From contig CAVWWD010000006.1 of NCBI GenBank assembly GCA_963758635.1, positions 256,001 through 320,000 of the forward strand: a stretch of DNA of 64,000 nucleotides, given 5' to 3'. The translations under genes and the position numbers were made by a program. How positions within the stretch are numbered: position 1 is the stretch's first letter; the number at the start of each line of letters is the position of its first letter. The stretch comes from an uncultured Candidatus Rokubacteria bacterium (lineage in GTDB: Bacteria > Methylomirabilota > Methylomirabilia > Rokubacteriales > CSP1-6). Positions 1 through 64,000 of the stretch are shown here, piece after piece. The notes under the pieces were generated by a model. It was given only the letters and a program-made list of their open reading frames with translations. It had not been told where the DNA came from and made no database searches.

Positions 1-209
1 ATGTCGCCCATGCGCCCGAAGACCACCGACAGGCTGATGCCGGCGATCTGGTAGGCGATCAGCGCCCACGCGATCTCGATGATGTCGGCGTGAAGCGCGA
101 CGGAGATCGTGGGCAGCGCCACGGCGAAGATGCGCGAGGCGAAGCCGGTGATGAACTGCCCCATCATCGCGCTGGCGAGGAGGAGGCGGTCCGTGGACGG
201 AGCGGTCAC
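1..209 (-). CDS. MFS transporter (DHA2-like), N-terminal part; continues past the window edge
   Basis: Manual translation from GTG 209: MTAPSTDRLLLASAMMGQFITGFASRIFAVALPTISVALHADIIEIAWALIAYQIAGISLSVVFGRMGD, typical of MFS TM1-2 plus the start of motif A. Confidence 0.8.
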   Translation of the reverse strand, partial: MTAPSTDRLLLASAMMGQFITGFASRIFAVALPTISVALHADIIEIAWALIAYQIAGISLSVVFGRMGD

Positions 210-249
210 TCGATCGGCCGGCGTGTCCTACGTGCGGTTCGACACCCGG

Positions 250-681
250 CTACCGGGCGATGGTGAGCTCGGCGGAGTACGCCGTCCCGTCCCTGGACAT
301 GTAGTCGGCGACCAGGATCCGCGCGCCCCCCTGATAGTAGAGCCGGTAGACGGCGCTGCCGTACGGGCCGGAGGACCTGAGGGCGCCGCCGTCCAGCCGC
401 AGCGTGCCGACCTCCTTGAAGGCGCCGATCGCCGGCGCGCTCGCCGCCTCGTAGGCGCCGTCGCCGCGGATCGTGAGCTGCACCCAGTCGTCGGGTGCCG
501 AGGTTCCCTGCCGCACCAGCCCCGTCCACGTGCCCGCCACGGTCTGGAAGTCGGTGACGGGGACGAGCGTGGCGCGGCCGCGCCCGGTCGTCCCGGCGCA
601 GCTGACGAGCGCGACGGCGGCGAGGGCGAGCGCCAGCAACGTGCCGATGCGCCGAGGCCTGGTCATGGTCGCGCTTCGCAT
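250..681 (-). CDS. Hypothetical lipoprotein
   Basis: Basic N-terminus, hydrophobic stretch and lipobox-like LVSC, then a small beta-rich domain (GTWTG); C-terminal half of ORF 250..1194. Confidence 0.65.
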   Translation of the reverse strand: MRSATMTRPRRIGTLLALALAAVALVSCAGTTGRGRATLVPVTDFQTVAGTWTGLVRQGTSAPDDWVQLTIRGDGAYEAASAPAIGAFKEVGTLRLDGGALRSSGPYGSAVYRLYYQGGARILVADYMSRDGTAYSAELTIAR

Positions 682-685
682 GACC

Positions 686-1149
686 TCAGTAGCGCCCGCC
701 GAGCTTCGCGGTGGTCCCAGCTCGCGATCTTCTCCGGCGTCACCTTGAGGACCACGCGCTTGGGCGCGCTCGCCAGCGCCCCCGACCCCGGCGGGGGCGC
801 GACGCCGATCCCGGCGCGCTTGCCCGCGCTCTCCCGGATGACCGTCTCCACCTGCGCCGGGTCCTCGATGATCTCGCAGCGCCCGCGGATCATCACGCCG
901 CGGAACTCCGCGTACTCGCCGCCCGTCTCGATCATCACCGCGACCTTCGGGTTCGCGGCGGGCGTTCACGACCTTCTGGGCCTTCGCGTAGGAGGTCATG
1001 TAGATGGCGCCGTCGCGGGCGACGAAGTTCATCGCCACCACGTGGGGGAAGCCGTCCTCGTCCACGGTGGCCAGCGCGGCCTTGGGCGCGTCGCGCAAGA
1101 AGGCAGATTGTTCCTCGGGGGTCAGTCGGATGTCGGGGCGCGGGCTCAT
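686..1149 (-). CDS. Pyridoxamine 5'-phosphate oxidase-like (PPOX, flavin/F420-binding split barrel) protein, frameshifted
   Basis: LATVDEDGFPHVVAM...KVVNARR joined to IETGGEYAEFRGVMIRG...KIASWDH across frames. Confidence 0.8.
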
Positions 1150-1297
1150 GACGATCTCCGTTTCGTCGTTGAATCGCGTCAGCGCCGAGAGCATACACCT
1201 CCGGCGCGGAGATCCCGTCAGCTCCGTCGCATCCGCGGGGAAGAGACCGTGAGCCGGGGGCGGTCGGGCGCCCTCGGCTCACGTCCCCGTTGACCGC

Positions 1298-4127
1298 TCA
1301 CATCAACGGCGTCAGCTGCCGGATGTTCAGTTGCGCGGCGATGAAGGTCAGGACGTCCACGTGCGTGCGGGCACTGTGGGCTTCATCCGACCGCTCGGCG
1401 AGGAAGACCGGCGCGTCTGGGCCATAGTGCTCCTGCAGCTCCGCGGCCATGCCGTAGGTCTGGTAGGGCTCGACACGATCGTCCAGCCGCCCGGTGGCGA
1501 GCAGCAAAGGTTTGAGTAGCATCTGTCTACTGCGAAGCTCTGCCACGTGGTGCGCGGGGGACCAAGCCTGGAGCACCTCCATGTCCTGGGGAGACTGCTG
1601 GAGGTCTCCCGCCGCGTTGTGGCGGAACCCGAAGTCGTCCCACGCGGATCGGCCGAAGACCCCGTTCTCCAGGAACCCGGGAGGATCGCTCACCGGCATC
1701 TCGGCCACGAAGAGATCGATGGCCTGCGGCGCCTCGACCATAGCGGCCAGGGTGTGCATCCCACCGTACGACCGTCCCGAGGCGACGATGGGCGTATCGG
1801 GGAACTCTTGCTTCAACCGCTCCGCCGCGCCCGCGATGTCCTCGAGCGTCGCGCGACGGTGGAGCCTGATGTCCTGGTCCTGCCACCGGAGGCCGAACTC
1901 ACCGCCGCCACGGACGTTCGCGATGGCCACCGCGCCCCCGAGTTCGAGGACCAGTTGGAAGATCGGTTTCTCGTCCCACGTCGGCAGCGTGGGGGCACCG
2001 ATCGCGCCGTAGTAGTAGAGGTACACGAACGCCGGTTTCGTGCCACGGCGGGTCATCAGCTGGATCGGCACCTGCGTCCCGTCTGCGCTCCGGAACTCAT
2101 GCCGCTCATACTTCACGTCGTTGCCCCCCCGGCAGAGTAGCGCTTCGCGACCAAGTGGGGCGATCGCGAATTGGTCGCTCAAGTCGACGGTGAGCGTCTG
2201 CCTCGGCGTCGCGATACCTTCGTAGGTGAAATAGGCCCTGCCGGAATCCTCATTGCCCGTGAACTCCGACAGCGTGCCGTGGTCGTCCGGGGCCCCAGCG
2301 TCCGAGGGCCTCCACGTGTGGACGTCTCCCGTTCTCCAGGTTAATGAGCCGCACCTCGTTCTCCAGGGGCGGCGTGAGGTACTGAAGGGCCAGAAAGGAC
2401 CCGACCCGTTGCGCCCTGATCAGCACGTTGTGGGGATCCGGGGCGACAACACGAGTGGGCTCCGTCCTCGGATCATCGAGATCGACGGCGATCACGGCGA
2501 AGTTGTTGGCGGTCTGCCCGTCGCAGGTGCTCGCCCTGAATAGGGCCCGGTTCTCGTGGACCGTGATGAAGTGCCCGAGCACTCCCTCGCTGGACGAGAA
2601 CAGGCGTGTCACCGTCCCGCCGTCTCGGCGGTCCACGAGATACGCGGCGAGCGGGATCTCGGCCGATCCCTGGACTCGATAGGCGATGAACCTGTTCCGA
2701 TCGATCTCGTAGATGCCGTAGTCGGCGTAGTTCGGCCATTCAGGGTTCGTGAACTCCACCGGATCGTCCGGCGTCCGCCCTGCGGCCTGGGAGATGGAAC
2801 GGTACCGGATCTGCTTGCCTGGCGGGTACGCCGGCTCCCCTCCGAGCGTCGGGACAGCCGAGTAGTAGAATCCGTTCGAGTCCCGACCCCAGTACACGGC
2901 TCCCATCCGCAGCTGCACCTCGTTGCCCTCGATCCGCTCCCTCCTGCCGAGGTCCATGACGCTCCAGAAGGACACGTCACCGTCCTGACGCTTCCGGGCA
3001 TATGCGACTTTCCTGGTGTCGGGGCTCAGCCGGAAGTCGACGACTGGCCCGGCCGCGGCACTGACCAGCTCCTGCCGCGGCCCCGACGCGACCTGCCACC
3101 ATAGGGCGTCATTCTCGATGAAGAGCTCTCCGGCCGGGCAGTGGAAGCGCCTCGGAGGATTCTTCGGGATCAGCTCCATCGCGCGCAGCTCTATGTCTCT
3201 CCTCAAGCCGCCCTCGGGGAGCGCCCGCGGCTGCCTCCTCAAACCGTCGATGGGGTTGGGCAACGCCGCTCCGGCGCCGAGCCCCGCCTGCGGCACGCCG
3301 TTGAGCCACTCGGTGCGTCGTGCCCGGTCCAGCGCGGCCCGGAAGAGCGGGCACTCGTCTCTGAGGATCCCGAAGAGCTTCGTGGCGAGATCCCTCCCCG
3401 CGACAGTGTCACTGGGATAGTGGAGACCGGCTCGCTCACGGTTGACGGCGACGTTCTCAGCGCGGTCCATGTGGTCGTCGCGCCCACTGCGCAGATACTT
3501 CAGGATCGCGCCCATGAGGTACATCTGGGTCGAGTGGCCGCTCGGATAGGCGGGGTGGCCGGGGAGCGGGATCGGAGGGGCCAGATCGGGATCGAGGAGC
3601 CAGGGCCGGACCCGGTTGAAGCGCTCCTTGAAGTACATCACCGCGGAGCCGGCCAGGTGCAGGCCGGCGACCACGAGCTCGGTCGTGAGGGGATGCGAGG
3701 TCGGCGAGAAGTGCAACTGGTCGAACCAGTATCCGACCATGACGGAGCCTTCCTGCTCACGGCTGATCTTTCCGAAGTGGTCCCGTCTCGAGTCCTTCAT
3801 GCGACGCAGCGTGTCGAGCTCGCTGTCGATGAGGTCGGGCATGAACGGACGGACCAGGTTGTCCCGGTTGTGGGTCCAGGTTGCGGAGGCGTACAGCTCC
3901 TGCTTGTACAGCTCGGCACGAAAGTCGGGATCCCAGAATACCCACGGGATCTCGGTCGCTCGACGTTCCGGGAGGACGTGCATCCCCGCCATCCTCAGCG
4001 CGAAGGCGGTCGCCGTGGCGGTGGCGGTTGCCATGGCGGTCGCCGTGGCCGTGGCGGTGGCGGTGGCGGTAGCCGTCGCGGTGGCGGTGGCCGTGGCGGT
4101 GGCGGTCGCAGTAGCTGTGGCTGTCAT
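1298..4127 (-). CDS. Fusion protein: N-terminal (Thr-Ala)n repeat + PAP2/acid phosphatase-haloperoxidase domain + prolyl oligopeptidase (S9A); one frameshift near 2320
   Basis: GGAGGAG RBS before ATG 4127; PAP2 motifs KERFNRVRP, YPSGH, RERAGLHYPSD; propeller-like region (FRLSPDTRKVAY, WGRDSNGFYYS); S9 motifs ANVRGGGEFG, GRSYGG, DDRV and a C-terminal His; the reading frame of ORF 1298..2182 is open upstream to about 2320. Confidence 0.8.
4005..4124 (-). repeat. Coding dipeptide repeat (TA)15-MA-(TA)4
   Basis: 6-bp period ACN-GCN; all four Thr and all four Ala codons are used. Confidence 0.95.
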
Positions 4128-4167
4128 GGTCTCCTCCGTCTTCTGGCCAGGATGTTCAGGAGCAGGC

Positions 4168-4851
4168 TCACGGCCGCTCCCACTCGGCCCGTGCTTCTCC
4201 CAGGGCGGTCATGAACTTCGGGCAATCCCTTTCAGGATTTCGTAGCATCTGCACGGCAAGCCCGCAACCGGCCGTCGTGTCGCTCGAGTAGTTGAGGCCC
4301 GCCCGCTCGCGATTCAGGGCGACCTCCTGGGCCCGGGCGCGAATTTTCTGCTCGGCGTCCCGCGGCGCCAGCTCCGTCAGCACCAGGGCCATGAGGTGCA
4401 TCTGCGTCGAGTGACCCCCGGGGTAGGACGGAAGCCCGGGCACGGGGATCGGCGGGGACAGATCGGGGGCGAGGATCGAGGGCCGCACGCGATTGAACCG
4501 CGCCTTGAAGTACGTGGCGACGGAGCCGGCCAGATAGATGCACGCGTGGAGCAGCTCGTTGGTTCGCGGACGCTCGCTTGGCGTGAACTTCAGCAGCTCG
4601 TACCAGTACCCGATCATGGTCGCCGCGTATTGCTCCTGGGAGATCGCGCCCACGTGCTCGTCCCGCACCTTCCTGAGGGAGAGGAGATCCTCGACCTCGC
4701 CGCGCGTGCTGTCGTTCCAGGCATCCACCATGCCGTCGCGCCGCTTCGGGTCCTTCCAGGTCGGAGTCGCGAAGAACTCCGCCTTGTACAGCTCCGCCCG
4801 CAAATCGAGGTTCCAGTTCTTTCGGAGAAACTCCGTCTCGACCTTGGCCAT
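4168..4851 (-). CDS. PAP2-family protein, paralog of the adjacent domain, with catalytic His replaced by Asn
   Basis: KARFNRVRP, YPGGH, RERAGLNYSSD; AAGGAGG RBS; shares W..D.RAELYK with the neighbouring gene. Confidence 0.85.
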   Translation of the reverse strand: MAKVETEFLRKNWNLDLRAELYKAEFFATPTWKDPKRRDGMVDAWNDSTRGEVEDLLSLRKVRDEHVGAISQEQYAATMIGYWYELLKFTPSERPRTNELLHACIYLAGSVATYFKARFNRVRPSILAPDLSPPIPVPGLPSYPGGHSTQMHLMALVLTELAPRDAEQKIRARAQEVALNRERAGLNYSSDTTAGCGLAVQMLRNPERDCPKFMTALGEARAEWERP

Positions 4852-4888
4852 GGTGTCCTCCTTGCGCGTGGCTCGCTGCTGACGCCGG

Positions 4889-7647
4889 CTACTCGGGAAG
4901 TCCGGCTTGCCGGAGAGCGTCGATGTAGGCGCCGAGCTCCGGCTCCCGCAGCGGATACCATTGCCGGAAGCCGGAGAGTGTGAAGGCCCGATCGATCTGC
5001 AAGAACTCGCGCGCCATCTCCCGCGCCTCCGCGAGGCGGCCGAGATGGACGAGCGTCGCGGCCAGGAAGCGGAGATTCACCGACCACCGCGGGTTCTCGC
5101 GCCGCGACTGGAGGCCGAAGGCGAGCGCCTCGTCGTATTTCCCGCACAGCATGGCCGCAAAACCCGAGACGCCGGTGAAGTAGAAGCCGAGCGGGTCGAA
5201 CGGGCTCAGGCGGAGGGCGTAGGCCTCGCGATCGAGGGCCGCCTTGGCCTCGCCGACGTAGCAGAGGGTGATGCCGCTCAGGCCCCAGGCCATCTGGGAG
5301 TTCGGGTTGAGCGCGAGGGACCGCTCGAAGAGCTGCAGCGCGCGGGGGCACTCCTTGTCGATGAACGAGGCGGCGTGCGCGCTGACGGCGAGCGCCCACG
5401 CGTCGTCGGGATCGCGGTCCAGCGCCGCCTGAGCCATCCGGCCGACCTCGGGCCTCTCGGTGGCGGCTTCGGCGGCGGTCACCAGCCCTGGCCGAACTTC
5501 AACAGATACCACCACGCGCGCCAGGCGTACGCGGCGGCGAAGTTCGGGTCGAGGGCAATGGCCTTCGCGAGGAGCTCGCCCGCCTGGAGGAACTCGTCGG
5601 GGGACAGGCGGTAGAGCAGCGTGAAGGCACGCAGCACGCAGTCGTAGGCGTCGAAGCTGTCGGGATGCTTCTGGAGGGCCCGCTGCGCCTCGGTGATGCG
5701 CAGTGTGCTCTCGAGGGTGCCGACGATCCGCGAGGTGATCCGATCCTGGAACTCGAAGACGTTGGCCAGCGCGCCGTCGTAGTGGTCGGCCCAGATCGTG
5801 TTGCCGGCGCGAGCGTCGATCAGGTCGGCGGTGACCCGCAGCTGCGACCCCGCCTTGCGCACCGTGCCCGTCACGACGTAGCCCACGTTGAGCTCGCGCG
5901 CGATCTGTCGGAGGTCCGCGATCTTCGACCGATAAACGAGCGTCGACGTGCGCGAGATGACGAAGAGCCATCGGATGCGCGAGAGGGCCCCGATGATGTC
6001 CTCGGTGATGCCGTCGCCGAAGTACTCCTGGCCGGGGTCCCCGCTCAGGTCGCGGAAGGGCAGCACGGCGATCGAGGGCCGGTGAGAAACGGGCGAGGTG
6101 CTGAGCACGAGGACCTGATTCGGGCGCGGTGGTCCCTGGACATCCGAGACGTTCGCGCTCGAGCCGCCCGAGAGGCCCGGCCGCCCCGTCACGAAGGGCA
6201 CCGCCGAGGCGGTGACGAGCATGGTGCCGGGGGCGATGCCGGAGGCGAGACGATTCACCTCGGCGACGGCCTCCGCCTGATCGGCCGGGTGGAGCGGCTC
6301 TCCCGCTGGGCCCGGCCCCGTCCGGCACTCGGTGACGTGGATGGCGGCCCGCGTGGACATGGCGATGGGGCCCGCCGTCTCGGCGGGTCCGACGGCCCGC
6401 TGGATGGAGAGCGCAGCGTGGGCCGCCCGGCTCGCCCCGTCCGCCACGTCGGCGGGAAAGCGGCCACCACGCGAGTGTCCGTGATCTCGGCGGGCACGCC
6501 GCCGAACGCCCGGACCTTGTCCAGGGCGACGTTCAGCGCGTGGCTGACCTGGGCCGCGCGAGGCGGACATCGGCGGCGACTCGATCTCCGCCCAGAGGAA
6601 GGCGACGGGCCGACGGACGGCGGCCGTGTCGACGTGCCGGCTTCCCCGGGCCCCGGGCGCGGGCGCCGGATCCGGTCTCAGTCCGTACTTCTCGAGCCGG
6701 TAGCGGAACGTGTTGCGAGGAATGCCGAGGAGCGCGGCCGCCCGGGACAGGTTTCCCGCCGCCGCCTCGAGCGCCCCCGTGAGCCGCGCGCGTTCGAAGT
6801 CACCGACGCTCTCGCGCAACGAGCGATCGGCGTCACGCGGCACGATGACGTCTCTCGCCGGCGCCGGCGCGTGGCCCCGGAGGTCGAGGTCCGCCCGGCT
6901 GATCGACGGACCCTCGACGAGCATCGCGACGCGCTCCATGAGATTTGCCAGCTCGCGCACGTTCCCCGGCCAGGCATGGGCTTCGAGCGCGGCCTTCGCA
7001 TCGGGCGCGAGTCGCTTCGGCGCGAGCCCGTACTCGGCGCACAGCTTGCTGAGGAAATGCTCGGCGAGCAGGGTGATGTCGCTGGGACGCTCGCGAAGCG
7101 GCGGCAGCACGACGGGCATGGTCGACAGGCGGTGATAGAGATCCTCGCGGAAGCGGCGCTCCCGAGTCGCCGCACCGAGCTCCTCGCTCGTCGCAGCCAG
7201 GATCCACACGTCCAGCGGCTCGGCCCGTGTGCTCCCAAGGCGCCGCACCGTCCGGTCCTCCAGCGCCGTCAACAGCTTCGCCTGCAGCGAGACCGGCATC
7301 GCCGCGATCTCGTCGAGGAAGAGAGTCCCGCCATTGGCACTCTGAAAGAGCCCTGGCTTGCCCTGGCGGGCGTCGGTGAATGCCCCTCGCTCGAACCCGA
7401 AGAGCTCCGCCTCGAGCAGCGTATCCGGAATGGCGGCGCAGTTGATCGGGACGAACGGCTTGCTTCCGCGAACGCTGGCGCGGTGGATGACGCGGGCGAG
7501 CAAGCCCTTACCGGTACCGGTCTCGCCGAGGATGAGAATCGGAGGGAGGCGTCCCGAGGACCGCTGATGCTGGAGCAGCCTGCCGATCTGGGCTCGGATG
7601 GCCGAGATTCCCGCGCTCTCTCCGACCAGATCGGCCAGTGGCGGCAT
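4889..7647 (-). CDS. Sigma54-dependent activator (AAA+ and Fis-type HTH) fused to a degenerate cyclase-like segment, TolB-like domain and TPRs; frameshifts near 6520 and 5470
   Basis: GETGTGKG, GAFTDA, LFLDEI, FREDLYHRL, WPGNVREL, GNLSRAAALLGIPRNTFRYRL; then PSIAVLPFRDLSGDPGQEYFGDGITEDII and TPR-like AIALDPNFAAAY / SLALNPNSQMAW. Confidence 0.85.
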
Positions 7648-7708
7648 CCATTGGCCATGGTAGTCCCCCGATATGAGAGGGGCAAGGTCGCTGGGAACGA
7701 GCCCATGC

Positions 7709-8374
7709 TCAAGCGCGCAGGGCGAGCAGTTCATAGACTTCGACCGGGTTGATCCGGCCGCGGACCGGGAACCATCCTCGCCGGCGCGCCTCCACCCGAT
7801 CGCTCAGCAAGGCCTGCATCTGGCCGCTCATGAGGATGGACGTGCCGAGGTACCGGTTGAGATCCTCGAGGCGTGACGCGACGTTGACGGTGTCGCCCAC
7901 CACGCCGTACTTCCACTTTCGCGGCGATCCCACGGGGCCGGCGAAGACCTGGCCGCTGTGCATCGACACGCCGATCGGCTGCCTGACCCGCCGTTCCGCC
8001 TCCGACCACCCGTCGCGTCGACGAAGAGCGGCCTGCATCTCGACGGCGCTCACCGCGGCATGCCACGCATGGTCCGGATCGTGCGTCGGCACCCCGAACA
8101 CGGCCAGGATCCCGTCCCCCACGAAGTCCTGGACCACGCCATGGCTCGCCATGATCACGTCGATCATGACGGTGAGGTAATCGTTCAGAAAGGCGGCCAT
8201 GTGTCGTGGCGCCACGTCCTCGGCCATGGCGGTAAACCCGCGAAGGTCGGCGAAGAGGATCGATACCGGCACGACCTCGCCCTCGGTGGCGGCATCTCCC
8301 GAGCCGGTATGCTCCGCGGCCTGCATAAGATTGTCTCGATGGTCTGCATCGGTCTCGAGTCCGGGTGCCTTCAT
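7709..8374 (-). CDS. Stand-alone class III nucleotidyl (adenylate/guanylate) cyclase; start uncertain (8326-8419)
   Basis: ILFADLRGFT, FVGDGILAVFG, GDTVNVASRLE. Confidence 0.9.
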   Translation of the reverse strand: MKAPGLETDADHRDNLMQAAEHTGSGDAATEGEVVPVSILFADLRGFTAMAEDVAPRHMAAFLNDYLTVMIDVIMASHGVVQDFVGDGILAVFGVPTHDPDHAWHAAVSAVEMQAALRRRDGWSEAERRVRQPIGVSMHSGQVFAGPVGSPRKWKYGVVGDTVNVASRLEDLNRYLGTSILMSGQMQALLSDRVEARRRGWFPVRGRINPVEVYELLALRA

Positions 8375-8434
8375 CGCCCTCTCCCCTTGGCGCCCCGCTT
8401 CGCCGCTTCTGAAATCCATGTCGCCCGTCGTTGA

Positions 8435-8451
8435 TGCAAGCGCATCGCCAG
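8435..8451 (-). promoter_or_regulatory. Putative sigma54 -24/-12 promoter
   Basis: Minus strand CTGGCGATGCGCTTGCA gives TGGC-N7-TTGCA with exact GG-N10-GC spacing, directly upstream of the cyclase gene in an operon encoding a sigma54 activator. Confidence 0.6.
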
Positions 8452-8909
8452 GGAGGAACGCGCTGTATTCCGCTGGGTTGCGGAGCATGCTGCCGAAAGT
8501 TCGCCAGGCGAAGCTGTCGAGTTCCCGGCGATCCCCGACAGGTCCGTAGCCCGTGCTGCACCGTGACGAGCAGGACGCGCCTGGGCGGGCGGCCACGTGG
8601 GGACGGCGTGCCATCCCAGCGGCCCTTTGGGACCCATGGACGGAGGCCGGCCGACTTTTGCTTCGGTGGCGCTGGTTTCGAGGACGGTCGTTCCCTTGAC
8701 CTTGCGCGCACGCTCGATGTAGCGTCTGGCGATGGCGAGCGCGAGACGTTCAACGCGCGTTGCGCCCGTCACGGGCCGCCAGCCTCCAGGATCCGCGCGT
8801 GTCGCTTACTCCCCGCCCCCTTCGCGCGCGCGTGCGCCTCCCCCTCCTGCTCCTCGCCCTCGTCCTGGCCACAGCGGGCCCCGCCGGCGCCGGAAGCGTC
8901 GCGGCCCGC

Positions 8910-9314
8910 ACATGTAGTTGACGCCGGGCATGCGCTGCTCGCCTGTGTGCTCGTGCTCGCCGGCTCGGGTTGCGCGCAGAAAGGCGACTGGATCGCGGGC
9001 ACGCTCGTGACCGTGGACGTGAACGGAGTCTGGCGAGGAAGGCGGCCCCGACGACCTCCTCGGAGGGATGGTCCATGGAGGCGGAGCTGATCGCGGAGCA
9101 GCGGAGCAGCGGGGCCGAAGGTCACGGGGGTGCTCGTCCTTCGAGGCGAGCGGAACGACATCCAGGGCACCGTCCGCGGCGATGTCTTCTCCTTCGCCAG
9201 GCCCAACGGCCGCATAAGGCCGAGTTGACGGTGCGCAGGGGACGAGATGTCCGGCCAGGGCGTGAACATGCGACCGCGCGGAACATGACGTTGAACCTCA
9301 AGCGTCAGCCGTAG
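8910..9314 (+). CDS. Hypothetical lipoprotein, frameshifted or degraded; start unclear
   Basis: ALLACVLVLAGSGCAQKGDWIAGTLVTVDVNGVWRG, then KVTGVLVLRGERNDIQGTVRGDVFSF in another frame. Confidence 0.5.
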
Positions 9315-9423
9315 GCTTCGGGGAAGGCCTGGACGCACAGCACCTCGCGCTTGACCGGCGCGCGCCGGAGGATAGTCTCTGCCCACCTCAGGATCGTCTC
9401 GACCTCCCAGCGAGGGAGCACGC

Positions 9424-10995
9424 ATGAACTCCACCAGCCCGGACGTGACCATCCCGACGTCTCGATCACCGAGTACGTGCTCCGGCACGCGGCGCGGCTC
9501 CGCGACAAGCCCGCGCTGATCGACGGGCCCACCGGACGCACGCTGACCTACGGCCAGCTCGCGGGCGGCGTCCGCCGCGTGGCGGCGGGGCTCGCCGCGC
9601 GCGGGTTCAGGAAGGGCGACGTGTTCGCGATCTACAGCCCGAACCTGCCCGAGTACGGCGTGGTCATGCTCGCCGTCGCCTCGCTCGGCGGGGTCACCAC
9701 CACCGCCAACCCGCTCTACACCGCCGACGAGCTGGCCAAGCAGCTCTCGGACTGCCGCGCGCGCTTCCTCGTCACGGTGCCGGCGTTCCTCGACAAGGCC
9801 AGGGAGGCGGCGGCGCAAGAGCGGGGTGGAGGAGGTCTTCGTCTTCGGCGAGGCGGCGGGCGCGCGCCCGTTCAGCGAGCTGCTCCAGGCGGGCGACGCG
9901 CCGCCGGCGGTGCGCGATCGATCCGGCGAACGACATCGTCGTGCTCCCGTACTCGAGCGGGACCACGGGCTGCCCAAGGGCGTGATGCTCACCCACCGGA
10001 ACCTGGTGGCCAACCTCTGCCAGTGCGAGGGCATGGAGGACTTCGAGTCGCTTCGGCGAGCGCGACATCATGATCGCGGTGCTGCCGTTCTTCCACATCT
10101 ACGGCATGGTCGTGATCATGATGCTCGGCCTGGCCGGCGGCGGCACCATCGTGGTCATGCCGCGGTTCGACATGGCGGAGTTCCTCGGCCTCGTGCAGAA
10201 GCACAAGGCCACCGTCCTGCCGCTCGTGCCGCCCATCGTGCTCGGGCCTGGTGAAGCACCCCATGGTGGCGCAGTTCGACCTCTCGAGCGTGCGGCTCGT
10301 CTTCTCCGGCGCGGCGCCGCTCGGCGAGGACATGGCGCGCGAGCTCAGCGCGAAGCTCGGCTGCCCGGTCGTGCAGGGCTACGGCATGACCGAGGCGAGC
10401 CCGGTGACGCATCTGAGCCCCACGCGAACGCGCCGTTCCGGCCGGGCTCGGCCGGGCGCATCGTGCCCAACACCAGGTGAAGATCGTGGACATCGTGAGC
10501 GGCGCGGAGGTGCCCGGCGGGCCAGGAGGGCGAGCTCCTGATCCGCGGGCCCGCAGATCATGAAGGGCTACCTGGGGCGCCCGAGGACACCGCGGCCTGC
10601 ATCGACGGCGAGGGCTGGTACCACACCGGCGACGTGGGTACGTCGACCCCGACGGCTACTTCTTCATCGTCGACCGCACCAAGGAGCTCATCAAGTACAA
10701 GGGCCTGCAGGTGGCGCCCGCCGAGCTCGAGGCCCTGCTCCTCACGCATCCCGCGGTGCTCGACGCCGCCGTGGTGCGCAAGGCGGACGATGAGGCGGGC
10801 GAGGTGCCCAAGGCCTACGTGGTGCTGAAGCCCGACGACGCCTCCCGCGCCACCGGCGGCGACGCCATCATGGGCTGGGTGGCCCAGCGCGTGGCTCCGC
10901 ACAAGCGCATCCGCCACCTCGAGTTCATCGACCAGATCCCGAAGTCGGCGTCGGGCAAGATCCTGCGCCGCGTGCTGATCGACCGCGACCGCTGA
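9424..10995 (+). CDS. AMP-dependent acyl-CoA ligase (4-coumarate-CoA ligase-like), several frameshifts
   Basis: [52 protein letters not shown]. Confidence 0.9.
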
Positions 10996-11299
10996 GGAGG
11001 CCCGGCGAAGAGGCGCGACGCCCGCGGCTCGCGGAATCCGCGGGCGGCGTGGGCGGCTCAGATCGCGGCGTGCAGGAGCTCTTCGCTCCTATCCATCTCC
11101 TCCCGCGCCTTGGCGATCATCCGATCGACGTCGTCGGGGGGATCTGGATCCCGTCGAGGGTCCAGCTCCCGTCGATCGCGTGGCGCTCGGAGAGGTCTCC
11201 GAGGCCCGGCGCACAGGCCGAACGATGTTCTCGGCGAGCTGGACCAGCTTCCGCGCGGCGAACCGCAGCGATCGGGGTGCCACCTCCGCCAGTTTCAGG

Positions 11300-11844
11300 C
11301 CCTTGGCGTTCCACCTCGTGAGGGAGGACGCTTGCCGCCGAGCGCAGGCACGGGGATCGTGTCGACCACGCTCGGGCAGGCCCCATCCGACGAAGCGATG
11401 CGAGAGACCACTGATTTCATCGGCCGATCTGCCCCACCATTGCTCGACCGTGATCACGAGCCGAGCTCCTCGGGCTGAACAGCTCAAGAAGGGCTCGCTC
11501 AATGCGAAGCCCGTGTTGGCAAGCCGTGGCAGGCAGCCGACGCGATATGGCTGCCCTCTCACGTTCCATGTCCGGGCCAACGAGAGCGGACCATGTCGTG
11601 GAGCGGACCAGGCATAGGCGCCCTATATCCTGCTCGTCGATGGGCCTGCCCGTGAGCGCAGACTAGGCCGAAAGTCACCGAAGAAGAGGAGCTTGTTAAG
11701 CTTCACGAGCCCGAACCCGTGTCGCTCTCGAGAGATCGACGCGAGATAGAGCACGAGCTCGCGCAGACGCCCATCATCGACGATGGGGTGGGCCTTGCGC
11801 GCCTGATATGGCGTGGTCCTTCGTTTGAGAGGGATGCGCGCCAT
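11300..11844 (-). pseudogene. Panacea/SocA (DUF4065)-like antitoxin, degraded
   Basis: RLRELVLYL...FGLVKLNKLLFFGDF and, in another frame, WWGRSADEISGLSHRFVGW; multiple frame breaks. Confidence 0.6.
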
Positions 11845-11901
11845 GGCGTCAACTATGGCAGGCCGGCCCACGCAGCGTTTCCAGCGGTGTCGACCGAAGG
11901 C

Positions 11902-13215
11902 CTAGTCGGCCGCCGCCGCCACGCCCGCGGTCACCCGGGCCGGGAGGCGCAGCGTGAAGGTGCTCCCGCGGCCGGGCGCGCTCTCGACGGTGATGTCGCC
12001 GCCCATCATGCGGCAGAAGCTGGCGGCTGATCGCGAGGCCGAGCCCGGTGCCGCCGAACCTGCGGCGTGGTGGACGCCTCGGCCTGGGAGAACGCCTGGA
12101 AGAGGCGCGCCATCTGCTCCGGAGTCATCCCGATGCCGGTGTCCGACACCGGACGACGATCGAGTCGCCGTCCGCGCCCGCGACCCGGGCGCCGGCGAGG
12201 GTGACCCGCCCGCGCTCGGTGAACTTGACGGCGTTGCTGGCGAGGTTGAGCAGCGCCTGACGGATGCGCGTGGGGTCGCCGTGCATCGAGCCGAGGTCCG
12301 GGCGCGCACTCGATCGAGAGCTCGTTGCCGTTCTTCTCGGCGAGCGGCGCGCACCGTGCTCGCCACGTCCGCGACGAGGGCGCCGACCGCGAACGACTCG
12401 AGGTAGAGCTCCATCCGGCCCGCCTCGATCTTGGACAGGTCGAGGATGTCGTTGATGAGCGCGAGCAGGTGGTGGGCCGCGCGCGTGATCCGCTCCAGCG
12501 GGCTCGACGCTCTCCGCGGCCCCGACGCGCGGCGTCCTCGTGCAGCATGTCGCGTGACGCCGATGATGGCGTTCATCGGCGTGCGCAGCTCGTGGCTCAT
12601 GTTCGCGAGGAACTGGGACTTGTGCCGGCTCGCCTGCTCGAGCTCGTGGAACTGGGTGGCGTTCTCCACCGCGATCGCCGCCTGGGCGGCGAAGGTCTGG
12701 AGGAGGTGGATCTGCCGCTCCGAGAACGGCCGCGGCGCCGCCCGCGCGACCCCGATGGCGCCGATGCCACGGTCGCTCCGCACCATCGGCACGAAGAGCC
12801 CGGCCCGGAACCCGAGCGCGCGCGCGAACCGCCGGGTCAGGTCGGTCACGTTCGGGTCGGTCTCCACGTCGGGGAAGTGCAAGACGCGCTTCTCGAGGAT
12901 CACGCGGCCGGGCAGGTTCGACGCGACGAGGGGGAGCGGGTAGGCGGCGTTCGCCGCCGCCACCGTGGCGGGATCGACGCCGGGGACCTCGGCGAAGTTC
13001 GACGCGGCCAGGCGCACCTGGCCCCCCTCGGCCAGGAACACGTTCGCGAAGAGGCCGTCGCAGAGGCGGATCGCGTGGCGCATGATCGCCTCGAGCACCG
13101 GCCCCGCGTCCCCGCGCGAGCTGGCGATCAGGCGGAGGATCTCCAGCGTGGTCGCCTGCTCGTCCCGCGCCTGGCGGAGCGGAGACGGCTCGCCGGTGCG
13201 CCCCCGCCGCGTCAC
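11902..13215 (-). CDS. GAF-domain sensor histidine kinase, frameshifted
   Basis: GAF ([22 protein letters not shown]), H-box [31 protein letters not shown]. Confidence 0.9.
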
Positions 13216-14702
13216 CGGCGCGGCGCCTCGCCGGCCGGAGCGGGCGCGATGCTCTGCTCGTAGTCGAAGAGCGTCGTGGAGTTGTAGCGCTGCTTCACCT
13301 GCAGGAGCTTCCCGAACACGTCGCCCCAGTACTGCCGGCGATAGTCGGTGAGAGTCCGCCGCGGATAGTTCTGGTAGACGGAGCCGTTCCAGTACGGCTG
13401 CATCAGGGCCACGAAGCCGTCGAGCCAGGCCACCGCCCGATCCCGCTCCTCGGGATGGAACCAGAAGGAGTCGATGAAGAGGTCCATGTCCACGTCGCGG
13501 TGGATGAACGCGTTGCCCGTCCGCGGATAGCGGTTGATCGTGCCCCCGTAGGGCTCGATGACGATCATGTCGTCCACGCTGGGACGCGTCATGTAGTAGG
13601 CGATGATGCGGCCCCAGTCCGCGGCGGTGAGCGGCCTGGCGATGTACCCGGCCTGCTTGTCCTCCATGGGCACCACGTCCACGGGCGGGATCCCGTCCGG
13701 ATACTCCAGCAGCTTCTGGTTGAGCGCGTAGTAGGAGCCGACCTCGTCGATCTGGAGCGGCTGCACGCCCGGGGTCTGCAGGAGCGGCTTCAGCTCGTTC
13801 AGGCCGTCGTTGCGCGCGCCCACGTACATGCCGCGCATGAGCAGCCACGGGCCGTCCTTCTGCTCGGTGACGATGGTCATGTACCCGAGCCGGTCGGAGG
13901 CGCCCGTGCGCATGAAGCCCTTCTGCATCGCGACCAGCGCGTCCGGCGCGTGATCGAGGCGCCAGCGCAGGCCGAACCCCCACACCGACGGCAGCTCGTG
14001 GAGCCGGTACACGACGTTGATGAGCACCCCGAGGTTGTTGCCGGTGCCGCCCCGGATCGCCCAGAAGAGGTCGGCGGCGTCCTTCTCGTCGGCGATGACC
14101 AGCCCGCGGTCCGGGGTCAGGACGCGCACGGACAGGACGTTGTCGCAGTTCATGCCGAAGGCGCGGGAGGTGAAGCCGTAGCCGCCCCCCTGCATGTAAC
14201 CGCCCACGTAGAAGTCCTCGCAGCCTCCGCCCGGCACGTGCAGGCCGTAGCCGTTGAGCTCGGCGTTGACCTTGCCGAAGTTGGCCCCCGCGCCCACGCG
14301 CGCGGTCAGGGACGCCTGGTCCACGATCACGTAGTCGTAGCTGCTCATGTCGAGCACGAGCCCTTCGTTGACGGAGAAGCCCGCGGTGCTGTGGCCGCCC
14401 GAGCGGCAGGCGATCTTCCAGCCGTACTGGCGGGCCCAGTCGAGGCACTGCCGGATGTCGTCCAGGACCTCGCAGTACGCGATGACCTTCGGAAAGGCCT
14501 GGAAGGCCGGATTCGACTCCTGGCGGTCCTTGTCGTAACCGGGCGAGGTGGGATAGACGAGGGTGCCGCGGAAGCTCCCCTCGAGCGTTTCCACCGCCTG
14601 GCGGTCGAGCCCGAGGCGGGTGAGGGCCGCGGCGTCAGCGCGCCCGAGGGCCTGGAGCCGGCTCTCCTTCGCCTGACGCCATCTGGACTTGAAAAAGGCC
14701 AT
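13212..14702 (-). CDS. FAD-binding oxidoreductase, berberine bridge enzyme-like
   Basis: RSGGHS covalent-FAD motif, [15 protein letters not shown]-terminal YQNY..YWG BBE motif. Confidence 0.9.
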
Positions 14703-14957
14703 GCTGGCTCCTCGTCGCGCGGCGCGGCGGCGGCTCCGCAGCGCCACGCCGTCGAAATCGGCGGCACACCGTGGCTTCGAGCAGGGCGAGAATCGCCTTC
14801 GACCGCGGGGCAAGTCAAGCGGGGGAACCCCCTCCTTGCGCTCCGCGGCGCGATGGCCGATGCTCGGCGCGCGGCACGATGCGCGCGCCGGACGTCAGTG
14901 GTCACGGCGCGACGCTCGGCGGCGCTCGATCCACCGCTCGTCGAAAAGGAGCCTTGC

Positions 14958-16268
14958 GTGAGCGATCGCCAGAACTTCGTGTTCATCCTCGCCGACGACC
15001 TGGGCTGGGCCGACCTCGGCTGCTACGGGGGCCGGGAGCCCTGCTCGCCCGCGCTCGACCGGCTGGCCGCGGAGGGCCTGCGCTTCACCAACGGCTACTC
15101 GAACTCGCCGGTGTGCTCGCCCACGCGCTTCGCCCTCATCACGGGCCGCTTCCAGTACCGGCTGCGCGCCGGCAACGACGAGCCCATCGCGAGCCGGCAC
15201 CGCGGCAACGCCGAGCTGGGGCTGCCGCCCGCGCATCCCACGCTGCCCTCGATCCTCCGCGACGCCGGCTACACCACGGCGCTGGCCGGCAAGTGGCACC
15301 TCGGCTTCCTGCCGCACTTCGGCCCGCTCAAGAGCGGCTACGGCGAGTTCTTCGGCCCGATGAGCGGCGGGCTCGACTACTTCACGCACCGCGACTCCGC
15401 GGGCAACCACGACCTCTTCGAGGGCGAGAAGGAGTCGCACGTCGAGGGCTACCTGACCGACCTGATCTCCGATCGGGCGGTGCAGTTCATCGAGCGGCAG
15501 CGCGGGCGGCGCGAGCCGTTCTTCCTGTCCGTGCACTACACGGCGCCGCACTGGCCGTGGGAGACGCGCGCCGACGAGACGCTGGCCCGCGGCCTCGAGC
15601 GCATCTCCCACACCGACGGCGGCTCGGTGGCCACGTACCTCGCGATGGTCCGGCACATGGACGAGGGCATCGGCCGCATCCTCGCCGCGCTCGCCGCCAC
15701 CGGCGCCGCGGACAGCACGCTGGTCGTGTTCACGAGCGACAACGGCGGCGAGCGCTTCTCGGACACGTGGCCGCTCGTCGGCAAGAAGATGGACCTGCTG
15801 GAAGGCGGGATCCGCGTGCCGTACATCGTCCGCTGGCCCGGGCGCATCCGGCCCGGCGGCGTCACGGCGCAGCTCGCGATCACCATGGACTGGGTGCCGA
15901 CGTTCCTCGAGGCAGCGGGAGCGGCGCCGCATCCCGACTATCCGCTCGACGGCATGAGCCTCCTGCCCGTGCTCGAGCGGCCCGAGGCCCCGGTGGATCG
16001 CGAGCTCTTCTGGCGCATGAAGTTCCGCGACCAGCGCGCGATGCGCTCCGGCCCGTGGAAGTACCTCTCGCTGGAAGGCGACGAGTTCCTCTTCGACCTC
16101 TCACGCGATCAGCGCGAGCGCGCCAACCTCGTCCGCCGCGAGCCCGCGCGCCTGGCCGCCATGCGCGCCCGCTACGACGCCTGGGAAGCCACCGTTCCGG
16201 CCCTCCCTGCCGACGCCACGTTCAGCATCCCGTACACCAAGGCCGACCTCGCCCGGCCCTCCGGCTGA
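14958..16268 (+). CDS. Sulfatase (Cys-type, formylglycine-dependent)
   Basis: NFVFILADDLG, CSPTR, GKWHLG, FTSDNG, EGGIRVP. Confidence 0.93.
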   Translation: MSDRQNFVFILADDLGWADLGCYGGREPCSPALDRLAAEGLRFTNGYSNSPVCSPTRFALITGRFQYRLRAGNDEPIASRHRGNAELGLPPAHPTLPSILRDAGYTTALAGKWHLGFLPHFGPLKSGYGEFFGPMSGGLDYFTHRDSAGNHDLFEGEKESHVEGYLTDLISDRAVQFIERQRGRREPFFLSVHYTAPHWPWETRADETLARGLERISHTDGGSVATYLAMVRHMDEGIGRILAALAATGAADSTLVVFTSDNGGERFSDTWPLVGKKMDLLEGGIRVPYIVRWPGRIRPGGVTAQLAITMDWVPTFLEAAGAAPHPDYPLDGMSLLPVLERPEAPVDRELFWRMKFRDQRAMRSGPWKYLSLEGDEFLFDLSRDQRERANLVRREPARLAAMRARYDAWEATVPALPADATFSIPYTKADLARPSG

Positions 16269-16394
16269 AGGCCCGAGGCGAGCGCGTCCAAGTCGATAGC
16301 GAGCGGGCGGTGGCGCCGAAGCTGGTCGGTCACCGTCTTTCCGCGCAAGCTCCCGCGCGGACCCGCCGCGCCGCAGTCGAGTTACAGTACATCG

Positions 16395-16612
16395 AAACAG
16401 CCTGCGGATTGCGGATTCCGCGGTCCTTTGCCGCCGAGGCTCAGGTGGAGGAAGGAGTGACTGTGGATCTGTCGGTTGAGAATGGGCAACTCTTGGTCCG
16501 ACCACTCCGGGTGCGCAGGTATTCGCTGAACCTACTCCTCCGCAAAGTAAGCCGGCGAAACCTGCACGGCGAGATCGCGACGGGGAGCACAGTCGGCCGC
16601 GAGGCGTGGTAG
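16395..16612 (+). pseudogene. mazE: MazE/AbrB-family antitoxin lacking its N-terminus
   Basis: NSL/GLRIPRSFAAE...YSLNLLLRKVSRRNLHGEIATGSTVGREAW; no start region. Confidence 0.75.
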
Positions 16613-16775
16613 TGGCGGCCTATGTGCCCGCGCGCGGGGACCTTATTTGGCTTCAGTTCAACCCCCAAGCGGGCCACGAACAAGCGGGCCATCGCCCCGC
16701 TGTGGTCATCTCCCCGAGTTCATACAACCGTCGCGTGGGCTTGGCTCTCTGCTGCCCAGTCATCAGGTGAAGGGA
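16612..16775 (+). pseudogene. mazF: MazF endoribonuclease toxin, truncated after about 52 codons
   Basis: MAAYVPARGDLIWLQFNPQAGHEQAGHRPAVVISPSSYNRRVGLALCCPV; the sequence then switches to another gene. Confidence 0.85.
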
Positions 16776-16789
16776 GATTCAAGTGCTGT

Positions 16790-17035
16790 TCCGCATGCGA
16801 ACTTGGACTTCGAGGCGATATTTCAGATAGATCAAAGCCTACTGGCGGTGGCCGAACGACATCCAGCTGCTGCTGAAGACTTGCGGGATACCAGTCGGCA
16901 GACATCGCGCTCACGGACGTGCAGAAGGCAGAGCTCGATCGGCGCTTGGAAGATCTCGCGCAGCACCCCGATGAAGGGGAACCCTGGGAGGTAGTCCGGG
17001 CCCGGCTATACGTGCGCCTGAAGCGTGGCGAGTGA
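16790..17035 (+). pseudogene. Addiction-module antitoxin component, degraded
   Basis: LTDVQKAELDRRLEDLAQHPDEG..WEVVRARL, directly upstream of a ParE-like gene. Confidence 0.7.
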
Positions 17036-17195
17036 CGCGCGAGGCTTCATCGTCCGCCCAGCTGCTGAAGCCGATATCGAGCAGGCGGCGCTGTGGTACG
17101 AACTGCGCTCAGTCGGTCTCGGGGCCGATTTCCTTCGGGCGCTCGATGTCTGTTTCGAGCAGATTCGGCGAGGTCCTGAGAGCTTCCAGCAAGCC
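17032..17195 (+). pseudogene. RelE/ParE-family toxin, N-terminal half only
   Basis: FIVRPAAEADIEQAALWYELRSVGLGADFLRALDVCFEQIRRGPE. Confidence 0.75.
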
Positions 17196-17788
17196 GGGCC
17201 GAAACGCCACCGGGGTGGCAGCCTATACCGGCATGGAGGTTTCCATCAAGCGGCACGAGTTCCTGCGCGAGATCGCACCGGCGGCTAAGCGCCTCTCCTG
17301 GATCTCCCAGCCGGCCCACAACCAAGACGTTCCGGGGCGCGCCGCTTGACCTGAAGGTTGACGCAGCGGTCAGACAGCTCGGCTATGAGCCACAGTTTCA
17401 CGTCGTACGAAAGACCGAGGACCTGGAAGGGGCGTTCTCGGAAATCGTCGCGTTCCGGGCGCAAGCCCTCTCGGTCGCGGGAAGCGTACTCCTCCACAAC
17501 GCCCGCCAGCGTATCGCCGACTTCGCGCTCGAGCATCGCCTTCCGAGCGCATCCATCATGCGCACGTTCGTCGAGGCAGGCGGCTTGCTTTCCTACAGCG
17601 TCGCCGGTGGGACGGGAGAACGAATGGCCGAATACGTCGACCGGATCCTTCGCGGCACGCGACCCGCCGACCTGCCGGTGGAGCGGCCGAGCCGCTACGA
17701 GCTGGTGATCAATTTGAAAACCGCCAAGGCGCTCCGACTGAAAGTCCCGCAGTCGATCCTGCTGCGCGCCGACCGGGTGATCGAGTGA
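17195..17788 (+). pseudogene. ABC transporter substrate-binding protein, C-terminal remnant
   Basis: PGRNATGV...FLREIAP...EAGGLLSY...YVDRILRGTRPADLPVERPSRYELVINLKTAKAL; N-terminus absent. Confidence 0.8.
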
Positions 17789-17930
17789 CGCGCGTAAGCG
17801 CGTGCACGGCACAACAAGTCGCGAGGCGCAATCACCAACGCACGCAAAGCGCGAACTCCGCGACGGGGTAGTCCCGCGCGGGAGCTTGCGCCGCCGTCCT
17901 CGCCCCAGGGTGGGTGTTTGCGAGTCCTCG

Positions 17931-18090
17931 TGTTGTGAGGGGCGCAGTAAACCTGGACCCGGCAGAGGACCTGCTTCGCGGCGCCGCGACTGCGCGCCCG
18001 CCGCTGAGGCCAGGCGTGATCCCCGCAGCGCAGTACGCCGAGATCCGCCGCCTCTTCCACGCCGAGCACTGGCGCATCGGCACCATCGTG
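17931..18090 (+). mobile_element. IS21-family left-end remnant (terminus plus the first ~25 codons of istA)
   Basis: MIPAAQYAEIRRLFHAEHWRIGTIV resembles IstA N-termini; upstream TGTTGTGAGGGGCGCAGTAAACCTGGACCC resembles a TG-starting terminal repeat. Confidence 0.6.
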
Positions 18091-18120
18091 AGAACGCGGG
18101 TCGGGTATATACTCGTCCAT

Positions 18121-18372
18121 ATGAAGCAGCAGCTCTTGATCGAGATCGACAAGGACATGGCGACGCAGCTCGAGCGCGTCGCCCCGACCCGTTCTCGGCG
18201 CCGGTCCGAGTTCATCCGTGCCGCGATCCGGCGGGCTCTGTGGGAACTCGAGGAACACGCCACCGCGCAGGCGTATGCGCGCCAGCCGGACTCGGCGAAG
18301 GAGGTGTATCTCGACGCGGCGGTCTGGGAGGCGCCCCCGCGGTCTCGATCTCGCCCACGACGTTGCCAGTGA
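18121..18372 (+). CDS. Ribbon-helix-helix antitoxin
   Basis: MKQQLLIEID...RSEFIRAAIRRAL; stop overlaps the toxin start (GTGA). Confidence 0.8.
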   Translation: MKQQLLIEIDKDMATQLERVAPTRSRRRSEFIRAAIRRALWELEEHATAQAYARQPDSAKEVYLDAAVWEAPPRSRSRPRRCQ

Positions 18373-18698
18373 GACAGTATGAGATTCGGTGGGCCAACCT
18401 TCCCGACCCAATCGGTCGGCGCCCGGTCCTGCTCTTGACGCGAACCCCGGCCTACGAGTACCTCACGAAGGTCGTCGTCGCCGAGATCACCACCACGGTG
18501 AGGGACATTCCCCAGGAGGTTCCGCTCGGGCGGCGGGAGGGGCTTGGCCGGCCCTCAGTCGCCAACCTCGACAACATCCACGTGATCCCGCTGGATCGCG
18601 TCGGTGAGCTAGTCGGGGTCCTCCCGAGCGCCCGGCACACCGAGGTCAAGCGCGCCGTTGGATATGCCCTTGACTGGCCCGAGCTGAAGGTGCTCTGA
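18369..18698 (+). CDS. PemK/MazF-family toxin
   Basis: EIRWANLPDPIGRRPVLLLTR...AEITTT...SVANLDNI. Confidence 0.88.
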   Translation: MRQYEIRWANLPDPIGRRPVLLLTRTPAYEYLTKVVVAEITTTVRDIPQEVPLGRREGLGRPSVANLDNIHVIPLDRVGELVGVLPSARHTEVKRAVGYALDWPELKVL

Positions 18699-18758
18699 GC
18701 GCCACCCGCCACCCCGCCGTCGAGCTGCTGCGCCCGAGGCGTTCGCGTTGCCACTAGT

Positions 18759-19649
18759 CTAGGACGGGGGCGCGTGGTCGAGCCACCAGCGGGCGATCTC
18801 GCTGCGGCGGGCGAACCAGACGCGGGGCATCGAGCGGACCTCGGCGAGGAAGCGGTCGAGGCCGGCGGCGCGGGCGGGGCGGCCGGCGATCCGGCAGTGC
18901 AGGCCGACCGACATCATGCGGGGGCACGTGGCGCCTTCCTCGTAGAGCGTGGCGAAGGCGTCGCGCAGGTAGCGGAAGAAGTCCTCGCCGTGGTTGAGGC
19001 CGCCGCGCCAGAAGCGGATGTCGTTGGTGTCGAGCGCGTAGGGCACGACCAGCCAGGGCCGGCCGTGCACGCGCGTGTAGTACGGCAGGTCGTCGTTGTA
19101 GGCGTCGGAGTCGTAGAGGAAGTGCCCGGAGGCGGCGACCAGCTCGCGCGTGTTCACGCTGGGGCCGTAGCGGCAGTACCAGCCGGCCGGCGCCTGGCCG
19201 GTGGTGCGCGTGATCGAGGCCACGGCGCGGTCGATGGCCGCGCTCTCGGCCTCGCGGTCGAGCAGGAAGTGCTCCTGCCAGCGGTCGCCGTGACCGAGCA
19301 CGTCGTGGCCGCCCGCGGTGATCGCCCGCGCCACCGCCGGGTTCTTCTCCAACGCCACCGCGCACGCGAAGAACGTGCTCTTCACGTCGTGCTTGTCGAA
19401 GATCCGGAGCAGCCGCCACACGCCGGCGCGGCTGCCGTACTCGAACATGGACTCGTTGGCGAGGTCGCGCGCGTCCGCGGGCACCGGCGACGGGGCCTCG
19501 GCGAGCATCTCCCGCCGGCCGTTGCCGTCCTCGTGCCGGTTCTCGGAGCCCTCCTCGTAGTTCACCACCAGGTTGATGGCCACCCGGGCCCCGCCCGGCC
19601 ATCCCACCACGGGCGGCCGCTCCCCGTAGCCGACGAGGTCGCGCTCCAT
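18759..19649 (-). CDS. Polysaccharide deacetylase family, allantoinase PuuE-like
   Basis: WPGGARVAINLVVNYEEGSE, ESMFEYGSRAGVWRL, YNDDLPY, MMSVGLHCRIAGRP. Confidence 0.88.
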   Translation of the reverse strand: MERDLVGYGERPPVVGWPGGARVAINLVVNYEEGSENRHEDGNGRREMLAEAPSPVPADARDLANESMFEYGSRAGVWRLLRIFDKHDVKSTFFACAVALEKNPAVARAITAGGHDVLGHGDRWQEHFLLDREAESAAIDRAVASITRTTGQAPAGWYCRYGPSVNTRELVAASGHFLYDSDAYNDDLPYYTRVHGRPWLVVPYALDTNDIRFWRGGLNHGEDFFRYLRDAFATLYEEGATCPRMMSVGLHCRIAGRPARAAGLDRFLAEVRSMPRVWFARRSEIARWWLDHAPPS

Positions 19650-19657
19650 GCCCGGGC

Positions 19658-21235
19658 TCACGTCGACGGCCGCCCGCGACGGAGCGCGCGGCCCGCGAGC
19701 ACGCCGGTGTGCCGCCCGCCGTCCACCACCACCTTGCCGTTGACGATCACGTAGTCGATGCCCACGGGGAACTGCTTGGGCTGGGTCCGCGTCGCCGGCG
19801 TCTTCACCGTCTTCGGGTCGAACACGACCACGTCGGCCTTGAAGCCGTCGCGCAGGAGGCCCCGGTCGGGCAGGCCCAGGCGCTGCGCGGGGAACGAGGT
19901 CATCTTGCGGATGGCGTCGGGCAGCGCCATGAAGCGCTCCTCCCGCACGAACTCGGAGAGGATGATCGGGAAGCACCCGTAGGTGCGCGGGCTCGGGAAG
20001 TCGCCGATCAGGAGCGCGTCGCTGCCCACCATGGACAGTGGGTGGCTCACGAACTTCGGCAGCGTGGCCAGGTTGCCGCCGGCGGAGACGTAGGACACCT
20101 CGAGGGCCTCGTCCACCAGGAGGTCGCACACCACGTCCACGGGATCGCGGTCCAGCATGTCCGCGGTCTGCTGGATGGAGCGTCCCTCGAAGCGATGGTT
20201 GGCCGGCTTGCGGAAGTTGGTCAGCCACATGTCGCCCCACGAGCTGGCGCGCGGCCCCATGTCCGCCCGCAGCTTCGCGCGGTTCCTCGGGTCGCGCAGC
20301 ACCTCGGTCAGCGTCTCGGGCCCGCCGGAGTGCGTCCACTGGGGCAGCAGGATCGTGAGGCGCGTGGACGAGAGGTTGTACGGGTAGCTGTCGAAGGTGA
20401 CGTTGAGGCCGGACTCCCGCGCGCCCTCCACCAGGTCGAGCATCCGGCTCGCCCCGCCCGGCGACGTGGTCCGATGGTAGAAGTGCGTGATGTGCACGGG
20501 CACGTCGCTGCCCCGGCCGATGTCGAGGGCCTCGCGGAACGGGTCCAGGAAGCGGTCGCCCAGGCTGTAGCGCACGTGGGTGTGGTAGATGCCGCCGAGT
20601 CGCGCCGCCTCGCGCGACAGCTCGGTGAGCTCCGCGGTGTCGGCGTAGCTGCCCGGCGGATAGTCCAGGCCGGTGGACATGCCGAACGCGCCCTCCTCCA
20701 TGGCCGTGCGGAGGAGCGCGCGCATGTTGGCCACCTCGTCGCGCGTGGCCGGCCGGTCGTCCCAGCCGAGCGCGCCGATGCGGAGCGGCGAGTTGCCCAC
20801 GATGTACACCACGTTGACGGCCACGCGCTGGCTGAACATGTCCAGGTACTGTTCGACGGTGGACCAGCGGCCGGGCAGCGGCGGGTTGCCGTCGAGGCCC
20901 GAGTTGATCTGCACGAAGCGCAGGAAGTCGTCGTGCGAGGAAAACGGCGCGTAGGAGTTCCCGTCCACCCCGATCAGCTCGGTGGTGACGCCCTGCCGCA
21001 CCTTGGCCTCGTGCTCGGGCTCGGCGAGGATCACGAGCCCGGAGTGCGCGTGCATGTCGATGAATCCCGGGCACACCACGTGCCCGGTGGCGTCGATGCG
21101 GCGCCCCGCCTCGATGGCGCGCGTGTCGCCGCGCAGCACGTGAACACGCTCGCCCTCGACGGCGATGTCGCCGTAGAAGCCCGGGTTGCCGGTGCCGTCG
21201 ACGACGAGGCCCCCGTGGATCAGCAGATCGACCAT
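19658..21235 (-). CDS. N-acyl-D-amino-acid deacylase
   Basis: PGFIDMHAHS, QGVTTEL, STGLDYPPG, AIRKMTSFPA. Confidence 0.9.
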   Translation of the reverse strand: MVDLLIHGGLVVDGTGNPGFYGDIAVEGERVHVLRGDTRAIEAGRRIDATGHVVCPGFIDMHAHSGLVILAEPEHEAKVRQGVTTELIGVDGNSYAPFSSHDDFLRFVQINSGLDGNPPLPGRWSTVEQYLDMFSQRVAVNVVYIVGNSPLRIGALGWDDRPATRDEVANMRALLRTAMEEGAFGMSTGLDYPPGSYADTAELTELSREAARLGGIYHTHVRYSLGDRFLDPFREALDIGRGSDVPVHITHFYHRTTSPGGASRMLDLVEGARESGLNVTFDSYPYNLSSTRLTILLPQWTHSGGPETLTEVLRDPRNRAKLRADMGPRASSWGDMWLTNFRKPANHRFEGRSIQQTADMLDRDPVDVVCDLLVDEALEVSYVSAGGNLATLPKFVSHPLSMVGSDALLIGDFPSPRTYGCFPIILSEFVREERFMALPDAIRKMTSFPAQRLGLPDRGLLRDGFKADVVVFDPKTVKTPATRTQPKQFPVGIDYVIVNGKVVVDGGRHTGVLAGRALRRGRPST

Positions 21236-21325
21236 GCGTGTGTCTCCTTCGGTTGGTCGAGATGCGCTCTGGACTCGCGGAGATCCTGGGACACCCACCG
21301 CGCCCCGTCAAGTCGCTCACACGTT

Positions 21326-21364
21326 CCCCTCTCCCCTCTTTGGGGAGAGGGCAGGGTGAGGGGC
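21326..21364 (-). repeat. BoxC-like REP element, copy 1 of 5
   Basis: Reverse complement of GCCCCTCACCCTGCCCTCTCCCC-loop-GGGGAGAGGG. Confidence 0.85.
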
Positions 21365-21410
21365 GGTGGCATGAGCACGCCGGTCGGGGCTCTTGTGGCA
21401 TGATGACGCA

Positions 21411-22472
21411 ATGAGCCCAGAACCGGAACGCCATCCTCTCGCCGCCGAGGCCAAGGGCCTCGTGCATCCCTGGCCCGAGCCGCCCGCCGGGGGCACCAGC
21501 ATCACCGTCGCGCCGGGCATCCAGTGGATCCGGATGCCTTTGCCCTTCGCCTTGGACCACATCAATCTGTGGCTGCTGGAGGACGAGGGCGGCGTCACCG
21601 TCGTGGACACCGGCGTGGGCCTCTCGCCCACGCGCGAGCTGTGGGAGAAGCTCTTCGCGACCGAGCTGGCCGAGCGTCCGATCGTGCGCGTGCTCGTCAC
21701 CCACTTCCACCCCGACCACATCGGCAATGCCGACTGGCTCGCCAGGCGCTTCGGCGTCCAGGTCTGGTGCCCGCAGGCGGAGTGGCTCATGTGCCAGCTC
21801 GCCTGGCAGGGCATGGGCGGCAACGACTCCGACAAGCGCATGAACCACTACCGGAAGAACGGCGTGGGCGAGGCGGAGGTCGAGGCGTTCCGCGAGCGTG
21901 GCAACCACTACCGCCAGCTCGTCCCCACCGTGACGCGGGAGTTCCGCGCCGTGCGCGAGGGCGACACGGTGACGATCGGCGGGCGCGGCTGGCGAGTCTT
22001 CACGGTGCTCGGCCACGCGCCCGAGCATGCGTGCCTCTACTGCGAGGAGGCGGGCGTCCTCATCTCCGGCGATCAGGTGCTGCCGAAGATCACCACCAAC
22101 GTGAGCGTGTGGCCGGACCAGCCGCACGCCAACCCCCTGCGCCTCTACCTCGTCTCGCTCGGACGCTTCCGGCCGCTCCCCGAGGACACGCTCGTGCTGC
22201 CCTCGCACGGGCTGCCCTTCCGCCGTCTCCACGTCCGCCTGGACTACCTCCGCCACCACCACGAGGAGCGGCTGGCCGACACCATGGCCGCGGTGGCCGA
22301 GCCGCGCACCGCCTCGGAGCTGGTGCCCGTGCTGTTCCGGCGCAAGCTCGACACGCACCAGCTCGGCTTCGCCATCGGCGAGACGCTAGCGCACCTCCAT
22401 TACCTGGAGGCGGACGGGCTGGCCGAGCGTCTCGTGGACGCGGCGGGCGTGCACCGGTTCAGGAAGGCGTGA
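21411..22472 (+). CDS. MBL-fold metallo-hydrolase
   Basis: THFHPDH, GHAPEH, SGDQVLPKITTN, LPSHG. Confidence 0.9.
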   Translation: MSPEPERHPLAAEAKGLVHPWPEPPAGGTSITVAPGIQWIRMPLPFALDHINLWLLEDEGGVTVVDTGVGLSPTRELWEKLFATELAERPIVRVLVTHFHPDHIGNADWLARRFGVQVWCPQAEWLMCQLAWQGMGGNDSDKRMNHYRKNGVGEAEVEAFRERGNHYRQLVPTVTREFRAVREGDTVTIGGRGWRVFTVLGHAPEHACLYCEEAGVLISGDQVLPKITTNVSVWPDQPHANPLRLYLVSLGRFRPLPEDTLVLPSHGLPFRRLHVRLDYLRHHHEERLADTMAAVAEPRTASELVPVLFRRKLDTHQLGFAIGETLAHLHYLEADGLAERLVDAAGVHRFRKA

Positions 22473-22504
22473 GGGGGCCGGCGTCCCGAGCGGACGTGTC
22501 TGCC

Positions 22505-22615
22505 GCCCCTCACCCTGCCCTCTCCCCAAGAGGGAGAGGGAAAGGCGCGGCGTGACAACGCACGAGGTTGTGTCGACCGCCCCTCACCCTGCCCTCTCCC
22601 CGGAGGGGAGAGGGG
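22505..22615 (+). repeat. BoxC-like REP elements, copies 2 and 3 (22505-22540, 22579-22615)
   Basis: Two GCCCCTCACCCTGCCCTCTCCCC...GGGAGAGGG units in one intergenic gap. Confidence 0.85.
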
Positions 22616-22616
22616 A

Positions 22617-23408
22617 ATGACAGACCGGGTCGTTGTCGTCACCGCCGGCGGCGCGGGCATCGGCGCGGCGACGGCGCGGCGGTTCGCGCGGCAGGGCGCC
22701 GCCGTGGTCGTGGCCGACATCAGCGGCAAGCGCGCGCAGGCGGTGGCCGGCGAGATCGCGGCGGCGGGCGGCCGCGTCTCGTGGCTCAAGATGGACGCCG
22801 CCGACCCCGAGGGCGTGCAGGCCACGGTGCGGCTCGCCGTGGACACGTACGGCCGTCTCGACGTGATGGTCAACAACGCCGGCCTCGCCGAGGTGGCGCC
22901 GCTCGACGAGATCACCCTCGAGGGCTGGAACCGCGTGCTCGCGGTCACGCTGACCAGCGTGTTCCTCGGCATGAAGTACTGCCTGCCCGTCATGCGCGCG
23001 CAGGGTGGCGGGGCCATCGTCAACACCGCGTCCATCTCGGGCACCGCCGGAGACTACGGGCTTTCCTCCTACAACGCGGCGAAGGCCGGCGTCATCAACC
23101 TCACGCGCTCGGCGGCGATCGAGAACGCGCGTCACGGGATCCGCGTGAACTGCGTGTGCCCCGGCACCATCGACACCCGCGCGCCCATCCTCCTGGGCGG
23201 CGACCGCGCGGACGAGATCCGGCGCGCCCAGGCCGGCGTCACGCCGCTCGGCCGCATGGGCGAGGCGGACGAGATCGCCGCCGCCATCGTGTTCCTCGCC
23301 TCCCCGGACGCCTCGTTCGTCACCGGCGCGTCGCTCGTGGCCGACGGGGGCCTCGTCGCCCACACCGGTCTGCCCCCGTTCCGCCCGCGAATGGCCGCGG
23401 AGCGGTAG
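22617..23408 (+). CDS. Short-chain dehydrogenase/reductase
   Basis: TAGGAGIG, NNAG, YNAAK. Confidence 0.93.
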   Translation: MTDRVVVVTAGGAGIGAATARRFARQGAAVVVADISGKRAQAVAGEIAAAGGRVSWLKMDAADPEGVQATVRLAVDTYGRLDVMVNNAGLAEVAPLDEITLEGWNRVLAVTLTSVFLGMKYCLPVMRAQGGGAIVNTASISGTAGDYGLSSYNAAKAGVINLTRSAAIENARHGIRVNCVCPGTIDTRAPILLGGDRADEIRRAQAGVTPLGRMGEADEIAAAIVFLASPDASFVTGASLVADGGLVAHTGLPPFRPRMAAER

Positions 23409-23421
23409 TACACTGCCCGCC

Positions 23422-25827
23422 GTGGAGACCAGCTCTCGCGAAGCGGATCGGAAAGACGTCGGCGGTATCGGCCGACACCCCACCGCATCGACCGGCATCG
23501 GCGCGTCCCCGCGCCGCAAGGAAGACCGCCGCCTCCTGGTCGGCGGCGGCCGCTACCTCGACGACATCGCGCGCGATGGCGCGCTGCACCTGGGCGTCGT
23601 GCGGAGTCTGCACGCCCACGCGCGCATCGTGAAGGTGGACGTGCGCGAGGCGCTGGCCCGGCCGGGCGTGCGCGCGGCGTGGAGCGCCGCCGACCTGCCC
23701 GACGTGGCGCGGCCGCTGCTGGCCGGCTCCGACGGCGCGCACAAGGGCCGCCCGTTCGCCGCCCCCGTCCTCGCCCGCGAGGTCGCGCGCTACGTGGGCG
23801 AGCCTGTCGCGGTCGTGGTGGCCGACGATCCGTACCGACTGGCCGACGCGCTCGAGACCGTTGCCGTCGAGTACGATCCCCTGCCCGCGCTGACCACGCC
23901 CGAGGCCGCGCTCACGTCCGCCACGCGGCTCCACGACGGCTGGCCGGACAACGGCGCCGTCCACGTGCGAGGATCCATCGGCGAGGCCGAGGCCGAGCTG
24001 GGGCGCGCCGACGTGGTCGTGGAGGAGACCCTCCGGCATCCACGGCTGGCCGGCGTGCCCATCGAGACGCGCGGCGCCCTCGCGTACGCGGACCCGGACA
24101 CCGGCCGCCTCGTCCTCTGGTCCTCCACGCAGAACCCGTACGCGATCCGCGACGCCGTCGCCCGCATCCTGGGGCGCGCCGCCGAGGAGATGCGCGTGAT
24201 GACGCCCGACGTGGGCGGCGGCTTCGGCCCGAAGGGCGCGCCGTATCCCGAGGAGGCCCTGGTCGCCGCCGCGGCCCTCCGCCTGGGCCGTCCCGTGAAG
24301 TGGGTGGAGACGCGCCGCGAGGACTTCCCCGCCCTCGGCCACGACCGCGACCAGGTGCACCGCGCCCGGATCGGGTTCCGCCGCGACGGGACCATCGCGG
24401 CCATCGACGACAGCTTCCTCGCCGACGTGGGCGCGTACCCCGCCCAGGGCAACGGCCTTACGCTGAACACGGTGAACCACCTGCCCGGCCCGTACCGCGT
24501 GGCGCACTACCGGAGCACGGGCACCAGCGTCGTCACCAACAAGACGCTCAACATGGCGTACCGCGCGGCGGGACGTCCGGAGGCGGTGTTCGTGATGGAG
24601 CGCCTGATGGACCTGGGCGCGCGGCGCCTCGGCCTCGATCCCGCCGAGATCCGGCGGAAGAACTTCGTGCGCCCCGCGGAGATGCCGTACCGCTCCGGCC
24701 TCACCTACAAGGACGGCGTGCCGATCGCCTACGACCCGGGCGACTTCCCCGCCGCGTTCGACCGCGCGCTCGAGCTGTTCGGGTATCGGGAGTGGCGAGC
24801 GCGCCAGGCCGCGCAGCCCGCGGGGCCGCGGCGGCTCGGCGTGGGGATCGCCTGCTACGCGCAGGGTACCGGGCTCGGGCCGTTCGAGGGCGCGACGGTG
24901 CGCGTGGACGCCACCGGGAAGGTCTACGTGCTCATCGGCGTCGCCGCCCAGGGCCAGGGCCACGCCACCACGCTCGCCCAGATCTGCGCCCAGGAGCTGG
25001 GCGCGGCCTTCGACGACGTGATCGTCACCGCGGGCGACACCATGCTCGTCCCCTTCGGCATGGGCACGGGCGGCAGCCGCGTCATGGCCAACGCGGGTCC
25101 CGCGGTGGCCCAGACCTCCCGGGACGTGCGCGAACGCGCCACGATCGTGGCCGCGGAGATGCTGGAGTGCGCGCCCGCCGACGTGCGGATCGAGGGGGGA
25201 CGCGCCTTCGTGGCCGGGCTGCCGGACCGGACCATCCCCCTCGGCCGGCTCGCCCAGGCCGCGGTGCGGTCGAAGGCGCTCAAGCCCACCGGTGAGCCGG
25301 GGCTCCACGCGTGCACGTACTTCTATCCCGACACCGTGACGTGGGCGTTCGGGACGCACGTCGCCGCCGTCGAGGTGGACGTGGAAAGCGCCGCGGTGAA
25401 GCTCCTCGCCTACGCGGTCGTGCACGATCCCGGCCGCGCGATCCACCCCGTGATCGTCGAGGGCCAGCTCCAGGGCGGCGCCGTCCAGGGGATCGGGGCC
25501 GGCCTCCTGGAGGAGATCGTCTACGACGACGCGGGGCAGCTCCTGACCGGGAGCTTCATGGACTACGCGATCCCGCGCGCCGACGACGTGCCGTCGATCC
25601 CGGTGGCTCTCACCGAGCACGCCTCGGTGATCAACCCGCTCGGGGTGAAGGGCGTGGGCGAGAGCGGGGCCATCCCCGGCGCCGCGGCCATCGCGAACGC
25701 GGTGGAGGACGCGGTGGCGGACCTCGGGGTCATCGTGCGCGAGACGCCGGTGACGTCGGCGCGCCTGCATGCCTGGATCGCCGCCGCGCGACGGGCCGCG
25801 GAGGCGTCGCCCGCCCGAGGCCGCTGA
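23422..25827 (+). CDS. Xanthine dehydrogenase/CoxL-like molybdopterin-binding large subunit
   Basis: RRKEDRRLL, DVGGGFGPK, AYRAAGRPEA, GQGHATT, KGVGESG; lacks the form I CODH motif AYxCSFR. Confidence 0.92.
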   Translation: METSSREADRKDVGGIGRHPTASTGIGASPRRKEDRRLLVGGGRYLDDIARDGALHLGVVRSLHAHARIVKVDVREALARPGVRAAWSAADLPDVARPLLAGSDGAHKGRPFAAPVLAREVARYVGEPVAVVVADDPYRLADALETVAVEYDPLPALTTPEAALTSATRLHDGWPDNGAVHVRGSIGEAEAELGRADVVVEETLRHPRLAGVPIETRGALAYADPDTGRLVLWSSTQNPYAIRDAVARILGRAAEEMRVMTPDVGGGFGPKGAPYPEEALVAAAALRLGRPVKWVETRREDFPALGHDRDQVHRARIGFRRDGTIAAIDDSFLADVGAYPAQGNGLTLNTVNHLPGPYRVAHYRSTGTSVVTNKTLNMAYRAAGRPEAVFVMERLMDLGARRLGLDPAEIRRKNFVRPAEMPYRSGLTYKDGVPIAYDPGDFPAAFDRALELFGYREWRARQAAQPAGPRRLGVGIACYAQGTGLGPFEGATVRVDATGKVYVLIGVAAQGQGHATTLAQICAQELGAAFDDVIVTAGDTMLVPFGMGTGGSRVMANAGPAVAQTSRDVRERATIVAAEMLECAPADVRIEGGRAFVAGLPDRTIPLGRLAQAAVRSKALKPTGEPGLHACTYFYPDTVTWAFGTHVAAVEVDVESAAVKLLAYAVVHDPGRAIHPVIVEGQLQGGAVQGIGAGLLEEIVYDDAGQLLTGSFMDYAIPRADDVPSIPVALTEHASVINPLGVKGVGESGAIPGAAAIANAVEDAVADLGVIVRETPVTSARLHAWIAAARRAAEASPARGR

Positions 25828-27700
25828 TGGACCTCGGCTTCGACGCGAAGCTGAAGTCCGCGTTCGAGCTGAGCCCCACCTTCCTCTGCGTCACCAGCCT
25901 CGCCGACGGCCGGATCCTCGAGGTGAACGACGCCTTCTGTCGCGTCACCCGCTACGCCCGCGAGGAGATGATCGGGCGCACCGTGCTCGAGCTGGGCCTG
26001 TGGGTGGACCCGGTTCAACGCGAGCAAGGGCTGGTGGCGCTCCGCGCCGGCAACGCGGTCCGCAACGTGGAGGCCCGCCTGCGCACGAAGGACGGCGACG
26101 TGCGCGTGATCATCATCGCCGCCGACATCGTCACCATCGACGGCGCGCCGTGCATCCTGAACGCCATGATGGACATCACCGACCGGACCCGCGCCGAGGC
26201 GGAGCTGCGCGCGAGCGAGCAGCGGTTCGCCCGCCTCTTCCACGGCAACCCGCTCCCGATGGCCATCACGCGCCTCGAGGACGACCGCTACCTGGACGTC
26301 AACCAGGCCGCTCCCGGGTCTGCGGCTACGCGCGCGAGGAGATGATCGGGCGGACGCGCCTCGAGCTGGGGCTGTGGGCGTGCCCGCCCAGCGCGAGGAG
26401 ATCGTCCGGCGCCTGCGCGCCGAGGGCCAGGCCCGCGACGTCGAGGCGACGTTCCGCATCCGGAGCGGCGAGCTGCGGCAGCTCGTGGTGAACGCCGAGA
26501 CCATCGCCTACCGCGGCGAGACGGCCGTGCTCAGCGTGTCGCTCGACATCACCGAGCGGAAGCAGGTCGAGGCGGAGGGCGAGGCGCGACGCGCGGAGGC
26601 CGAGGCGCTCACCCGGGCCAAGGACGAGTTCCTCGCCATGCTCGGCCACGAGCTCAGGAACCCGCTCGGCACCCTCACCAACGCGGTGGCCGTCCTGGAG
26701 CGTGTGACCCCGGACGAGAGCGCGCGGCGCGTGGTGGACATCGTGCGGCGCCAGACCGCGCACCTCACCCGCCTCGTGGATGACCTGCTGGACGTGGCGC
26801 GCGTGTCGTCGGGGAAGATCGACCTGCGGCTCGGACGGCAGGACCTGGGCGAGCTCGCGCGCCGCTCGGTGGACGGTCTCGCCCAGGCCGGGCGCACGCA
26901 AGAGCACGAGGTGACCGTGCACGGCGCGGGCGTCCCGATCCACGCCGATCCCGCGCGCATCGAGCAGGTGATCGCGAACCTCGTGGACAACGCGCTCAAG
27001 TACACGCCGGCCGGCGGCCGCATCAGCGTGCGCGTCGAGCGCGCGGGCGACCGCGCGGTGCTCCGCGTGCGCGACACCGGCAAGGGCTTCGCGCCCGACC
27101 TGCTGCCCCATGCGTTCGACGTGTTCGTGCAGGGACCGCAGGCGATCGACCGCGCGCGCGGCGGCCTCGGCCTGGGGCTCACGCTCGTGAAGCGGCTCGT
27201 GGAGCTGCACGGGGGCACGGTCGCGGCGGCCAGCGCCGGGCCGGGCCTCGGGAGCGAGTTCACGATGACGCTCCCGCTCCTCGTCCGAGGGCGACGGCGA
27301 CCGGCCGCCCCGCGGCGCGCTCCCCGCTCCCGGAGCGCGGTCGCCGCGCCGGGTGCTGGTCGTGGAGGACAGCGAGGATGCGCGCGAGAGCCTGCGGCTG
27401 CTCCTGACGATGGCCGGGCACGAGGTGAAGACCGCGGAGGACGGCCCGACCGGTCTCCTCATGCTCCAGTCCTTCCGTCCCGAGGTCGCGTTCGTGGACG
27501 TGGGGCTGCCCGGCATGGACGGCTACGAGCTGGCCCGGCTCGCGCGAAGCCTGCCCGCGACGCGCGGCACCCGCCTCGTCGCCCTCACCGGCTACGGACA
27601 GGCCGAGGATCGCCGCCGCGCGCTCGACGCGGGATTCGACGCCCACGTGGCGAAGCCCGTGGACCCGGGGACCATGGAGGACCTGCTGGGGAGCCGCTGA
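25827..27700 (+). CDS. PAS-PAS hybrid sensor histidine kinase with receiver domain, frameshifted
   Basis: Two PAS domains, FLAMLGHELRNPL, NLVDNALKY, GGLGLGL, receiver DVGLPGMDG / AKPVD. Confidence 0.9.
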
Positions 27701-27773
27701 CGGACGACGCCGGCGGTTCGGCGGGGACGGCCGGGCGGTTCGACGGATCGGCGCGGCCGGCCTGGCGCAGTAT

Positions 27774-28202
27774 TCACGAAGGTCGCGGTCCCGGGTCGCC
27801 GGTCAGAGCATTGAGAAACGCCCGTGGGGAGACGATCCGGATTCCCTGGAACACTTTCAAGCGCTGAAGATGCCGCTTGTCACCGGTCACGAGGAAATCG
27901 GCGCCGGCCGCGAGCGCGCACTCGAGGATCCGGTGATCCGGTTCGTGGGAGGTCACGTCTTGTAGCTTGCGCGTCGGCCTCACCAGCGCGGCGATCGTGG
28001 CCACCTCGGCGAGCGCCTCCCGGACATGGGCAGGCGGCCAGTCGAACGTCCGTCGGAGCACGGCCCGGAGTTCGCTCAGGATTTCCGGAGAGACGTACAG
28101 GTCGACGAGGCCCGCTCGCGCGAGGACGAGGACCTCCTCGCAGGTACCGCCGAAGACGATGGCCGAGACATAGACATTGGTGTCGGCGACGGCCCGGATC
28201 AC
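27774..28202 (-). CDS. PIN-domain toxin
   Basis: AVADTNVYVSA...DHRILECALAAGADFLVTGDKRHL. Confidence 0.9.
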   Translation of the reverse strand: MIRAVADTNVYVSAIVFGGTCEEVLVLARAGLVDLYVSPEILSELRAVLRRTFDWPPAHVREALAEVATIAALVRPTRKLQDVTSHEPDHRILECALAAGADFLVTGDKRHLQRLKVFQGIRIVSPRAFLNALTGDPGPRPS

Positions 28203-28456
28203 CGGGCGGCCCGGCGACGGCCGGCCCGCACCTTGTCGAGGAGGCGCTGGAGGTCTCTCTCGCTCTTCAAGCCGAGTCGGTCAGCGGTCTCCGCCCCCCA
28301 CCGCCGCAGCCGCTGCCATCGGCGGGAGGCTAGGTACTGGCGAAGCGCCTCCCGGATGAGGTCGCTGCGGCTCCGGTCCTCCTGCCGGGCCACGCGCTGC
28401 GTTTCGTCGAGCAGTTCCGCGGGCAGCGAGATCGTGATCAGCTTGGTCGCGCGCAT
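28199..28456 (-). CDS. Ribbon-helix-helix (CopG) antitoxin
   Basis: MRATKLITISLPAELL...RSRSDLIREALRQY; overlaps the PIN start. Confidence 0.88.
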   Translation of the reverse strand: MRATKLITISLPAELLDETQRVARQEDRSRSDLIREALRQYLASRRWQRLRRWGAETADRLGLKSERDLQRLLDKVRAGRRRAAR

Positions 28457-28470
28457 CCCCGTCTCCCGTG

Positions 28471-28488
28471 TGTTACGCAGTATTAACA
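28471..28488. promoter_or_regulatory. Candidate RHH operator upstream of the TA pair
   Basis: AT-rich inverted repeat TGTTA-N8-TAACA, 15 bp upstream of the antitoxin start; TTGACC nearby on the minus strand. Confidence 0.4.
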
Positions 28489-28739
28489 ACCTAGCATGGT
28501 CAAGAAGCCTAGGACCACAGGGTAGATTGCAGTAGGCGGGCTCGCTGGCCAGTCGCGCGGCGTCGCCAGCATGCTGCCGAGAGCCCCGATCGCGGCGGTG
28601 GCCGGGACGGTGAAAGAGCGAAAGAGCTACGGGCCAAGGCGGCCCAGCTGGGCTGGTGACGCTACGGGGGCTAACGGCTCGGCGACGGCGGACGGCCGCG
28701 TCGGTGGCGCCGGCCGGGCTGCGAGAAGGGTTCGCCCGA

Positions 28740-29477
28740 CTACCTGGCGGGGGGCGCCACGGAGACGCCCTTCGCTCCCGTCTTCTCGATGGCGCGGGCG
28801 ACGAGCCCGGAACCCTTCGCGTCCTCCACGACCCGACGGAGATAGGCGAGCCCGGCGTCCTTGCCCTTCGGCACGGCGATCGACTGCTGCACGCCCATGA
28901 AGCGCCCCTCGACGAGCCGCGAGCCGGGAAGCTTCGGGGCAAGGCCGGAGAGCGCCTGCACGAGGCCGGCGAGCGCGTCCACCTTGCCCGTCGCCAGGAG
29001 CTCGAACGCCGCGTCGCCTCCCTGGACGGACACGAGCTCGGCGCGCTTGAGGTTCCGCTTCAGGTAGAGCTCGTAGTTCGCGCGCGCGGGCGCGGCCACC
29101 TTCAGGCCCTCGCGATCCACCTCGGCCGCGGTGCGGAGCGTCGAGGTGCCCGGCACGAGGTACGTCGCCTCGATCTCGAGGTACGCCGCGGTGAAGCCCA
29201 TGAGCGCCTCGCGCGCCGGGTCCGAGCCGAGGAACGCGATGTCCCAGACGCCGCTGGGCGCGGCGTCGCCCATGATGGCCACGCTGTCGTAGGCGATGAT
29301 CTCCAGCGGCACGCCGAGCCGCCGGCTCACCTCGTTGGCGAGGTCGACGGCCACGCCGCGCGACTCGCCGGTGGCGCGGTCCTTCTGGGCGAGGATGAAG
29401 TTCCCGTAGTTGATCGCGGCGCGGAGCTTGCCCGTGGGTGCGAGGTCGGCGCGAACAGCCGGCGTGAGGTCACTCAT
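28740..29477 (-). CDS. Amino-acid ABC-type substrate-binding protein (family 3), stand-alone
   Basis: LAPTGKLRAAINYGN, GVAVDLA, WDIAF. Confidence 0.85.
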   Translation of the reverse strand: MSDLTPAVRADLAPTGKLRAAINYGNFILAQKDRATGESRGVAVDLANEVSRRLGVPLEIIAYDSVAIMGDAAPSGVWDIAFLGSDPAREALMGFTAAYLEIEATYLVPGTSTLRTAAEVDREGLKVAAPARANYELYLKRNLKRAELVSVQGGDAAFELLATGKVDALAGLVQALSGLAPKLPGSRLVEGRFMGVQQSIAVPKGKDAGLAYLRRVVEDAKGSGLVARAIEKTGAKGVSVAPPAR

Positions 29478-29541
29478 GGTCGAGCACGATAGCAGAATCG
29501 CCGCGACAAGTCCCGCCCCGATGCCGGCCGCGACCGCGCGG

Positions 29542-30912
29542 TCAGGCGAGGCCCTCCTCCTTCACCGCGCGCACGGCCGTCGCGAACGCGTCGAGCGTCT
29601 CGGCCAGCACGTCGTCGGTGTGGCAGGTGCCCACGAGCCCGCGCCCGCCGTTGAAGTCCACGCCCTGCAGCACGAGCGCCTGCCGCAGCGCGCGCGTGGC
29701 CTCCGCGTGCTTGCCGTCCAGCCGCCGCCAGTCGATGCCGTCCACCGACTGGTCCGCGCCGTCCCTCGGGGGCGCGTCGGCGCCGAAGAAGACCTTCCAG
29801 TCGCTGTGCTCGCCGTAGATCTTCCAGGCCACCGCCTCGCGGGCCAGGATCTCGTTGAGGCCGTGGCGGAGCTTGGCCGCCTGCGTGTTGGCGAAGCGGA
29901 TGGCCTGGCCGTCCGCCACCGTGGAGAGCATGGCCACGCCCGCCGCCGCCGACAGCGGGTTCGCGTTGAACGTGCCGGGATGCGCGATCTTCGCGCGGCG
30001 GTTCTCCTCCGGATCGGCCTTGGTGGAGAGGTACGCGAGCACGTCGGCGCGCCCTGCCACCGCGCCGCCCGGCAGCCCGCCGGCCACGATCTTGGCGAGG
30101 GTGGTGAGGTCGGGCCTCACGCCGAGCATTTCCTGCGCGCCGCCCGGCGCCACGCGGAAGCCCGTGACGACCTCGTCGAAGATCAGGACCGCGCCGGCCC
30201 GCCGCGTCTCCTCCCGGAGCGCGGCGATGAAGGCCGGCGGCGCCGGCACCACGCCGAAGTGGCCGCCCGTCGGCTCGATGATCACCGCGGCGACGTCGCC
30301 GGCGGCGAGGCGCGCGCGGACCGCCGCGATGTCGTTCGGCGGCAGCACCGTCACCAGGTCCACCACCTCGGGGAGCTGCCCGGCCTCCGGCTCCGCCGTG
30401 TAGGGCGCGCGCACGCCGATCTCCAGGCCCTCGTGCCAGCCGTGGAAGTGGCCGGCGAACTTCACCACGTGGCGCTTGCCCGTGGCCGCGCGGGCGAGGC
30501 GGAGCGCGAGATGCGTGGCCTCGGTGCCCGAGGCGGTGAAGCGCAGCCGCTCCGCGCTCGGCACGAGCCGGCACACCCACTCGCCCCACTCCACCTCCTT
30601 CGCGTGGCACGCGCCGTAGTGCGTCCCGCGGAGGGCCTGCTCGCGCACGGCGTCACGGACGGCGGGGGGATTGTGTCCGTGAAGGAGCGCGCCGTGCCCC
30701 ATCCAGTAGTCCACGTACCGGCGGCCGTCCACGTCCCACTTGTAGGCGCCCTCGGCGCGATCGATATACAGGGGGAACGGCTGCATGCGCCGGTTGTCGT
30801 GGGTGACGGCGTCGGGGAAGATCCGCCGCGCGCGGTCGGCCAGCGCCTGCGACGTGGGAAGAGCCTCCGTGTAGGCGTCCTGCAGCCGGGGCGCGGTGAC
30901 GATGCGGGCCAT
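29542..30912 (-). CDS. Class III aminotransferase, glutamate-1-semialdehyde aminomutase-like
   Basis: WDVDGRRYVD, SGTEAT, LIFDEVVTGFR, LAKIVAGG, GTFNANP. Confidence 0.9.
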   Translation of the reverse strand: MARIVTAPRLQDAYTEALPTSQALADRARRIFPDAVTHDNRRMQPFPLYIDRAEGAYKWDVDGRRYVDYWMGHGALLHGHNPPAVRDAVREQALRGTHYGACHAKEVEWGEWVCRLVPSAERLRFTASGTEATHLALRLARAATGKRHVVKFAGHFHGWHEGLEIGVRAPYTAEPEAGQLPEVVDLVTVLPPNDIAAVRARLAAGDVAAVIIEPTGGHFGVVPAPPAFIAALREETRRAGAVLIFDEVVTGFRVAPGGAQEMLGVRPDLTTLAKIVAGGLPGGAVAGRADVLAYLSTKADPEENRRAKIAHPGTFNANPLSAAAGVAMLSTVADGQAIRFANTQAAKLRHGLNEILAREAVAWKIYGEHSDWKVFFGADAPPRDGADQSVDGIDWRRLDGKHAEATRALRQALVLQGVDFNGGRGLVGTCHTDDVLAETLDAFATAVRAVKEEGLA

Positions 30913-31085
30913 GACGGTCTCCTTTCGAGGCGGCGGGCGGGTGCCCCGCGACGTATGCGAGAGTATCCCACGGCCGGGCCGCTCGCGGTCCGGCTCCACG
31001 CAACATCGGCGGGCAGACCCTCGCGCGAGGGTCTGCGATGCACCCGGTGCAACCTCTCCGGTTCAGACTCGGCGGGAAGCAGGCG

Positions 31086-31535
31086 TCAGCAGCCGAGCTT
31101 CGGCGGCACTCCCGGTTCGGGCGTCGCGTCGGTGTGGATGCGACGCACGCCGGCCCAGTAGAGCGCGCCCTGGCACATCGGGCACGGCGTCGCCGACGAG
31201 TAGAGATCGCAGTCGGACAGGTCGCGCGTGCCGAGCCGGCGCGCGGCGTCGCGCACCGCCATCAGCTCGGAGTGGGCGGTGGGATCGATCAGGCCGACGA
31301 CCTGGCTCCGGCCCTCTCCGACGATCAGGCCCTGACGGACGAGGACGGCGCCGTACGGCTGGTCTCCCGCCGCCACGGCCGCGTCGCGGAGCTCCCGGGC
31401 GCGCGCGAGGAAGGCCGTCCGCGACGGCGCCGGCGGCTGCGCGATGCCCGGCGGACCCTGCGCGTGCGCGCGGCCACCCGCGAAGGGCGCCAGCAAGAGC
31501 GCGCCGAGCACGCGCCGCCGCGTGGCGGCGTGCAT
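31086..31535 (-). CDS. Zn-dependent nucleoside/nucleobase deaminase with Tat-like signal peptide
   Basis: TRRRVLGALLL..AHA leader; DPTAHSE and PCPMC motifs. Confidence 0.85.
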   Translation of the reverse strand: MHAATRRRVLGALLLAPFAGGRAHAQGPPGIAQPPAPSRTAFLARARELRDAAVAAGDQPYGAVLVRQGLIVGEGRSQVVGLIDPTAHSELMAVRDAARRLGTRDLSDCDLYSSATPCPMCQGALYWAGVRRIHTDATPEPGVPPKLGC

Positions 31536-31538
31536 CGG

Positions 31539-32127
31539 TCATCCCGGCGCTGGCCCCGTCACGCCCGCGGCGGCGAGGTGCGGCGGGACCGAGTCGTAGG
31601 AGAGCCGGACGCGGCGCACGGTGCCGCCTTCCGTGTCGTAGATGTCGCACTCGTCGTACGGGCCGGCAGTAGACGTGCACGCTCACCGCGTCCTCGCCGA
31701 GGCTCGCGGGATTTTCCACGGAGTGGATGTCGGCGGGGCCGTCCAGGTGTCCCGGCCCGCCGTGCACCACGCCGCCGAGCGCTTCCAGGCCGAGCGGGGT
31801 CCGCGAGGTCTCGCGGTAGTTCCTGAACGCGAGCCGCCCGCGCTCGACCCGCGCCCAGCAGTACTCGCCCTCGTGGCCGTGGATGGGCGCGACGGCGCCC
31901 CGCGCCCAGCACAGCACGAGGATCTCCACGTCCCGGTCCTTGTGGACCAGGTGGCGCGTGTAGCGGCCGGGGGCGAAGCGGACGAACGCATCGAGCGAGT
32001 CGGGCTCGATCCGGGACGCCGCCAGGAACCGCCCCATCTCGCGCGGATCCGGCGCGCCCTCGCAGCGCTTCCGCACCTCCTGCACGAACTCGGCCATGGA
32101 CAGGGCCGCGGCGCTCGTCATGGGCAT
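31539..32127 (-). CDS. Cysteine/thiol dioxygenase family (cupin), frameshift near 31665
   Basis: YTRHLV, LCW..GAVAPIHGH, IHSVEN, AVSVHVY. Confidence 0.82.
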
Positions 32128-32306
32128 CTCCTCCGCGCCGATGCTACCGCGTTTCCATCGCGCCGCGACGAAGGAGCGCCCGCCGCCTGGGATGCTCCCC
32201 CGCGCAACATCGGGGTCAGGCACTCGCGCAACATCGCGCGAAGCGCTCGGCGGGCGGGCGGAAAAATGGCATGGTTCGGTGGAGGCGCCGCACGTAGGCT
32301 AGCGCG

Positions 32307-33080
32307 ATGGTCTTCGCGCTCAAGCTCGTGCTGGTGCCGGCGCTCGTGGCGGCGATGTCGCTCGCGGCGCGGCGCTGGGGGCCGCGGCGGGCCGGCTTGC
32401 TCACCGCGCTGCCCATCGTCACCGGGCCGGCGCTGCTGTTCTTCGCGATCGAGCAGGGCGCGGTGTTCGCCGCCGAGGCCGCGCGCGGAGCGCTGGCCGC
32501 GCTCGTGGCCGTGGCCGCCGCCGGCCTCGCCTACGCGTGGGCGGCCACGCGCGCCCCGTGGTGGCTCTGCCTCGTCGCGAGCTGGGCGACCTTCACCGCG
32601 CTCACCCTCCTCGTGCTCCGCGCCCACCTCGGGCCGTGGCCCGCGCTCCTCGCCGCGTGCGCGAGCTTCGCGGTGATGCCGTACCTCCTGCCCGTCGTCA
32701 CGGGCGAGCGGACAACCCCGCGGCCGTGGGCGCTCGACCTGCCGCTCCGTATGCTCTCGGCGATGACGCTCGTGGTGACGGTGACCGAGCTGGCCGATCG
32801 GCTCGGCCCCGACCTGTCCGGCGCGTTCACGCCGTTCCCGGTGGCGTTGACGGTGCTCCTCGCGTTCACGCACGCGCGCGAAGGAGCCCCGACCGCCATT
32901 CGCTTCATGCGAGGGTTCGTCACCGGCATGTGGAGCTTCGCCATGTTCTGCTTCGTGGCCGCCGTCGCCATGGTGCCGCTGGGCCGGGCGGCGGGCCTGC
33001 TGCTCGCGTGCGCGGTGGTCCTGCCGGTCCAGGGTGCCGTCCTCTGGTGGACGGAGCGCTACGGCACGCGGGTGCGATGA
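32307..33080 (+). CDS. Hypothetical multi-pass membrane protein
   Basis: Several hydrophobic segments, with two similar halves (G..TALP / G.FTPFP). Confidence 0.75.
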   Translation: MVFALKLVLVPALVAAMSLAARRWGPRRAGLLTALPIVTGPALLFFAIEQGAVFAAEAARGALAALVAVAAAGLAYAWAATRAPWWLCLVASWATFTALTLLVLRAHLGPWPALLAACASFAVMPYLLPVVTGERTTPRPWALDLPLRMLSAMTLVVTVTELADRLGPDLSGAFTPFPVALTVLLAFTHAREGAPTAIRFMRGFVTGMWSFAMFCFVAAVAMVPLGRAAGLLLACAVVLPVQGAVLWWTERYGTRVR

Positions 33081-33169
33081 CGGCGCCGTCACGTCACGGC
33101 ACGGGCTCTCGGTTGCTGGTAAGATCCTGCCGACAGTTGCAGTCTGTTTGGCATCTACGGGGAACGACA

Positions 33170-33460
33170 GTGGACCTAGAAGAGTTGCTCGGAGAGCGGC
33201 GCAAAGCGATCTTGCAGATCGCGGCTCGCCACGGAGCGCGCAATGTTCGCGTGTTCGGCTCCGTTGCGCGCGGCGACGCAGGTCCGGACAGCGACATCGA
33301 TCTGCTTGTGGACGCGGGCCCGGACGCCAGTGCGTTCTTTCCCGCCGGCTTGATCGCCGACCTCGAGGAGTGTCTGGGGCGTCGGGTCGACGTGCTCACC
33401 GAGGGCGCGCTTCACTGGTATATCCGGGACCGTGTGGTTCACGAAGCCATCGCCCTGTGA
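33170..33460 (+). CDS. MNT minimal nucleotidyltransferase antitoxin (MntA-like)
   Basis: VFGSVARGDAGPDSDIDLLVD. Confidence 0.92.
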   Translation: MDLEELLGERRKAILQIAARHGARNVRVFGSVARGDAGPDSDIDLLVDAGPDASAFFPAGLIADLEECLGRRVDVLTEGALHWYIRDRVVHEAIAL

Positions 33461-33798
33461 AGGACGATCGGCTCTACCTCATCCACATCGGCGAGTGCAT
33501 CGAGCGAATCGCGCGTTACACCGCGAGCGGCCGCGCTGCATTCCTGAGTGACACCATGGTTCAGGACGCAGTGGTCCGGAATCTGCAGGTTCTGGCCGAG
33601 TCCACGCAAAGGCTATCCGATGCCTTCAGGGAACGGCGGCCGGAAGTCGATTGGCGGGCAATCGGAGCCTTTCGGAACGTGGTCGTGCACGACTACCTGG
33701 GGCTCGACATCCCACAGATGTGGACGATCATCGAGCGGGACGTGCCGCCGCTCAAGCGCGCGATCGAGGCGGCGCTGCAGGAACTCGACGGGCGGTAG
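33457..33798 (+). CDS. HEPN (DUF86, HepT-like) toxin
   Basis: RNVVVHDY Rx4H motif; GTGA overlap with MNT. Confidence 0.92.
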   Translation: MKDDRLYLIHIGECIERIARYTASGRAAFLSDTMVQDAVVRNLQVLAESTQRLSDAFRERRPEVDWRAIGAFRNVVVHDYLGLDIPQMWTIIERDVPPLKRAIEAALQELDGR

Positions 33799-33960
33799 GC
33801 AGCAGCCCCGCAAGCGCCGCTCGCGACGAGGCGCGGCGCCCGCCGGAGGTCGCCGCGGGTCAGGCGCCGATGCTGCGCGGCCGTCCGTCAGTTCCTCGGC
33901 GACGGCACCGGCTACCGTGTTGCGCGAGGGTCTGAGCCCGGTGTTTACAGCCGCCGCGTG

Positions 33961-34295
33961 CACCTCGGGCCGTGGCCCGCGCTCCTCGCCGCGTGCGCGA
34001 GCTTCGCGGTGATGCCGTACCTCCTGCCCGTCGTCGACGGGCGAGCGGACGACGCCGCGGCCGTGGGCGCTCGACCTGCCGCTCCGCATGCTCTCGGCGA
34101 TGACGCTCGTGGTGACGGTGACCGAGCTGGCCGACCGGCTCGGCTCGGACCTGTCCGGCCCCTTCACACCGTTCCCCGGTGGCCTTGACGGTGCTGCTCG
34201 CCGTTCACGCATGCGCGCGAGGGCGCCGCGCCGCCACCGCCATCCGGTTCATGCGAGGCTACGTCACCGGCATGTGGAGCTTCGCGGTGTTCTGC
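33961..34295 (+). pseudogene. Diverged partial duplicate of 32625-32951 (membrane protein interior)
   Basis: Long near-identical runs (cacctcgggccgtggcccgcgctcc...ggcatgtggagcttcgc) with substitutions and indels. Confidence 0.88.
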
Positions 34296-34397
34296 CGTGG
34301 TTGGGGAGATGTCATCCGTTCGGGCAGCCACGCCCGCGTCTCGGGCGGCCCGCAGGCGAGGGCCTGCCCGGCCGACGCGCGTGGCGCGTGCCCGCCG

Positions 34398-35162
34398 TCA
34401 CCGAAGCAGGGGCCGCGCGTTCACCGGCTGGACCGGGCGGTTGTTCGCGAATCCCATCGTCCGGGAGAAGTGCTCGATCTGAGCCCGGGAAGCGCTCGCG
34501 GTCTTCTTCATCACGACCCACCACACCCCTTCGGAGCACGGCGGGGTCGTGAGCGAGCCGTTGTAGCGGTAGTAGTCGCGCCCGGAGGGAAGCATCTGCG
34601 ACACGTTCAGACCGGCGGCCAGCGAGCTCTTGTCGCCGGCCGTCTTCGGCATCCTCTCCCACAGCCGGGCGAGGAACGGGTTCGCGGCGCCTTCCTGGAA
34701 CATCGCGGCGATCACGGCGAGGTTCCCGTCGCCGTCGGCGTGCACGAGGTGAGCCTCCAGCGGGAATTGCTTTCCGCCGATCCTGTTCTCGCTGGGCGCG
34801 TGGAAGTGAAACTGCTTCAGCTCGAACGTGCGGCCATCGACGGCCAGGCGGCTGCCCGCGGCGTAGCTCACCTGCACCGTGTGCCCGGTGTTGAGGATCT
34901 CGGCCGCCCCCGCCTGGTAGTCGATCTTGAGCGGCTTGAGGTTCGCCTCGACGAGCCCGGCGAGATCGACCGGCGACTGGTTCCGGCCGAGCGCGCACAT
35001 CGCGAACTTGGGATCGATCTTCGACCAGTGCTCCGGTCCCGTCTCGCCCGAGTAGCCCCAGTGCTGGGCCCCGGCGATCGTGGCTCCCATCGTGACCGCG
35101 ATCGCCAGCGTCGCTGCCGCCAGTCGCGCACCGGCCCGCGCTTCGCCTCCTGCCGTCGCCAT
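34398..35162 (-). CDS. Alpha-carbonic anhydrase with signal peptide
   Basis: HWGYSG, QSPVD, QFHFHAPSE, EAHLVH, GSLTTPPCSEGV, NNRPVQP. Confidence 0.95.
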   Translation of the reverse strand: MATAGGEARAGARLAAATLAIAVTMGATIAGAQHWGYSGETGPEHWSKIDPKFAMCALGRNQSPVDLAGLVEANLKPLKIDYQAGAAEILNTGHTVQVSYAAGSRLAVDGRTFELKQFHFHAPSENRIGGKQFPLEAHLVHADGDGNLAVIAAMFQEGAANPFLARLWERMPKTAGDKSSLAAGLNVSQMLPSGRDYYRYNGSLTTPPCSEGVWWVVMKKTASASRAQIEHFSRTMGFANNRPVQPVNARPLLR

Positions 35163-35357
35163 GGTCGGCACTCCTTCCCTTCGGTCCGCCGGCAATGTAG
35201 GGGCGGTAACACACCGGGGCAATGAGACGAAGGGCGTATCGGAACCCGGAGTGGTGCGTCCGGGACGGGAGGTGTGGAGAGCTGACGGGATGGGCTGGCC
35301 ACGGCCGGTGGGCGCCCCCGGGAACGAGGCGCCCGCCGGCCGCGGCCGGCGCTCGAA

Positions 35358-36827
35358 CTACTTCGCGACGGTCTGCGCCGGGGTCCGGGCCAGCTCCTCG
35401 GCGGCGGCCCGCGCGACCGCGGTGCCCTCGAAGAACTTCGGGTTCTGCGTTCCCCAGAGGTGCACGGCGTTGGCGAAGGTGAAGTCGCGGAAGTTGTCCG
35501 CGGTCATCAGCCCGTCTTCGAGCAGCTCGTAGGCCTCGGGGAGCGGATCCCGCATGTCGATCACGTCGAAGTGCCCGATGTCCGAGCTGTAGATCGCGTT
35601 CATCTTCGCGCGGAACGGGTTGTTGCCGCTGAACGCCCACGCGTTCGACCGGTCGTCGGCCTCGCAGCCGAAGTAGAACGGCTTGGCGTAGAGGTCGACC
35701 CAGTCCTCCTTGCGGGTGATCTTGCACGCCGAGAAGTCGTCCATGTCCGCGACGCCGCCCGTGAGGTTCGCGTCGTTGTCCGGCCAGCCGTCGCGCGCGT
35801 GGAGAACGGCCGCGATGTCCGCGTCGCCGTACTTCTCGACCATGCGCATGAGCAGGTCGCGGTCGAGCTTGCGCGGGTCCATGCGCTCGAGCGCCTTCGC
35901 GTTGCGCCGCTCCCAGTGCTCCATGAGGTCGCAGAAGAGCTGGCAGGCCCAGCCCACCCCACCCTCGAGGAACGCGAACCGGAGCGCGGGGAAGCGACGG
36001 GTCACCCCGCCCAGGAAGATGGCCTTGGACACGGCGTGCCCGGCCGCGGCGAAGTGGCCGATGTGGTTGTAGACGAAGTTCGTCGGCGACAGGCGCAGGC
36101 CCTGGTTGCTGCCCGCGCTGTGGAACGTGGGCGCGATCTTCACCTCCTGGCACTTCGCCCACACCGGGTCGTAGTCGTGATCGCTGTCCAGCGCGAGCAC
36201 GTCGTACCACACGGCGAGGCGGGCCGAGTCGGGGTCGGCGTTCGCGGCGGCCGCCGCCGCGGTCTTGCGCGACATGCCGCTGCCGAACATGCCCACCTTG
36301 GACCCGAGCTCTTTCGTCACGAACTCGAGCTCCGCGATAGCTTCTTCCGGCGAGTGCATCGGGATGATCGCCGCCGGCGTCATCCGATCGCCGAGGTCGC
36401 GGAAGTAGTCCGCGGTCACGATGTTGTGGGCGCGGACCACGGCGCGCCGGGTGGCGTCGTCCGAGATGCGCGGCACCCTGAGCCCGGCCGTCGGATAGAT
36501 GATCGCGAAGTCGCTGCCGATCTCGGGGAGGCGCTCGTACAGGAGCCGCGGCATCATCGCGGTGGCGCGATCCAGCGTGTTCTCGGCCTGGCGGCTCCAG
36601 AAGGCGGGCTGGGCGATGCGACGGCGACGGCGCTCCTCGACCGACATGCTCAGCGCGTCGCGCGTGGTCTGCATCGCGGCCAGGAAGCCGTCGGCCGCCC
36701 GGTCGCCGCCGACCTTCCGCATCCGCTCCGCGAAGACGGGGTCGAACTCGACCCAGTGGCCGTCCCCGTCGATGATCGGATGATCGAGGCTCGAGCGGAT
36801 CTGTTCGGGCGACTTGTGAGCGCTCAT
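35358..36827 (-). CDS. Amidohydrolase family protein
   Basis: IIDGDGH, YDPVWAKC, FLEGGVGW, SSDIGHFD; paralog at 62677. Confidence 0.88.
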   Translation of the reverse strand: MSAHKSPEQIRSSLDHPIIDGDGHWVEFDPVFAERMRKVGGDRAADGFLAAMQTTRDALSMSVEERRRRRIAQPAFWSRQAENTLDRATAMMPRLLYERLPEIGSDFAIIYPTAGLRVPRISDDATRRAVVRAHNIVTADYFRDLGDRMTPAAIIPMHSPEEAIAELEFVTKELGSKVGMFGSGMSRKTAAAAAANADPDSARLAVWYDVLALDSDHDYDPVWAKCQEVKIAPTFHSAGSNQGLRLSPTNFVYNHIGHFAAAGHAVSKAIFLGGVTRRFPALRFAFLEGGVGWACQLFCDLMEHWERRNAKALERMDPRKLDRDLLMRMVEKYGDADIAAVLHARDGWPDNDANLTGGVADMDDFSACKITRKEDWVDLYAKPFYFGCEADDRSNAWAFSGNNPFRAKMNAIYSSDIGHFDVIDMRDPLPEAYELLEDGLMTADNFRDFTFANAVHLWGTQNPKFFEGTAVARAAAEELARTPAQTVAK

Positions 36828-36988
36828 GTGCTCTCCTCCCTCGGGCCCCGGCCCCCGGACGCGGGCCGTTCGACCCGACCGCTGACGGTGTGCGTTGCCG
36901 GGGCCAGGATACTGGATGCCTCGCGGCCGTTCAAACCGCGCCGGCGGGGCGCGTGCCCGCGGCCGGGCGGGCCGGGCGAGGACCGAGG

Positions 36989-37826
36989 CTAGTCGCCGGC
37001 GGCTCGCACCGCCGCGAACGCCTCGCGATAGGCCGCCGCGAACTCGGACGCGGTCGTAGAGGTCGTTATGGTCCGCGCCGGCGATGACCTGGTGCCGGAC
37101 CAGGCGCCGGATCGCGGGAAGGAGGGCCTCGGTGCGGCGCGGCGGGATGACCGTATCGCGCTCTGCGCGGATCACCGCGGTCGGGCGCTCGTGCGCGGCC
37201 ATCGCCGCGGCGGCGTCGATGTCGTGGCGGAACAGGAGCCGCACGGGCAGCCAGAAGTAGTGCCCCTGCGCCACGGCCGCGAGGGAATCGAACGGGGAGA
37301 CCAGGACGAGCCCAGCGAGCCCGCGCTCGCGGGCGAGATGGGCGGCAACCCCGGCGCCGAGGCTCACCCCGACCGCGTAGACGCGGCGGCTGCCCGCCGC
37401 GGGCACGAGCGCATCGTGGATAGCCACCGCATCGCCCATCAGGGCCGCGGCGCTCGGCTTGCCGGTGCTCGGCGCGTAGCCGCGGTAGTGGAACGTGACG
37501 ATCTCCGCGTCGGGCGAAAGCTCTCGGAGGAACAGGGCGAGGTGATCGGCGTTCCAGGCGTTGCCGCCGAAGCCAAGGACCAGCGGGGCCTGCTCGCCCG
37601 GCCCAGGCAGGCGAAGTCCGGCCAGCGTGTCGCCGTCGTTCGTGGCGAGCCGGAGTCGCTCGGCCCCGGCCGGGAGCACGGCGGGGCTGCCAGGGACCAT
37701 GCCGGTCGGAAACAGCATGGAGGTCTGGCCCGCGTACATCACGCCGGCGATGGCCGCGTAGACGAGCGCGGCGGCGATCAGCACGGTGAGGGTCGTGCCC
37801 AGGAACGTGGCTCCCCGTCCATCCAC
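36989..37826 (-). CDS. Alpha/beta hydrolase with N-terminal TM segment; frameshift near the 3' end
   Basis: FGGNA, YRGY, GVSLG, DTVIP, HNDL. Confidence 0.85.
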
Positions 37827-37869
37827 AGGAACTCCTCGCCGAAGTCTACCCCGCTCTTCGAGTGGCGCC

Positions 37870-40800
37870 TCACGCCGCGAGCGCCGCCGCCTTCACCCGC
37901 TGGAGCACCGCGACCAGCTCGTCCACCTGGGGAGACGGAAAGATCCCATCCGGCCCCCGGGGCGCCACGTCCGTGAACGGCGACTCGTACAGCCGCGCCG
38001 CGTCCATCACGCCGTGCTCGGTGAGGTGGTCCACGATCAGGTTGACGAACTCGATCTGGTTGGCCGTAGCGGTGCGGCCCGACAGGAACCCGGCGAAGGC
38101 CTCCTTGGCCGCTTCCCGGTCGAGGCCGATCAGCGACCGGACGAAGAGGCCCAGCCCCTGCGACTCCGTCCGGGCGCGCTCGATGTCCCGGGCCTCGCCC
38201 ACGCCGCTCTCGGCCAGCACGCGCTCCAGCTCCCGCAGGTCGGACTCCGTCAGCGGCCGGTTCGTGCGCAGCTTGCGGATGGTCACGTGGTCGGCATGCT
38301 GCCGGAGGAACGCGCGCGCCTTGGCGCGGAAGCGCTCGAAGCCGTCCGGCGCGGCGAAGCCGGGCAGGTCCACGGCCACCTCGCCGCCGATCTGATCCTG
38401 GAAGTCGGTGTAGATCGGCCGGCGCTTCTGCTTGTCGATCAGCTTGACCAGGGCGCGCAGGCGCTTGCGGGCGCCCTCCAGCATGGGCAGCGTCACGTCC
38501 TGCCACCACGCGTCCTCCTGGATCTCCAGGATCAGCGGCAGCTCCTGCCGGACCATCGGGATGCTGGCCTGCTCCTCCAGGAGCCCGGCGATCGCCTTCA
38601 CCTGCTCGGAGAGCCGTCGGAACGCCGGCTCCGCGCGCAGCACCGCGAGCTGAAGGTTCAGCACGAGCAGGTCGAAGCGCTTGGCCTCCTCGTCCTCGGG
38701 CTCCTGCTCGGACGGCAGGCCCGCCACGTCGTGAGCCAGCTCCGCCAGCGACTCCTCCGCGAGCGCGGCCCACGCCTCCGGGCGCGCGTACTTCTCCACC
38801 AGGCGGCGCTTCGGGCGCACGACGAAGTTGTCGAGGTTCATCGCCGCCACCTCGGCGTGCAGCAGCGAGGCCAGGTCCGCGCGGAGCAGGCCGGTGGCGC
38901 GGTAGGCGGCGGGCGGCTCGGCGACGCACCCGGCGGCCGCCGGCGCGGCGTCGGCCGGAGGACGGTCGAGGAGACCGATCAGCTCCAGCCGGGTCTTGAA
39001 GAGACGCTTCCCCAGCGACTCGCCGAGCGTCCCTTCCGTCGCGGGCGGGCTCTGGCTGAAGAACTCCAGGTTCTGGCAGTAGTCGAGGATGTAGAAGAAG
39101 GCCTTGTCCTTGCCCGGGCCGAAGAGGTCCGGGCACAGCCGGGTGCCGCGACCGACCATCTGCCAGAACTTCGTCTTCGAGCGCACGAGCTTGAAGAAGA
39201 CCAGGTTGACCACCTCGGGGATGTCGATGCCGGTGTCGAGCATGTCCACCGAGATGGCGATGTGCGGCGGCCGGGCCGGGTTCGAGAAGTCGTCGATCAG
39301 GCTCTGCGCGTAGGGCAGCCCGCTGTGGATGACGCGCGCGAACGCGCCCTTGTAGCGGGGATAGTTCGCGTCGAAGCGCTGGGCCATGAACTCCGCGTGG
39401 GCCTGGTTCTTGGCGAACACGATGGTCTTGCCGAGGCGGTCGCCGCCGGCCACCGTCTGCCCGCGGGTCATCAGGTGCTCGAGCACCTTGTCCACCGTGT
39501 CCTGGTTGAACAGCCACTTGTTGACGGCCTCGGCCTCGACGCGGTCGGGCGTGCCGCCGTCCTCGTCCCACTCGACCTCGTCCCAGCGCTCCTTCTCTTC
39601 CTCCGAGAGCTGGTCGTAGGTGATCCCCTCGCGCTGGAACTTGATCGGGACCGAGACCGCCCTGGGCCGGCACGAGGAAGCCGTCGTTGACCGCGTCCTG
39701 CGAGGTCGTAGGCGTCGGTGGGGACGCCGCGCTCGAGGTCGAAGAGCGTGTAGGTGTTGATGTCCACCTCGTCCTTGGGGGTGGCCGTCAGCCCGACGAG
39801 CAGCGCGTCGAAGTAGGCGAAGATCGCCCGGTACTTCTGGTACACGGACCGGTGCGCCTCGTCGATCACGACGAGGTCGAAGTGCCCCACGCCGAAGCGC
39901 CGCCGGCCGTCCCGCGCCTCGTCGATCAGCCCCATCATGGTCGGGTAGGTCGAGACGTAGATCCGCCCCTCGCCGTCCCGCTCGGTCACGAGGTTCACGG
40001 GCGCCGAGTCCGGCAGGTGCCGCTTGAAGGCGTTGACCGCCTGCTTCACCAGCGCCACGCGATCGGCCAGGAACAGGACGCGCTTCACCCAGTTGCAGCG
40101 GATCAGGAGGTCGCAGAGCGCGATGACCGTGCGCGTCTTGCCCGCGCCCGTGGCCATGACGAGGAGGGCCTTCCGCTCCCGGTCGCGCTCGAAGGCCTCG
40201 GCGATCCGGCGGATGGCGCGCGTCTGGTAGTAGCGCTCCACGATGGCGCCGTCCACCGGCGCGTCCAGAAGCGGCTTGCGGCTCGCCCGCCGCTGGATGG
40301 CCAGCTCCAGCTCGTCCTTCTCGAGGAAGCCCTGCACGGCGCGCGGCGGGTAGCTGGCGTCGTCCCACAGCCAGTGCTCGTAGCCGTTCGTGTAGAAGAC
40401 GATCGGGCGGCGGCCGTACTGCCGCTCCAGGCAGTCGGCGTAGAGCTTGGCCTGCTGCTGGCCGATAAGCGCCGACTTCCTCGTGCGCTTGGCCTCCACC
40501 ACGGCGAGCGGAAGGCCGTCGTCACCCCAGAGCACGTAGTCCACGAAGCCCTTGCCCGGGGCGTTGGGCATGCCGGTGACTTCGAACTCGCGATCCCGCG
40601 GCTGGTCCAGCGCCCACCCCGCCTCCTTCAGCAGGAGGTCGACGAAGCAGGTCGCGTGTCTCGGTCTCGGAGTAGTCATGGGTGTCGGGCAGCGGCCGCG
40701 GCGGCTTTCTTCGCGGCGGCCACCTCCGCGCGCAGCCGCGCCAGCTCCTCGTCCAGCGCCGAGCGGTCGGCCAGGAGCGTCGAGAGCTTCTCGTCCCGCT

Positions 40801-41292
40801 CGCGCAGGGCCGATTCGATCGCCTGGAGCTGCTCGGCCGTCTGCCGCGGGATGGACGCGGTGCGCGGCAGGGCCGCCGGGTCGAAGGCGAGCCCCGGCGC
40901 GGGTCTCGCCCCGCGCGCGTGGGTGCGCGCGAGCCAGTAGCCCACGTGGAACAGCTCGCGCACCGCCGCCACCGCGTCCGCGGGCTCGACGGGCCGCTGG
41001 CCGTGAACGGCCCGGTTGCCGAGCTGGTTGATCACGCGCGCCTTGCCGAACACGGCCTCGCCGGCGGCCGCCTTGAAGCTCGGCTCGTGGAGGAGGGCGC
41101 TCAGGCTGTCCTGATACGGAAGGTGGAGGGCGGGATCGGCCTTGTAGGCCCAGGCCACCGCCAGCTCCAGCGCCCGGCGGGCGTAGAAGCAGGCCGTGCG
41201 GGGATCGGGGTGAGCCGCCTCGGCGGCCCGGTCGGCCGCCTCGTGAACGTTGGGCCACTCGGCCTGCGAGGAAGGCTGAACAGGCTCGTCAC
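37870..41292 (-). CDS. hsdR: Type I restriction endonuclease subunit R (EcoEI-like), frameshifts near 40680 and 39680
   Basis: VDYVLW..VVEAKR nuclease motif, MATGAGKT, IDEAH, GLTATP, MLDTGID, QMVGRGTR. Confidence 0.93.
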
Positions 41293-41300
41293 GACGGTCC

Positions 41301-41354
41301 TGTCGCAAGCTGTGTCGCGAGCATGTCGCAAGTTGTGTCGCAAGCCTGTCACAG
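41301..41354. repeat. Five tandem TGTCGCAAG-like units at 11-12 bp spacing between fic and hsdR
   Basis: Units start at 41301, 41313, 41324, 41336 and 41347. Confidence 0.8.
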
Positions 41355-42399
41355 CTTTTCTCGGAGCAGATAGGACGAGGTTGTTGGTCTCGCCTTCGTG
41401 CGCAGGAGCCCCTTTCTCTCGAGTAAGCCGAGGTCTCGCTGCAGGGTGCGGCGGCTCACGTCCGGGCAGAGGTCCTGGAACGTCCGGATGTCGAGGCTCG
41501 GGACTCCTGGAGCTGCTCGATGGCCCTCTCCTGGCGGGGGTTGAGCCGGTGGATCTTGACGACGACATCGCGCTTGATGGCGGCCTCGCCTCGCGCCTTG
41601 ACCTCGGCGAGCTGGGTGGCCAGGCCCGCGACGAAGAACTCGAGCCAGCTCGTCAGGTCCATGTCCTGCTCGCGCACGCTCCGGATCGCCTGGTAGAACG
41701 CGTTCCGGTCCCGGTCGTAGTACTCGCTGCAGCGTGAACAGGCGCTTGAAGTCGTAGCCCGCCCGGTAGAGGCAGAGCGTGGAGAGCAGCGCGCGAGGTC
41801 TCGCCCGATTCCCGTCCAGGAACGGGTGGATGTGGACGAGCTGGTACTGGGCGACGCCCGCGACCAGTACGGGGTGCACGGCCGACTCTTCGCGGAGCCA
41901 CGCCACGAAGTCCCGCATGAGTGGCGGCACGTCCTCTGGCGGCGGCGGCGTGTAGGTCACCTCGCGGGTCCGGCTGTTCACCACGTAGTTCTGTACCGTG
42001 CGGTAGGCTCCGGGGCCGCCCTCGCCCGCCGCGCACCTCCTCCACCAGGCGGCGATGGATCTCGCGGATCAGCCCCTCGGTCGACAGGCTCGCCGGATTC
42101 CAGATACTCGGAGACCAGATCGAACGCCCGCGGTAGTTCAGCAGCTCCCGCACGTCGTCGGGCTTGCGCCCGGGACCTGGTCACCCGCCCAGAGGCGCTC
42201 GGACTCCTCGATGGTGAGCTGAGTGCCCTCGATGTGAGTGGTGTGGTGCGCCTCCAGCAGCAGCGCCCGCTGGCTCATCCGGCGCACCCACTCCGCCGAG
42301 AGCGTCGCCGCCTCCAGGAACCCCCGCGCCCGCTCGATCGCTGTCAGCCCCGCGGTGATGGCGTGGGTGATGGTGAAGCGCGGGCGCGAAGCCGGTCAC
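41349..42399 (-). CDS. Fic-family protein with C-terminal HTH, several frameshifts
   Basis: HIHPFLDGN motif; TTHIEG inhibitory-type motif; C-terminal [10 protein letters not shown]. Confidence 0.88.
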
Positions 42400-42400
42400 G

Positions 42401-43598
42401 TCACAGCTCTCCCCGGAACGCGCGGTGCTGGAGGGAGGCGAAGAGGGCGTCGAGCTGGGCGAGGGACTCCTGGTGGCACTCTTGAGTCGCTCGATCGCTG
42501 CGACACTGCGGGCGAACTCGCGCTGGAGACGAAGTGGATGGCGACAGAAGGGGAGAGCCCCGAAGTTGCTGTCATGTTGATCGAGGCGATCCCGGTAGTC
42601 TGCTTGCGCAGACCGTGAGAAAGTACCGCTTGCCTGCTGGCTGCTTACACAGCCGTTCAGGAATACGGGATCGAGCTGCGTCGGTGGTCAGGCGTACGCG
42701 GCATCACGTGATTGCTGATGGATGCATGCCGCGGAAGTCTCATTCACAAAGCGCCCGCGACCCAGCTTGTCATGATCGCCTCACTGTCAGAGAAAATCGT
42801 CCGCTTCAACGATATGCGTTGGATCTCTCTTCAGTCGCGGCGCGATCTGCTTTCACGATGCGACAAGTTGAGCGTCCGGTCTGCGCTACATTGATACGCG
42901 AGATACGGCACGACAGCGTGGTTGCTCTTGCCATCAACGACTCGTGCCCTTGCGGACGTCAGCACGTTTCGGCCACGCTCCGAGCGCCGTTTCCGACCAC
43001 GCTTCGGTTTCGTCGCGTGGGTCGCCGAAGAGGTCGAGGAAGAGGGCTTGGGTGAGGGTGTCGAGCTGGGCGAGGGCGGCGCGGCGCTTGGCCCGCAGGG
43101 CTTCCGCCCGGTCCAGCACCTCCGCAATCCGCCGCTGCTCGGCAACGGAGGAAGCGGAATTGAAAGGTCGCAAGTTGGCATCGATATGCCGCTCGAGTGA
43201 GGGTCGCTCTACGGCTCGCGACTTCGCGTACGGTCCACCATCTGGTTGATCGAGGAAGATGGAACGAGCTATCGAGCATCGTGCTCGTGTCGATCAGGTC
43301 GGATGCAAGCGATGTCGCTGAAGGTAACGCCCGCTATGGAAGCTCATCCGGCGAAATGCTTGCACGATCCGAGCGCTTCGTCACTGGGCAGTAGCAGAAC
43401 GTAACCGGCTGCAGCTGTCGTTCTGCGCAGCTCGCGAACGCTTTGCGACTCGATGACAACGGCGCGACGTACGAACATGCGTGGTTGATGTGCCAGCTGA
43501 CGAGTAGAGCATACCCGTCGTGCGGCTGGTGAGTAGCTCGGCCAGTCGACATCGATCGGTACATCCGGTAGCTGCCTCCTAGAGGCGTCGTCACTCAT
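42401..43598 (-). CDS. hsdS: Type I R-M specificity subunit S, heavily frame-disrupted
   Basis: Lies between hsdM and fic; conserved spacers [41 protein letters not shown] and [17 protein letters not shown]. Confidence 0.85.
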
Positions 43599-45138
43599 CT
43601 CAGCATCTCCTGGAGCTCTTTGAGCTCCTGCTGGATCTCCCTCGAACTTCGCGAGCTCGGTGAGAATCTCACGCGGGGGGCGGTGCGTCGATCTCGGCGT
43701 GGACCATTCCTTGTACCGGTTCACGCTGAGGTCGTAGCCCCGCGCCAGCGACATCCGCCTTCGGCACGCAGAAGCTCTGGGCGGTCGCGGGCGCGTCCCG
43801 CTCCTCTCCGTCGCGCTCGAGCCCAGCGGGCGAGCACGTCGGGCAGGTTGTTCTTCGCGTGCTCCTCCTCGCTAAGCGGCGTCCTGGGCGCGGGGCCGAG
43901 CTTGTCCTCGGGGAGGAGCGGGGTGCGCTTGTCGTCGAGCGACCAGCCGTCGGCTTCGCAGTCGTAGAACCAGACGTGGTCGGTGCCGCCGGAGTTGGTC
44001 TTGGTGAAGAGCAGGATGGCCGTGGAGACGCCGGCGTAGGGCTTGAACACGCCGCCGGGCAGCGAGATCACGGCGTCGAGCTTCTGGTCCTCGACGAGCA
44101 TCTGGCGCAGCGCCTTGTGGGCCTTGCTGGAGCCGAACAGCACGCCGTCGGGCACGATGACGGCGGCGCGGCCGCCGGGCTTGAGAAGGCGGAGGAAGAG
44201 GGCTAGAAAGAGCAGCTCGGTCTTCTTGGTCTTGACGATCTGGAGGAGGTCCTTGGCGGTGTTCTCGTAGTCGAGCGATCCGGCGAAGGGCGGATTGGCC
44301 AGGACGAGCGTGTAGCGCTCCTCCTCGCCGGCGTGGTCCTGGGCTAGGGAGTCGCGGTAGCGGATGTCGGGGTTCTCCACGCCGTGCAGCAACATGTTCA
44401 TGCTGCCGATGCGGAGCATGGTGTTGTCGAAGTCGAAGCCGTGGAAAGGCGCCTTCGTGAAAGTGCGCGCGGAGCTTGGCGTCGCGGAGCATCTCCGGGT
44501 GGTGGTCGCGGAGGTACTCGCCGGCGGCCACGAGGAAGCCGCCGGTGCCGCAGGCGGGGTCGCAGATGACGTCCTTCGGGCTGGGCGCGGTCATCTCCAC
44601 CATGAGCTGGATGATGTGGCGCGGGGTGCGGAACTGGCCGTTCTGACCGGCGGTGGCGATCTTGCCGAGCATGTACTCGTAGAGGTCGCCCTTGGTGTCG
44701 CGATCGTCCATGGGGACCTTGTCGAGCAGGTCGACCACCTGGGCCAGGAGCGCCGGCGTGGGGATGGTGAAGCGCGCGTCCTTCATGTGGTGCGGCGTAG
44801 GTCGTGCTGTTGCCGCCGAGGGTGCGGAGGAAGGGAAAGACGTGCTCGTCCACCACGGCGAACATCTCGGCCGGCGGGAAGTTGCGGAAGCGCGACCAGC
44901 GCAGGTCGGCGTGGGGGCGGCCTCTTCGAGTCGTCGCCCTCAGGGAAGATGGGGCGTTCGATCGGCTGCTTGAGACGGGCTGCCTTGTTCTCCTCCAGCG
45001 TGTGGAGGTCGTCGAGGCGCCGGATGAAGAGCAGGTAGGTGATCTGCTCGATGACCTCGAGGACGGGTTCGAGATGCCGCCGGACCAGAAGGTGTCCCAG
45101 ATGCGGTCGATCTGGCTCTTCAGCTCGCCGGTGATCAT
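43595..45138 (-). CDS. hsdM: Type I R-M methyltransferase subunit M (m6A), frameshifted
   Basis: [48 protein letters not shown]. Confidence 0.95.
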
Positions 45139-45221
45139 GTCGGGGGCGATGGTGGTCGGGGGCGGCGGGGTTGTCAAGACTCGGAGCGCTCTCTTCCTGG
45201 AAACTCGGCGGTCGTGTCACC

Positions 45222-45260
45222 GCCCCTCACCCTGGCCCTCTCCCCCATCGGGGGAGAGGG
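45222..45260 (+). repeat. BoxC-like REP element, copy 4
   Basis: GCCCCTCACCCTGGCCCTCTCCCCCATCGGGGGAGAGGG. Confidence 0.85.
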
Positions 45261-45354
45261 GATAGGTCACTACCGATCGACCCCGCTGAAGTACCCTCGT
45301 GGAGGGGCGACCCGTCCTCACCCCGAGGGCGCGCGCCGCGACGGGCATGCCCGT

Positions 45355-46794
45355 ATGGACTCGGCAGCGACCACGAACGCGCGTCAGATGCTTCTTCCCG
45401 AGCGCGAGGCCCGGACGCTGCTGCTCGTCCGGGCCGTCGAGGAGACCGACGGGGAGGGCGTTCTGCTGTCCCCGCAGGTCCGGGAGGCCGCCACGCGCCG
45501 CGTGTTCGACGACGCGGCGGTGGCCCCCGACGACGGCGCCCGGCTGCGCGCCCGCGCGGCGCTCCTGCGCGACACCCTCCAGCGTGACGCGCCCCGGCTC
45601 GCCGCGGTGCTCGACCCGCCGCGTTCGCGCGGCGTGGTGGTGGTCGGGACGCTCCTTGTCGCGGCCGCCCTCGGCGCGGCGAGCAACCTCCTGGGACCCC
45701 ACCGGCACGTGAGCGTGCTCGCCTTCCCCCTGGCGGGGATCCTCGGCTGGAACCTCGCGGTCTACGCGGCGCTCCTCGCGCGGTCGGTGGCGCGCGTGGT
45801 CGCCCGGGCCCGGGGCCGGCGCCCACGCCTGGCGTGGATGGCCCGGTGCCTCGAGAGCGCCCGCGTGTCGGAGATGGCGCGGCGTCTCCGCGGCGGCGCG
45901 CCCTCGCCCGCCGTCGCCGACGCCGTCGGCCGGTTCCACCGGCTCTGGCTCGCCGCGGCCGCGCCTCTCGCCACCGCCCGCGTGCGGTCGGCGCTGCACC
46001 TGGCGGCGGCTGCGATGGCGGCGGGGGCCATCGGTGGGTTGTACGCCTCCGGCATCGCGTTCGAGTACCGCGCCACGTGGGAGAGCACGTGGCTCGACGC
46101 GTCGTCGGTGCGGCAGTATCTCGGGTCCGTGCTGGGGCCGGCGTCGCGTGTGCTCGGGGTGCCGATCCCGGACGTGGCGCCGCTGCGCGGGCCGGCGGGT
46201 GACGGTCCGGCGGCGCCGTGGATCCACCTGTGGGCGGTGACGCTGGGGCTCTTCGTCGTCGCGCCGCGCGCGGCGCTGGCGCTCGTCGCCGCGATCGCCG
46301 CCGCGCGGGTGGCGCGCCGGCTTCCCGTGGAGATCGACGCGGCGTACGCGCGCCGGGCGCTGCATGCCGGGCGCGGGGCCGCCTCCCTCGTGGAGATCGT
46401 CTACTACGGCGGGATGCCGGACCTCCGCCTCCGCGAGCGGCTGCACGCGACCCTGCAGGAGGAGGCGGGAGCCCGTGCCGTGATCCGCGACGGCGCGCGC
46501 CTGGCGTACGGCGACGGGCCGGAGGCCGTCGATCTGGGCGGCGCGCCGGCCGGGGGCCGGGTCGCGGTGGTGTTCGCCCTGGCGCAGACGCCGGAGGCGG
46601 AGGTGCACGGCGAGTTCCTCCGGGAGCTCCGGGAGCGCGTCGAGCGCGCGGGCTGGCAGCTCACGGTCGTGCTGGAGACGGCGACGTACGGGGCGCGCGT
46701 CGGGTCCGCCACGCGCGTGCGCGAGCGGCGCGCCGCGTGGGAGCGGCTGCTGCGCGACCTCGACGTGGAGCCGATGGAGCTGGCGGCGGCATGA
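45355..46794 (+). CDS. Membrane protein, DUF2868-like
   Basis: TM segments, Y...WESTWL motif; ATGA-coupled to a GTPase gene. Confidence 0.7.
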   Translation: MDSAATTNARQMLLPEREARTLLLVRAVEETDGEGVLLSPQVREAATRRVFDDAAVAPDDGARLRARAALLRDTLQRDAPRLAAVLDPPRSRGVVVVGTLLVAAALGAASNLLGPHRHVSVLAFPLAGILGWNLAVYAALLARSVARVVARARGRRPRLAWMARCLESARVSEMARRLRGGAPSPAVADAVGRFHRLWLAAAAPLATARVRSALHLAAAAMAAGAIGGLYASGIAFEYRATWESTWLDASSVRQYLGSVLGPASRVLGVPIPDVAPLRGPAGDGPAAPWIHLWAVTLGLFVVAPRAALALVAAIAAARVARRLPVEIDAAYARRALHAGRGAASLVEIVYYGGMPDLRLRERLHATLQEEAGARAVIRDGARLAYGDGPEAVDLGGAPAGGRVAVVFALAQTPEAEVHGEFLRELRERVERAGWQLTVVLETATYGARVGSATRVRERRAAWERLLRDLDVEPMELAAA

Positions 46795-48209
46795 CGACCG
46801 TGACGCTGAGCCTCATCTCGCACACCAACGTCGGCAAGACCTCGCTGGCGCGCACGCTGCTGCGCCGGGAGATCGGCGAGGTCCGGGACCAGCCGCACGT
46901 GACCACGATCGCCGAGGCGCACCCGCTCATCGAGACGCCGGACGCGCGGCTGCTCCTCTGGGACACGCCGGGCTTCGGCGACTCGGTGCGGCTGATGGCG
47001 CGGCTGCGCCGCGAGCGCGACCCGATCGGCTGGTTCCTGCACCAGGTGTGGGACCGCGTGGTCAACCGGCCGCTGTGGTGCAGCCAGGAGGCGGTCCGGA
47101 ACGTCCGGGACGAGGCGGATGTCGTGCTCTACCTGGTGAACGCGGCGGAGGACCCGGAGGGCGCTGGCTATCTCCGGCCCGAGCTGGAGCTCCTCGCGTG
47201 GATGGCCCGCCCGCTCCTCGTCCTGCTGAACCAGCTCGGTCCCGAGGGCAGCGACGCCGTCGCGCGCTGGCGGGGCCATCTCGCCGGGTTCCCGGTGGTG
47301 CGCGACGTGCTGTCGCTCGACGCGTTCAGCCGGAGCTGGGTCGAGGAGAGCGTCGTGCTGGAGCGCGTGATCGACCTGCTCGCGGGCGACAAGCGCGCGG
47401 CGATGGCGCGGCTGTGCGCGGCCTGGAATGCCCGCAACCTGGACGTCCTCGCCCGGTCGATCGACGCCATCGCCGAGTACCTGGCCGAGACCGCCACCGA
47501 CCGCGAGCCGCTCGGCGAGGAGGCCGGGACGTCGTGGATCCGCGAGCGGCTCGACGACCTGCGCGCCCTGTCGCGCGGCGACCGCGAGCGCGCGATGGGT
47601 GCGCTGTTCGATCGCGTGCAGGGGCGCACGCGACGGCTCATGGACCGGCTCATCGCGCTGCACCAGCTCTCGGGCGCGAGCCAGGCGCGAGTGGAGCGAC
47701 GGCTGGAGGACGCCGCGCTCGAGGGCCTCGAGGGGATCAACCCCACGACGGGCGCCGTCGCCGGCGGCGTCCTGACCGGGCTCCTGTCGGGGCTCGGCGC
47801 CGACGTGCTGACCGGCGGGCTGTCGCTCGGCGGCGGGGCCATCGTGGGCGCCATCGCCGGCGCGCTCGGAGGGTACGCGCTCGGCGGCGCGTTCAAGCTG
47901 GCGACCGGAGGCCGGGCGGCGATCCAGTTCCAGCCCGCCGCGCTCGAGCGGCTCGCGCGCGACGCGGTGCTGCGCTACCTGCTGGTGGCGCACCACGGCC
48001 GCGGCCGTGGCGACTATGCGGACGTGGAGTCCCCCGCCGAGTGGGCGGTGGACGTGGACGCGGAGCTGGCGCGCCGCCGAAACGAGCTGCACGCGGCCTG
48101 GCGCGAGGCGGCGCGGCAGGATGGAACGCCGGCGCTCGCCCGAGTGCTCCACGAGATCGTTCGCGACCTGCTGCGGCGGCGATTCCCCGACGCCGCCGTG
48201 CTGCGTTGA
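46791..48209 (+). CDS. P-loop GTPase with Gly-rich membrane segment, DUF3482-like
   Basis: SHTNVGKT (G1), DTPGF (G3), GADVLTGGLSLGGG, AHHGRGRG. Confidence 0.8.
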   Translation: MTTVTLSLISHTNVGKTSLARTLLRREIGEVRDQPHVTTIAEAHPLIETPDARLLLWDTPGFGDSVRLMARLRRERDPIGWFLHQVWDRVVNRPLWCSQEAVRNVRDEADVVLYLVNAAEDPEGAGYLRPELELLAWMARPLLVLLNQLGPEGSDAVARWRGHLAGFPVVRDVLSLDAFSRSWVEESVVLERVIDLLAGDKRAAMARLCAAWNARNLDVLARSIDAIAEYLAETATDREPLGEEAGTSWIRERLDDLRALSRGDRERAMGALFDRVQGRTRRLMDRLIALHQLSGASQARVERRLEDAALEGLEGINPTTGAVAGGVLTGLLSGLGADVLTGGLSLGGGAIVGAIAGALGGYALGGAFKLATGGRAAIQFQPAALERLARDAVLRYLLVAHHGRGRGDYADVESPAEWAVDVDAELARRRNELHAAWREAARQDGTPALARVLHEIVRDLLRRRFPDAAVLR

Positions 48210-48352
48210 CGCGCCCGGGCCAGCCAGGGGCCGGCCCTGACCAGGGCCTGCCTGGCCTGCTCGCGTGGGGCCACGACGCCGACGCCGTGCGGTGTAAGTA
48301 CTGTGGCGTCCGGCTCGAGTACCAGTCGGCCCCGCGCGGGGACATGGCGACC

Positions 48353-48390
48353 GCCCCTCACCCTGGCCCTCTCCCCAGAGGGGAGAGGGG
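48353..48390 (+). repeat. BoxC-like REP element, copy 5
   Basis: GCCCCTCACCCTGGCCCTCTCCCCAGAGGGGAGAGGGG. Confidence 0.85.
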
Positions 48391-48397
48391 ATTGGAG

Positions 48398-49366
48398 TCA
48401 GTACAGGTGGCAGGCGACCAGATGGTCGGGCGCGATGGGCTTGAGCACGGGCGCGACGCGCGAGCACGCCTCCATCACGAACGGACAGCGCGGGTGGAAC
48501 CGGCATCCGGCGGGCGGATCGATGGGCGAGGGCACCTCGCCGCTCAGCACGTTGTCCTCCTCGGGCGCGTCGGGATCGGCGGGGAGCGCGGCGGCGAACA
48601 GCGCCTTGGTGTACGGGTGACGCGGCTCCCGGTAGAGCGCCTCGGTGGAGCCGTGCTCGACGATCTCCCCGAGGTACATGACGGCGGTGCGGTGCGCGAC
48701 GTAGCGCACGGTGGCCAGGTGGTGGGCGATCAGGAGGTAGCTCAGCCGGTGCCGCGCCTGGAGGTCCTTCAAGAGGTTCATGATCTGCGCGCGGATCGAC
48801 ACGTCCAGGGCCGACACCGGCTCGTCGAGCACGATCAGCTCCGGGTAGGACGCGAGCGCGGCGGCCAGCGCGATGCGCTGGCGCTGGCCGCCGGAGAACT
48901 CGTGCGGGTAGCGCGTGGCCGCCTCGGGGGCGAGGCCGACCTGGCCCAGCACCTCGATCACGCGCTCCTGCCGCGCCCGGCCCTGGAGGCGCTGCGTGAC
49001 GGTGAGGCCTTCCGCGATGGTCGCGCCCACGCGGATGCGCGGGTTCAGCGACGACCACGGGTCCTGGAACACCGCCTGCACGCGCGCCCGGTACTCGCGG
49101 AGCTCCGGCCCGCGCATCGTCTGGATGTCGCGCCCATCCAGGAGGATGCGGCCGCTCGTCGGCTCCTCGAGGCGCAGGACGAGGCGCGCGGTGGTCGTCT
49201 TGCCGCAGCCCGACTCCCCGACGAGGCCGAGCGTCTCCTCCTTGCCGATGGTGAAGCCGACGCCGTCCACGGCGCGCACCTGGCCGGTGGTGCGCGACAT
49301 CAGCAGCCCACGCGTGACCGGAAAATGCTTGCGGAGATCCTCGACGCGCAGCAGGGGCTCGCTCAC
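48398..49366 (-). CDS. Oligopeptide/dipeptide ABC ATPase (OppF/DppF-like)
   Basis: GESGCGKT, FSGGQRQR, DEPVSALD, GCRFHPRC. Confidence 0.93.
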   Translation of the reverse strand: MSEPLLRVEDLRKHFPVTRGLLMSRTTGQVRAVDGVGFTIGKEETLGLVGESGCGKTTTARLVLRLEEPTSGRILLDGRDIQTMRGPELREYRARVQAVFQDPWSSLNPRIRVGATIAEGLTVTQRLQGRARQERVIEVLGQVGLAPEAATRYPHEFSGGQRQRIALAAALASYPELIVLDEPVSALDVSIRAQIMNLLKDLQARHRLSYLLIAHHLATVRYVAHRTAVMYLGEIVEHGSTEALYREPRHPYTKALFAAALPADPDAPEEDNVLSGEVPSPIDPPAGCRFHPRCPFVMEACSRVAPVLKPIAPDHLVACHLY

Positions 49367-50401
49367 GACGACGGCTGCGCCCTCCAGCACGAGGCCTCGT
49401 GGTCGGGGCCCACGGGAAAGGCGGGCGGGTACTCCTCGCAGCGCCCCTCGGCGTACCGGCACCGCGGCGCGAAGCGGCAGCCCGCGGGCAGCGCGTGGAG
49501 CAAGGGCGGCTGGCCGTCGATCGATGGCAGCCGCTCGGTGCGCGCCTCCATCCGCGGCACCGAGCCCAGCAGCGCGGCGGTGTAGGGATGGCTCGGGCTC
49601 CGGAAGATGGCGCGGATCGGCCCGGTCTCCACGATGCGCCCCGCGTACATCACGGCCACGCGGTCGCACATGCGCGCCACGATGCCGAAGTCGTGGGTGA
49701 TGAAGAGCATGGCGAGCCCGGTGCGCGTCTGGATCTCCTTGAGCAGCCGAAGGTACTGGAGCTGGATGGTCGCGTCGAGCGCGGTGGTGGGCTCGTCCGC
49801 GATGAGCAGCCGCGGCTCGCACGAGATGGCGATGGCCCCGACCACGCGCTGCTTGGTGCCCGCCGCTGATCTGATGCGGGAACGCGCGCAGGCGGGCCGC
49901 CGCGGCGGCGACACGCACACGCTCCAGCAGCTCCTCGGCGCGCCGCCAGAGGCCCGCGCGGCCCTCCGAACGCCAAGACTCGACCGCTCGGTCGGGCCCA
50001 GGCCCGACCGCTCGGTCCCGCCGGTGCACGCGGAGCGCCTCGACGATCTGGTTCCCCACGTTGAAGACGGGGTTCAGCGAGGTCTGCGGGTCCTGCAGGA
50101 TCATGGAGACGCGGCGGCCCCGCACCTGCTCCATCTCCCGCTCGGTCTTCACCACGAGGTCCTCGCCCTCGAGGAGGATCTGTCCGCTCACGATGCGCCC
50201 GGCCGGCTCGGGCAGCAGCCGGAGCACGGCGAGCGCGGTCATGGTCTTCCCGGAGCCCGACTCGCCCACGAGCCCGAGCGTCTCCCCCTCGCGCACCGTG
50301 AGGCTCACGCCGTCCACCGCGCGCACCACGCCCCAGCGCGTGCTGAGCTGGGCGTGCAGGTCGCGAAGCTCGAGGACGACGCCGCCCGCCGGGCGGCTCA
50401 T
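49363..50401 (-). CDS. Oligopeptide/dipeptide ABC ATPase (OppD/DppD-like), frameshift near 49860
   Basis: GESGSGKT, DEPTTALD, HPYT, GCRFAPRC. Confidence 0.9.
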
Positions 50402-50492
50402 CGGCGAGGCCGGGCCACGCTTTGCGAGCTGAGCCGCAGGCGAGGCGAGCGCATATGGAACTGCAGTGGACGCAGGAGCTGACGCGGCCCCG

Positions 50493-51380
50493 TCAGACCT
50501 GCTGTCTCAGGCGCGGGTCCAGCCAGTCGCGGAGCCAGTCGCCGAACAGGTTGCACGCGAGCACCACGAGCAGGATGGCCGTGCCGGGCAGGAACGACAG
50601 CCACCACGCGCCGGCGATGTGGCTCCGGCCGTCGGCGACCATCTGTCCCCACGACGGGGTGGGCGGCGGGATGCCGGCGCCGAGGAAGGACAGCGAGGCC
50701 TCCAGGAGGATCACGAAGCCGATGTGCAGGCTGAGCAGCACCATGAACGTGTTCATCACGTTCGGCAGGATGTGCACGGCCATGATCCGCAGGCTGGAGC
50801 AGCCCCGCACGCGCGCCAGGGCCACGAAGTCGCGCGACTTCACGGTGAGCACCTCGCCCCGCACGACGCGAGCGAAGCGCGCCCACAGGATCACCGTGAT
50901 GGCGATGACCATGGTGCGCAGGCCCTGCCCGAAGCTCACGGCGAGGAGGAGGGCGATGAGGATCGTCGGGAACGTGAGGGTGGCGTCCACCACGCGCATG
51001 AGGAAGCCGTCGAGCCGGCCCCCGGCATAGCCCGAGGCGATCCCGACGGCGAGCCCAATGCCGCCGCCCACGAGCAGCGCCGCCGCCGCCACCGTCAAGC
51101 TCACCCGCGCCCCGTGGAACAGGCGGCTCAGCACGTCGCGACCGAGGAGATCGGTGCCCAGCGGGTGCTTGGCGCTGCCCCCTTCCTGCCACGCGGGCGG
51201 CTTCAGCTTGTCGGGCAGCGACTGCTCCGTGGGCGAGTGGGGCGAGATGAACGGCGCGAGGAGCGCCACGAGCACGAGCACGGCGAGGATGATCGCGGGG
51301 ACCCACGGGAGCCGCCGCAGATCGATCCGGGACGCCGGGGTGGCGACGGCGTCGGACGCCGCCTCGAGGCCCATCGTCAT
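50493..51380 (-). CDS. Peptide ABC permease (OppC/DppC-like)
   Basis: HPLGTDLLGRD, HILPNV, EASLSFLG. Confidence 0.92.
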   Translation of the reverse strand: MTMGLEAASDAVATPASRIDLRRLPWVPAIILAVLVLVALLAPFISPHSPTEQSLPDKLKPPAWQEGGSAKHPLGTDLLGRDVLSRLFHGARVSLTVAAAALLVGGGIGLAVGIASGYAGGRLDGFLMRVVDATLTFPTILIALLLAVSFGQGLRTMVIAITVILWARFARVVRGEVLTVKSRDFVALARVRGCSSLRIMAVHILPNVMNTFMVLLSLHIGFVILLEASLSFLGAGIPPPTPSWGQMVADGRSHIAGAWWLSFLPGTAILLVVLACNLFGDWLRDWLDPRLRQQV

Positions 51381-51450
51381 GCGCGCGCCGCCCGTCGCCA
51401 TCATCGGTGGGGGGGAGCGGCGCCGCTCCACCCCCACACCCCCCACCGCA

Positions 51451-52372
51451 CTACGCGAGCGTCCCACCCGCCGGGGTCGATGTAGGCGTAGAGGATGTCC
51501 ACGCCCAGGTTCACGCCGAGGACGATCACCGCCTTCAGGAGGATGATCGCCTGCAGCAGCGGATAGTCCCGGAAGATCACCGCCTCGTAGGCGAGCCGGC
51601 CCACGCCGGGCCACGCGAAGACGGTCTCCGTCACGATCGCCCCGGTCACGAGCAGCGCGAAGAACACCCCGAAGAGCGTCACCACCGGGATCAGGGCGTT
51701 CCGCACGCAGTGCTTCCAGATCACCACCATCCGCGGCAGCCCCTTGATGCGGGCGAGCTTCACGAACTCCGACTCGAGCACCTCGAGGACGCTCGACCGC
51801 ACGAGCCGCATCATGCCGGCCACGAGGAAGGCGCCGAGCGTGATGCTGGGCAGCACGTAGTGCGCGGGGCCGCCCATGCGCGCGGAGGGCAGCCAGCCGA
51901 GCTGGATGCTGAACACGTAGATCAGCACGATGCCGAGCCAGAACGAGGGCGTGGCGATGCCCAGCACGGCAAGGACGCCCGACGCGCGGTCGACGATGGT
52001 GCCACGGTAGACGGCGGCGAGCACGCCGAGCGGGATGGCCAGGGCCACCGCGCTGACCAGGGCGAGGGGGACGAGGGCGAGCGTGTTCGGGAGGCGCTCG
52101 AAGAACACCTCGACGGCGGACTTGCGGTAGCGGATCGACTGGCCCAGGTCGCCGCGCACCGCGCCGGCGAGGAAGAGGCCGAGCTGCTCGTGCGCGGGCC
52201 GGTCGAGGCCGAGGGTCTTCAGGAGCTGCTCCCGGTCCTCGCGGGACGTGTCCTCCGGCAGCAGGAGGTCGGCGGGATTGCCGGTCAGCCGGGCCATCGC
52301 GAAGACCACCAGCGCCAGCACCACGAGCAGCACGGCGCTCTGAGCGAGACGGCGCAGGACGAACCGCTGCAT
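51451..52372 (-). CDS. Peptide ABC permease (OppB/DppB-like); 3' end approximate
   Basis: GDLGQS, ARIKGL, ETVFAWPGVG, RDYP. Confidence 0.92.
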
Positions 52373-52449
52373 GTGTGGCCGCGGAGGCTACGCCTCCCCC
52401 GCGGGCCTCCTGTCCGCGGTTGCCGTCTCGCCGTTCACGCCGCCCGCCA

Positions 52450-54087
52450 TCAGTTCCACGGCCGCTGCTCGGGGCGCGGGATCCGCTCGGACACGTCGCC
52501 CAGCTCGTGACGGCCCGGGATGGGCTTGAACTGGCCGACACGCTTGGGGTTCACCGCCCAGTACCCCATCCCCTCGACGATGGGCACGGTCATCCAGCTC
52601 TTGGCCACGACGTCCAGCATCCGGTTGGTCGCCGCCATGCGCCGGGCGTCGTCCTTCTCCGACACCGCCTCCTCGTACGCGCCGTCGGCCTCCTTGCACG
52701 CCGCCGGGCAGTCCTTGGGATCGCCGAGCAGGTGCTGCGCCCCCGTGGACGTGAACGGCCCGACGAACCGGGGAGCGGGCTCCGGGCGCCCGGCCGTCCG
52801 GTACATCGACGCGTTGCCGACCAGGCCCTTCTGGTCGCCGCGCTCCATCGGGTTGAAGGCGCCCCACTCCACCGTCTTCATCTCGACCTTGACGCCGATC
52901 TTCTCCCAGAAGCCGGCGACCGCCTCGCCGATCTGCATCATGAACGGCGTGCCGGGGAGCGCGGTGTTGAGGAAGGTGAGCTTGAAGCCGTTCGGGTGGC
53001 CCGCCTCGGTGAGGAGCTGCTTGGCGCGGGCGGGATCGTAGCGGAGGGCTTGCTTGGACCAGGCCTCCCACCGCGGCACGTCGACGTCCGAGGAGTAGCG
53101 GAAGGTGGCGAACGGCATCGGCCACCGCGCTTCCTTCACCATGACGTGGTCGATGATCTGCTGGCGGTCGATGGCGAGCGACAGCGCCTCGCGCACCCGC
53201 ACGTCGGTGAGCGGCGAGCCCTTCACCTCGGGCCGATAGAGTCCCCAGAACTGGTAGATCGCCTGCATGGTGCCGGGCACGCTGACCACGCGCATCCCGC
53301 CGCCGCGGGCCTCCTTGATGGCCTCGGGGCCGATGCTCGCGATCGACGCCTCCCCCGTGCGCACCATGGCGAGCCGCGTCGACTGCTCGGGCACGAGGAG
53401 CAGCGTGAGCCGCTTGAACTGCGGGGTGCCGCGCCAGTGGCCGGGCACCGCCTCGTACTCGATGCGATCGCCGGGAACGGTGCGCACGAACTTCCAGGGG
53501 CCGCTGCCCACCGGCTTGTCGCGGAAGCCCTTGGCGCCGACCGCCTCGATGTACTTCTTCGGCATGACCGAGCCTTCCATGAACACCGCGCGGGACAGGC
53601 TCGCCGCGAAGTACGGGATCACGCCCTTGGTGTGGACGCGCACGGTGTGATCGTCGACCACCTCGACGCGGTCGATCGCCCGCCGGAGGGCGGCCGCGCC
53701 GGACGCGATCGACTCCGGGGACATCGTGCGCTCGAGGCTGAACTTCACGTCGTGGGCGGTGACGGGGTCGCCGTTGTGGAACTTCAGGCCCTTGCGAAGG
53801 TGGAAGGTCCAGCTCTTGCCGTCGGCGGCCCGCTCCCACTTCTCGGCCACGCCCGGCCCGACGCCGCCCTTCTCCAGGTCGAACCCCACGAGCGAGTCCC
53901 ACACCGGCGCGTGGTAGTGCGCGTGGGGCGCGCGCGTGTCGAGGATGGGGTCCATCACCTGCGCCCCGAGCGTGTCGAGCGCGATGACGAGCGTGTCCTT
54001 GTCCTGGGCGAGCGCAGCAATAGGGGCAGCCGCGAGCAGCAGGAGCGCGGCGACGCCGATGGCCAGACGCAGGGAGCGGATCCGCAT
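52450..54087 (-). CDS. Peptide ABC substrate-binding protein (family 5)
   Basis: Signal peptide; WTFHLRKGLKFHNG, VGSGPW, VREALSLAIDR. Confidence 0.92.
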   Translation of the reverse strand: MRIRSLRLAIGVAALLLLAAAPIAALAQDKDTLVIALDTLGAQVMDPILDTRAPHAHYHAPVWDSLVGFDLEKGGVGPGVAEKWERAADGKSWTFHLRKGLKFHNGDPVTAHDVKFSLERTMSPESIASGAAALRRAIDRVEVVDDHTVRVHTKGVIPYFAASLSRAVFMEGSVMPKKYIEAVGAKGFRDKPVGSGPWKFVRTVPGDRIEYEAVPGHWRGTPQFKRLTLLLVPEQSTRLAMVRTGEASIASIGPEAIKEARGGGMRVVSVPGTMQAIYQFWGLYRPEVKGSPLTDVRVREALSLAIDRQQIIDHVMVKEARWPMPFATFRYSSDVDVPRWEAWSKQALRYDPARAKQLLTEAGHPNGFKLTFLNTALPGTPFMMQIGEAVAGFWEKIGVKVEMKTVEWGAFNPMERGDQKGLVGNASMYRTAGRPEPAPRFVGPFTSTGAQHLLGDPKDCPAACKEADGAYEEAVSEKDDARRMAATNRMLDVVAKSWMTVPIVEGMGYWAVNPKRVGQFKPIPGRHELGDVSERIPRPEQRPWN

Positions 54088-54273
54088 GGAGTCGATCCTC
54101 CTGGATGCCAAGGGGAAATCCGGTAGATCCCGACGAGCGCGCGTATTTTCGCCGGGCCATCGGACCGGTGTCAAGGCGCGCCCGGAAGCGGGCGTCGCGC
54201 GGGAGGGATCGGTCGGGCGCGACTCCGCCCTCTCAAGTGCTACAGTCGGAAGCACCGAGAGGAGATCGTCGCC

Positions 54274-55221
54274 ATGTCGCGCACCGGGGCCACGTCGCCC
54301 ACCCGCCCGTCCGGCCAGGTCATCGAGCATCCCGTGCTCGACCGCATCGGCCACACGCCGCTCGTGACGCTCGCCCGCATCCCGCGCGCGGGCCTCGGCG
54401 TCCACGTGAAGCTCGAGGCCGCGAACCCCGGCGGGAGCGTCAAGGACCGCGCCGGCCGCGCCATCGTGCTGGACGCCTTCGAGCGCGGGTGGCTGCCCGG
54501 CCGCCGCCTGCTCGACGCGACCAGCGGCAACACCGGCATCGCCTACGCCATGCTCGGGGCCGCGCTGGGCTTCGGCGTGACGCTGTGCCTGCCCGCGTCG
54601 GCCAGCGTGGAGCGCAAGCGCATCATCCGCGCGTACGGCGCCGAGGTGATCGAGACCGACGCGGGCGAAGGCTCGGACGGCGCGCAGCGGAAGGCCGCGG
54701 AGCTCGCGGCCGCCCACCCCACCCGCTTCGCCCACGTGGACCAGTACGCCAACCTCGCCAACCCGCGCGCGCACGAGACCGGGACGGGCCCGGAGATCCT
54801 CGAGCAGCTCGACGGCCGCGCGCTCGACGTGTTCGTGTCCGGCCTCGGCACCAGCGGCACCTTCGTCGGCGTCTCGCGCTTCCTGCGCCGCGCGAGCCCG
54901 AGCACGCTGCGCGTGGCGGTGGAGCCGGACGACGGCCTCCACGGCATCGAGGGCCTCAAGCACATGGCGACGGCCATCGTGCCGCCGATCTTCGAGCCGG
55001 AGCTGGCCCAGCGTCGCGAGAGCGTCACCACCGAGGAGGCCTACGCGATGACGCGGCGCCTGGCCCGCGAGGAAGGGCTGCTGGTCGGCGTCTCGTCGGG
55101 CGCCGCGCTCGTGGCCGCGCTCCGCGTCGCCGAGGCCACGGCGGCGCGCACCACCGTCGTCATCTTCCCGGACGGCGGCGAGCGCTACCTCTCCGAGAGC
55201 TTCTGGGACGACGAGGGCTGA
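54274..55221 (+). CDS. Cysteine synthase family PLP enzyme (CysM/CysK-like)
   Basis: [39 protein letters not shown]. Confidence 0.92.
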
Positions 55222-55231
55222 CGGCGACGGC

Positions 55232-56002
55232 ATGCGCATCCACGCCCTGACCGGCGGCTACCTCGACGTCGACGCGACCTCGTTCTTCGCCGACGGCACC
55301 ACGCGGCCGCGCTGGACGGTGCCGATCCCCTGCTGGCTCGTCGTCCACCCGCGCGGCACGCTCCTCTTCGACACCGGTATCCATCGGGACGCGCGCGTGG
55401 ATCCGGTGGGGCGGCTCGGCGCGCCGCGCGCGGCGCGCTTCGGCATCCGGTCCGGCGCCGCGGACGACGTCACCAGCCAGCTCGCGCTCCTCGGCCTCGG
55501 CGCGGACGACGTCGGGCTCGTCGCGAACTCGCACTTCCACTTCGACCACTGCGGCGGCAACGAGTTCTTCCCCCGCGCCGCCTTCCTCGTGCAGAAGCGC
55601 GAGATGGACGCCGCGCGCGCCCCCGCCGGCGCCTTTCCCGGCTACGCGCCGAGCGCCCGCGACTTCGACCATCCGCTGGACTATCGCCTGATCGACGGCG
55701 AGCACGACGTGTTCGGCGACGGCCAGGCGGTGCTGTTCCCCACCATCGGCCACACGCCCGGCCACCAGTCGCTGCGGATCCGCGAGGGCAAGGGCCCGGA
55801 CCTGGTCCTCACCGCCGACGCCTGCTACACGCGCGAGAACATGGACCGCGACGTCCTGCCCAACGTGCTCTGGGACGCGAAGGAGATGTCGCGCTCGCTG
55901 GCCCAGCTCCGCGACCTCCGCGACCGCCACGGCGCGCGCGTGATCTACGGTCACGACCCCGCGCAGTGGCAGGAGATCCCGCGGGCTCCCGCGTCCCTCT
56001 GA
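55232..56002 (+). CDS. N-acyl-homoserine lactonase-like MBL hydrolase
   Basis: [22 protein letters not shown]. Confidence 0.85.
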
Positions 56003-56006
56003 CAGG

Positions 56007-56692
56007 CTAGGACGCGCGTCGGACCAGCGACGCAGGAGGTTGTGGTAGCAGCTCGTGAGGGCGACCACCGAGGGGTGGTCGGGCACCGCCCGGTTGACCT
56101 GGTTGATGGCCATGTCGAGGTCGAAGAGCAGCGCGCGCTCGCCGTCGTCCCGCACCATGCTCTGGATCCAGAAGAACGAGGCGCAGCGGCTCCCGCGGGT
56201 GACGGGGTTGACGCGGTGCAGGCTCGTCGCCGGGTAGAGGATGAGGTCGCCGGCGGGGAGCTTCACCGCGTGCGCGCCGTAGACGTCCTCCACGACGAGC
56301 TCGCCGCCGTCGTACTCCTCGGGGCGCGTCAGGAAGAGCGTCACCGACAGGTCGGTGCGCACGCGGAACGGCGTGCCCGGGATCTGGCGCACGGCGTTGT
56401 CGACGTGGGCGCCGAAGGTCATCCCCGGGTCGTAGCGGTTGAACAGCGGCGGGAACACGCGCAGCGGCAGCGCGGCGGTGATGAAGAGCGGGCTCGCCTC
56501 CAGCGCGCGCACGATCATCTCGCCCATCTCCCGCGCCTCCGCGCTCCCCTCGGGGATCTGGAGGTTGTCCTTGGCCTTGGCCGACTGGTGGCCGGCGGTG
56601 ACGCGCCCGTCGACCCAGGCGGCGCGCGCCATGAGCTCGCGGCAGCGCGCCACCTGGGCCTCGGTCAGGACGGCGGGAACGTGGACGAGCAC
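56007..56692 (-). CDS. piuC: PKHD-type Fe(II)/2-oxoglutarate hydroxylase (PiuC/YbiX); stop approximate
   Basis: [43 protein letters not shown]. Confidence 0.92.
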
Positions 56693-56693
56693 G

Positions 56694-58873
56694 TCAGTAC
56701 CGGAAGTTCGCCGGTGAAGAGGATCGTCCGCCCCGGCGCGGGCGGCGTGTGGGCCTGGTACACGTGGTCGAAGTAGCGCGCGTCGCTGATGTTGAGGACG
56801 TTGACCCGGAACTCGGTGTTCTTCCACGGGAAGAAGGCCGACGGTCAGGTCGGCCCGCACGTACGACGGCAGCGTGTTGGTGTTGCTGGTGTTGGCCGCG
56901 CGCTCGCTCACGTAGGTCACGCCCGCGCCGACCTGGAAGTACTTGAGGAAGTCGTAGGTCGTCCAGAAGCTGAAGCTGTGCTCGGGCGCGGCGATCAGCC
57001 GCTTGCCCTGCACGGGCACGCCGCCCTGCACGTCCTTGGACTCGAGGACCTCGGTGTCCAGATACGTGTAGTTGGCGAAGATGTTCCAGTCCGGCAGCGG
57101 GCGCCCGACCACCTCCAGCTCGAAGCCCTGCGAGCGCTGCTTGCCGTCGAGCGTCTGCACGACCGAGCCCGGCTCCGCGGTGCGCGCGTCGGTCTTGTCG
57201 ATGCGGAACAGCGCGGTGTTGACGCTGAGGCGGTCCTTGATGAGCTGCCACTTGGCGCCGATCTCGTAGGAGTACGTGCGCTCGGGGTCCGTGTCCACGG
57301 TGTTGGCGGCCAGCGTGAGGGCTTCCGCCGACGGGTTGAACGACGTGCCCCACGCGAAGTAGTACGTCTGCATCGCGTTGGGCTGGACCACGAGGGCCGC
57401 GCGCGGGCTCGGCACGTCGTCGGTGCGGTCGAACTTCGTCGTGTTGCCGGTGAGCGGAGGCGCGGCTCTCGAAGTCGGCCTGGAAATGGTCGAAGCGCAC
57501 GCCGCCCAGGACCTTCAGCCACGAGAGCAGCGCGATCTCGTCGACCACGTAGAAGCTCACGGTGTTCGCGGTGGTGTTGGCCTTGGTGTTGAGGGTCTTC
57601 CGGATCGTCGAGATGTCCGGGAACATGTTCGGATTGATGAGGGTCGCCTGCGGCACCCCCGTCATCGTGAAGTTGCTGACGTCGCCTGTCTCCAGGTCGT
57701 ACTCGACGCCCGGCGGTGAGCGTGTGCTTCATGAACCAGGTGTCGAAGCGCGCGACGAGGTCGGTCTGGAAGGCGAAGATCGAGTCCTCGCGGTCGCGGG
57801 CCACGATGCCGCGGTTGACGAGGATGCTCTCGAGCGGCGTGGCCGGGGTGGGCGCGCCCACGATGCGCGGGGCCACCGCCTCCTGGTCCAGGTGGTAGTT
57901 GGCGTAGCGGAGCGTGCTGCGGAGCTTCAGGTGCTGGTTGAACTCGTGGTCGAGGCGGAGCGTGCCGATGTGAACCGTCGTCTTCTGATAGTCGTTCTCG
58001 GGCAGCCCATAGAAGTTGTTGCGGTTCACGTCGACGGGCTCGCCGAAGAGGTACGGCAGGCCGTTGTCCGGCGTGCTGTTCTCGCGCTGGTAGAGGTAGG
58101 TCATGGTCAGGCGCGTGGAGCTGCCGAGCCCGATGGCCACCGACGGGGCGAGGCCGAAGCGCTGGAAGTCCACCTCGTCGCGCCCGACGACCTCGCCCTG
58201 GTAGAAGAGGGCGTTGAGCCGCAGGCCGACCTGCTCGGTGATCGGCTGGTTGAAGTCGAGCGTGATGCGCCCCACGGGCCCGGTGCCGATGGTGCCGGAC
58301 ATGTCGTAGAACCGCTCGCGCTCCGGCGTCTTGGTCACCTGGTTGATGACGCCGCCCGTCGATCCCCGGCCGAACATGGTGGCCGAGGGCCCCTTCAGCA
58401 CCTCGATGGACTGGAGGTTGAACACGTCGCGGGTGTACGAGCCGGCGTCGCGCACGCCGTCCAGGTAGATGTCGTTGCGCGCGGAGTAGCCGCGCAGCGT
58501 GAGGTTGTCGCCCTGGGTGCCGCCCTCGCCCGCGTTCAGGCTGAGCCCGCTCACGTTGCGCAGCGCGTCGCGCATGCTGAAGACGGCCTGCTCGCGCATC
58601 AGCTCGCGCGGGATGATCGTGATCGACTGCGGGCGTGTCCTTGACCAGGTCGGGCATCTTGAAGAGGCTCGGCTCCTGGATGCGGTACTCGCGCCGCTGG
58701 GCGTTCACGTCCAGGCCCGAGCAGGGGGACCTCCTCCTGGGGCTTGTCCTGGGCGAACGCCGTTCCCGAGGTGAGGATCAGGCCGAGGCCGAGGGCGCGG
58801 CCGAGCGAGCTACGGAGACGCTGCTCGCGCCGGCGACGCGGACTTCGCGATCGGAGCGACGGAGTGGACGCAT
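56694..58873 (-). CDS. TonB-dependent siderophore receptor (Fiu/PiuA-like), multiple frameshifts
   Basis: [32 protein letters not shown]-terminal aromatic residue; adjacent to piuC. Confidence 0.9.
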
Positions 58874-59139
58874 GACGTTCCTCCCGGTTCTGGACTGCGG
58901 GGCGCCGGGCTGGCGAACATGCGTCGACTCCCAGGCTGGCTGGCGCGGTGCACTGCTTTGCGAGACGAGACGAGCCGAAGGCAAGGTGAGCGCATATGGG
59001 AATGCAATGGAAACAACCGCCCACCGTGGAAAGCGACCGCCCGCGGGGCAACGGCCTCTCGAGGATCAACGTCCCGGTCCCGTGGGAACGGAGTACTGCC
59101 CGGGGGTCCGGAGCTGCCGGGCGGCGCCGCTCTCCCGGC

Positions 59140-59913
59140 TCATGGCTTCGCGGACACGACCGGCCTCGACGGTGCGCCTGCGTCTTCACCGTCGGGGTGC
59201 TTCGCCGGCGTGCTCGAACGCGGTGAGCGCGCCGGGAAGGTCCTGGAGCCGCACGCGGATGACGCCCAGGTTGAACCAGTTGCGGCCGTCGTCCTTGAGG
59301 GCCGACCGCCCTGGCGTAGGACTTCTCCGCCTCGGCCCACTCACCGGACTCGTACGGAGAGCCGGCCCGAGCGTGGACCACACCGCGGGGCTCTTGCTGT
59401 CGCGCGGCGGCGAGCTTCTCGAGCTCGGCCATCGCCGCGGGCTCCTCGCCGTTGTCGGCGAGCATGAGGGCCATGCGCAGGCGCAGCTCCTCCTGATCGC
59501 GCAGGGCGATGGCGGCGCGGTAGGCCTGGGCGGACTCCTTCGGCTTGCCGATGTGCTCGAGCGACGCCGCGAGGTCACGCTGGGCGGCGAACGAGCCCGG
59601 GTAGAGCTCGGCCGTTTTGCCGAACGACGGCGGCGGCCTCGTCCCACTTGGACTGGGCCGCGGCGGCTTGCCCGCGCACGTAGTACGCCAGCGGATGGTT
59701 CGGCATCTGGGCGATGGCCTGACTCGCGAGCTCGCCGGCCCGCGCGAAGTTCTTGTCGTTCAGCGCGTCCGTTGCCTGGCGGAGCAGATGGAACGCGGGG
59801 TCGTCCCAGATCGACTGGGCGTCCACCCGTCCCGTCCCTACGGGCACGCAGAGCGACGCCGAGCGCCAGGACTGCCCGATCGCCCGACGAGCGCGCCGCT
59901 CGACCGTCGTCAT
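59140..59913 (-). CDS. TPR-repeat protein with probable signal peptide, frameshifted
   Basis: PNHPLAYYVRGQ..., WFNLGVI TPR-like units. Confidence 0.7.
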
Positions 59914-60746
59914 CAGTCGTCCGCCGAGCCCGCTCTGCAGCTTGAAGCGCACGGGCAACGTGACCCATACGGTGACTGCCTCCTCTCCGCGTCGCGCCGG
60001 CTCGAACACCCAGGTCTTCACCGCGTCCATGGCGGCCCGGTCGAGGTCCGGGCTGGCCCGCGGAGCGCGTCACCGTCATCGCCGCGACGCGGCCGGTGGT
60101 CAGCACCTGGAAGCGCAGCAGCGTCTCGCCCTCGATGCCCTGCCGTCGCGCGGCATCCGGGTATCGCGGCTTCGTCTGGTACCCGCCCAGCGGGCGCGCG
60201 AACGACGTGAGGTCGGTGGGATTGCCCGTGGAGGCGCGTCTGCGCGGCCTCCCGCGGCGCCGCTCCCCTTACCCGGTCGCCGCCGCCATGGGCAGGTCGC
60301 CGGTCGAGAAGAGCTTGCCGCTGCCCGCGTGCGCGGCTCCGCTGGAGATCGCCCAGCTCGACGAGCCTCCGCCGGCGAGGAAGCGCTGGGTCGTGTCGGA
60401 CGTCTCTGGGGCGGACGGCTGGCCTCGCGCCGCGGCGCGTCCCGTCAGCAGGGCCGGCGGGCCCGACTGGGGCTGCTCCACCGGCGGCGTGACCACGCGC
60501 GGGCGCGATCGATCTTCTCGCGCCGCGCGACCGGCTTGCGGCGCGCCGGTCGGGCGGGGGCGGGCGCGGCGGCGGCTCGACCCGCACGACCTCGATGGGC
60601 GCCGGCGGCGGGAGGCGGGGCGCGGACGGCGACGAGGCCGACGACGTCGCCGCCGTCGTCAGACGCCGCGGCATGGGCCCCGAGCGACGGCCCAGATCGG
60701 GCCAGCCGAGGAATCCGGGGCACCGCCGCAGCGGCCCGCGGCTCAT
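59914..60746 (-). CDS. tonB: Energy transducer TonB, frameshifted
   Basis: Pro-rich region, GGYQTKPRYP, AVKTWVFEPARRG..VWVTLPVRF; operon context. Confidence 0.82.
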
Positions 60747-61266
60747 CGGCCGAGCTCCTGGCGGAGCCAGTCCTCGAGCAGGCTCTTCTCGTAGCGCAGC
60801 CGGTCGCTCGCCACGCGCACCGAGCGCGTCAGGTAGAGCGGATCGTGCGAGCGAGCGCTTGCCCTCCGGCGACGACGCGCCGCCTCGCGTCCTTGAGCGT
60901 GAACTCGAGGTCGATGCGCGGCGGATAGGCCTCGCGCATGAAGCGCGTGTGCTCGAACTGCGGGCCCCGCCACGGCTCGAACTCGCCGGCGAGGTCGAGG
61001 TCGGTCACGCGGACCTCGAGCGCCGGTCCTCGGGCAGGAGGCGACCGGCCGTCTCGCTGGAGGAACCGCGTCCAGCTCGGCGAGGATGCGCGCGGTGCTC
61101 CGGCTCCGAGCGCCGGGCGCGTCTCCTTCACGTCGGTGAATCGCTCGGGCGTCGACGAACTCCACGGTGACCCGCGCGGCCGGCGCCGGCGGCGGGCGCG
61201 GGCGAGGACGGCGAGCCGACGGCCAGCGCCGCCACGGTCACGATGGCCCCGCGCCCCTCGGATCAT
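60743..61266 (-). CDS. DUF3016-like exported protein, frameshifted
   Basis: PERFTDV, VTDLDLAGEFEPW, YPPRIDLEFTL, LRYEKSLLEDW. Confidence 0.7.
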
Positions 61267-61687
61267 GGCCGGCGCGCGGCCTCCCCGGGCACGACGGCGA
61301 TCGCCACGCTTGCGACGCCGGCGGTGCGCGCCACGTCCACGACCTCGACGACGCGCCGGTGCTGCACGTCGCCGTCGGCGTTGATCATCACGACGAGGTT
61401 CGGGTTCGCGGACGAGCAGGCCGCGCAGGCGGCCGCCGAGCGCCGTCGGCTCGTCGTGGGCTCGCGGTTCAGGTAGGTCTGCGCCGTCCCGGGCCAGCGT
61501 GATCGCCGCGCTGTCGTCGCGCGTGGCCTGCCCGCTCTCCGCGCGCGGCAGGTTGACGGGCATGCCGCGGTACGTGGCCATGGCCAGGCTCGCCATCATG
61601 AAGAAGACGAGCAGGAAGAACACGGTGTCGATCATCGGGATGATCTCGATCCGCGCCTTCCGGGGCTCGCGGCGCGGTCAGCTTCAC
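61263..61687 (-). CDS. exbD: Biopolymer transporter ExbD, frameshifted
   Basis: IEIIPMIDTVFFLLVFFM, VNLP, INADGDV. Confidence 0.9.
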
Positions 61688-62303
61688 CGCGCCGGCCTCA
61701 CCCGCCGTCCGCCAGGATCAGCTCGAGCCGGCGTCCCCTGCCCCTCGATCTCGTCGAGCGCCTGCTCGCTCCGGGCGAGGAAGTAGTTGTAGGGCACGAG
61801 CGTGACGATGGCGATGGCGAGGCCGGCCGCGGTGGCGATCAGCGCCTCGGCGACGCCGCCGGTGATGGCGTCGGCTGGTTGATGCCGGTGGTGGCCATGA
61901 TCCCGAACGCGGCGATCATGCCGGTGACCGTCCCGAGCAGGCCGAGGAGCGGCGAGAGCGTGATGATCGTGTCCAGCACGGGCAGCGCCCGCCGCATCCG
62001 CGCCGTCTCGTGCTTGGCCGCGGCCTGCATGGCGAGCGTGGGGCCGTCGTCGCGATGCTCGATGCCGGCGGCGAGCACGCGCGCCTGGGGCGCCCGCGAG
62101 CCGCGCGCGCACTCGATCGCGTCGTCCCACTTGCCGGAGGCGGCGAGCTGGAGCGCCCGCTCCACCGCCTCCGCGCCGCGGGCCCGCCACCAGAACGCGG
62201 CGCGCTCGAGGATGACGGCCAGGGACAGCACCGAGCACACCGCCAGCGGAACCATCACCGGACCACCCTTCGCCAGCGTCGCCACCACTGCGGACAGCGT
62301 CAT
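61684..62303 (-). CDS. exbB: MotA/TolQ/ExbB proton channel protein, frameshifted
   Basis: GGPVMVPL, PLLGLLGTVTGMI, EALIATAAGL. Confidence 0.9.
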
Positions 62304-62446
62304 CGCGCAAGCCTCCTCGATCGGGACTCCCGTCCCGGGACTCGTTTCCGTGCGGTGGCTGGCTTCGCGCGGCGGGTGCCGCTCAAGGCGCGCGATGGCT
62401 GGCTGGATCGCTATTGCTGGCTTTAGGCCACGTAGTCAGACCCGTA

Positions 62447-62477
62447 TTAGGTACGGCTAACTACAGGCTCCTGTCAA
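62447..62477 (-). promoter_or_regulatory. Promoter of the exbB operon (-35 TTGACA) overlapped by a DtxR/IdeR-like operator
   Basis: TTGACA on the minus strand at 62477-62472; TTAGGTACGGCTAAC at 62447-62461; the -10 element is poor. Confidence 0.5.
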
Positions 62478-62572
62478 CCCCTCTTCGCGGGCTCGGGGCG
62501 GACGCCGGACATGGAGGTTGCGCGAATGGAACCGACCCCGGCGACGCGACACACCAGGAAAGGGCCTCGACA

Positions 62573-62654
62573 CCGCAACATCGGGGCCAGGTCTTGAAAT
62601 GCGACACCACCCAGTGTGGATGTCGCGGATCAAGACCTGACCCCGATGTTGCGG
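62573..62654. repeat. Long inverted repeat (REPIN/MITE-like)
   Basis: ccgcaacatcggggccaggtcttga...gcgaca / tgtcgc...tcaagacctgaccccgatgttgcgg; the arm also occurs at 32203-32220. Confidence 0.8.
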
Positions 62655-62676
62655 GTCAGGCCCCGGCATTGCCGGG

Positions 62677-64000
62677 CTAGCGGGGCTGGGCGAGGACCTC
62701 GGCGGCCTGCTTCTCGACCACGGTGCCCTTGAAGAAGTCGGGGTTGACCTCGCCCCAGAAGCGGACGGCGTTGGCGAACATGAAGTCGCGGAAGTCGTCG
62801 TCGGTGAGGAGGCCGTGCTCGACCAGCTCGTAGGCCTCGGGCACGACCTCGGTCATGTCGGGCACGTCGAAGTGGCCGATGTCGGAGCTGAACAGCGCGT
62901 TGAGGCGGGCGCCCATGGGCAGCGCCTTCCGGTTGAAGGCCCACGCGTTGATCGGATCGTCGGCCTCGCAGCCGAAGTAGTAGCGCGGCACGAAGAGATC
63001 GCGGATGTCCTGCTTGCGCGTGATCTGGCAGCGCGAGTAGTCGTCGAGGTCGGCGACGCCGCCGGTGCCGTTGCCGTTGTCGTCCAGCCCCACGCCGCGC
63101 CGCACCGCGTCCAGCCACGAACGGCTGGCCGTACTTCTCGGCGAGGGCGAGCAGCATGGAGCGATCGAGCGACGCGGGGTTCGTGTTGTCCAGGGCGTCC
63201 CGGTTCCGCTTCTCCCAGTGCCCGATGAGATCCGCGAAGAGCGAGCAGGCCCAGCCCACCCCGCCTTCGAGGAACGCGAAGTTCAGCTCGGGGAAGCGCC
63301 GCGTGACGCCGCCGAAGAAGAGCGCCTTGGCCATCGCCTCGCCCGCGGAGGCGAAGTGCCCGATGTGGTTGTAGCAGAAGTTCGACGGCGAGTTCCGCAG
63401 CAGGATCGAGCGCGCGCCGTTGTGGAAGCTCGGCGCGATGCGCAGCTCGCGGCACTTCTCCCACACCGGGTCGTAGTCGTGCTCGCTGTCGATGCCGATC
63501 ACGTCGTACCACTCCACGAAGCGCGCGGCGTCGGGATGCTCCTGGACGAGGGCCGGGATGGGCCGGCGGATCAGGCCGCCCATCATCACCACGCGCAGGC
63601 CGAGCTGGCGCGAGGCGAACTCCAGCTCCTCGATGGCCTCCTCCGGCGAGTACATGGGAATGATGGCGGCGGGGATGATGCGGTCCGCGTAGGGACGGAA
63701 CTGCTCGGCGGTGAACACGTTGTAGGCCCGGCAGAGGGCGCGGCGGAGCTTCTCCGGCGGCAGGCGATAGTAGCCGAGGCCGTTCGTCGGGTAGACCACG
63801 CAGAAGTCGAGGCCGAGGTCGTCGAGGCGCTCGTACATGAGCCGCGGCATCATCGCCGTCGCGCGGTCCAGCGTGTTCCTGGTGGGCAGGAACCAGAACG
63901 CCTCCTGCCCGATCCGCCGGCGCCGGCGCTCGTCCACCGACATGCTGAGCGAGTTGGGGATGCGCGCGCTCGCGAGGTCGAGGGCCTCCACCGCGGTGTC
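62677..64000 (-). CDS. Amidohydrolase family protein, paralog of 35358..36827; start outside window; frameshift near 63110
   Basis: NTLDRATAMMPRL, YDPVWEKC, FLEGGVGWAC, GCEADD, SSDIGHFD. Confidence 0.88.

Follow-up and report, generated by a model that had tools for sequence, protein, structure and literature searches.

A conserved four-gene operon with a nucleotide cyclase, a sigma54 activator-TPR protein and a Thr-Ala-repeat phosphatase-peptidase fusion in an uncultured Candidatus Rokubacteria bacterium

Background

Several described systems resemble parts of the operon reported here. PspF-type sigma54 activators are reportedly controlled by a product of their own target operon. RRNPP(A) systems of Firmicutes place a TPR receptor beside the gene of its cognate, sometimes repeated, peptide, which undergoes proteolytic processing, and the propeptides are small, exported and re-imported, as described in the accessible text of PMC9765709. 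Xanthomonas XC_0250 joins a class III cyclase to a TPR region and has a cGMP output; in the accessible portion of PMC3770947 the function of this TPR region is given as uncharacterised, and XC_0249, a GGDEF protein that binds cGMP, is described as the partner of XC_0250. OphMA/OphP, PCY1 and GmPOPB offer the S9A fold and an enzyme-fused peptide beside an S9A peptidase, as here (PMC12235650, available part). In Synechocystis Cya2 (2W01), an acidic base-specifying residue acts with a supporting Lys and Gly, according to the available text of PMC6005667 and PMC5995499.

The operon lies in a 64-kb stretch of DNA, called the window here. With PspF its activator shares the AAA+ and HTH parts without an N-terminal regulatory domain and, likely, feedback on the linked operon, and it matched the PspF model with E 5e-74, under the cut-off; in contrast to PspF, its regulatory part lies at the C-terminus and consists of a dead cyclase, TolB_N and TPR, and there is no PspA homologue. 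XC_0250 is likened by description, not by sequence: here the sensor cyclase is dead, and another gene would supply the cGMP. Unlike the RRNPP(A) peptides as described, the repeat here forms the N-terminal end of a cytoplasmic enzyme, with up to about 30 copies of a 2-4-residue unit, and a dedicated peptidase accompanies it. No small exported propeptide of the RRNPP type was found, the repeat being fused to a 930-aa protein without an export signal by crude hydropathy. Compared with the published account of OphMA/OphP, there is no methyltransferase, the repeat and the peptidase are in one chain, and the pocket residues differ. Compared with Cya2 as described, the cyclase here has Asp for Glu488 and lacks CHASE2 or a membrane part, and Ala replaces Gly in three of the four orthologues.

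Results and discussion

Operon organization and conservation

The four co-oriented genes with short gaps of the initial annotation were all confirmed on the minus strand (Table 1), and the gaps are 61, 37 and 40 bp. Gene order and promoter were found again in loci L025, L026 and L027, and the core also in L002, so the neighbourhood conservation that had been proposed as a check is present; in L002 the cyclase is of a different type and stands on a divergent promoter. Flanking genes differ between loci, and the PAP2 pair was found in 2/251 genomes of the class. All four genes were confirmed and are conserved, as are the sigma54 site, the His-to-Asn PAP2 and the (Thr-Ala)n leader, and the operon is a conserved, self-contained unit. 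Nine proteins were searched against NCBIfam, and none reached the cut-off of any model. The remaining PAP2 genes in the genome, on contig C1, encode proteins with tandem domains and signal-peptide-like starts and were rejected as kin of the cassette. Intergenic RNA structure gave z-scores from -1.9 to +1.4 over 5/5 stretches, none convincing; the best candidate was a hairpin downstream of the last gene.

Table 1. Features of the operon in the 64-kb window
Feature	Gene (start-end)	Coordinates	Strand	Basis
Upstream element, two TCGACA-like half-sites 24-25 bp apart		8491..8521	(-)	conserved in 5/5 loci
Sigma54 (-24/-12) promoter		8435..8450	(-)	motif, conservation across loci, rpoN in genome
Class III nucleotide cyclase, 221 aa, catalytic residues intact	cyclase, 8374-7709	7709..8374	(-)	PF00211
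Sigma54 activator (AAA+, Fis-type HTH) with degenerate cyclase-like segment, TolB_N-like domain and TPR	sigma54 activator fusion, 7647-4889	4889..7647	(-)	Pfam
Leaderless class A acid-phosphatase-fold paralogue, predicted inactive	PAP2 His-to-Asn copy, 4851-4168	4168..4851	(-)	model and motifs
Leader Met-(Thr-Ala)15-Met-Ala-(Thr-Ala)4	(TA)n-PAP2-S9, 4127-1298	4005..4127	(-)	N-terminal, PAP2-S9 gene
Fused PAP2/class A acid-phosphatase domain	(TA)n-PAP2-S9	3300..4004, boundaries approximate	(-)	three motifs intact
S9A prolyl-oligopeptidase-fold peptidase, propeller and hydrolase domains	(TA)n-PAP2-S9	1298..3299	(-)	PF02897, PF00326

Promoter and upstream element

The promoter TGGCGATGCGCTTGCA (8450-8435) is the sole TGGC-N7-TTGCW match in the window, with 60 matches genome-wide. 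A TGGY-N7-TTGC site was equivalently placed in 5/5 loci having upstream DNA, and in the shuffle control (about 2000 per 300-bp region) such a site arose in 0 to 26 shuffles. The rpoN gene was identified in the genome (PF04552, E 5e-61). Being unique in the window and kept in all five loci, the well-spaced sigma54-type promoter that had been annotated stands.

A TCGACA element is positioned beyond the coordinates of the initial annotation. Its half-sites are 69-71 and 45-46 bp upstream of the promoter TGG in 5/5 loci, and among 82 genomic TGGY-N7-TTGCW sites only the operon's own promoter has two such half-sites upstream. Since this element is conserved and genome-unique, the activator probably acts on its own promoter, and the element is likely its putative binding site. 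A wider regulon was rejected: the loose element pattern occurs 7 times in the genome and before a sigma54 site once only. Many other sigma54 activators are encoded in the genome (29 tblastn segments), which could also serve the operon promoter.

Stand-alone cyclase

The best match of the cyclase among solved structures was Cya2 (2W01, E 2.5e-29). It carries two metal-binding Asp and the catalytic Asn/Arg (FADLRG, VGDG, NVASR). The position of Glu488, a Glu in Cya2, is Asp in 4/4 orthologues, followed later by K-Y-G in the window cyclase and by K-Y-A in the three others; the supporting Lys is kept in 4/4, and the Gly position is Gly in the window and Ala in three. The enzyme is likely a putative Cya2-type guanylate cyclase, rather than an adenylate cyclase. 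Cyclases require dimers (PMC6005667, accessible part).

Sigma54 activator and sensor

Over its C-terminal 576 aa the activator shared 71-100% identity with 29 homologues, of which 27 were full length; the label "TolB-like" was taken from the source names of homologues. Walker A, GAFTDA (a GAFTGA-type loop variant), Walker B, arginine finger and sensor II motifs were identified. With AAA+ motifs, a Fis-type HTH, a -24/-12 promoter and rpoN in the host, the protein is predicted to be a bEBP. The cyclase-like segment within it, which had been annotated as the degenerate partner of the intact cyclase, was recognized by hhalign with a probability of 91.7%, against <0.5% in 10 column shuffles, and the intact/degenerate pair is thereby upheld.

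Phosphatase pair and Thr-Ala leader

The leaderless PAP2 paralogue has a PhoN/PhoC-type fold (model pLDDT 94.6; closest fold acid phosphatase 7F17, TM 0.75) without the catalytic His and the motif-2 Ser, motif-3 His being Asn (codon 4291-4293) and motif-2 PSGH being PGGH. At the motif-3 site of alignment A1 (56 rows) Asn stands in 48 rows and His in 8, so the change is not a sequencing slip. Asn was present in 5/13 PAP2 ORFs within the lineage and 0/151 outside, and the leaderless pseudo-phosphatase is restricted to this lineage. The fused PAP2 domain, 48% identical to the paralogue, has the class A acid phosphatase (PhoN/PhoC) fold and all three motifs with the catalytic His (codon 3420-3422); alignment and motifs thus agree with the pair of intact and His-to-Asn PAP2 proposed before. 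Outside the lineage the catalytic His is kept in 147/151 PAP2 ORFs, therefore phosphatase catalysis probably matters, although our best explanation names no phosphatase substrate.

The PhoC model cut-off was not reached (19-26 bits vs 430), and no hydrophobic N-terminus of an exported PhoN/PhoC-type start was seen by crude hydropathy; by the same measure, five intact homologues have no membrane stretch and nothing like a signal peptide. Vanadium haloperoxidase, defined by a large two-bundle fold of about 410-600 aa, was rejected for this 227-aa single domain, with TM <=0.61 vs 0.75 to acid phosphatases.

The long Thr-Ala leader of the initial annotation was retained: L002, L023, L025 and L027 have leaders of 14-16 Thr-Ala units, and synonymous codons are mixed in 5/5 copies, so the repeat is a protein-level one, and DNA slippage or phase variation as its origin is ruled out. 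In the single-chain model the leader had pLDDT 26-62 and no placement. Some lineage members have short or degenerate leaders (P0065, P0037, P0042; L024), and sensor homologues still have 75-90% TPR identity.

S9A peptidase

The S9A part has the prolyl oligopeptidase fold (closest structure 7VGB; model pLDDT 91.1) and the Ser-Asp-His triad (GRSYGG, DDRV, EAHS). The proline S1 pocket of prolyl oligopeptidases (Phe, Val/Ile, Trp, Tyr; Asn after the serine), whose residues are given in the accessible part of PMC12235650, was not matched. By alignment to 7VGB, Phe is changed to Ile, Asn to Tyr/Phe, Trp to Ala (the next residue is Trp) and Tyr to Phe, giving a predicted remodelled proline pocket.

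A wider module

The operon is one version of a wider module, derived from 160 loci, with an invariant core of TolB_N-TPR sensor, repeat-leader class A phosphatase and interchangeable peptidase. For 107 PAP2 loci the upstream sequence was at least 2 kb long, and of these a repeat leader was found in 62/66 with a TolB-TPR gene and in 1/41 without; that one locus (L096) has a BTAD-TPR sensor, which the query missed. As a control, 1/79 other TolB-TPR loci contains a PAP2, which is leaderless. An adjacent peptidase was detected by the same five profiles, seeded from module loci, in 56/68 module loci vs 5/52 others, and a Pfam follow-up of the 12 misses, restricted to module loci, raised the former to 66/68. 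The peptidase classes are G1, M36/M4-like, C1, S8, S9A, C70-like and metzincin. Outputs among 54 longer loci were cyclase (33), BTAD (12), sigma54 (3) and unclassified (6), which suggests that outputs are swappable; the pseudo-PAP2 and the sigma54 output are lineage-specific additions. The earlier proposal of a self-contained sensor, second-messenger and effector circuit holds as a conserved unit of that flavour, but the cyclase and the active/inactive pairs fall outside the invariant core.

The TPR appears to follow the repeat type. At PAP2 identity 0.55-0.70, TPR identity was 0.81-0.83 for same-repeat pairs (35) and 0.48-0.53 for different-repeat pairs (44), with L131, whose distant sensor groups with the controls, dropped and with kin that are not independent. 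Sensor and PAP2 trees were congruent (FastTree, r 0.70, 0/999 permutations, 65 loci), two second sensors being left out and every second control being used (38/75). Between L037 and L044, PAP2 is 92% and TolB_N 99% identical but TPR 49-50%, and the repeat changes from QGN to HTG. This swap is a single pair, and because TPR and leader are adjacent in DNA, a single recombination tract would move both regardless of function. The only other close different-repeat pair, L063/L094, had a small drop (TPR 0.74-0.78 vs TolB_N 0.83). A GQG[WL] motif was rejected as a marker of PAP2-linked sensors, being too incomplete (25/67 vs 1/75 controls).

The literature search, covering main texts and few subscription papers, gave no description of the module, in agreement with the initial view that the architecture is not a characterised system. 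New here are the sigma54-activator output, the genome-unique conserved TCGACA repeat upstream of the promoter, the lineage-confined pseudo-phosphatase, the phosphatase-S9A fusion with a remodelled pocket and the likely Cya2-type cyclase.

Proposed function

Our best explanation, held tentatively, is that the operon, as the sigma54-activator version of the widespread module, works as a self-amplifying switch. It starts from the observed gene content, order, motifs, folds, promoter conservation and co-variation, and from these we infer every binding, cleavage and catalytic step as well as the direction of the switch. The Thr-Ala repeat would be a ligand of the TPR domain, and several sensors would cluster on an intact repeat, by which the activator assembles; sigma54 activators need rings. 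Once assembled, the activator would act from the upstream TCGACA repeat to fire the promoter of its own operon, and cleavage of the Thr-Ala repeat by the fused peptidase would turn the switch off. The cyclase of the first gene may signal to the rest of the cell through cGMP, and the dead leaderless phosphatase copy may mix into phosphatase oligomers, so that fewer tails are shown and the switch is tuned. Counting against this explanation are the short or degenerate leaders of some lineage members, the conserved phosphatase His for which it names no substrate, the many other sigma54 activators of the genome and the Asp of the cyclase at the Glu position of Cya2.

A more general proposal is doubtful, namely that a multivalent 2-4-residue repeat is a private scaffold code which oligomerises outputs on the cognate TPR and is erased by a dedicated peptidase, a new class of cytoplasmic signalling. 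If this were true, the cell would sense blockers of the peptidase (inhibitors, pH, metal loss), like a guarded protease, and the switch here would be wired to its own sigma54 promoter and a cGMP output.

The module offers a candidate ligand for the TPR part of TolB-TPR cyclases and regulators, a very large family estimated at about 6000 stretches. The compact promoter and conserved upstream element, absent from the cyclase versions, could give a reporter read-out of leader, peptidase and pseudo-enzyme, and the operon would also bring a likely cGMP pathway in bacteria, together with a conserved pseudo-phosphatase and a non-proline subfamily of S9A.

The same linkage of leader, sensor and peptidase and the same co-variation of TPR and repeat would fit intracellular, RRNPP-like signalling by released peptides, in which the peptidase cuts short Thr-Ala peptides from the leader that bind the TPR and turn the activator on. 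In three classes the repeat period follows peptidase class, with dipeptides in 27/27 M36-like loci with a detected leader, tripeptides in 28/28 G1 loci and tetrapeptides in 6/6 C1 loci, and RRNPP propeptides can hold up to six identical copies (PMC9765709, accessible text). However, the period also tracks the phylogeny of the family (4 changes), both periods 2 and 3 occur among S8 and metzincin loci, no export signal was seen by crude hydropathy, and a free Thr-Ala dipeptide would be low in information and expected from ordinary protein turnover; we consider this reading unlikely. Quite unlikely is a RiPP-like pathway, with the leader as a precursor fused to a modifying PAP2, the S9A-fold domain releasing or macrocyclising the product and the TPR activator sensing it. 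The repeat units (such as AG, GV, GM, TA and EGN) have no common modifiable side chain, unrelated hydrolase classes replace the peptidase across the family, neighbourhood clusters hold no conserved transporter or other tailoring gene, and the PAP2 fold resembles class A phosphatases (TM 0.75) more than haloperoxidases (TM <=0.61). In favour of the RiPP-like reading are close fold matches to the macrocyclases PCY1, GmPOPB and OphP, the processing of the enzyme-fused precursor OphMA by OphP and the selection of small residues by a smaller P1 pocket (PMC12235650, accessible part), and the remodelled proline pocket here.

An anti-phage or conflict role, in which the sensor detects an invader and a cyclic nucleotide is made, the phosphatase or peptidase is toxic and the leader is bait, could account for the patchy distribution (PAP2 pair in 2/251 genomes), the variable flanks and the fast turnover of TPR and leader. 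It is very unlikely, as no PADLOC model matched the PAP2 or peptidase proteins (5/5 without a match), its matches to cyclase and activator were to generic domains, and the operon has no cyclic-nucleotide receptor. No Pycsar receptor effector (PycTM, PycTIR) was found in the operon, and 0/8 genomic PF00027 matches are on its contig. At the Pycsar pyrimidine residues (EaPycC R142/Q144 before D146), located by their distance from the metal-binding Asp, Asp and Val stand in the window cyclase; nothing was found in support of a Pycsar-like defence role. Loss of most of the leader in some members would suit a neutral linker or translation aid in an ordinary regulator-enzyme operon, a reading we find highly improbable given a perfect protein repeat despite synonymous codon mixing, the leader-sensor linkage (62/66 vs 1/41) and a TPR that changes along with the repeat.

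Frameshifts in the assembly

In the window, the activator gene is broken by a frameshift at ~5480 and by a compensating pair at ~6440-6557, the PAP2-S9 gene has a frame break at ~2328, and the end of the PAP2(N) gene has a local double shift at 4230/4243. Homologues are uninterrupted ORFs of 908-955 aa (activator) and 916-930 aa (PAP2-S9), with intact fusions of 929-930 aa in L002 and L027. In short-read contigs, one low-depth contig at every site, the extra base at 2328 and 6557 is missing, compensating indels are present at 4230/4243 and one gap spans 5429-5660. A pseudogene reading is unlikely given the intact homologues and the short-read contigs, and the frameshifts are likely assembly errors. 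The breaks in the activator and PAP2-S9 genes and the double shift in PAP2(N) are additions to the initial annotation.

Organization of the operon

All four genes of the operon were located on the minus strand with intergenic gaps of 61, 37 and 40 bp, in agreement with the co-oriented, closely spaced genes of the initial annotation. The host genome comprised 12 contigs with a G+C content of about 71%, and the nearest named relatives of the operon genes came from Rokubacteria. In the window, the activator ORF was broken near 5480 and by two mutually compensating shifts within about 6440-6557, and the peptidase ORF was broken at about 2328. These breaks are likely assembly errors, since homologues of the activator and PAP2-S9A genes were single ORFs and short-read contigs (one low-depth contig each) carried no additional base at either 2328 or 6557.

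Genes of the four-gene operon in the window
Feature	Position	Strand	Source
Class III cyclase, 221 aa	8374-7709	minus	Pfam
Sigma54 activator fusion	7647-4889	minus	Pfam
PAP2 protein, 227 aa	4851-4168	minus	Pfam
PAP2-S9A fusion with Thr-Ala leader	4127-1298	minus	Pfam

Conservation and regulation

The neighbourhood comparison suggested with the initial annotation was carried out, and the linkage recurred: cyclase, activator, Asn-type PAP2 and leader-PAP2 genes kept the same order in loci L025 and L027 of other genomes, and in L026 as far as its contig end. A complete peptidase fusion of 929 aa was present in L027, while L023, L024, L028 and L031 were partial versions. The core was also kept in L002, with a 930-aa fusion. 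There the operon was headed by an additional sigma54 activator without sensor domains (3139-5037), and a cyclase of another kind, of the sensor type, was transcribed in the opposite direction with a -24/-12 site of its own. Searches at the protein level retrieved 29 homologues of the activator with at least 71% identity, and 64 PAP2 matches. The PAP2 pair was found in 2 of the 251 genomes of the class, many of them incomplete, so the cassette is patchy; one further genome held a single weaker PAP2 match.

The sigma54-type promoter proposed at the head of the operon was borne out, with the -24/-12 site at the identical place in 5/5 loci and rpoN found in the host genome. Two TCGACA-like half-sites lay 69-71 and 45-46 bp ahead of this site in all five loci, and this element accompanied only the operon's own promoter among 82 such promoter-like sites of the host genome. 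The ATPase motifs and HTH of the activator were kept. Many other sigma54 activators were encoded in the genome; autoregulation by the operon's own activator would be the simplest reading.

Intact and degenerate domain pairs

Both active/inactive pairs noticed initially could be recovered. The activator segment after the HTH matched the fold of a cyclase with a probability of 91.7%, compared with less than 0.5% in 10 shuffles. This segment lacked the Asp residues that bind metal and diverged faster (52-69% identity) than the neighbouring TolB_N and TPR regions (75-90%). The closest match of the free-standing cyclase was Cya2 (2W01), a proven guanylate cyclase whose specificity is set by Glu488 (PMC5995499, PMC6005667). 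Judged from sequence, cGMP would likely be the product of the free cyclase, since the Glu488 position was Asp in 4/4 orthologues and the supporting Lys was kept.

The upstream PAP2 had no leader, and its model folded as a class A acid phosphatase. Its motif-3 His was replaced by Asn in 48 of 56 alignment rows, 41 of which also carried Gly for the motif-2 Ser. This Asn type was restricted to the sigma54-activator lineage (5/13 ORFs vs 0/151 outside).

The wider module

Among the 160 loci of the PAP2 survey, leader and sensor were counted in the 107 with 2 kb upstream: an N-terminal repeat was present on PAP2 in 62/66 loci with a TolB-TPR gene vs 1/41 without, and about 40 different repeat units occurred across module loci. 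A peptidase adjoined PAP2 in 56/68 module loci vs 5/52 others, rising to 66/68 after the misses were followed up, a follow-up confined to module loci. The sensor output domain was a cyclase, a BTAD regulator or, in this version, a sigma54 activator. TolB-TPR genes outside the module were linked to PAP2 in 1/79 cases and branched separately, except for one distant sensor; PAP2 and sensor trees were congruent. Repeat change went with TPR change, most clearly between L037 and L044, which may represent a natural specificity swap: PAP2 was 92%, TolB_N 99% and TPR 50% identical, with the repeat changed from QGN to HTG.

Several repeat-leader loci showed further variation. HExxH-containing proteins of 820-930 aa, which gave no Pfam match but had M36/M4-like neighbours in the atlas, were convergent on dipeptide-leader PAP2 genes (L176:8748-11216, L157:8753-11362). 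Forms with an extra methyltransferase and a large metzincin-motif protein were seen at L085:2476-5795 and L168:5134-8642, and EGN-leader PAP2 proteins of L038 (6720-8510), L140, L147 and L156 had about 350 additional, unassigned and strand-rich-looking residues between leader and PAP2.

Peptidase domain

The prolyl-oligopeptidase fold and triad were present in the operon peptidase, with four positions altered in the proline pocket as defined for OphP (PMC12235650); that it favours small residues, for instance Ala, is our guess. This peptidase appears to be recruited from a formerly secreted one, since its nearest relatives were a stand-alone GRS[FY]GG subfamily in which many members had signal-peptide-like starts. 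Members of this divergent S9A subfamily (P0196-P0240) mostly had GRS[FY]GG or similar in place of GxSNGG.

Proposed mechanism

Sigma54 and BTAD regulators must oligomerise to work. Because a perfect tandem repeat co-varies with TPR, three oligomerising outputs interchange and a peptidase of any class is obligatory, we tentatively favour a model in which the intact tandem repeat would gather the TPR sensors and the peptidase would destroy it. Once gathered, the sigma54 activator would turn on the operon that encodes it, which would create positive feedback and generate cGMP as a signal; the leaderless, predicted-inactive PAP2 would act to damp this switch. The sigma54 version is the form of the module with the most direct read-out.

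In the main rival, which keeps all of these parts, the signal would be the fragments released by cleavage; we regard it as unlikely. RiPP-like synthesis is rather improbable, a defence system quite improbable (the operon does not belong to Pycsar), and a repeat serving as a neutral linker, set beside its co-variation with TPR, very improbable. The role of the conserved, predicted phosphatase activity is accounted for by none of these models, the gathering of sensors included, and members of the lineage with little leader sequence pose a genuine problem.

Relation to known systems

The operon would work like an intracellular counterpart of RRNPP systems, but it is not a member, having no exported propeptide (PMC9765709). 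The cyclase-TPR architecture is common to XC_0250 (PMC3770947) and to relatives of the operon. The initial annotation had recognised no characterised system here, and literature searches, with supplementary material outside their scope, likewise found no description of the module. The operon is genuine and conserved as a system, and it is new with respect to the published literature.

Other genes in the host genome and window

Tandem-PAP2 proteins with signal-peptide-like starts were encoded on contig C1 of the host genome at 25.6-26.7 kb and 36.7-37.7 kb (L018, L019), one of the genes adjoining a wHTH-ATPase regulator; they are unrelated to the operon cassette. In the window, an FAD-binding/berberine-bridge-type oxidase gene (13212-14813, minus strand) adjoined a GAF histidine kinase gene, and small gene pairs that looked toxin-antitoxin-like by eye (MazE/PemK-like, ribbon-helix-helix) were located at 16300-16612, 17914-18698 and 28000-28500.

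What the first reader, a model, noticed from the sequence alone, without database searches (positions are those of the whole stretch)
4005..4127. 40-residue Thr-Ala leader kept at protein level
Seen: M-(TA)15-MA-(TA)4 follows a strong GGAGGAG RBS and uses all four Thr and all four Ala codons. That argues for selection on the peptide rather than recent slippage or a sequencing artefact. There is no signal peptide, and the paralog at 4168 lacks this leader. Inference, as alternatives: (a) a beta-strand or amyloid polymerisation motif that activates the fused enzymes; (b) an in-cis substrate or core peptide, by analogy with borosin RiPPs, where a precursor is fused to its modifying enzyme and a prolyl oligopeptidase releases or cyclises it; (c) a multi-site Thr phospho- or glyco-acceptor; (d) a Thr-x-Thr ice or surface-binding array.
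Basis: partly seen in the sequence, partly recalled or inferred. Interest (0 to 1): 0.85.

Follow-up and report, generated by a model that had tools for sequence, protein, structure and literature searches.

The report
Repeat-peptide precursor with sensor feedback loop
A run of 19 Thr-Ala pairs heads an enzyme fused to its own peptide-cutter, and relatives swap in dozens of other repeat units but keep a cutter and a sensor gene beside it, so the repeat is likely a multi-copy source of a short peptide signal that would switch its own genes on, a circuit not found in the papers I could search.

Summary
The repeat is real and kept at protein level. M-(TA)15-MA-(TA)4 starts a minus-strand gene; 16 of 16 close relatives with a visible start carry (TA)12-16 or (TG)n, with third codon positions at chance identity (0.34 vs 0.31). 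The leader heads a PAP2 domain with intact catalytic motifs, fused to a prolyl-oligopeptidase-family peptidase (the frameshift looks like an assembly error). It belongs to a wide module: sensor (TolB-like+TPR), repeat-PAP2, peptidase. Across 160 loci, 97 carry repeats (33 units on the tree). With full flanks, 53/53 have a peptidase, from six interchangeable groups, and 52/53 a sensor, against 0/23 in repeat-less relatives. Here the sensor is a sigma54 activator, and a conserved sigma54 promoter with twin palindromes precedes the operon, its best predicted site in the genome. Best reading (0.42): the peptidase releases many short peptides, possibly PAP2-modified, that activate the sensor in an autoinducing loop. 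Cleavage, ligand and PAP2 chemistry are untested. Ice-binding and phospho-acceptor readings fail family-wide; amyloid is disfavoured. Ten literature searches found no description; one unchecked AI note describes a subtilase variant.

The parts
4005..4127 (-). Thr-Ala repeat leader, M-(TA)15-MA-(TA)4; likely multi-copy substrate of the fused peptidase
4131..4137 (-). Ribosome-binding site GGAGGAG
   Evidence: GGAG-type site before the start in the 16 homologous loci listed
3936..4004 (-). Variable linker (aa 42-64) without the conserved motifs seen where the peptidase is a separate gene
3306..3935 (-). Soluble PAP2 (acid phosphatase / haloperoxidase fold) domain with intact motifs KERFNRVRP, YPSGH, RERAGLHYPSD
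2329..3035 (-). S9A beta-propeller (Peptidase_S9_N); a one-base insertion near 2328 shifts the frame, likely an assembly error
1298..2326 (-). S9A catalytic domain, Ser in GRSYGG (1777), Asp in DDRV (1483), His in EAHSA (1384)
4168..4851 (-). Repeat-less PAP2 paralog, predicted pseudo-enzyme (catalytic His to Asn, PSGH to PGGH)
4889..7647 (-). Sensor: sigma54 AAA+ activator - Fis HTH - dead cyclase-like domain - TolB/FlgO-like domain - TPRs; frameshifted in this assembly (one near 5481), 902-919 aa and intact in homologues
7709..8374 (-). Stand-alone class III cyclase domain, first gene of the operon; 64-72% identical copies in the same place in 7 of 8 close loci with upstream DNA
8435..8450 (-). 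Sigma54-type -24/-12 promoter (TGG-N8-TTGCA), conserved in 6 of 7 homologous loci
8491..8530 (-). Two tandem imperfect palindromes (8530-8515, 8506-8491), predicted binding sites of the operon's own activator

Best explanation
The Thr-Ala run is a conserved leader on a PAP2-peptidase fusion and is likely a multi-copy precursor that the fused peptidase would cut into short peptides, possibly modified by the PAP2 domain, which would bind the neighbouring TPR sensor and so likely switch on the operon's own sigma54 promoter. Shown: the repeat, its protein-level conservation, the fusion, intact catalytic motifs, the coupling of repeat, peptidase and sensor across 53 loci, and the conserved promoter. 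Inferred: (1) the peptidase cuts the repeat (about 0.7); (2) the released peptides, not the trimmed enzyme, are the message; (3) the TolB-like+TPR domain binds them; (4) the activator binds the twin palindromes, closing a positive loop that gives an all-or-none switch. The PAP2 chemistry is open; it would have to act on the backbone or ends, as units like GA and GV have no reactive side chain. The pseudo-enzyme paralog would buffer or tune the loop.
For: Repeat in 16 of 16 close loci with a visible start, 12-16 units, synonymous sites at chance identity. Repeat loci with full flanks: peptidase 53/53, sensor 52/53; outgroup 0/23 and 0/23. The peptidase slot is filled by S9, two S8 groups, G1, M36-like and C1-like enzymes, so proteolysis as such is what is kept. 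23 repeat loci first seemed to have no peptidase; clustering neighbours then showed a second S8 group in 17 of them, the other 6 having under 2 kb of upstream DNA. Unit length follows peptidase class, and one position of the unit tends to stay fixed while another varies. The unit changes 35 times on the PAP2 tree, the peptidase class 4 times. A clade-specific motif follows the repeat where the peptidase is a separate gene (21/23, 21/25, 22/24) and in none of 17 S9 and 7 S8a leaders (patterns written after seeing the data). Three sensor-linked PAP2 genes with no repeat also have no peptidase hit (L003, L007, L032; flanks short for two). The sensor domain weakly matches CadC's sensor (E 1e-5; E 0.012), which binds a small amine in a cavity (PMC5936718, passages), and TIGR04510, a cyclase-TPR named for peptide-modification systems. 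A matrix built without the window's sites ranks this operon's palindrome pair first in the genome, 31.0 vs 21.9 bits.
Against: No biochemical, structural or expression evidence. Sensor identity does not track the unit beyond kinship: at 45-55% PAP2 identity, same-unit pairs are 0.52-0.54 alike, different-unit pairs 0.48-0.49, and convergent GY and GV loci have sensors only 0.36-0.40 alike. The TG locus L086 has a sensor as close to TA sensors (0.81) as they are to each other (0.84). Sensor plus active-site-intact PAP2 persist without a repeat in L003, L007, L032, so the repeat is not essential to that pair. Peptidase class is clade-bound, so the unit-peptidase match rests on about six independent events. 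Everything appears cytoplasmic and no exporter stands out among conserved neighbours, so the trigger and the reach of the signal are unexplained; unmodified Thr-Ala peptides would be hard to tell from normal turnover.
Confidence: 0.42

Rival explanations
1. The repeat is a removable cap or fuse: the peptidase nibbles it off, and the uncapped PAP2 then binds the sensor or makes or destroys its small-molecule ligand. The released peptides are waste.
For: Sensor and PAP2 stay together without repeat or peptidase (L003, L007, L032). Sensor does not track the unit. Length is held at 12-16 units, as a timer would need. Stepwise removal of X-Ala pairs is known from pro-peptides such as promelittin and yeast alpha-factor (recalled).
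Against: Does not explain why the unit changes so often (35 changes) yet is held exactly within a lineage, nor why the repeat-less paralog is the dead one (18 of 19 have Asn; probably one event).
Confidence: 0.2
2. The module is a minimal RiPP-like factory: PAP2 modifies the repeat in cis, the peptidase releases or cyclises it, and the product acts outside the circuit (toxin, enzyme inhibitor, chelator); the sensor responds to an unrelated cue.
For: Fused precursor, enzyme and oligopeptidase; every repeat-bearing PAP2 with a readable motif keeps the catalytic His; patchy distribution, 20 of 251 genomes of the phylum, TA-S9 type in 2; some sensors carry SARP-type BTAD domains.
Against: No exporter or immunity gene among conserved neighbours; S9 not nearer to macrocyclases; most sensors are nucleotide cyclases, unusual for pathway-specific regulators (inference).
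Confidence: 0.15
3. The repeat is a self-assembling beta-strand (amyloid-like) tag that clusters the enzymes or is read as a polymer by the sensor; the peptidase dissolves it.
For: Alternating polar/non-polar units (TA, GY, GA, GV, NA, NL, NV, NM) at the extreme N-terminus, often followed by a Gly-rich spacer.
Against: Period-3 and period-4 units, charged units (SK, TK, DQ, EM, ADG) and a Pro-containing unit (HPG) share no strand geometry. Bacterial amyloid signalling needs the same motif on sensor and effector (PMC7889193, passages); my scan found none on sensor or peptidase.
Confidence: 0.12
4. The Thr array is a multi-site phospho/glyco-acceptor or an ice/surface-binding face.
For: 19 regularly spaced Thr beside a phosphotransferase-capable fold; many units contain Ser, Thr or Tyr.
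Against: Many units have no acceptor side chain or Thr; protein lacks a signal peptide; no kinase or glycosyltransferase stands out among conserved neighbours.
Confidence: 0.04
5. The repeat is neutral slippage or an assembly artefact.
For: The assembly has many frameshifts.
Against: Independent contig, 16 of 16 homologues, saturated synonymous sites, unique in the genome.
Confidence: 0.01

Closest known systems
RRNPP peptide-signalling pairs (Rap-Phr, PlcR-PapR, NprR-NprX); recalled
   Same: TPR sensor with an output domain, peptide source encoded downstream, autoregulation
   Different: Precursor is a di/tri/tetrapeptide array fused to an enzyme, no signal peptide or exporter, dedicated cytoplasmic peptidase, sensor is TolB-like+TPR with cyclase, BTAD or sigma54 output, hosts mostly Proteobacteria and Rokubacteria
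Enzyme-fused RiPP precursors: borosins with OphP, plant BURP-domain cyclases; recalled
   Same: Substrate peptide fused to a catalytic domain; a prolyl-oligopeptidase-family enzyme in the locus; repeated cores (BURP)
   Different: Fused enzyme is PAP2; repeat is N-terminal and 2-4 residues per unit; peptidase family is interchangeable; a sensor is a near-constant part
Class A non-specific acid phosphatases (PhoN/PhoC; PDB 7f17, 2akc) and vanadium haloperoxidases (1qi9)
   Same: Three active-site motifs; best solved relatives E 4e-22 and 5e-16, haloperoxidase E 3e-10
   Different: No signal peptide, repeat leader, peptidase fusion, pseudo-enzyme twin; far below the PhoC cut-off (19 vs 430 bits for the paralog, no hit for the fusion)
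TIGR04510 'putative peptide modification system cyclase' and rhizobial CyaF-type cyclases
   Same: Cyclase plus TPR architecture (E 3e-15); CyaF2 is described as of unknown function (PMC5498481, passages)
   Different: 55.6 bits vs cut-off 400; the TIGR04510 precursor is NHLP-like (recalled), not a short-unit array; that CyaF has this architecture is recalled
Bacterial amyloid signalling sequences (BASS) with NLRs
   Same: Short terminal low-complexity motif on a gene beside a repeat-domain sensor
   Different: Sensor has no STAND NTPase and no matching motif; units vary in period and charge

Membership tests
PAP2 superfamily | Motifs K-x6-RP, PSGH, R-x5-H-x3-D | tested here: met
   KERFNRVRP, YPSGH, RERAGLHYPSD; PF01569 27.7 bits vs cut-off 27.2
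Class A acid phosphatase (PhoN/PhoC) | Secreted, signal peptide; family score | tested here: not met
   Starts with the repeat; NF045654 not reached
Class A acid phosphatase or vanadium haloperoxidase | Phosphatase/phosphotransferase versus haloperoxidase activity | not testable with these tools
   Same motifs serve both (recalled); solved phosphatases score higher; VCPO_2nd on 10-17% of nearest clusters
Peptidase S9A (prolyl oligopeptidase) | Beta-propeller plus alpha/beta hydrolase with Ser-Asp-His triad | tested here: met
   GRS[YF]GG in 12 listed homologues (listing selected on that motif), D[DE]RV in 11 of them; His checked by alignment in L001 only
Peptidase S9A (prolyl oligopeptidase) | Proline-specific S1 pocket | tested here: inconclusive
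   Asn after the nucleophile is Tyr/Phe and the pocket Trp is shifted one place (role of these residues recalled); the leader has no Pro
POP macrocyclases (OphP, PopB, PCY1) | Closer to macrocyclases than to hydrolytic POPs | tested here: not met
   E 1e-44 to 1e-30 for hydrolytic POPs, 1e-24 to 1e-17 for cyclase entries (naming of 5n4x as PopB recalled)
Borosin RiPP | SAM-dependent N-methyltransferase fused to a C-terminal core | tested here: not met
   No methyltransferase family hit; repeat is N-terminal
BURP-domain (burpitide) RiPP | BURP domain | tested here: not met
   No BURP hit
RRNPP quorum sensing | TPR regulator with peptide gene directly downstream | tested here: met
   Layout only: sensor within 1.8 kb upstream in 70 of 76 repeat loci
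RRNPP quorum sensing | Exported pro-peptide with signal sequence | tested here: not met
   No signal-like segment on precursor or peptidases; no conserved exporter seen
RRNPP quorum sensing | Peptide binds the TPR domain | not testable with these tools
BASS/NLR amyloid signalling | Same amyloid motif on sensor and effector; STAND NTPase sensor | tested here: not met
   No repeat found on sensor or peptidase (+ strand ORFs with a nearby Met only); no NACHT/NB-ARC among the hits shown for module sensors
BASS/NLR amyloid signalling | Fibril formation | not testable with these tools
   Needs ThT/EM
Thr-x-Thr ice-binding proteins | Thr array conserved across the family, on an exported protein | tested here: not met
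   Most units lack Thr; no signal peptide
Known anti-phage systems (PADLOC 2.0) | System-specific models for the module's genes | tested here: not met
   12 proteins scanned; only generic AAA, cyclase and subtilase hits, none for the PAP2 proteins
Sigma54 enhancer-binding protein | AAA+ with Walker A/B and GAFTGA-like loop, Fis HTH, -24/-12 promoter with upstream sites | tested here: met
   PF00158 E 4e-58, HTH_8; GETGTGK, GAFTDA, LDEI; promoter and palindromes; DNA binding itself untested

The most novel reading that the evidence does not exclude
A widespread, undescribed class of bacterial signalling circuit in which a string of identical 2-4-residue units, fused to a PAP2 enzyme, is chopped by an interchangeable dedicated peptidase and chemically marked on its backbone or ends, giving lineage-specific peptide second messengers read by TolB-like+TPR sensors. 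It would supply the first ligands for this large orphan sensor family and a new peptide chemistry for the PAP2 fold.
Probability: 0.3. Interest if true: 0.92.

Novelty: categorically new. Interest (0 to 1): 0.8.

Why it matters
Cyclase-, BTAD- and sigma54-type TolB-like+TPR sensors are common in soil bacteria and, as far as I could find, have no known ligand. This module names a candidate ligand in the sequence itself, in dozens of natural variants, so binding can be tested with cheap synthetic peptides. The Rokubacteria-type version is the handiest: precursor, enzyme and peptidase are one polypeptide, and the predicted promoter gives a ready reporter. If PAP2 marks the peptide, that would be new chemistry for a fold known as phosphatase or haloperoxidase. 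It also shows that simple repeats normally masked in searches can be the information-bearing part of a system.

Tried and rejected
Sensor-unit co-variation at whole-domain level: none beyond kinship; a by-eye look at the sensor alignment gave no clear unit-linked column (output partly cut). No RNA holder listed. Laid contigs cover only pieces of the region; the depth peak over the repeat comes from unrelated GC-rich repeats. An IQ-TREE run timed out; trees are FastTree with long-branch warnings. My first count of a 'peptidase-less' clade was wrong and is replaced. Crp-like neighbours: 9 of 37 cyclase-sensor loci vs 0 of 22 outgroup loci, but 5 of the 9 built the profile, so weak. No sigma70 promoter or terminator in 1100-9000; the sigma54 pattern is not enriched window-wide (27 vs 51 expected), so the promoter rests on conservation. 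An Asp-Gly 'self-cleaving clock' idea for the acidic units was dropped once their S8 gene was found. Literature: searches listed no description of the module; PMC7159879 has no mention of PAP2 or haloperoxidase; PMC12419801 mentions PAP2 in other contexts. Supplements were not read and subscription papers are not covered.
Full report
Observation. The minus strand from 4127 to 4005 reads M-(TA)15-MA-(TA)4 behind GGAGGAG, using all eight Thr and Ala codons. No other dipeptide run of six or more units, or tripeptide run of five, exists in any frame of the 6.17 Mb genome. A contig from another public run spans 4016-4202 with one difference. The antisense frame reads (AV)n with the same wobble base, so codon mixing alone does not fix the strand, but that frame is closed 10-45 codons before the run in 15 of 15 homologues.

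The gene. The leader continues through a 23-residue linker into a PAP2 domain (aa 65-274) and an S9 beta-propeller; the S9 catalytic domain follows in another frame. A contig of run X1 lacks one base at 2328 (one contig), and homologues are single ORFs of 923-961 aa, so the break is most likely an error of this frameshift-rich assembly. All three PAP2 motifs and the S9 triad are present. The S9 is closest to ordinary prolyl oligopeptidases, with changes around the S1 pocket (residue roles recalled). The nearest named locus is from a Rokubacteria genome (L001).

Selection on the peptide. Among the close loci, the start of the fused gene is visible in 16, and all 16 carry the leader: 15 with (TA)12-16, one with TG; seven more close loci end before it or begin after it. 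Over the first 24 codons, third positions agree at 0.34 between 16 TA copies (120 pairs, some close kin) against 0.31 by chance, while the amino acids are identical. A/T-ending codons make up 46 of 128 early and 66 of 256 later codons, against 1-3% per codon in a genome reference that was filtered for high GC3 and so biased low; this may protect the array from slippage (inference).

The operon. Upstream and co-oriented lie a repeat-less PAP2 paralog (gap 40 nt), a sensor (gap 37 nt) and a stand-alone cyclase domain. The paralog has Asn for the catalytic His here and in 18 of 19 repeat-less paralogs with a readable motif, while all 15 repeat-bearing close copies keep His; on the tree this is probably one event. 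The sensor is a sigma54 activator with a Fis HTH, a cyclase-like domain that has lost its metal-binding Asp residues, a TolB/FlgO-like domain and TPRs. The cyclase gene recurs in 7 of 8 close loci with upstream DNA; L001 has an AAA-only gene there. Before the first gene is a sigma54-type promoter (consensus recalled) with two palindromes 79-81 and 54-56 bases upstream, found in the window and in 6 of 7 homologues (absent in L085). Such a promoter pattern occurs before 1 of 42 non-sigma54 sensors, and a matrix built from 11 homologous sites ranks the window's pair first in the genome, 31.0 against 21.9 bits, the only place among the top 30 rows with a promoter nearby. The activator therefore likely controls its own operon and little else.

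The wider family. Of 160 loci fetched (the best 80 of 308 in genomes and 80 of 472 in metagenomes), 97 carry an N-terminal repeat on the PAP2 gene and none of the 39 outgroup loci, mostly signal-peptide-bearing, does. Units include TA, TG, SK, MT, TK, GY, GV, GA, GT, MS, EM, NQ, DQ, DY, NEG, NEA, AGN, VGN, TGN, SGN, SAN, TSN, MGD, NMG, ADG, DGT, DGM, SDS, DGAS, NGGI, and further MG, NA, NL, NV, NT, NM and HPG. The profile hits 12,769 clusters at E 0.001, not all of this kind. Each unit class sits with one peptidase group: S9 with TA/TG (13 loci), G1 with tripeptides mostly of the form X-small-N/D (23), an HExxH M36-like enzyme with other dipeptides (22), fused or adjacent S8 with SK/MT (6), C1-like with tetrapeptides (3; weak Pfam hit for one), and a second, divergently placed S8 with D-small-X tripeptides (17). 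In the 53 repeat loci with at least 4 kb upstream and 1.5 kb downstream, 53 have a peptidase and 52 a sensor; in 23 outgroup loci with the same flanks, none. The 44 repeat loci with shorter flanks were left out of that count; 14 of them show no peptidase and all 14 are cut close on one side. The profiles were built from members of these loci, so the counts measure recurrence and are not independent trials. Sensor outputs vary: cyclase 49, BTAD 9, sigma54 9, undetermined 14; most of 19 aligned cyclase domains keep both Asp residues and the Asn/Arg pair by eye. Peptidases lack signal-like segments (maximum 11-residue hydropathy 1.6 or less vs 2.6-3.9 in six outgroup PAP2s). In the window's phylum 20 of 251 genomes match, the TA-S9 type only 2 including this one: an accessory system.

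Mechanism. What is kept is a short-unit array, an active PAP2, some peptidase and a sensor. The unit changes 35 times on the PAP2 tree (33 units, 96 rows) and the peptidase class 4 times (before the second S8 was found). A conserved motif follows the repeat where the peptidase is a separate gene, as a docking site would. I infer that the repeat is the peptidase's substrate. With a self-activating promoter and a sensor domain related, weakly, to the small-ligand-binding sensor of CadC (PMC5936718, passages), the simplest circuit is autoinduction: one precursor yields many peptides, they activate the sensor, more precursor is made. Against this, sensors do not track the unit beyond kinship, and three loci keep sensor and PAP2 without repeat or peptidase, which favours the rival in which the repeat is only a cap on PAP2. 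Because the predicted regulon is the operon itself, the outward effect must come from the cyclase, the PAP2 product or the peptide; this is unresolved. No step of the chemistry is shown.

Comparison and novelty. It works like an RRNPP circuit crossed with an enzyme-fused RiPP precursor (both recalled) but fails the membership tests for RRNPP, borosin, BURP, BASS (PMC7889193, passages) and ice-binding proteins. No NCBIfam or PADLOC model describes the PAP2, G1, M36-like or C1-like members. Ten searches of open-access text listed no description (listings and abstract starts only); passages were read in five papers; supplements and subscription papers were not seen and could hold this operon. One unchecked AI note of this scan describes the same three-gene module with a subtilase in another genome; it agrees but is not independent evidence. 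The S9 fusion, the pseudo-enzyme twin and the self-activating promoter do not appear in the lines of that note that were shown to me.

Verdict. Observation confirmed; interpretation partly supported; an undescribed module with strong comparative support and an untested mechanism. Interest 0.8.

Noticed in passing
window 7709-8374 (-): The stand-alone cyclase keeps both metal Asp residues and the Asn/Arg pair, but by eye the two base-specifying positions look charge-swapped (Asp for Lys in QDFVGDG, Lys for Asp in KYxxVGD; positions recalled), also in its homologues. It may make another nucleotide or pair with the sensor's dead cyclase domain.
   Followed up: partly
L001 2253-3083: An AAA-only sigma54 domain without HTH replaces the stand-alone cyclase as first gene, behind the same promoter; in both cases the first gene mirrors a domain of the sensor.
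   Followed up: partly
L087 1081-12436: Two complete modules in tandem: TA with S9 and a sigma54 sensor, then GT with an M36-like peptidase and a cyclase sensor.
   Followed up: partly
L005 5756-7597, L009 5807-7591, L012, L014, L106, L107: NEG/NEA-class PAP2 proteins are about 600 aa, with roughly 300 extra residues before the catalytic part and no Pfam hit there.
   Followed up: no
L111 about 5115-5600: Unit HPG (Pro-containing) with the S8-type linker motif, in a different frame from its PAP2 domain.
   Followed up: partly
L165, L167, L170-L175: A further group in the window's phylum with NA, NL, NV, NT, NM or DQ units, PAGH in motif 2 (7 of 8) and mostly an RFNS/RYNS-like motif after the repeat; S8 hits in some.
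   Followed up: partly
window 250-1194, 9351-10995, 11902-14448: Several ordinary genes (pyridoxamine-oxidase-like, acyl-CoA ligase-like, histidine-kinase-like; the last two named by eye) are split over frames, as expected of long-read insertion errors.
   Followed up: no
G000 C4 about 4647-6549, C3 521602-523941, C5 602684-604060: Other TolB-like+TPR sensors in the same genome, on contigs without a PAP2 hit; their ligands are unknown.
   Followed up: no
G000 C1 25600-27228 and 36644-38073: More distant PAP2-like domains, two within one open frame.
   Followed up: no
window 13212-14813 (-) and 41301-41350: A gene that by eye looks like an FAD-linked oxidase, with an odd basic N-terminus, and a short TGTCGCAAGC tandem repeat.
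   Followed up: no
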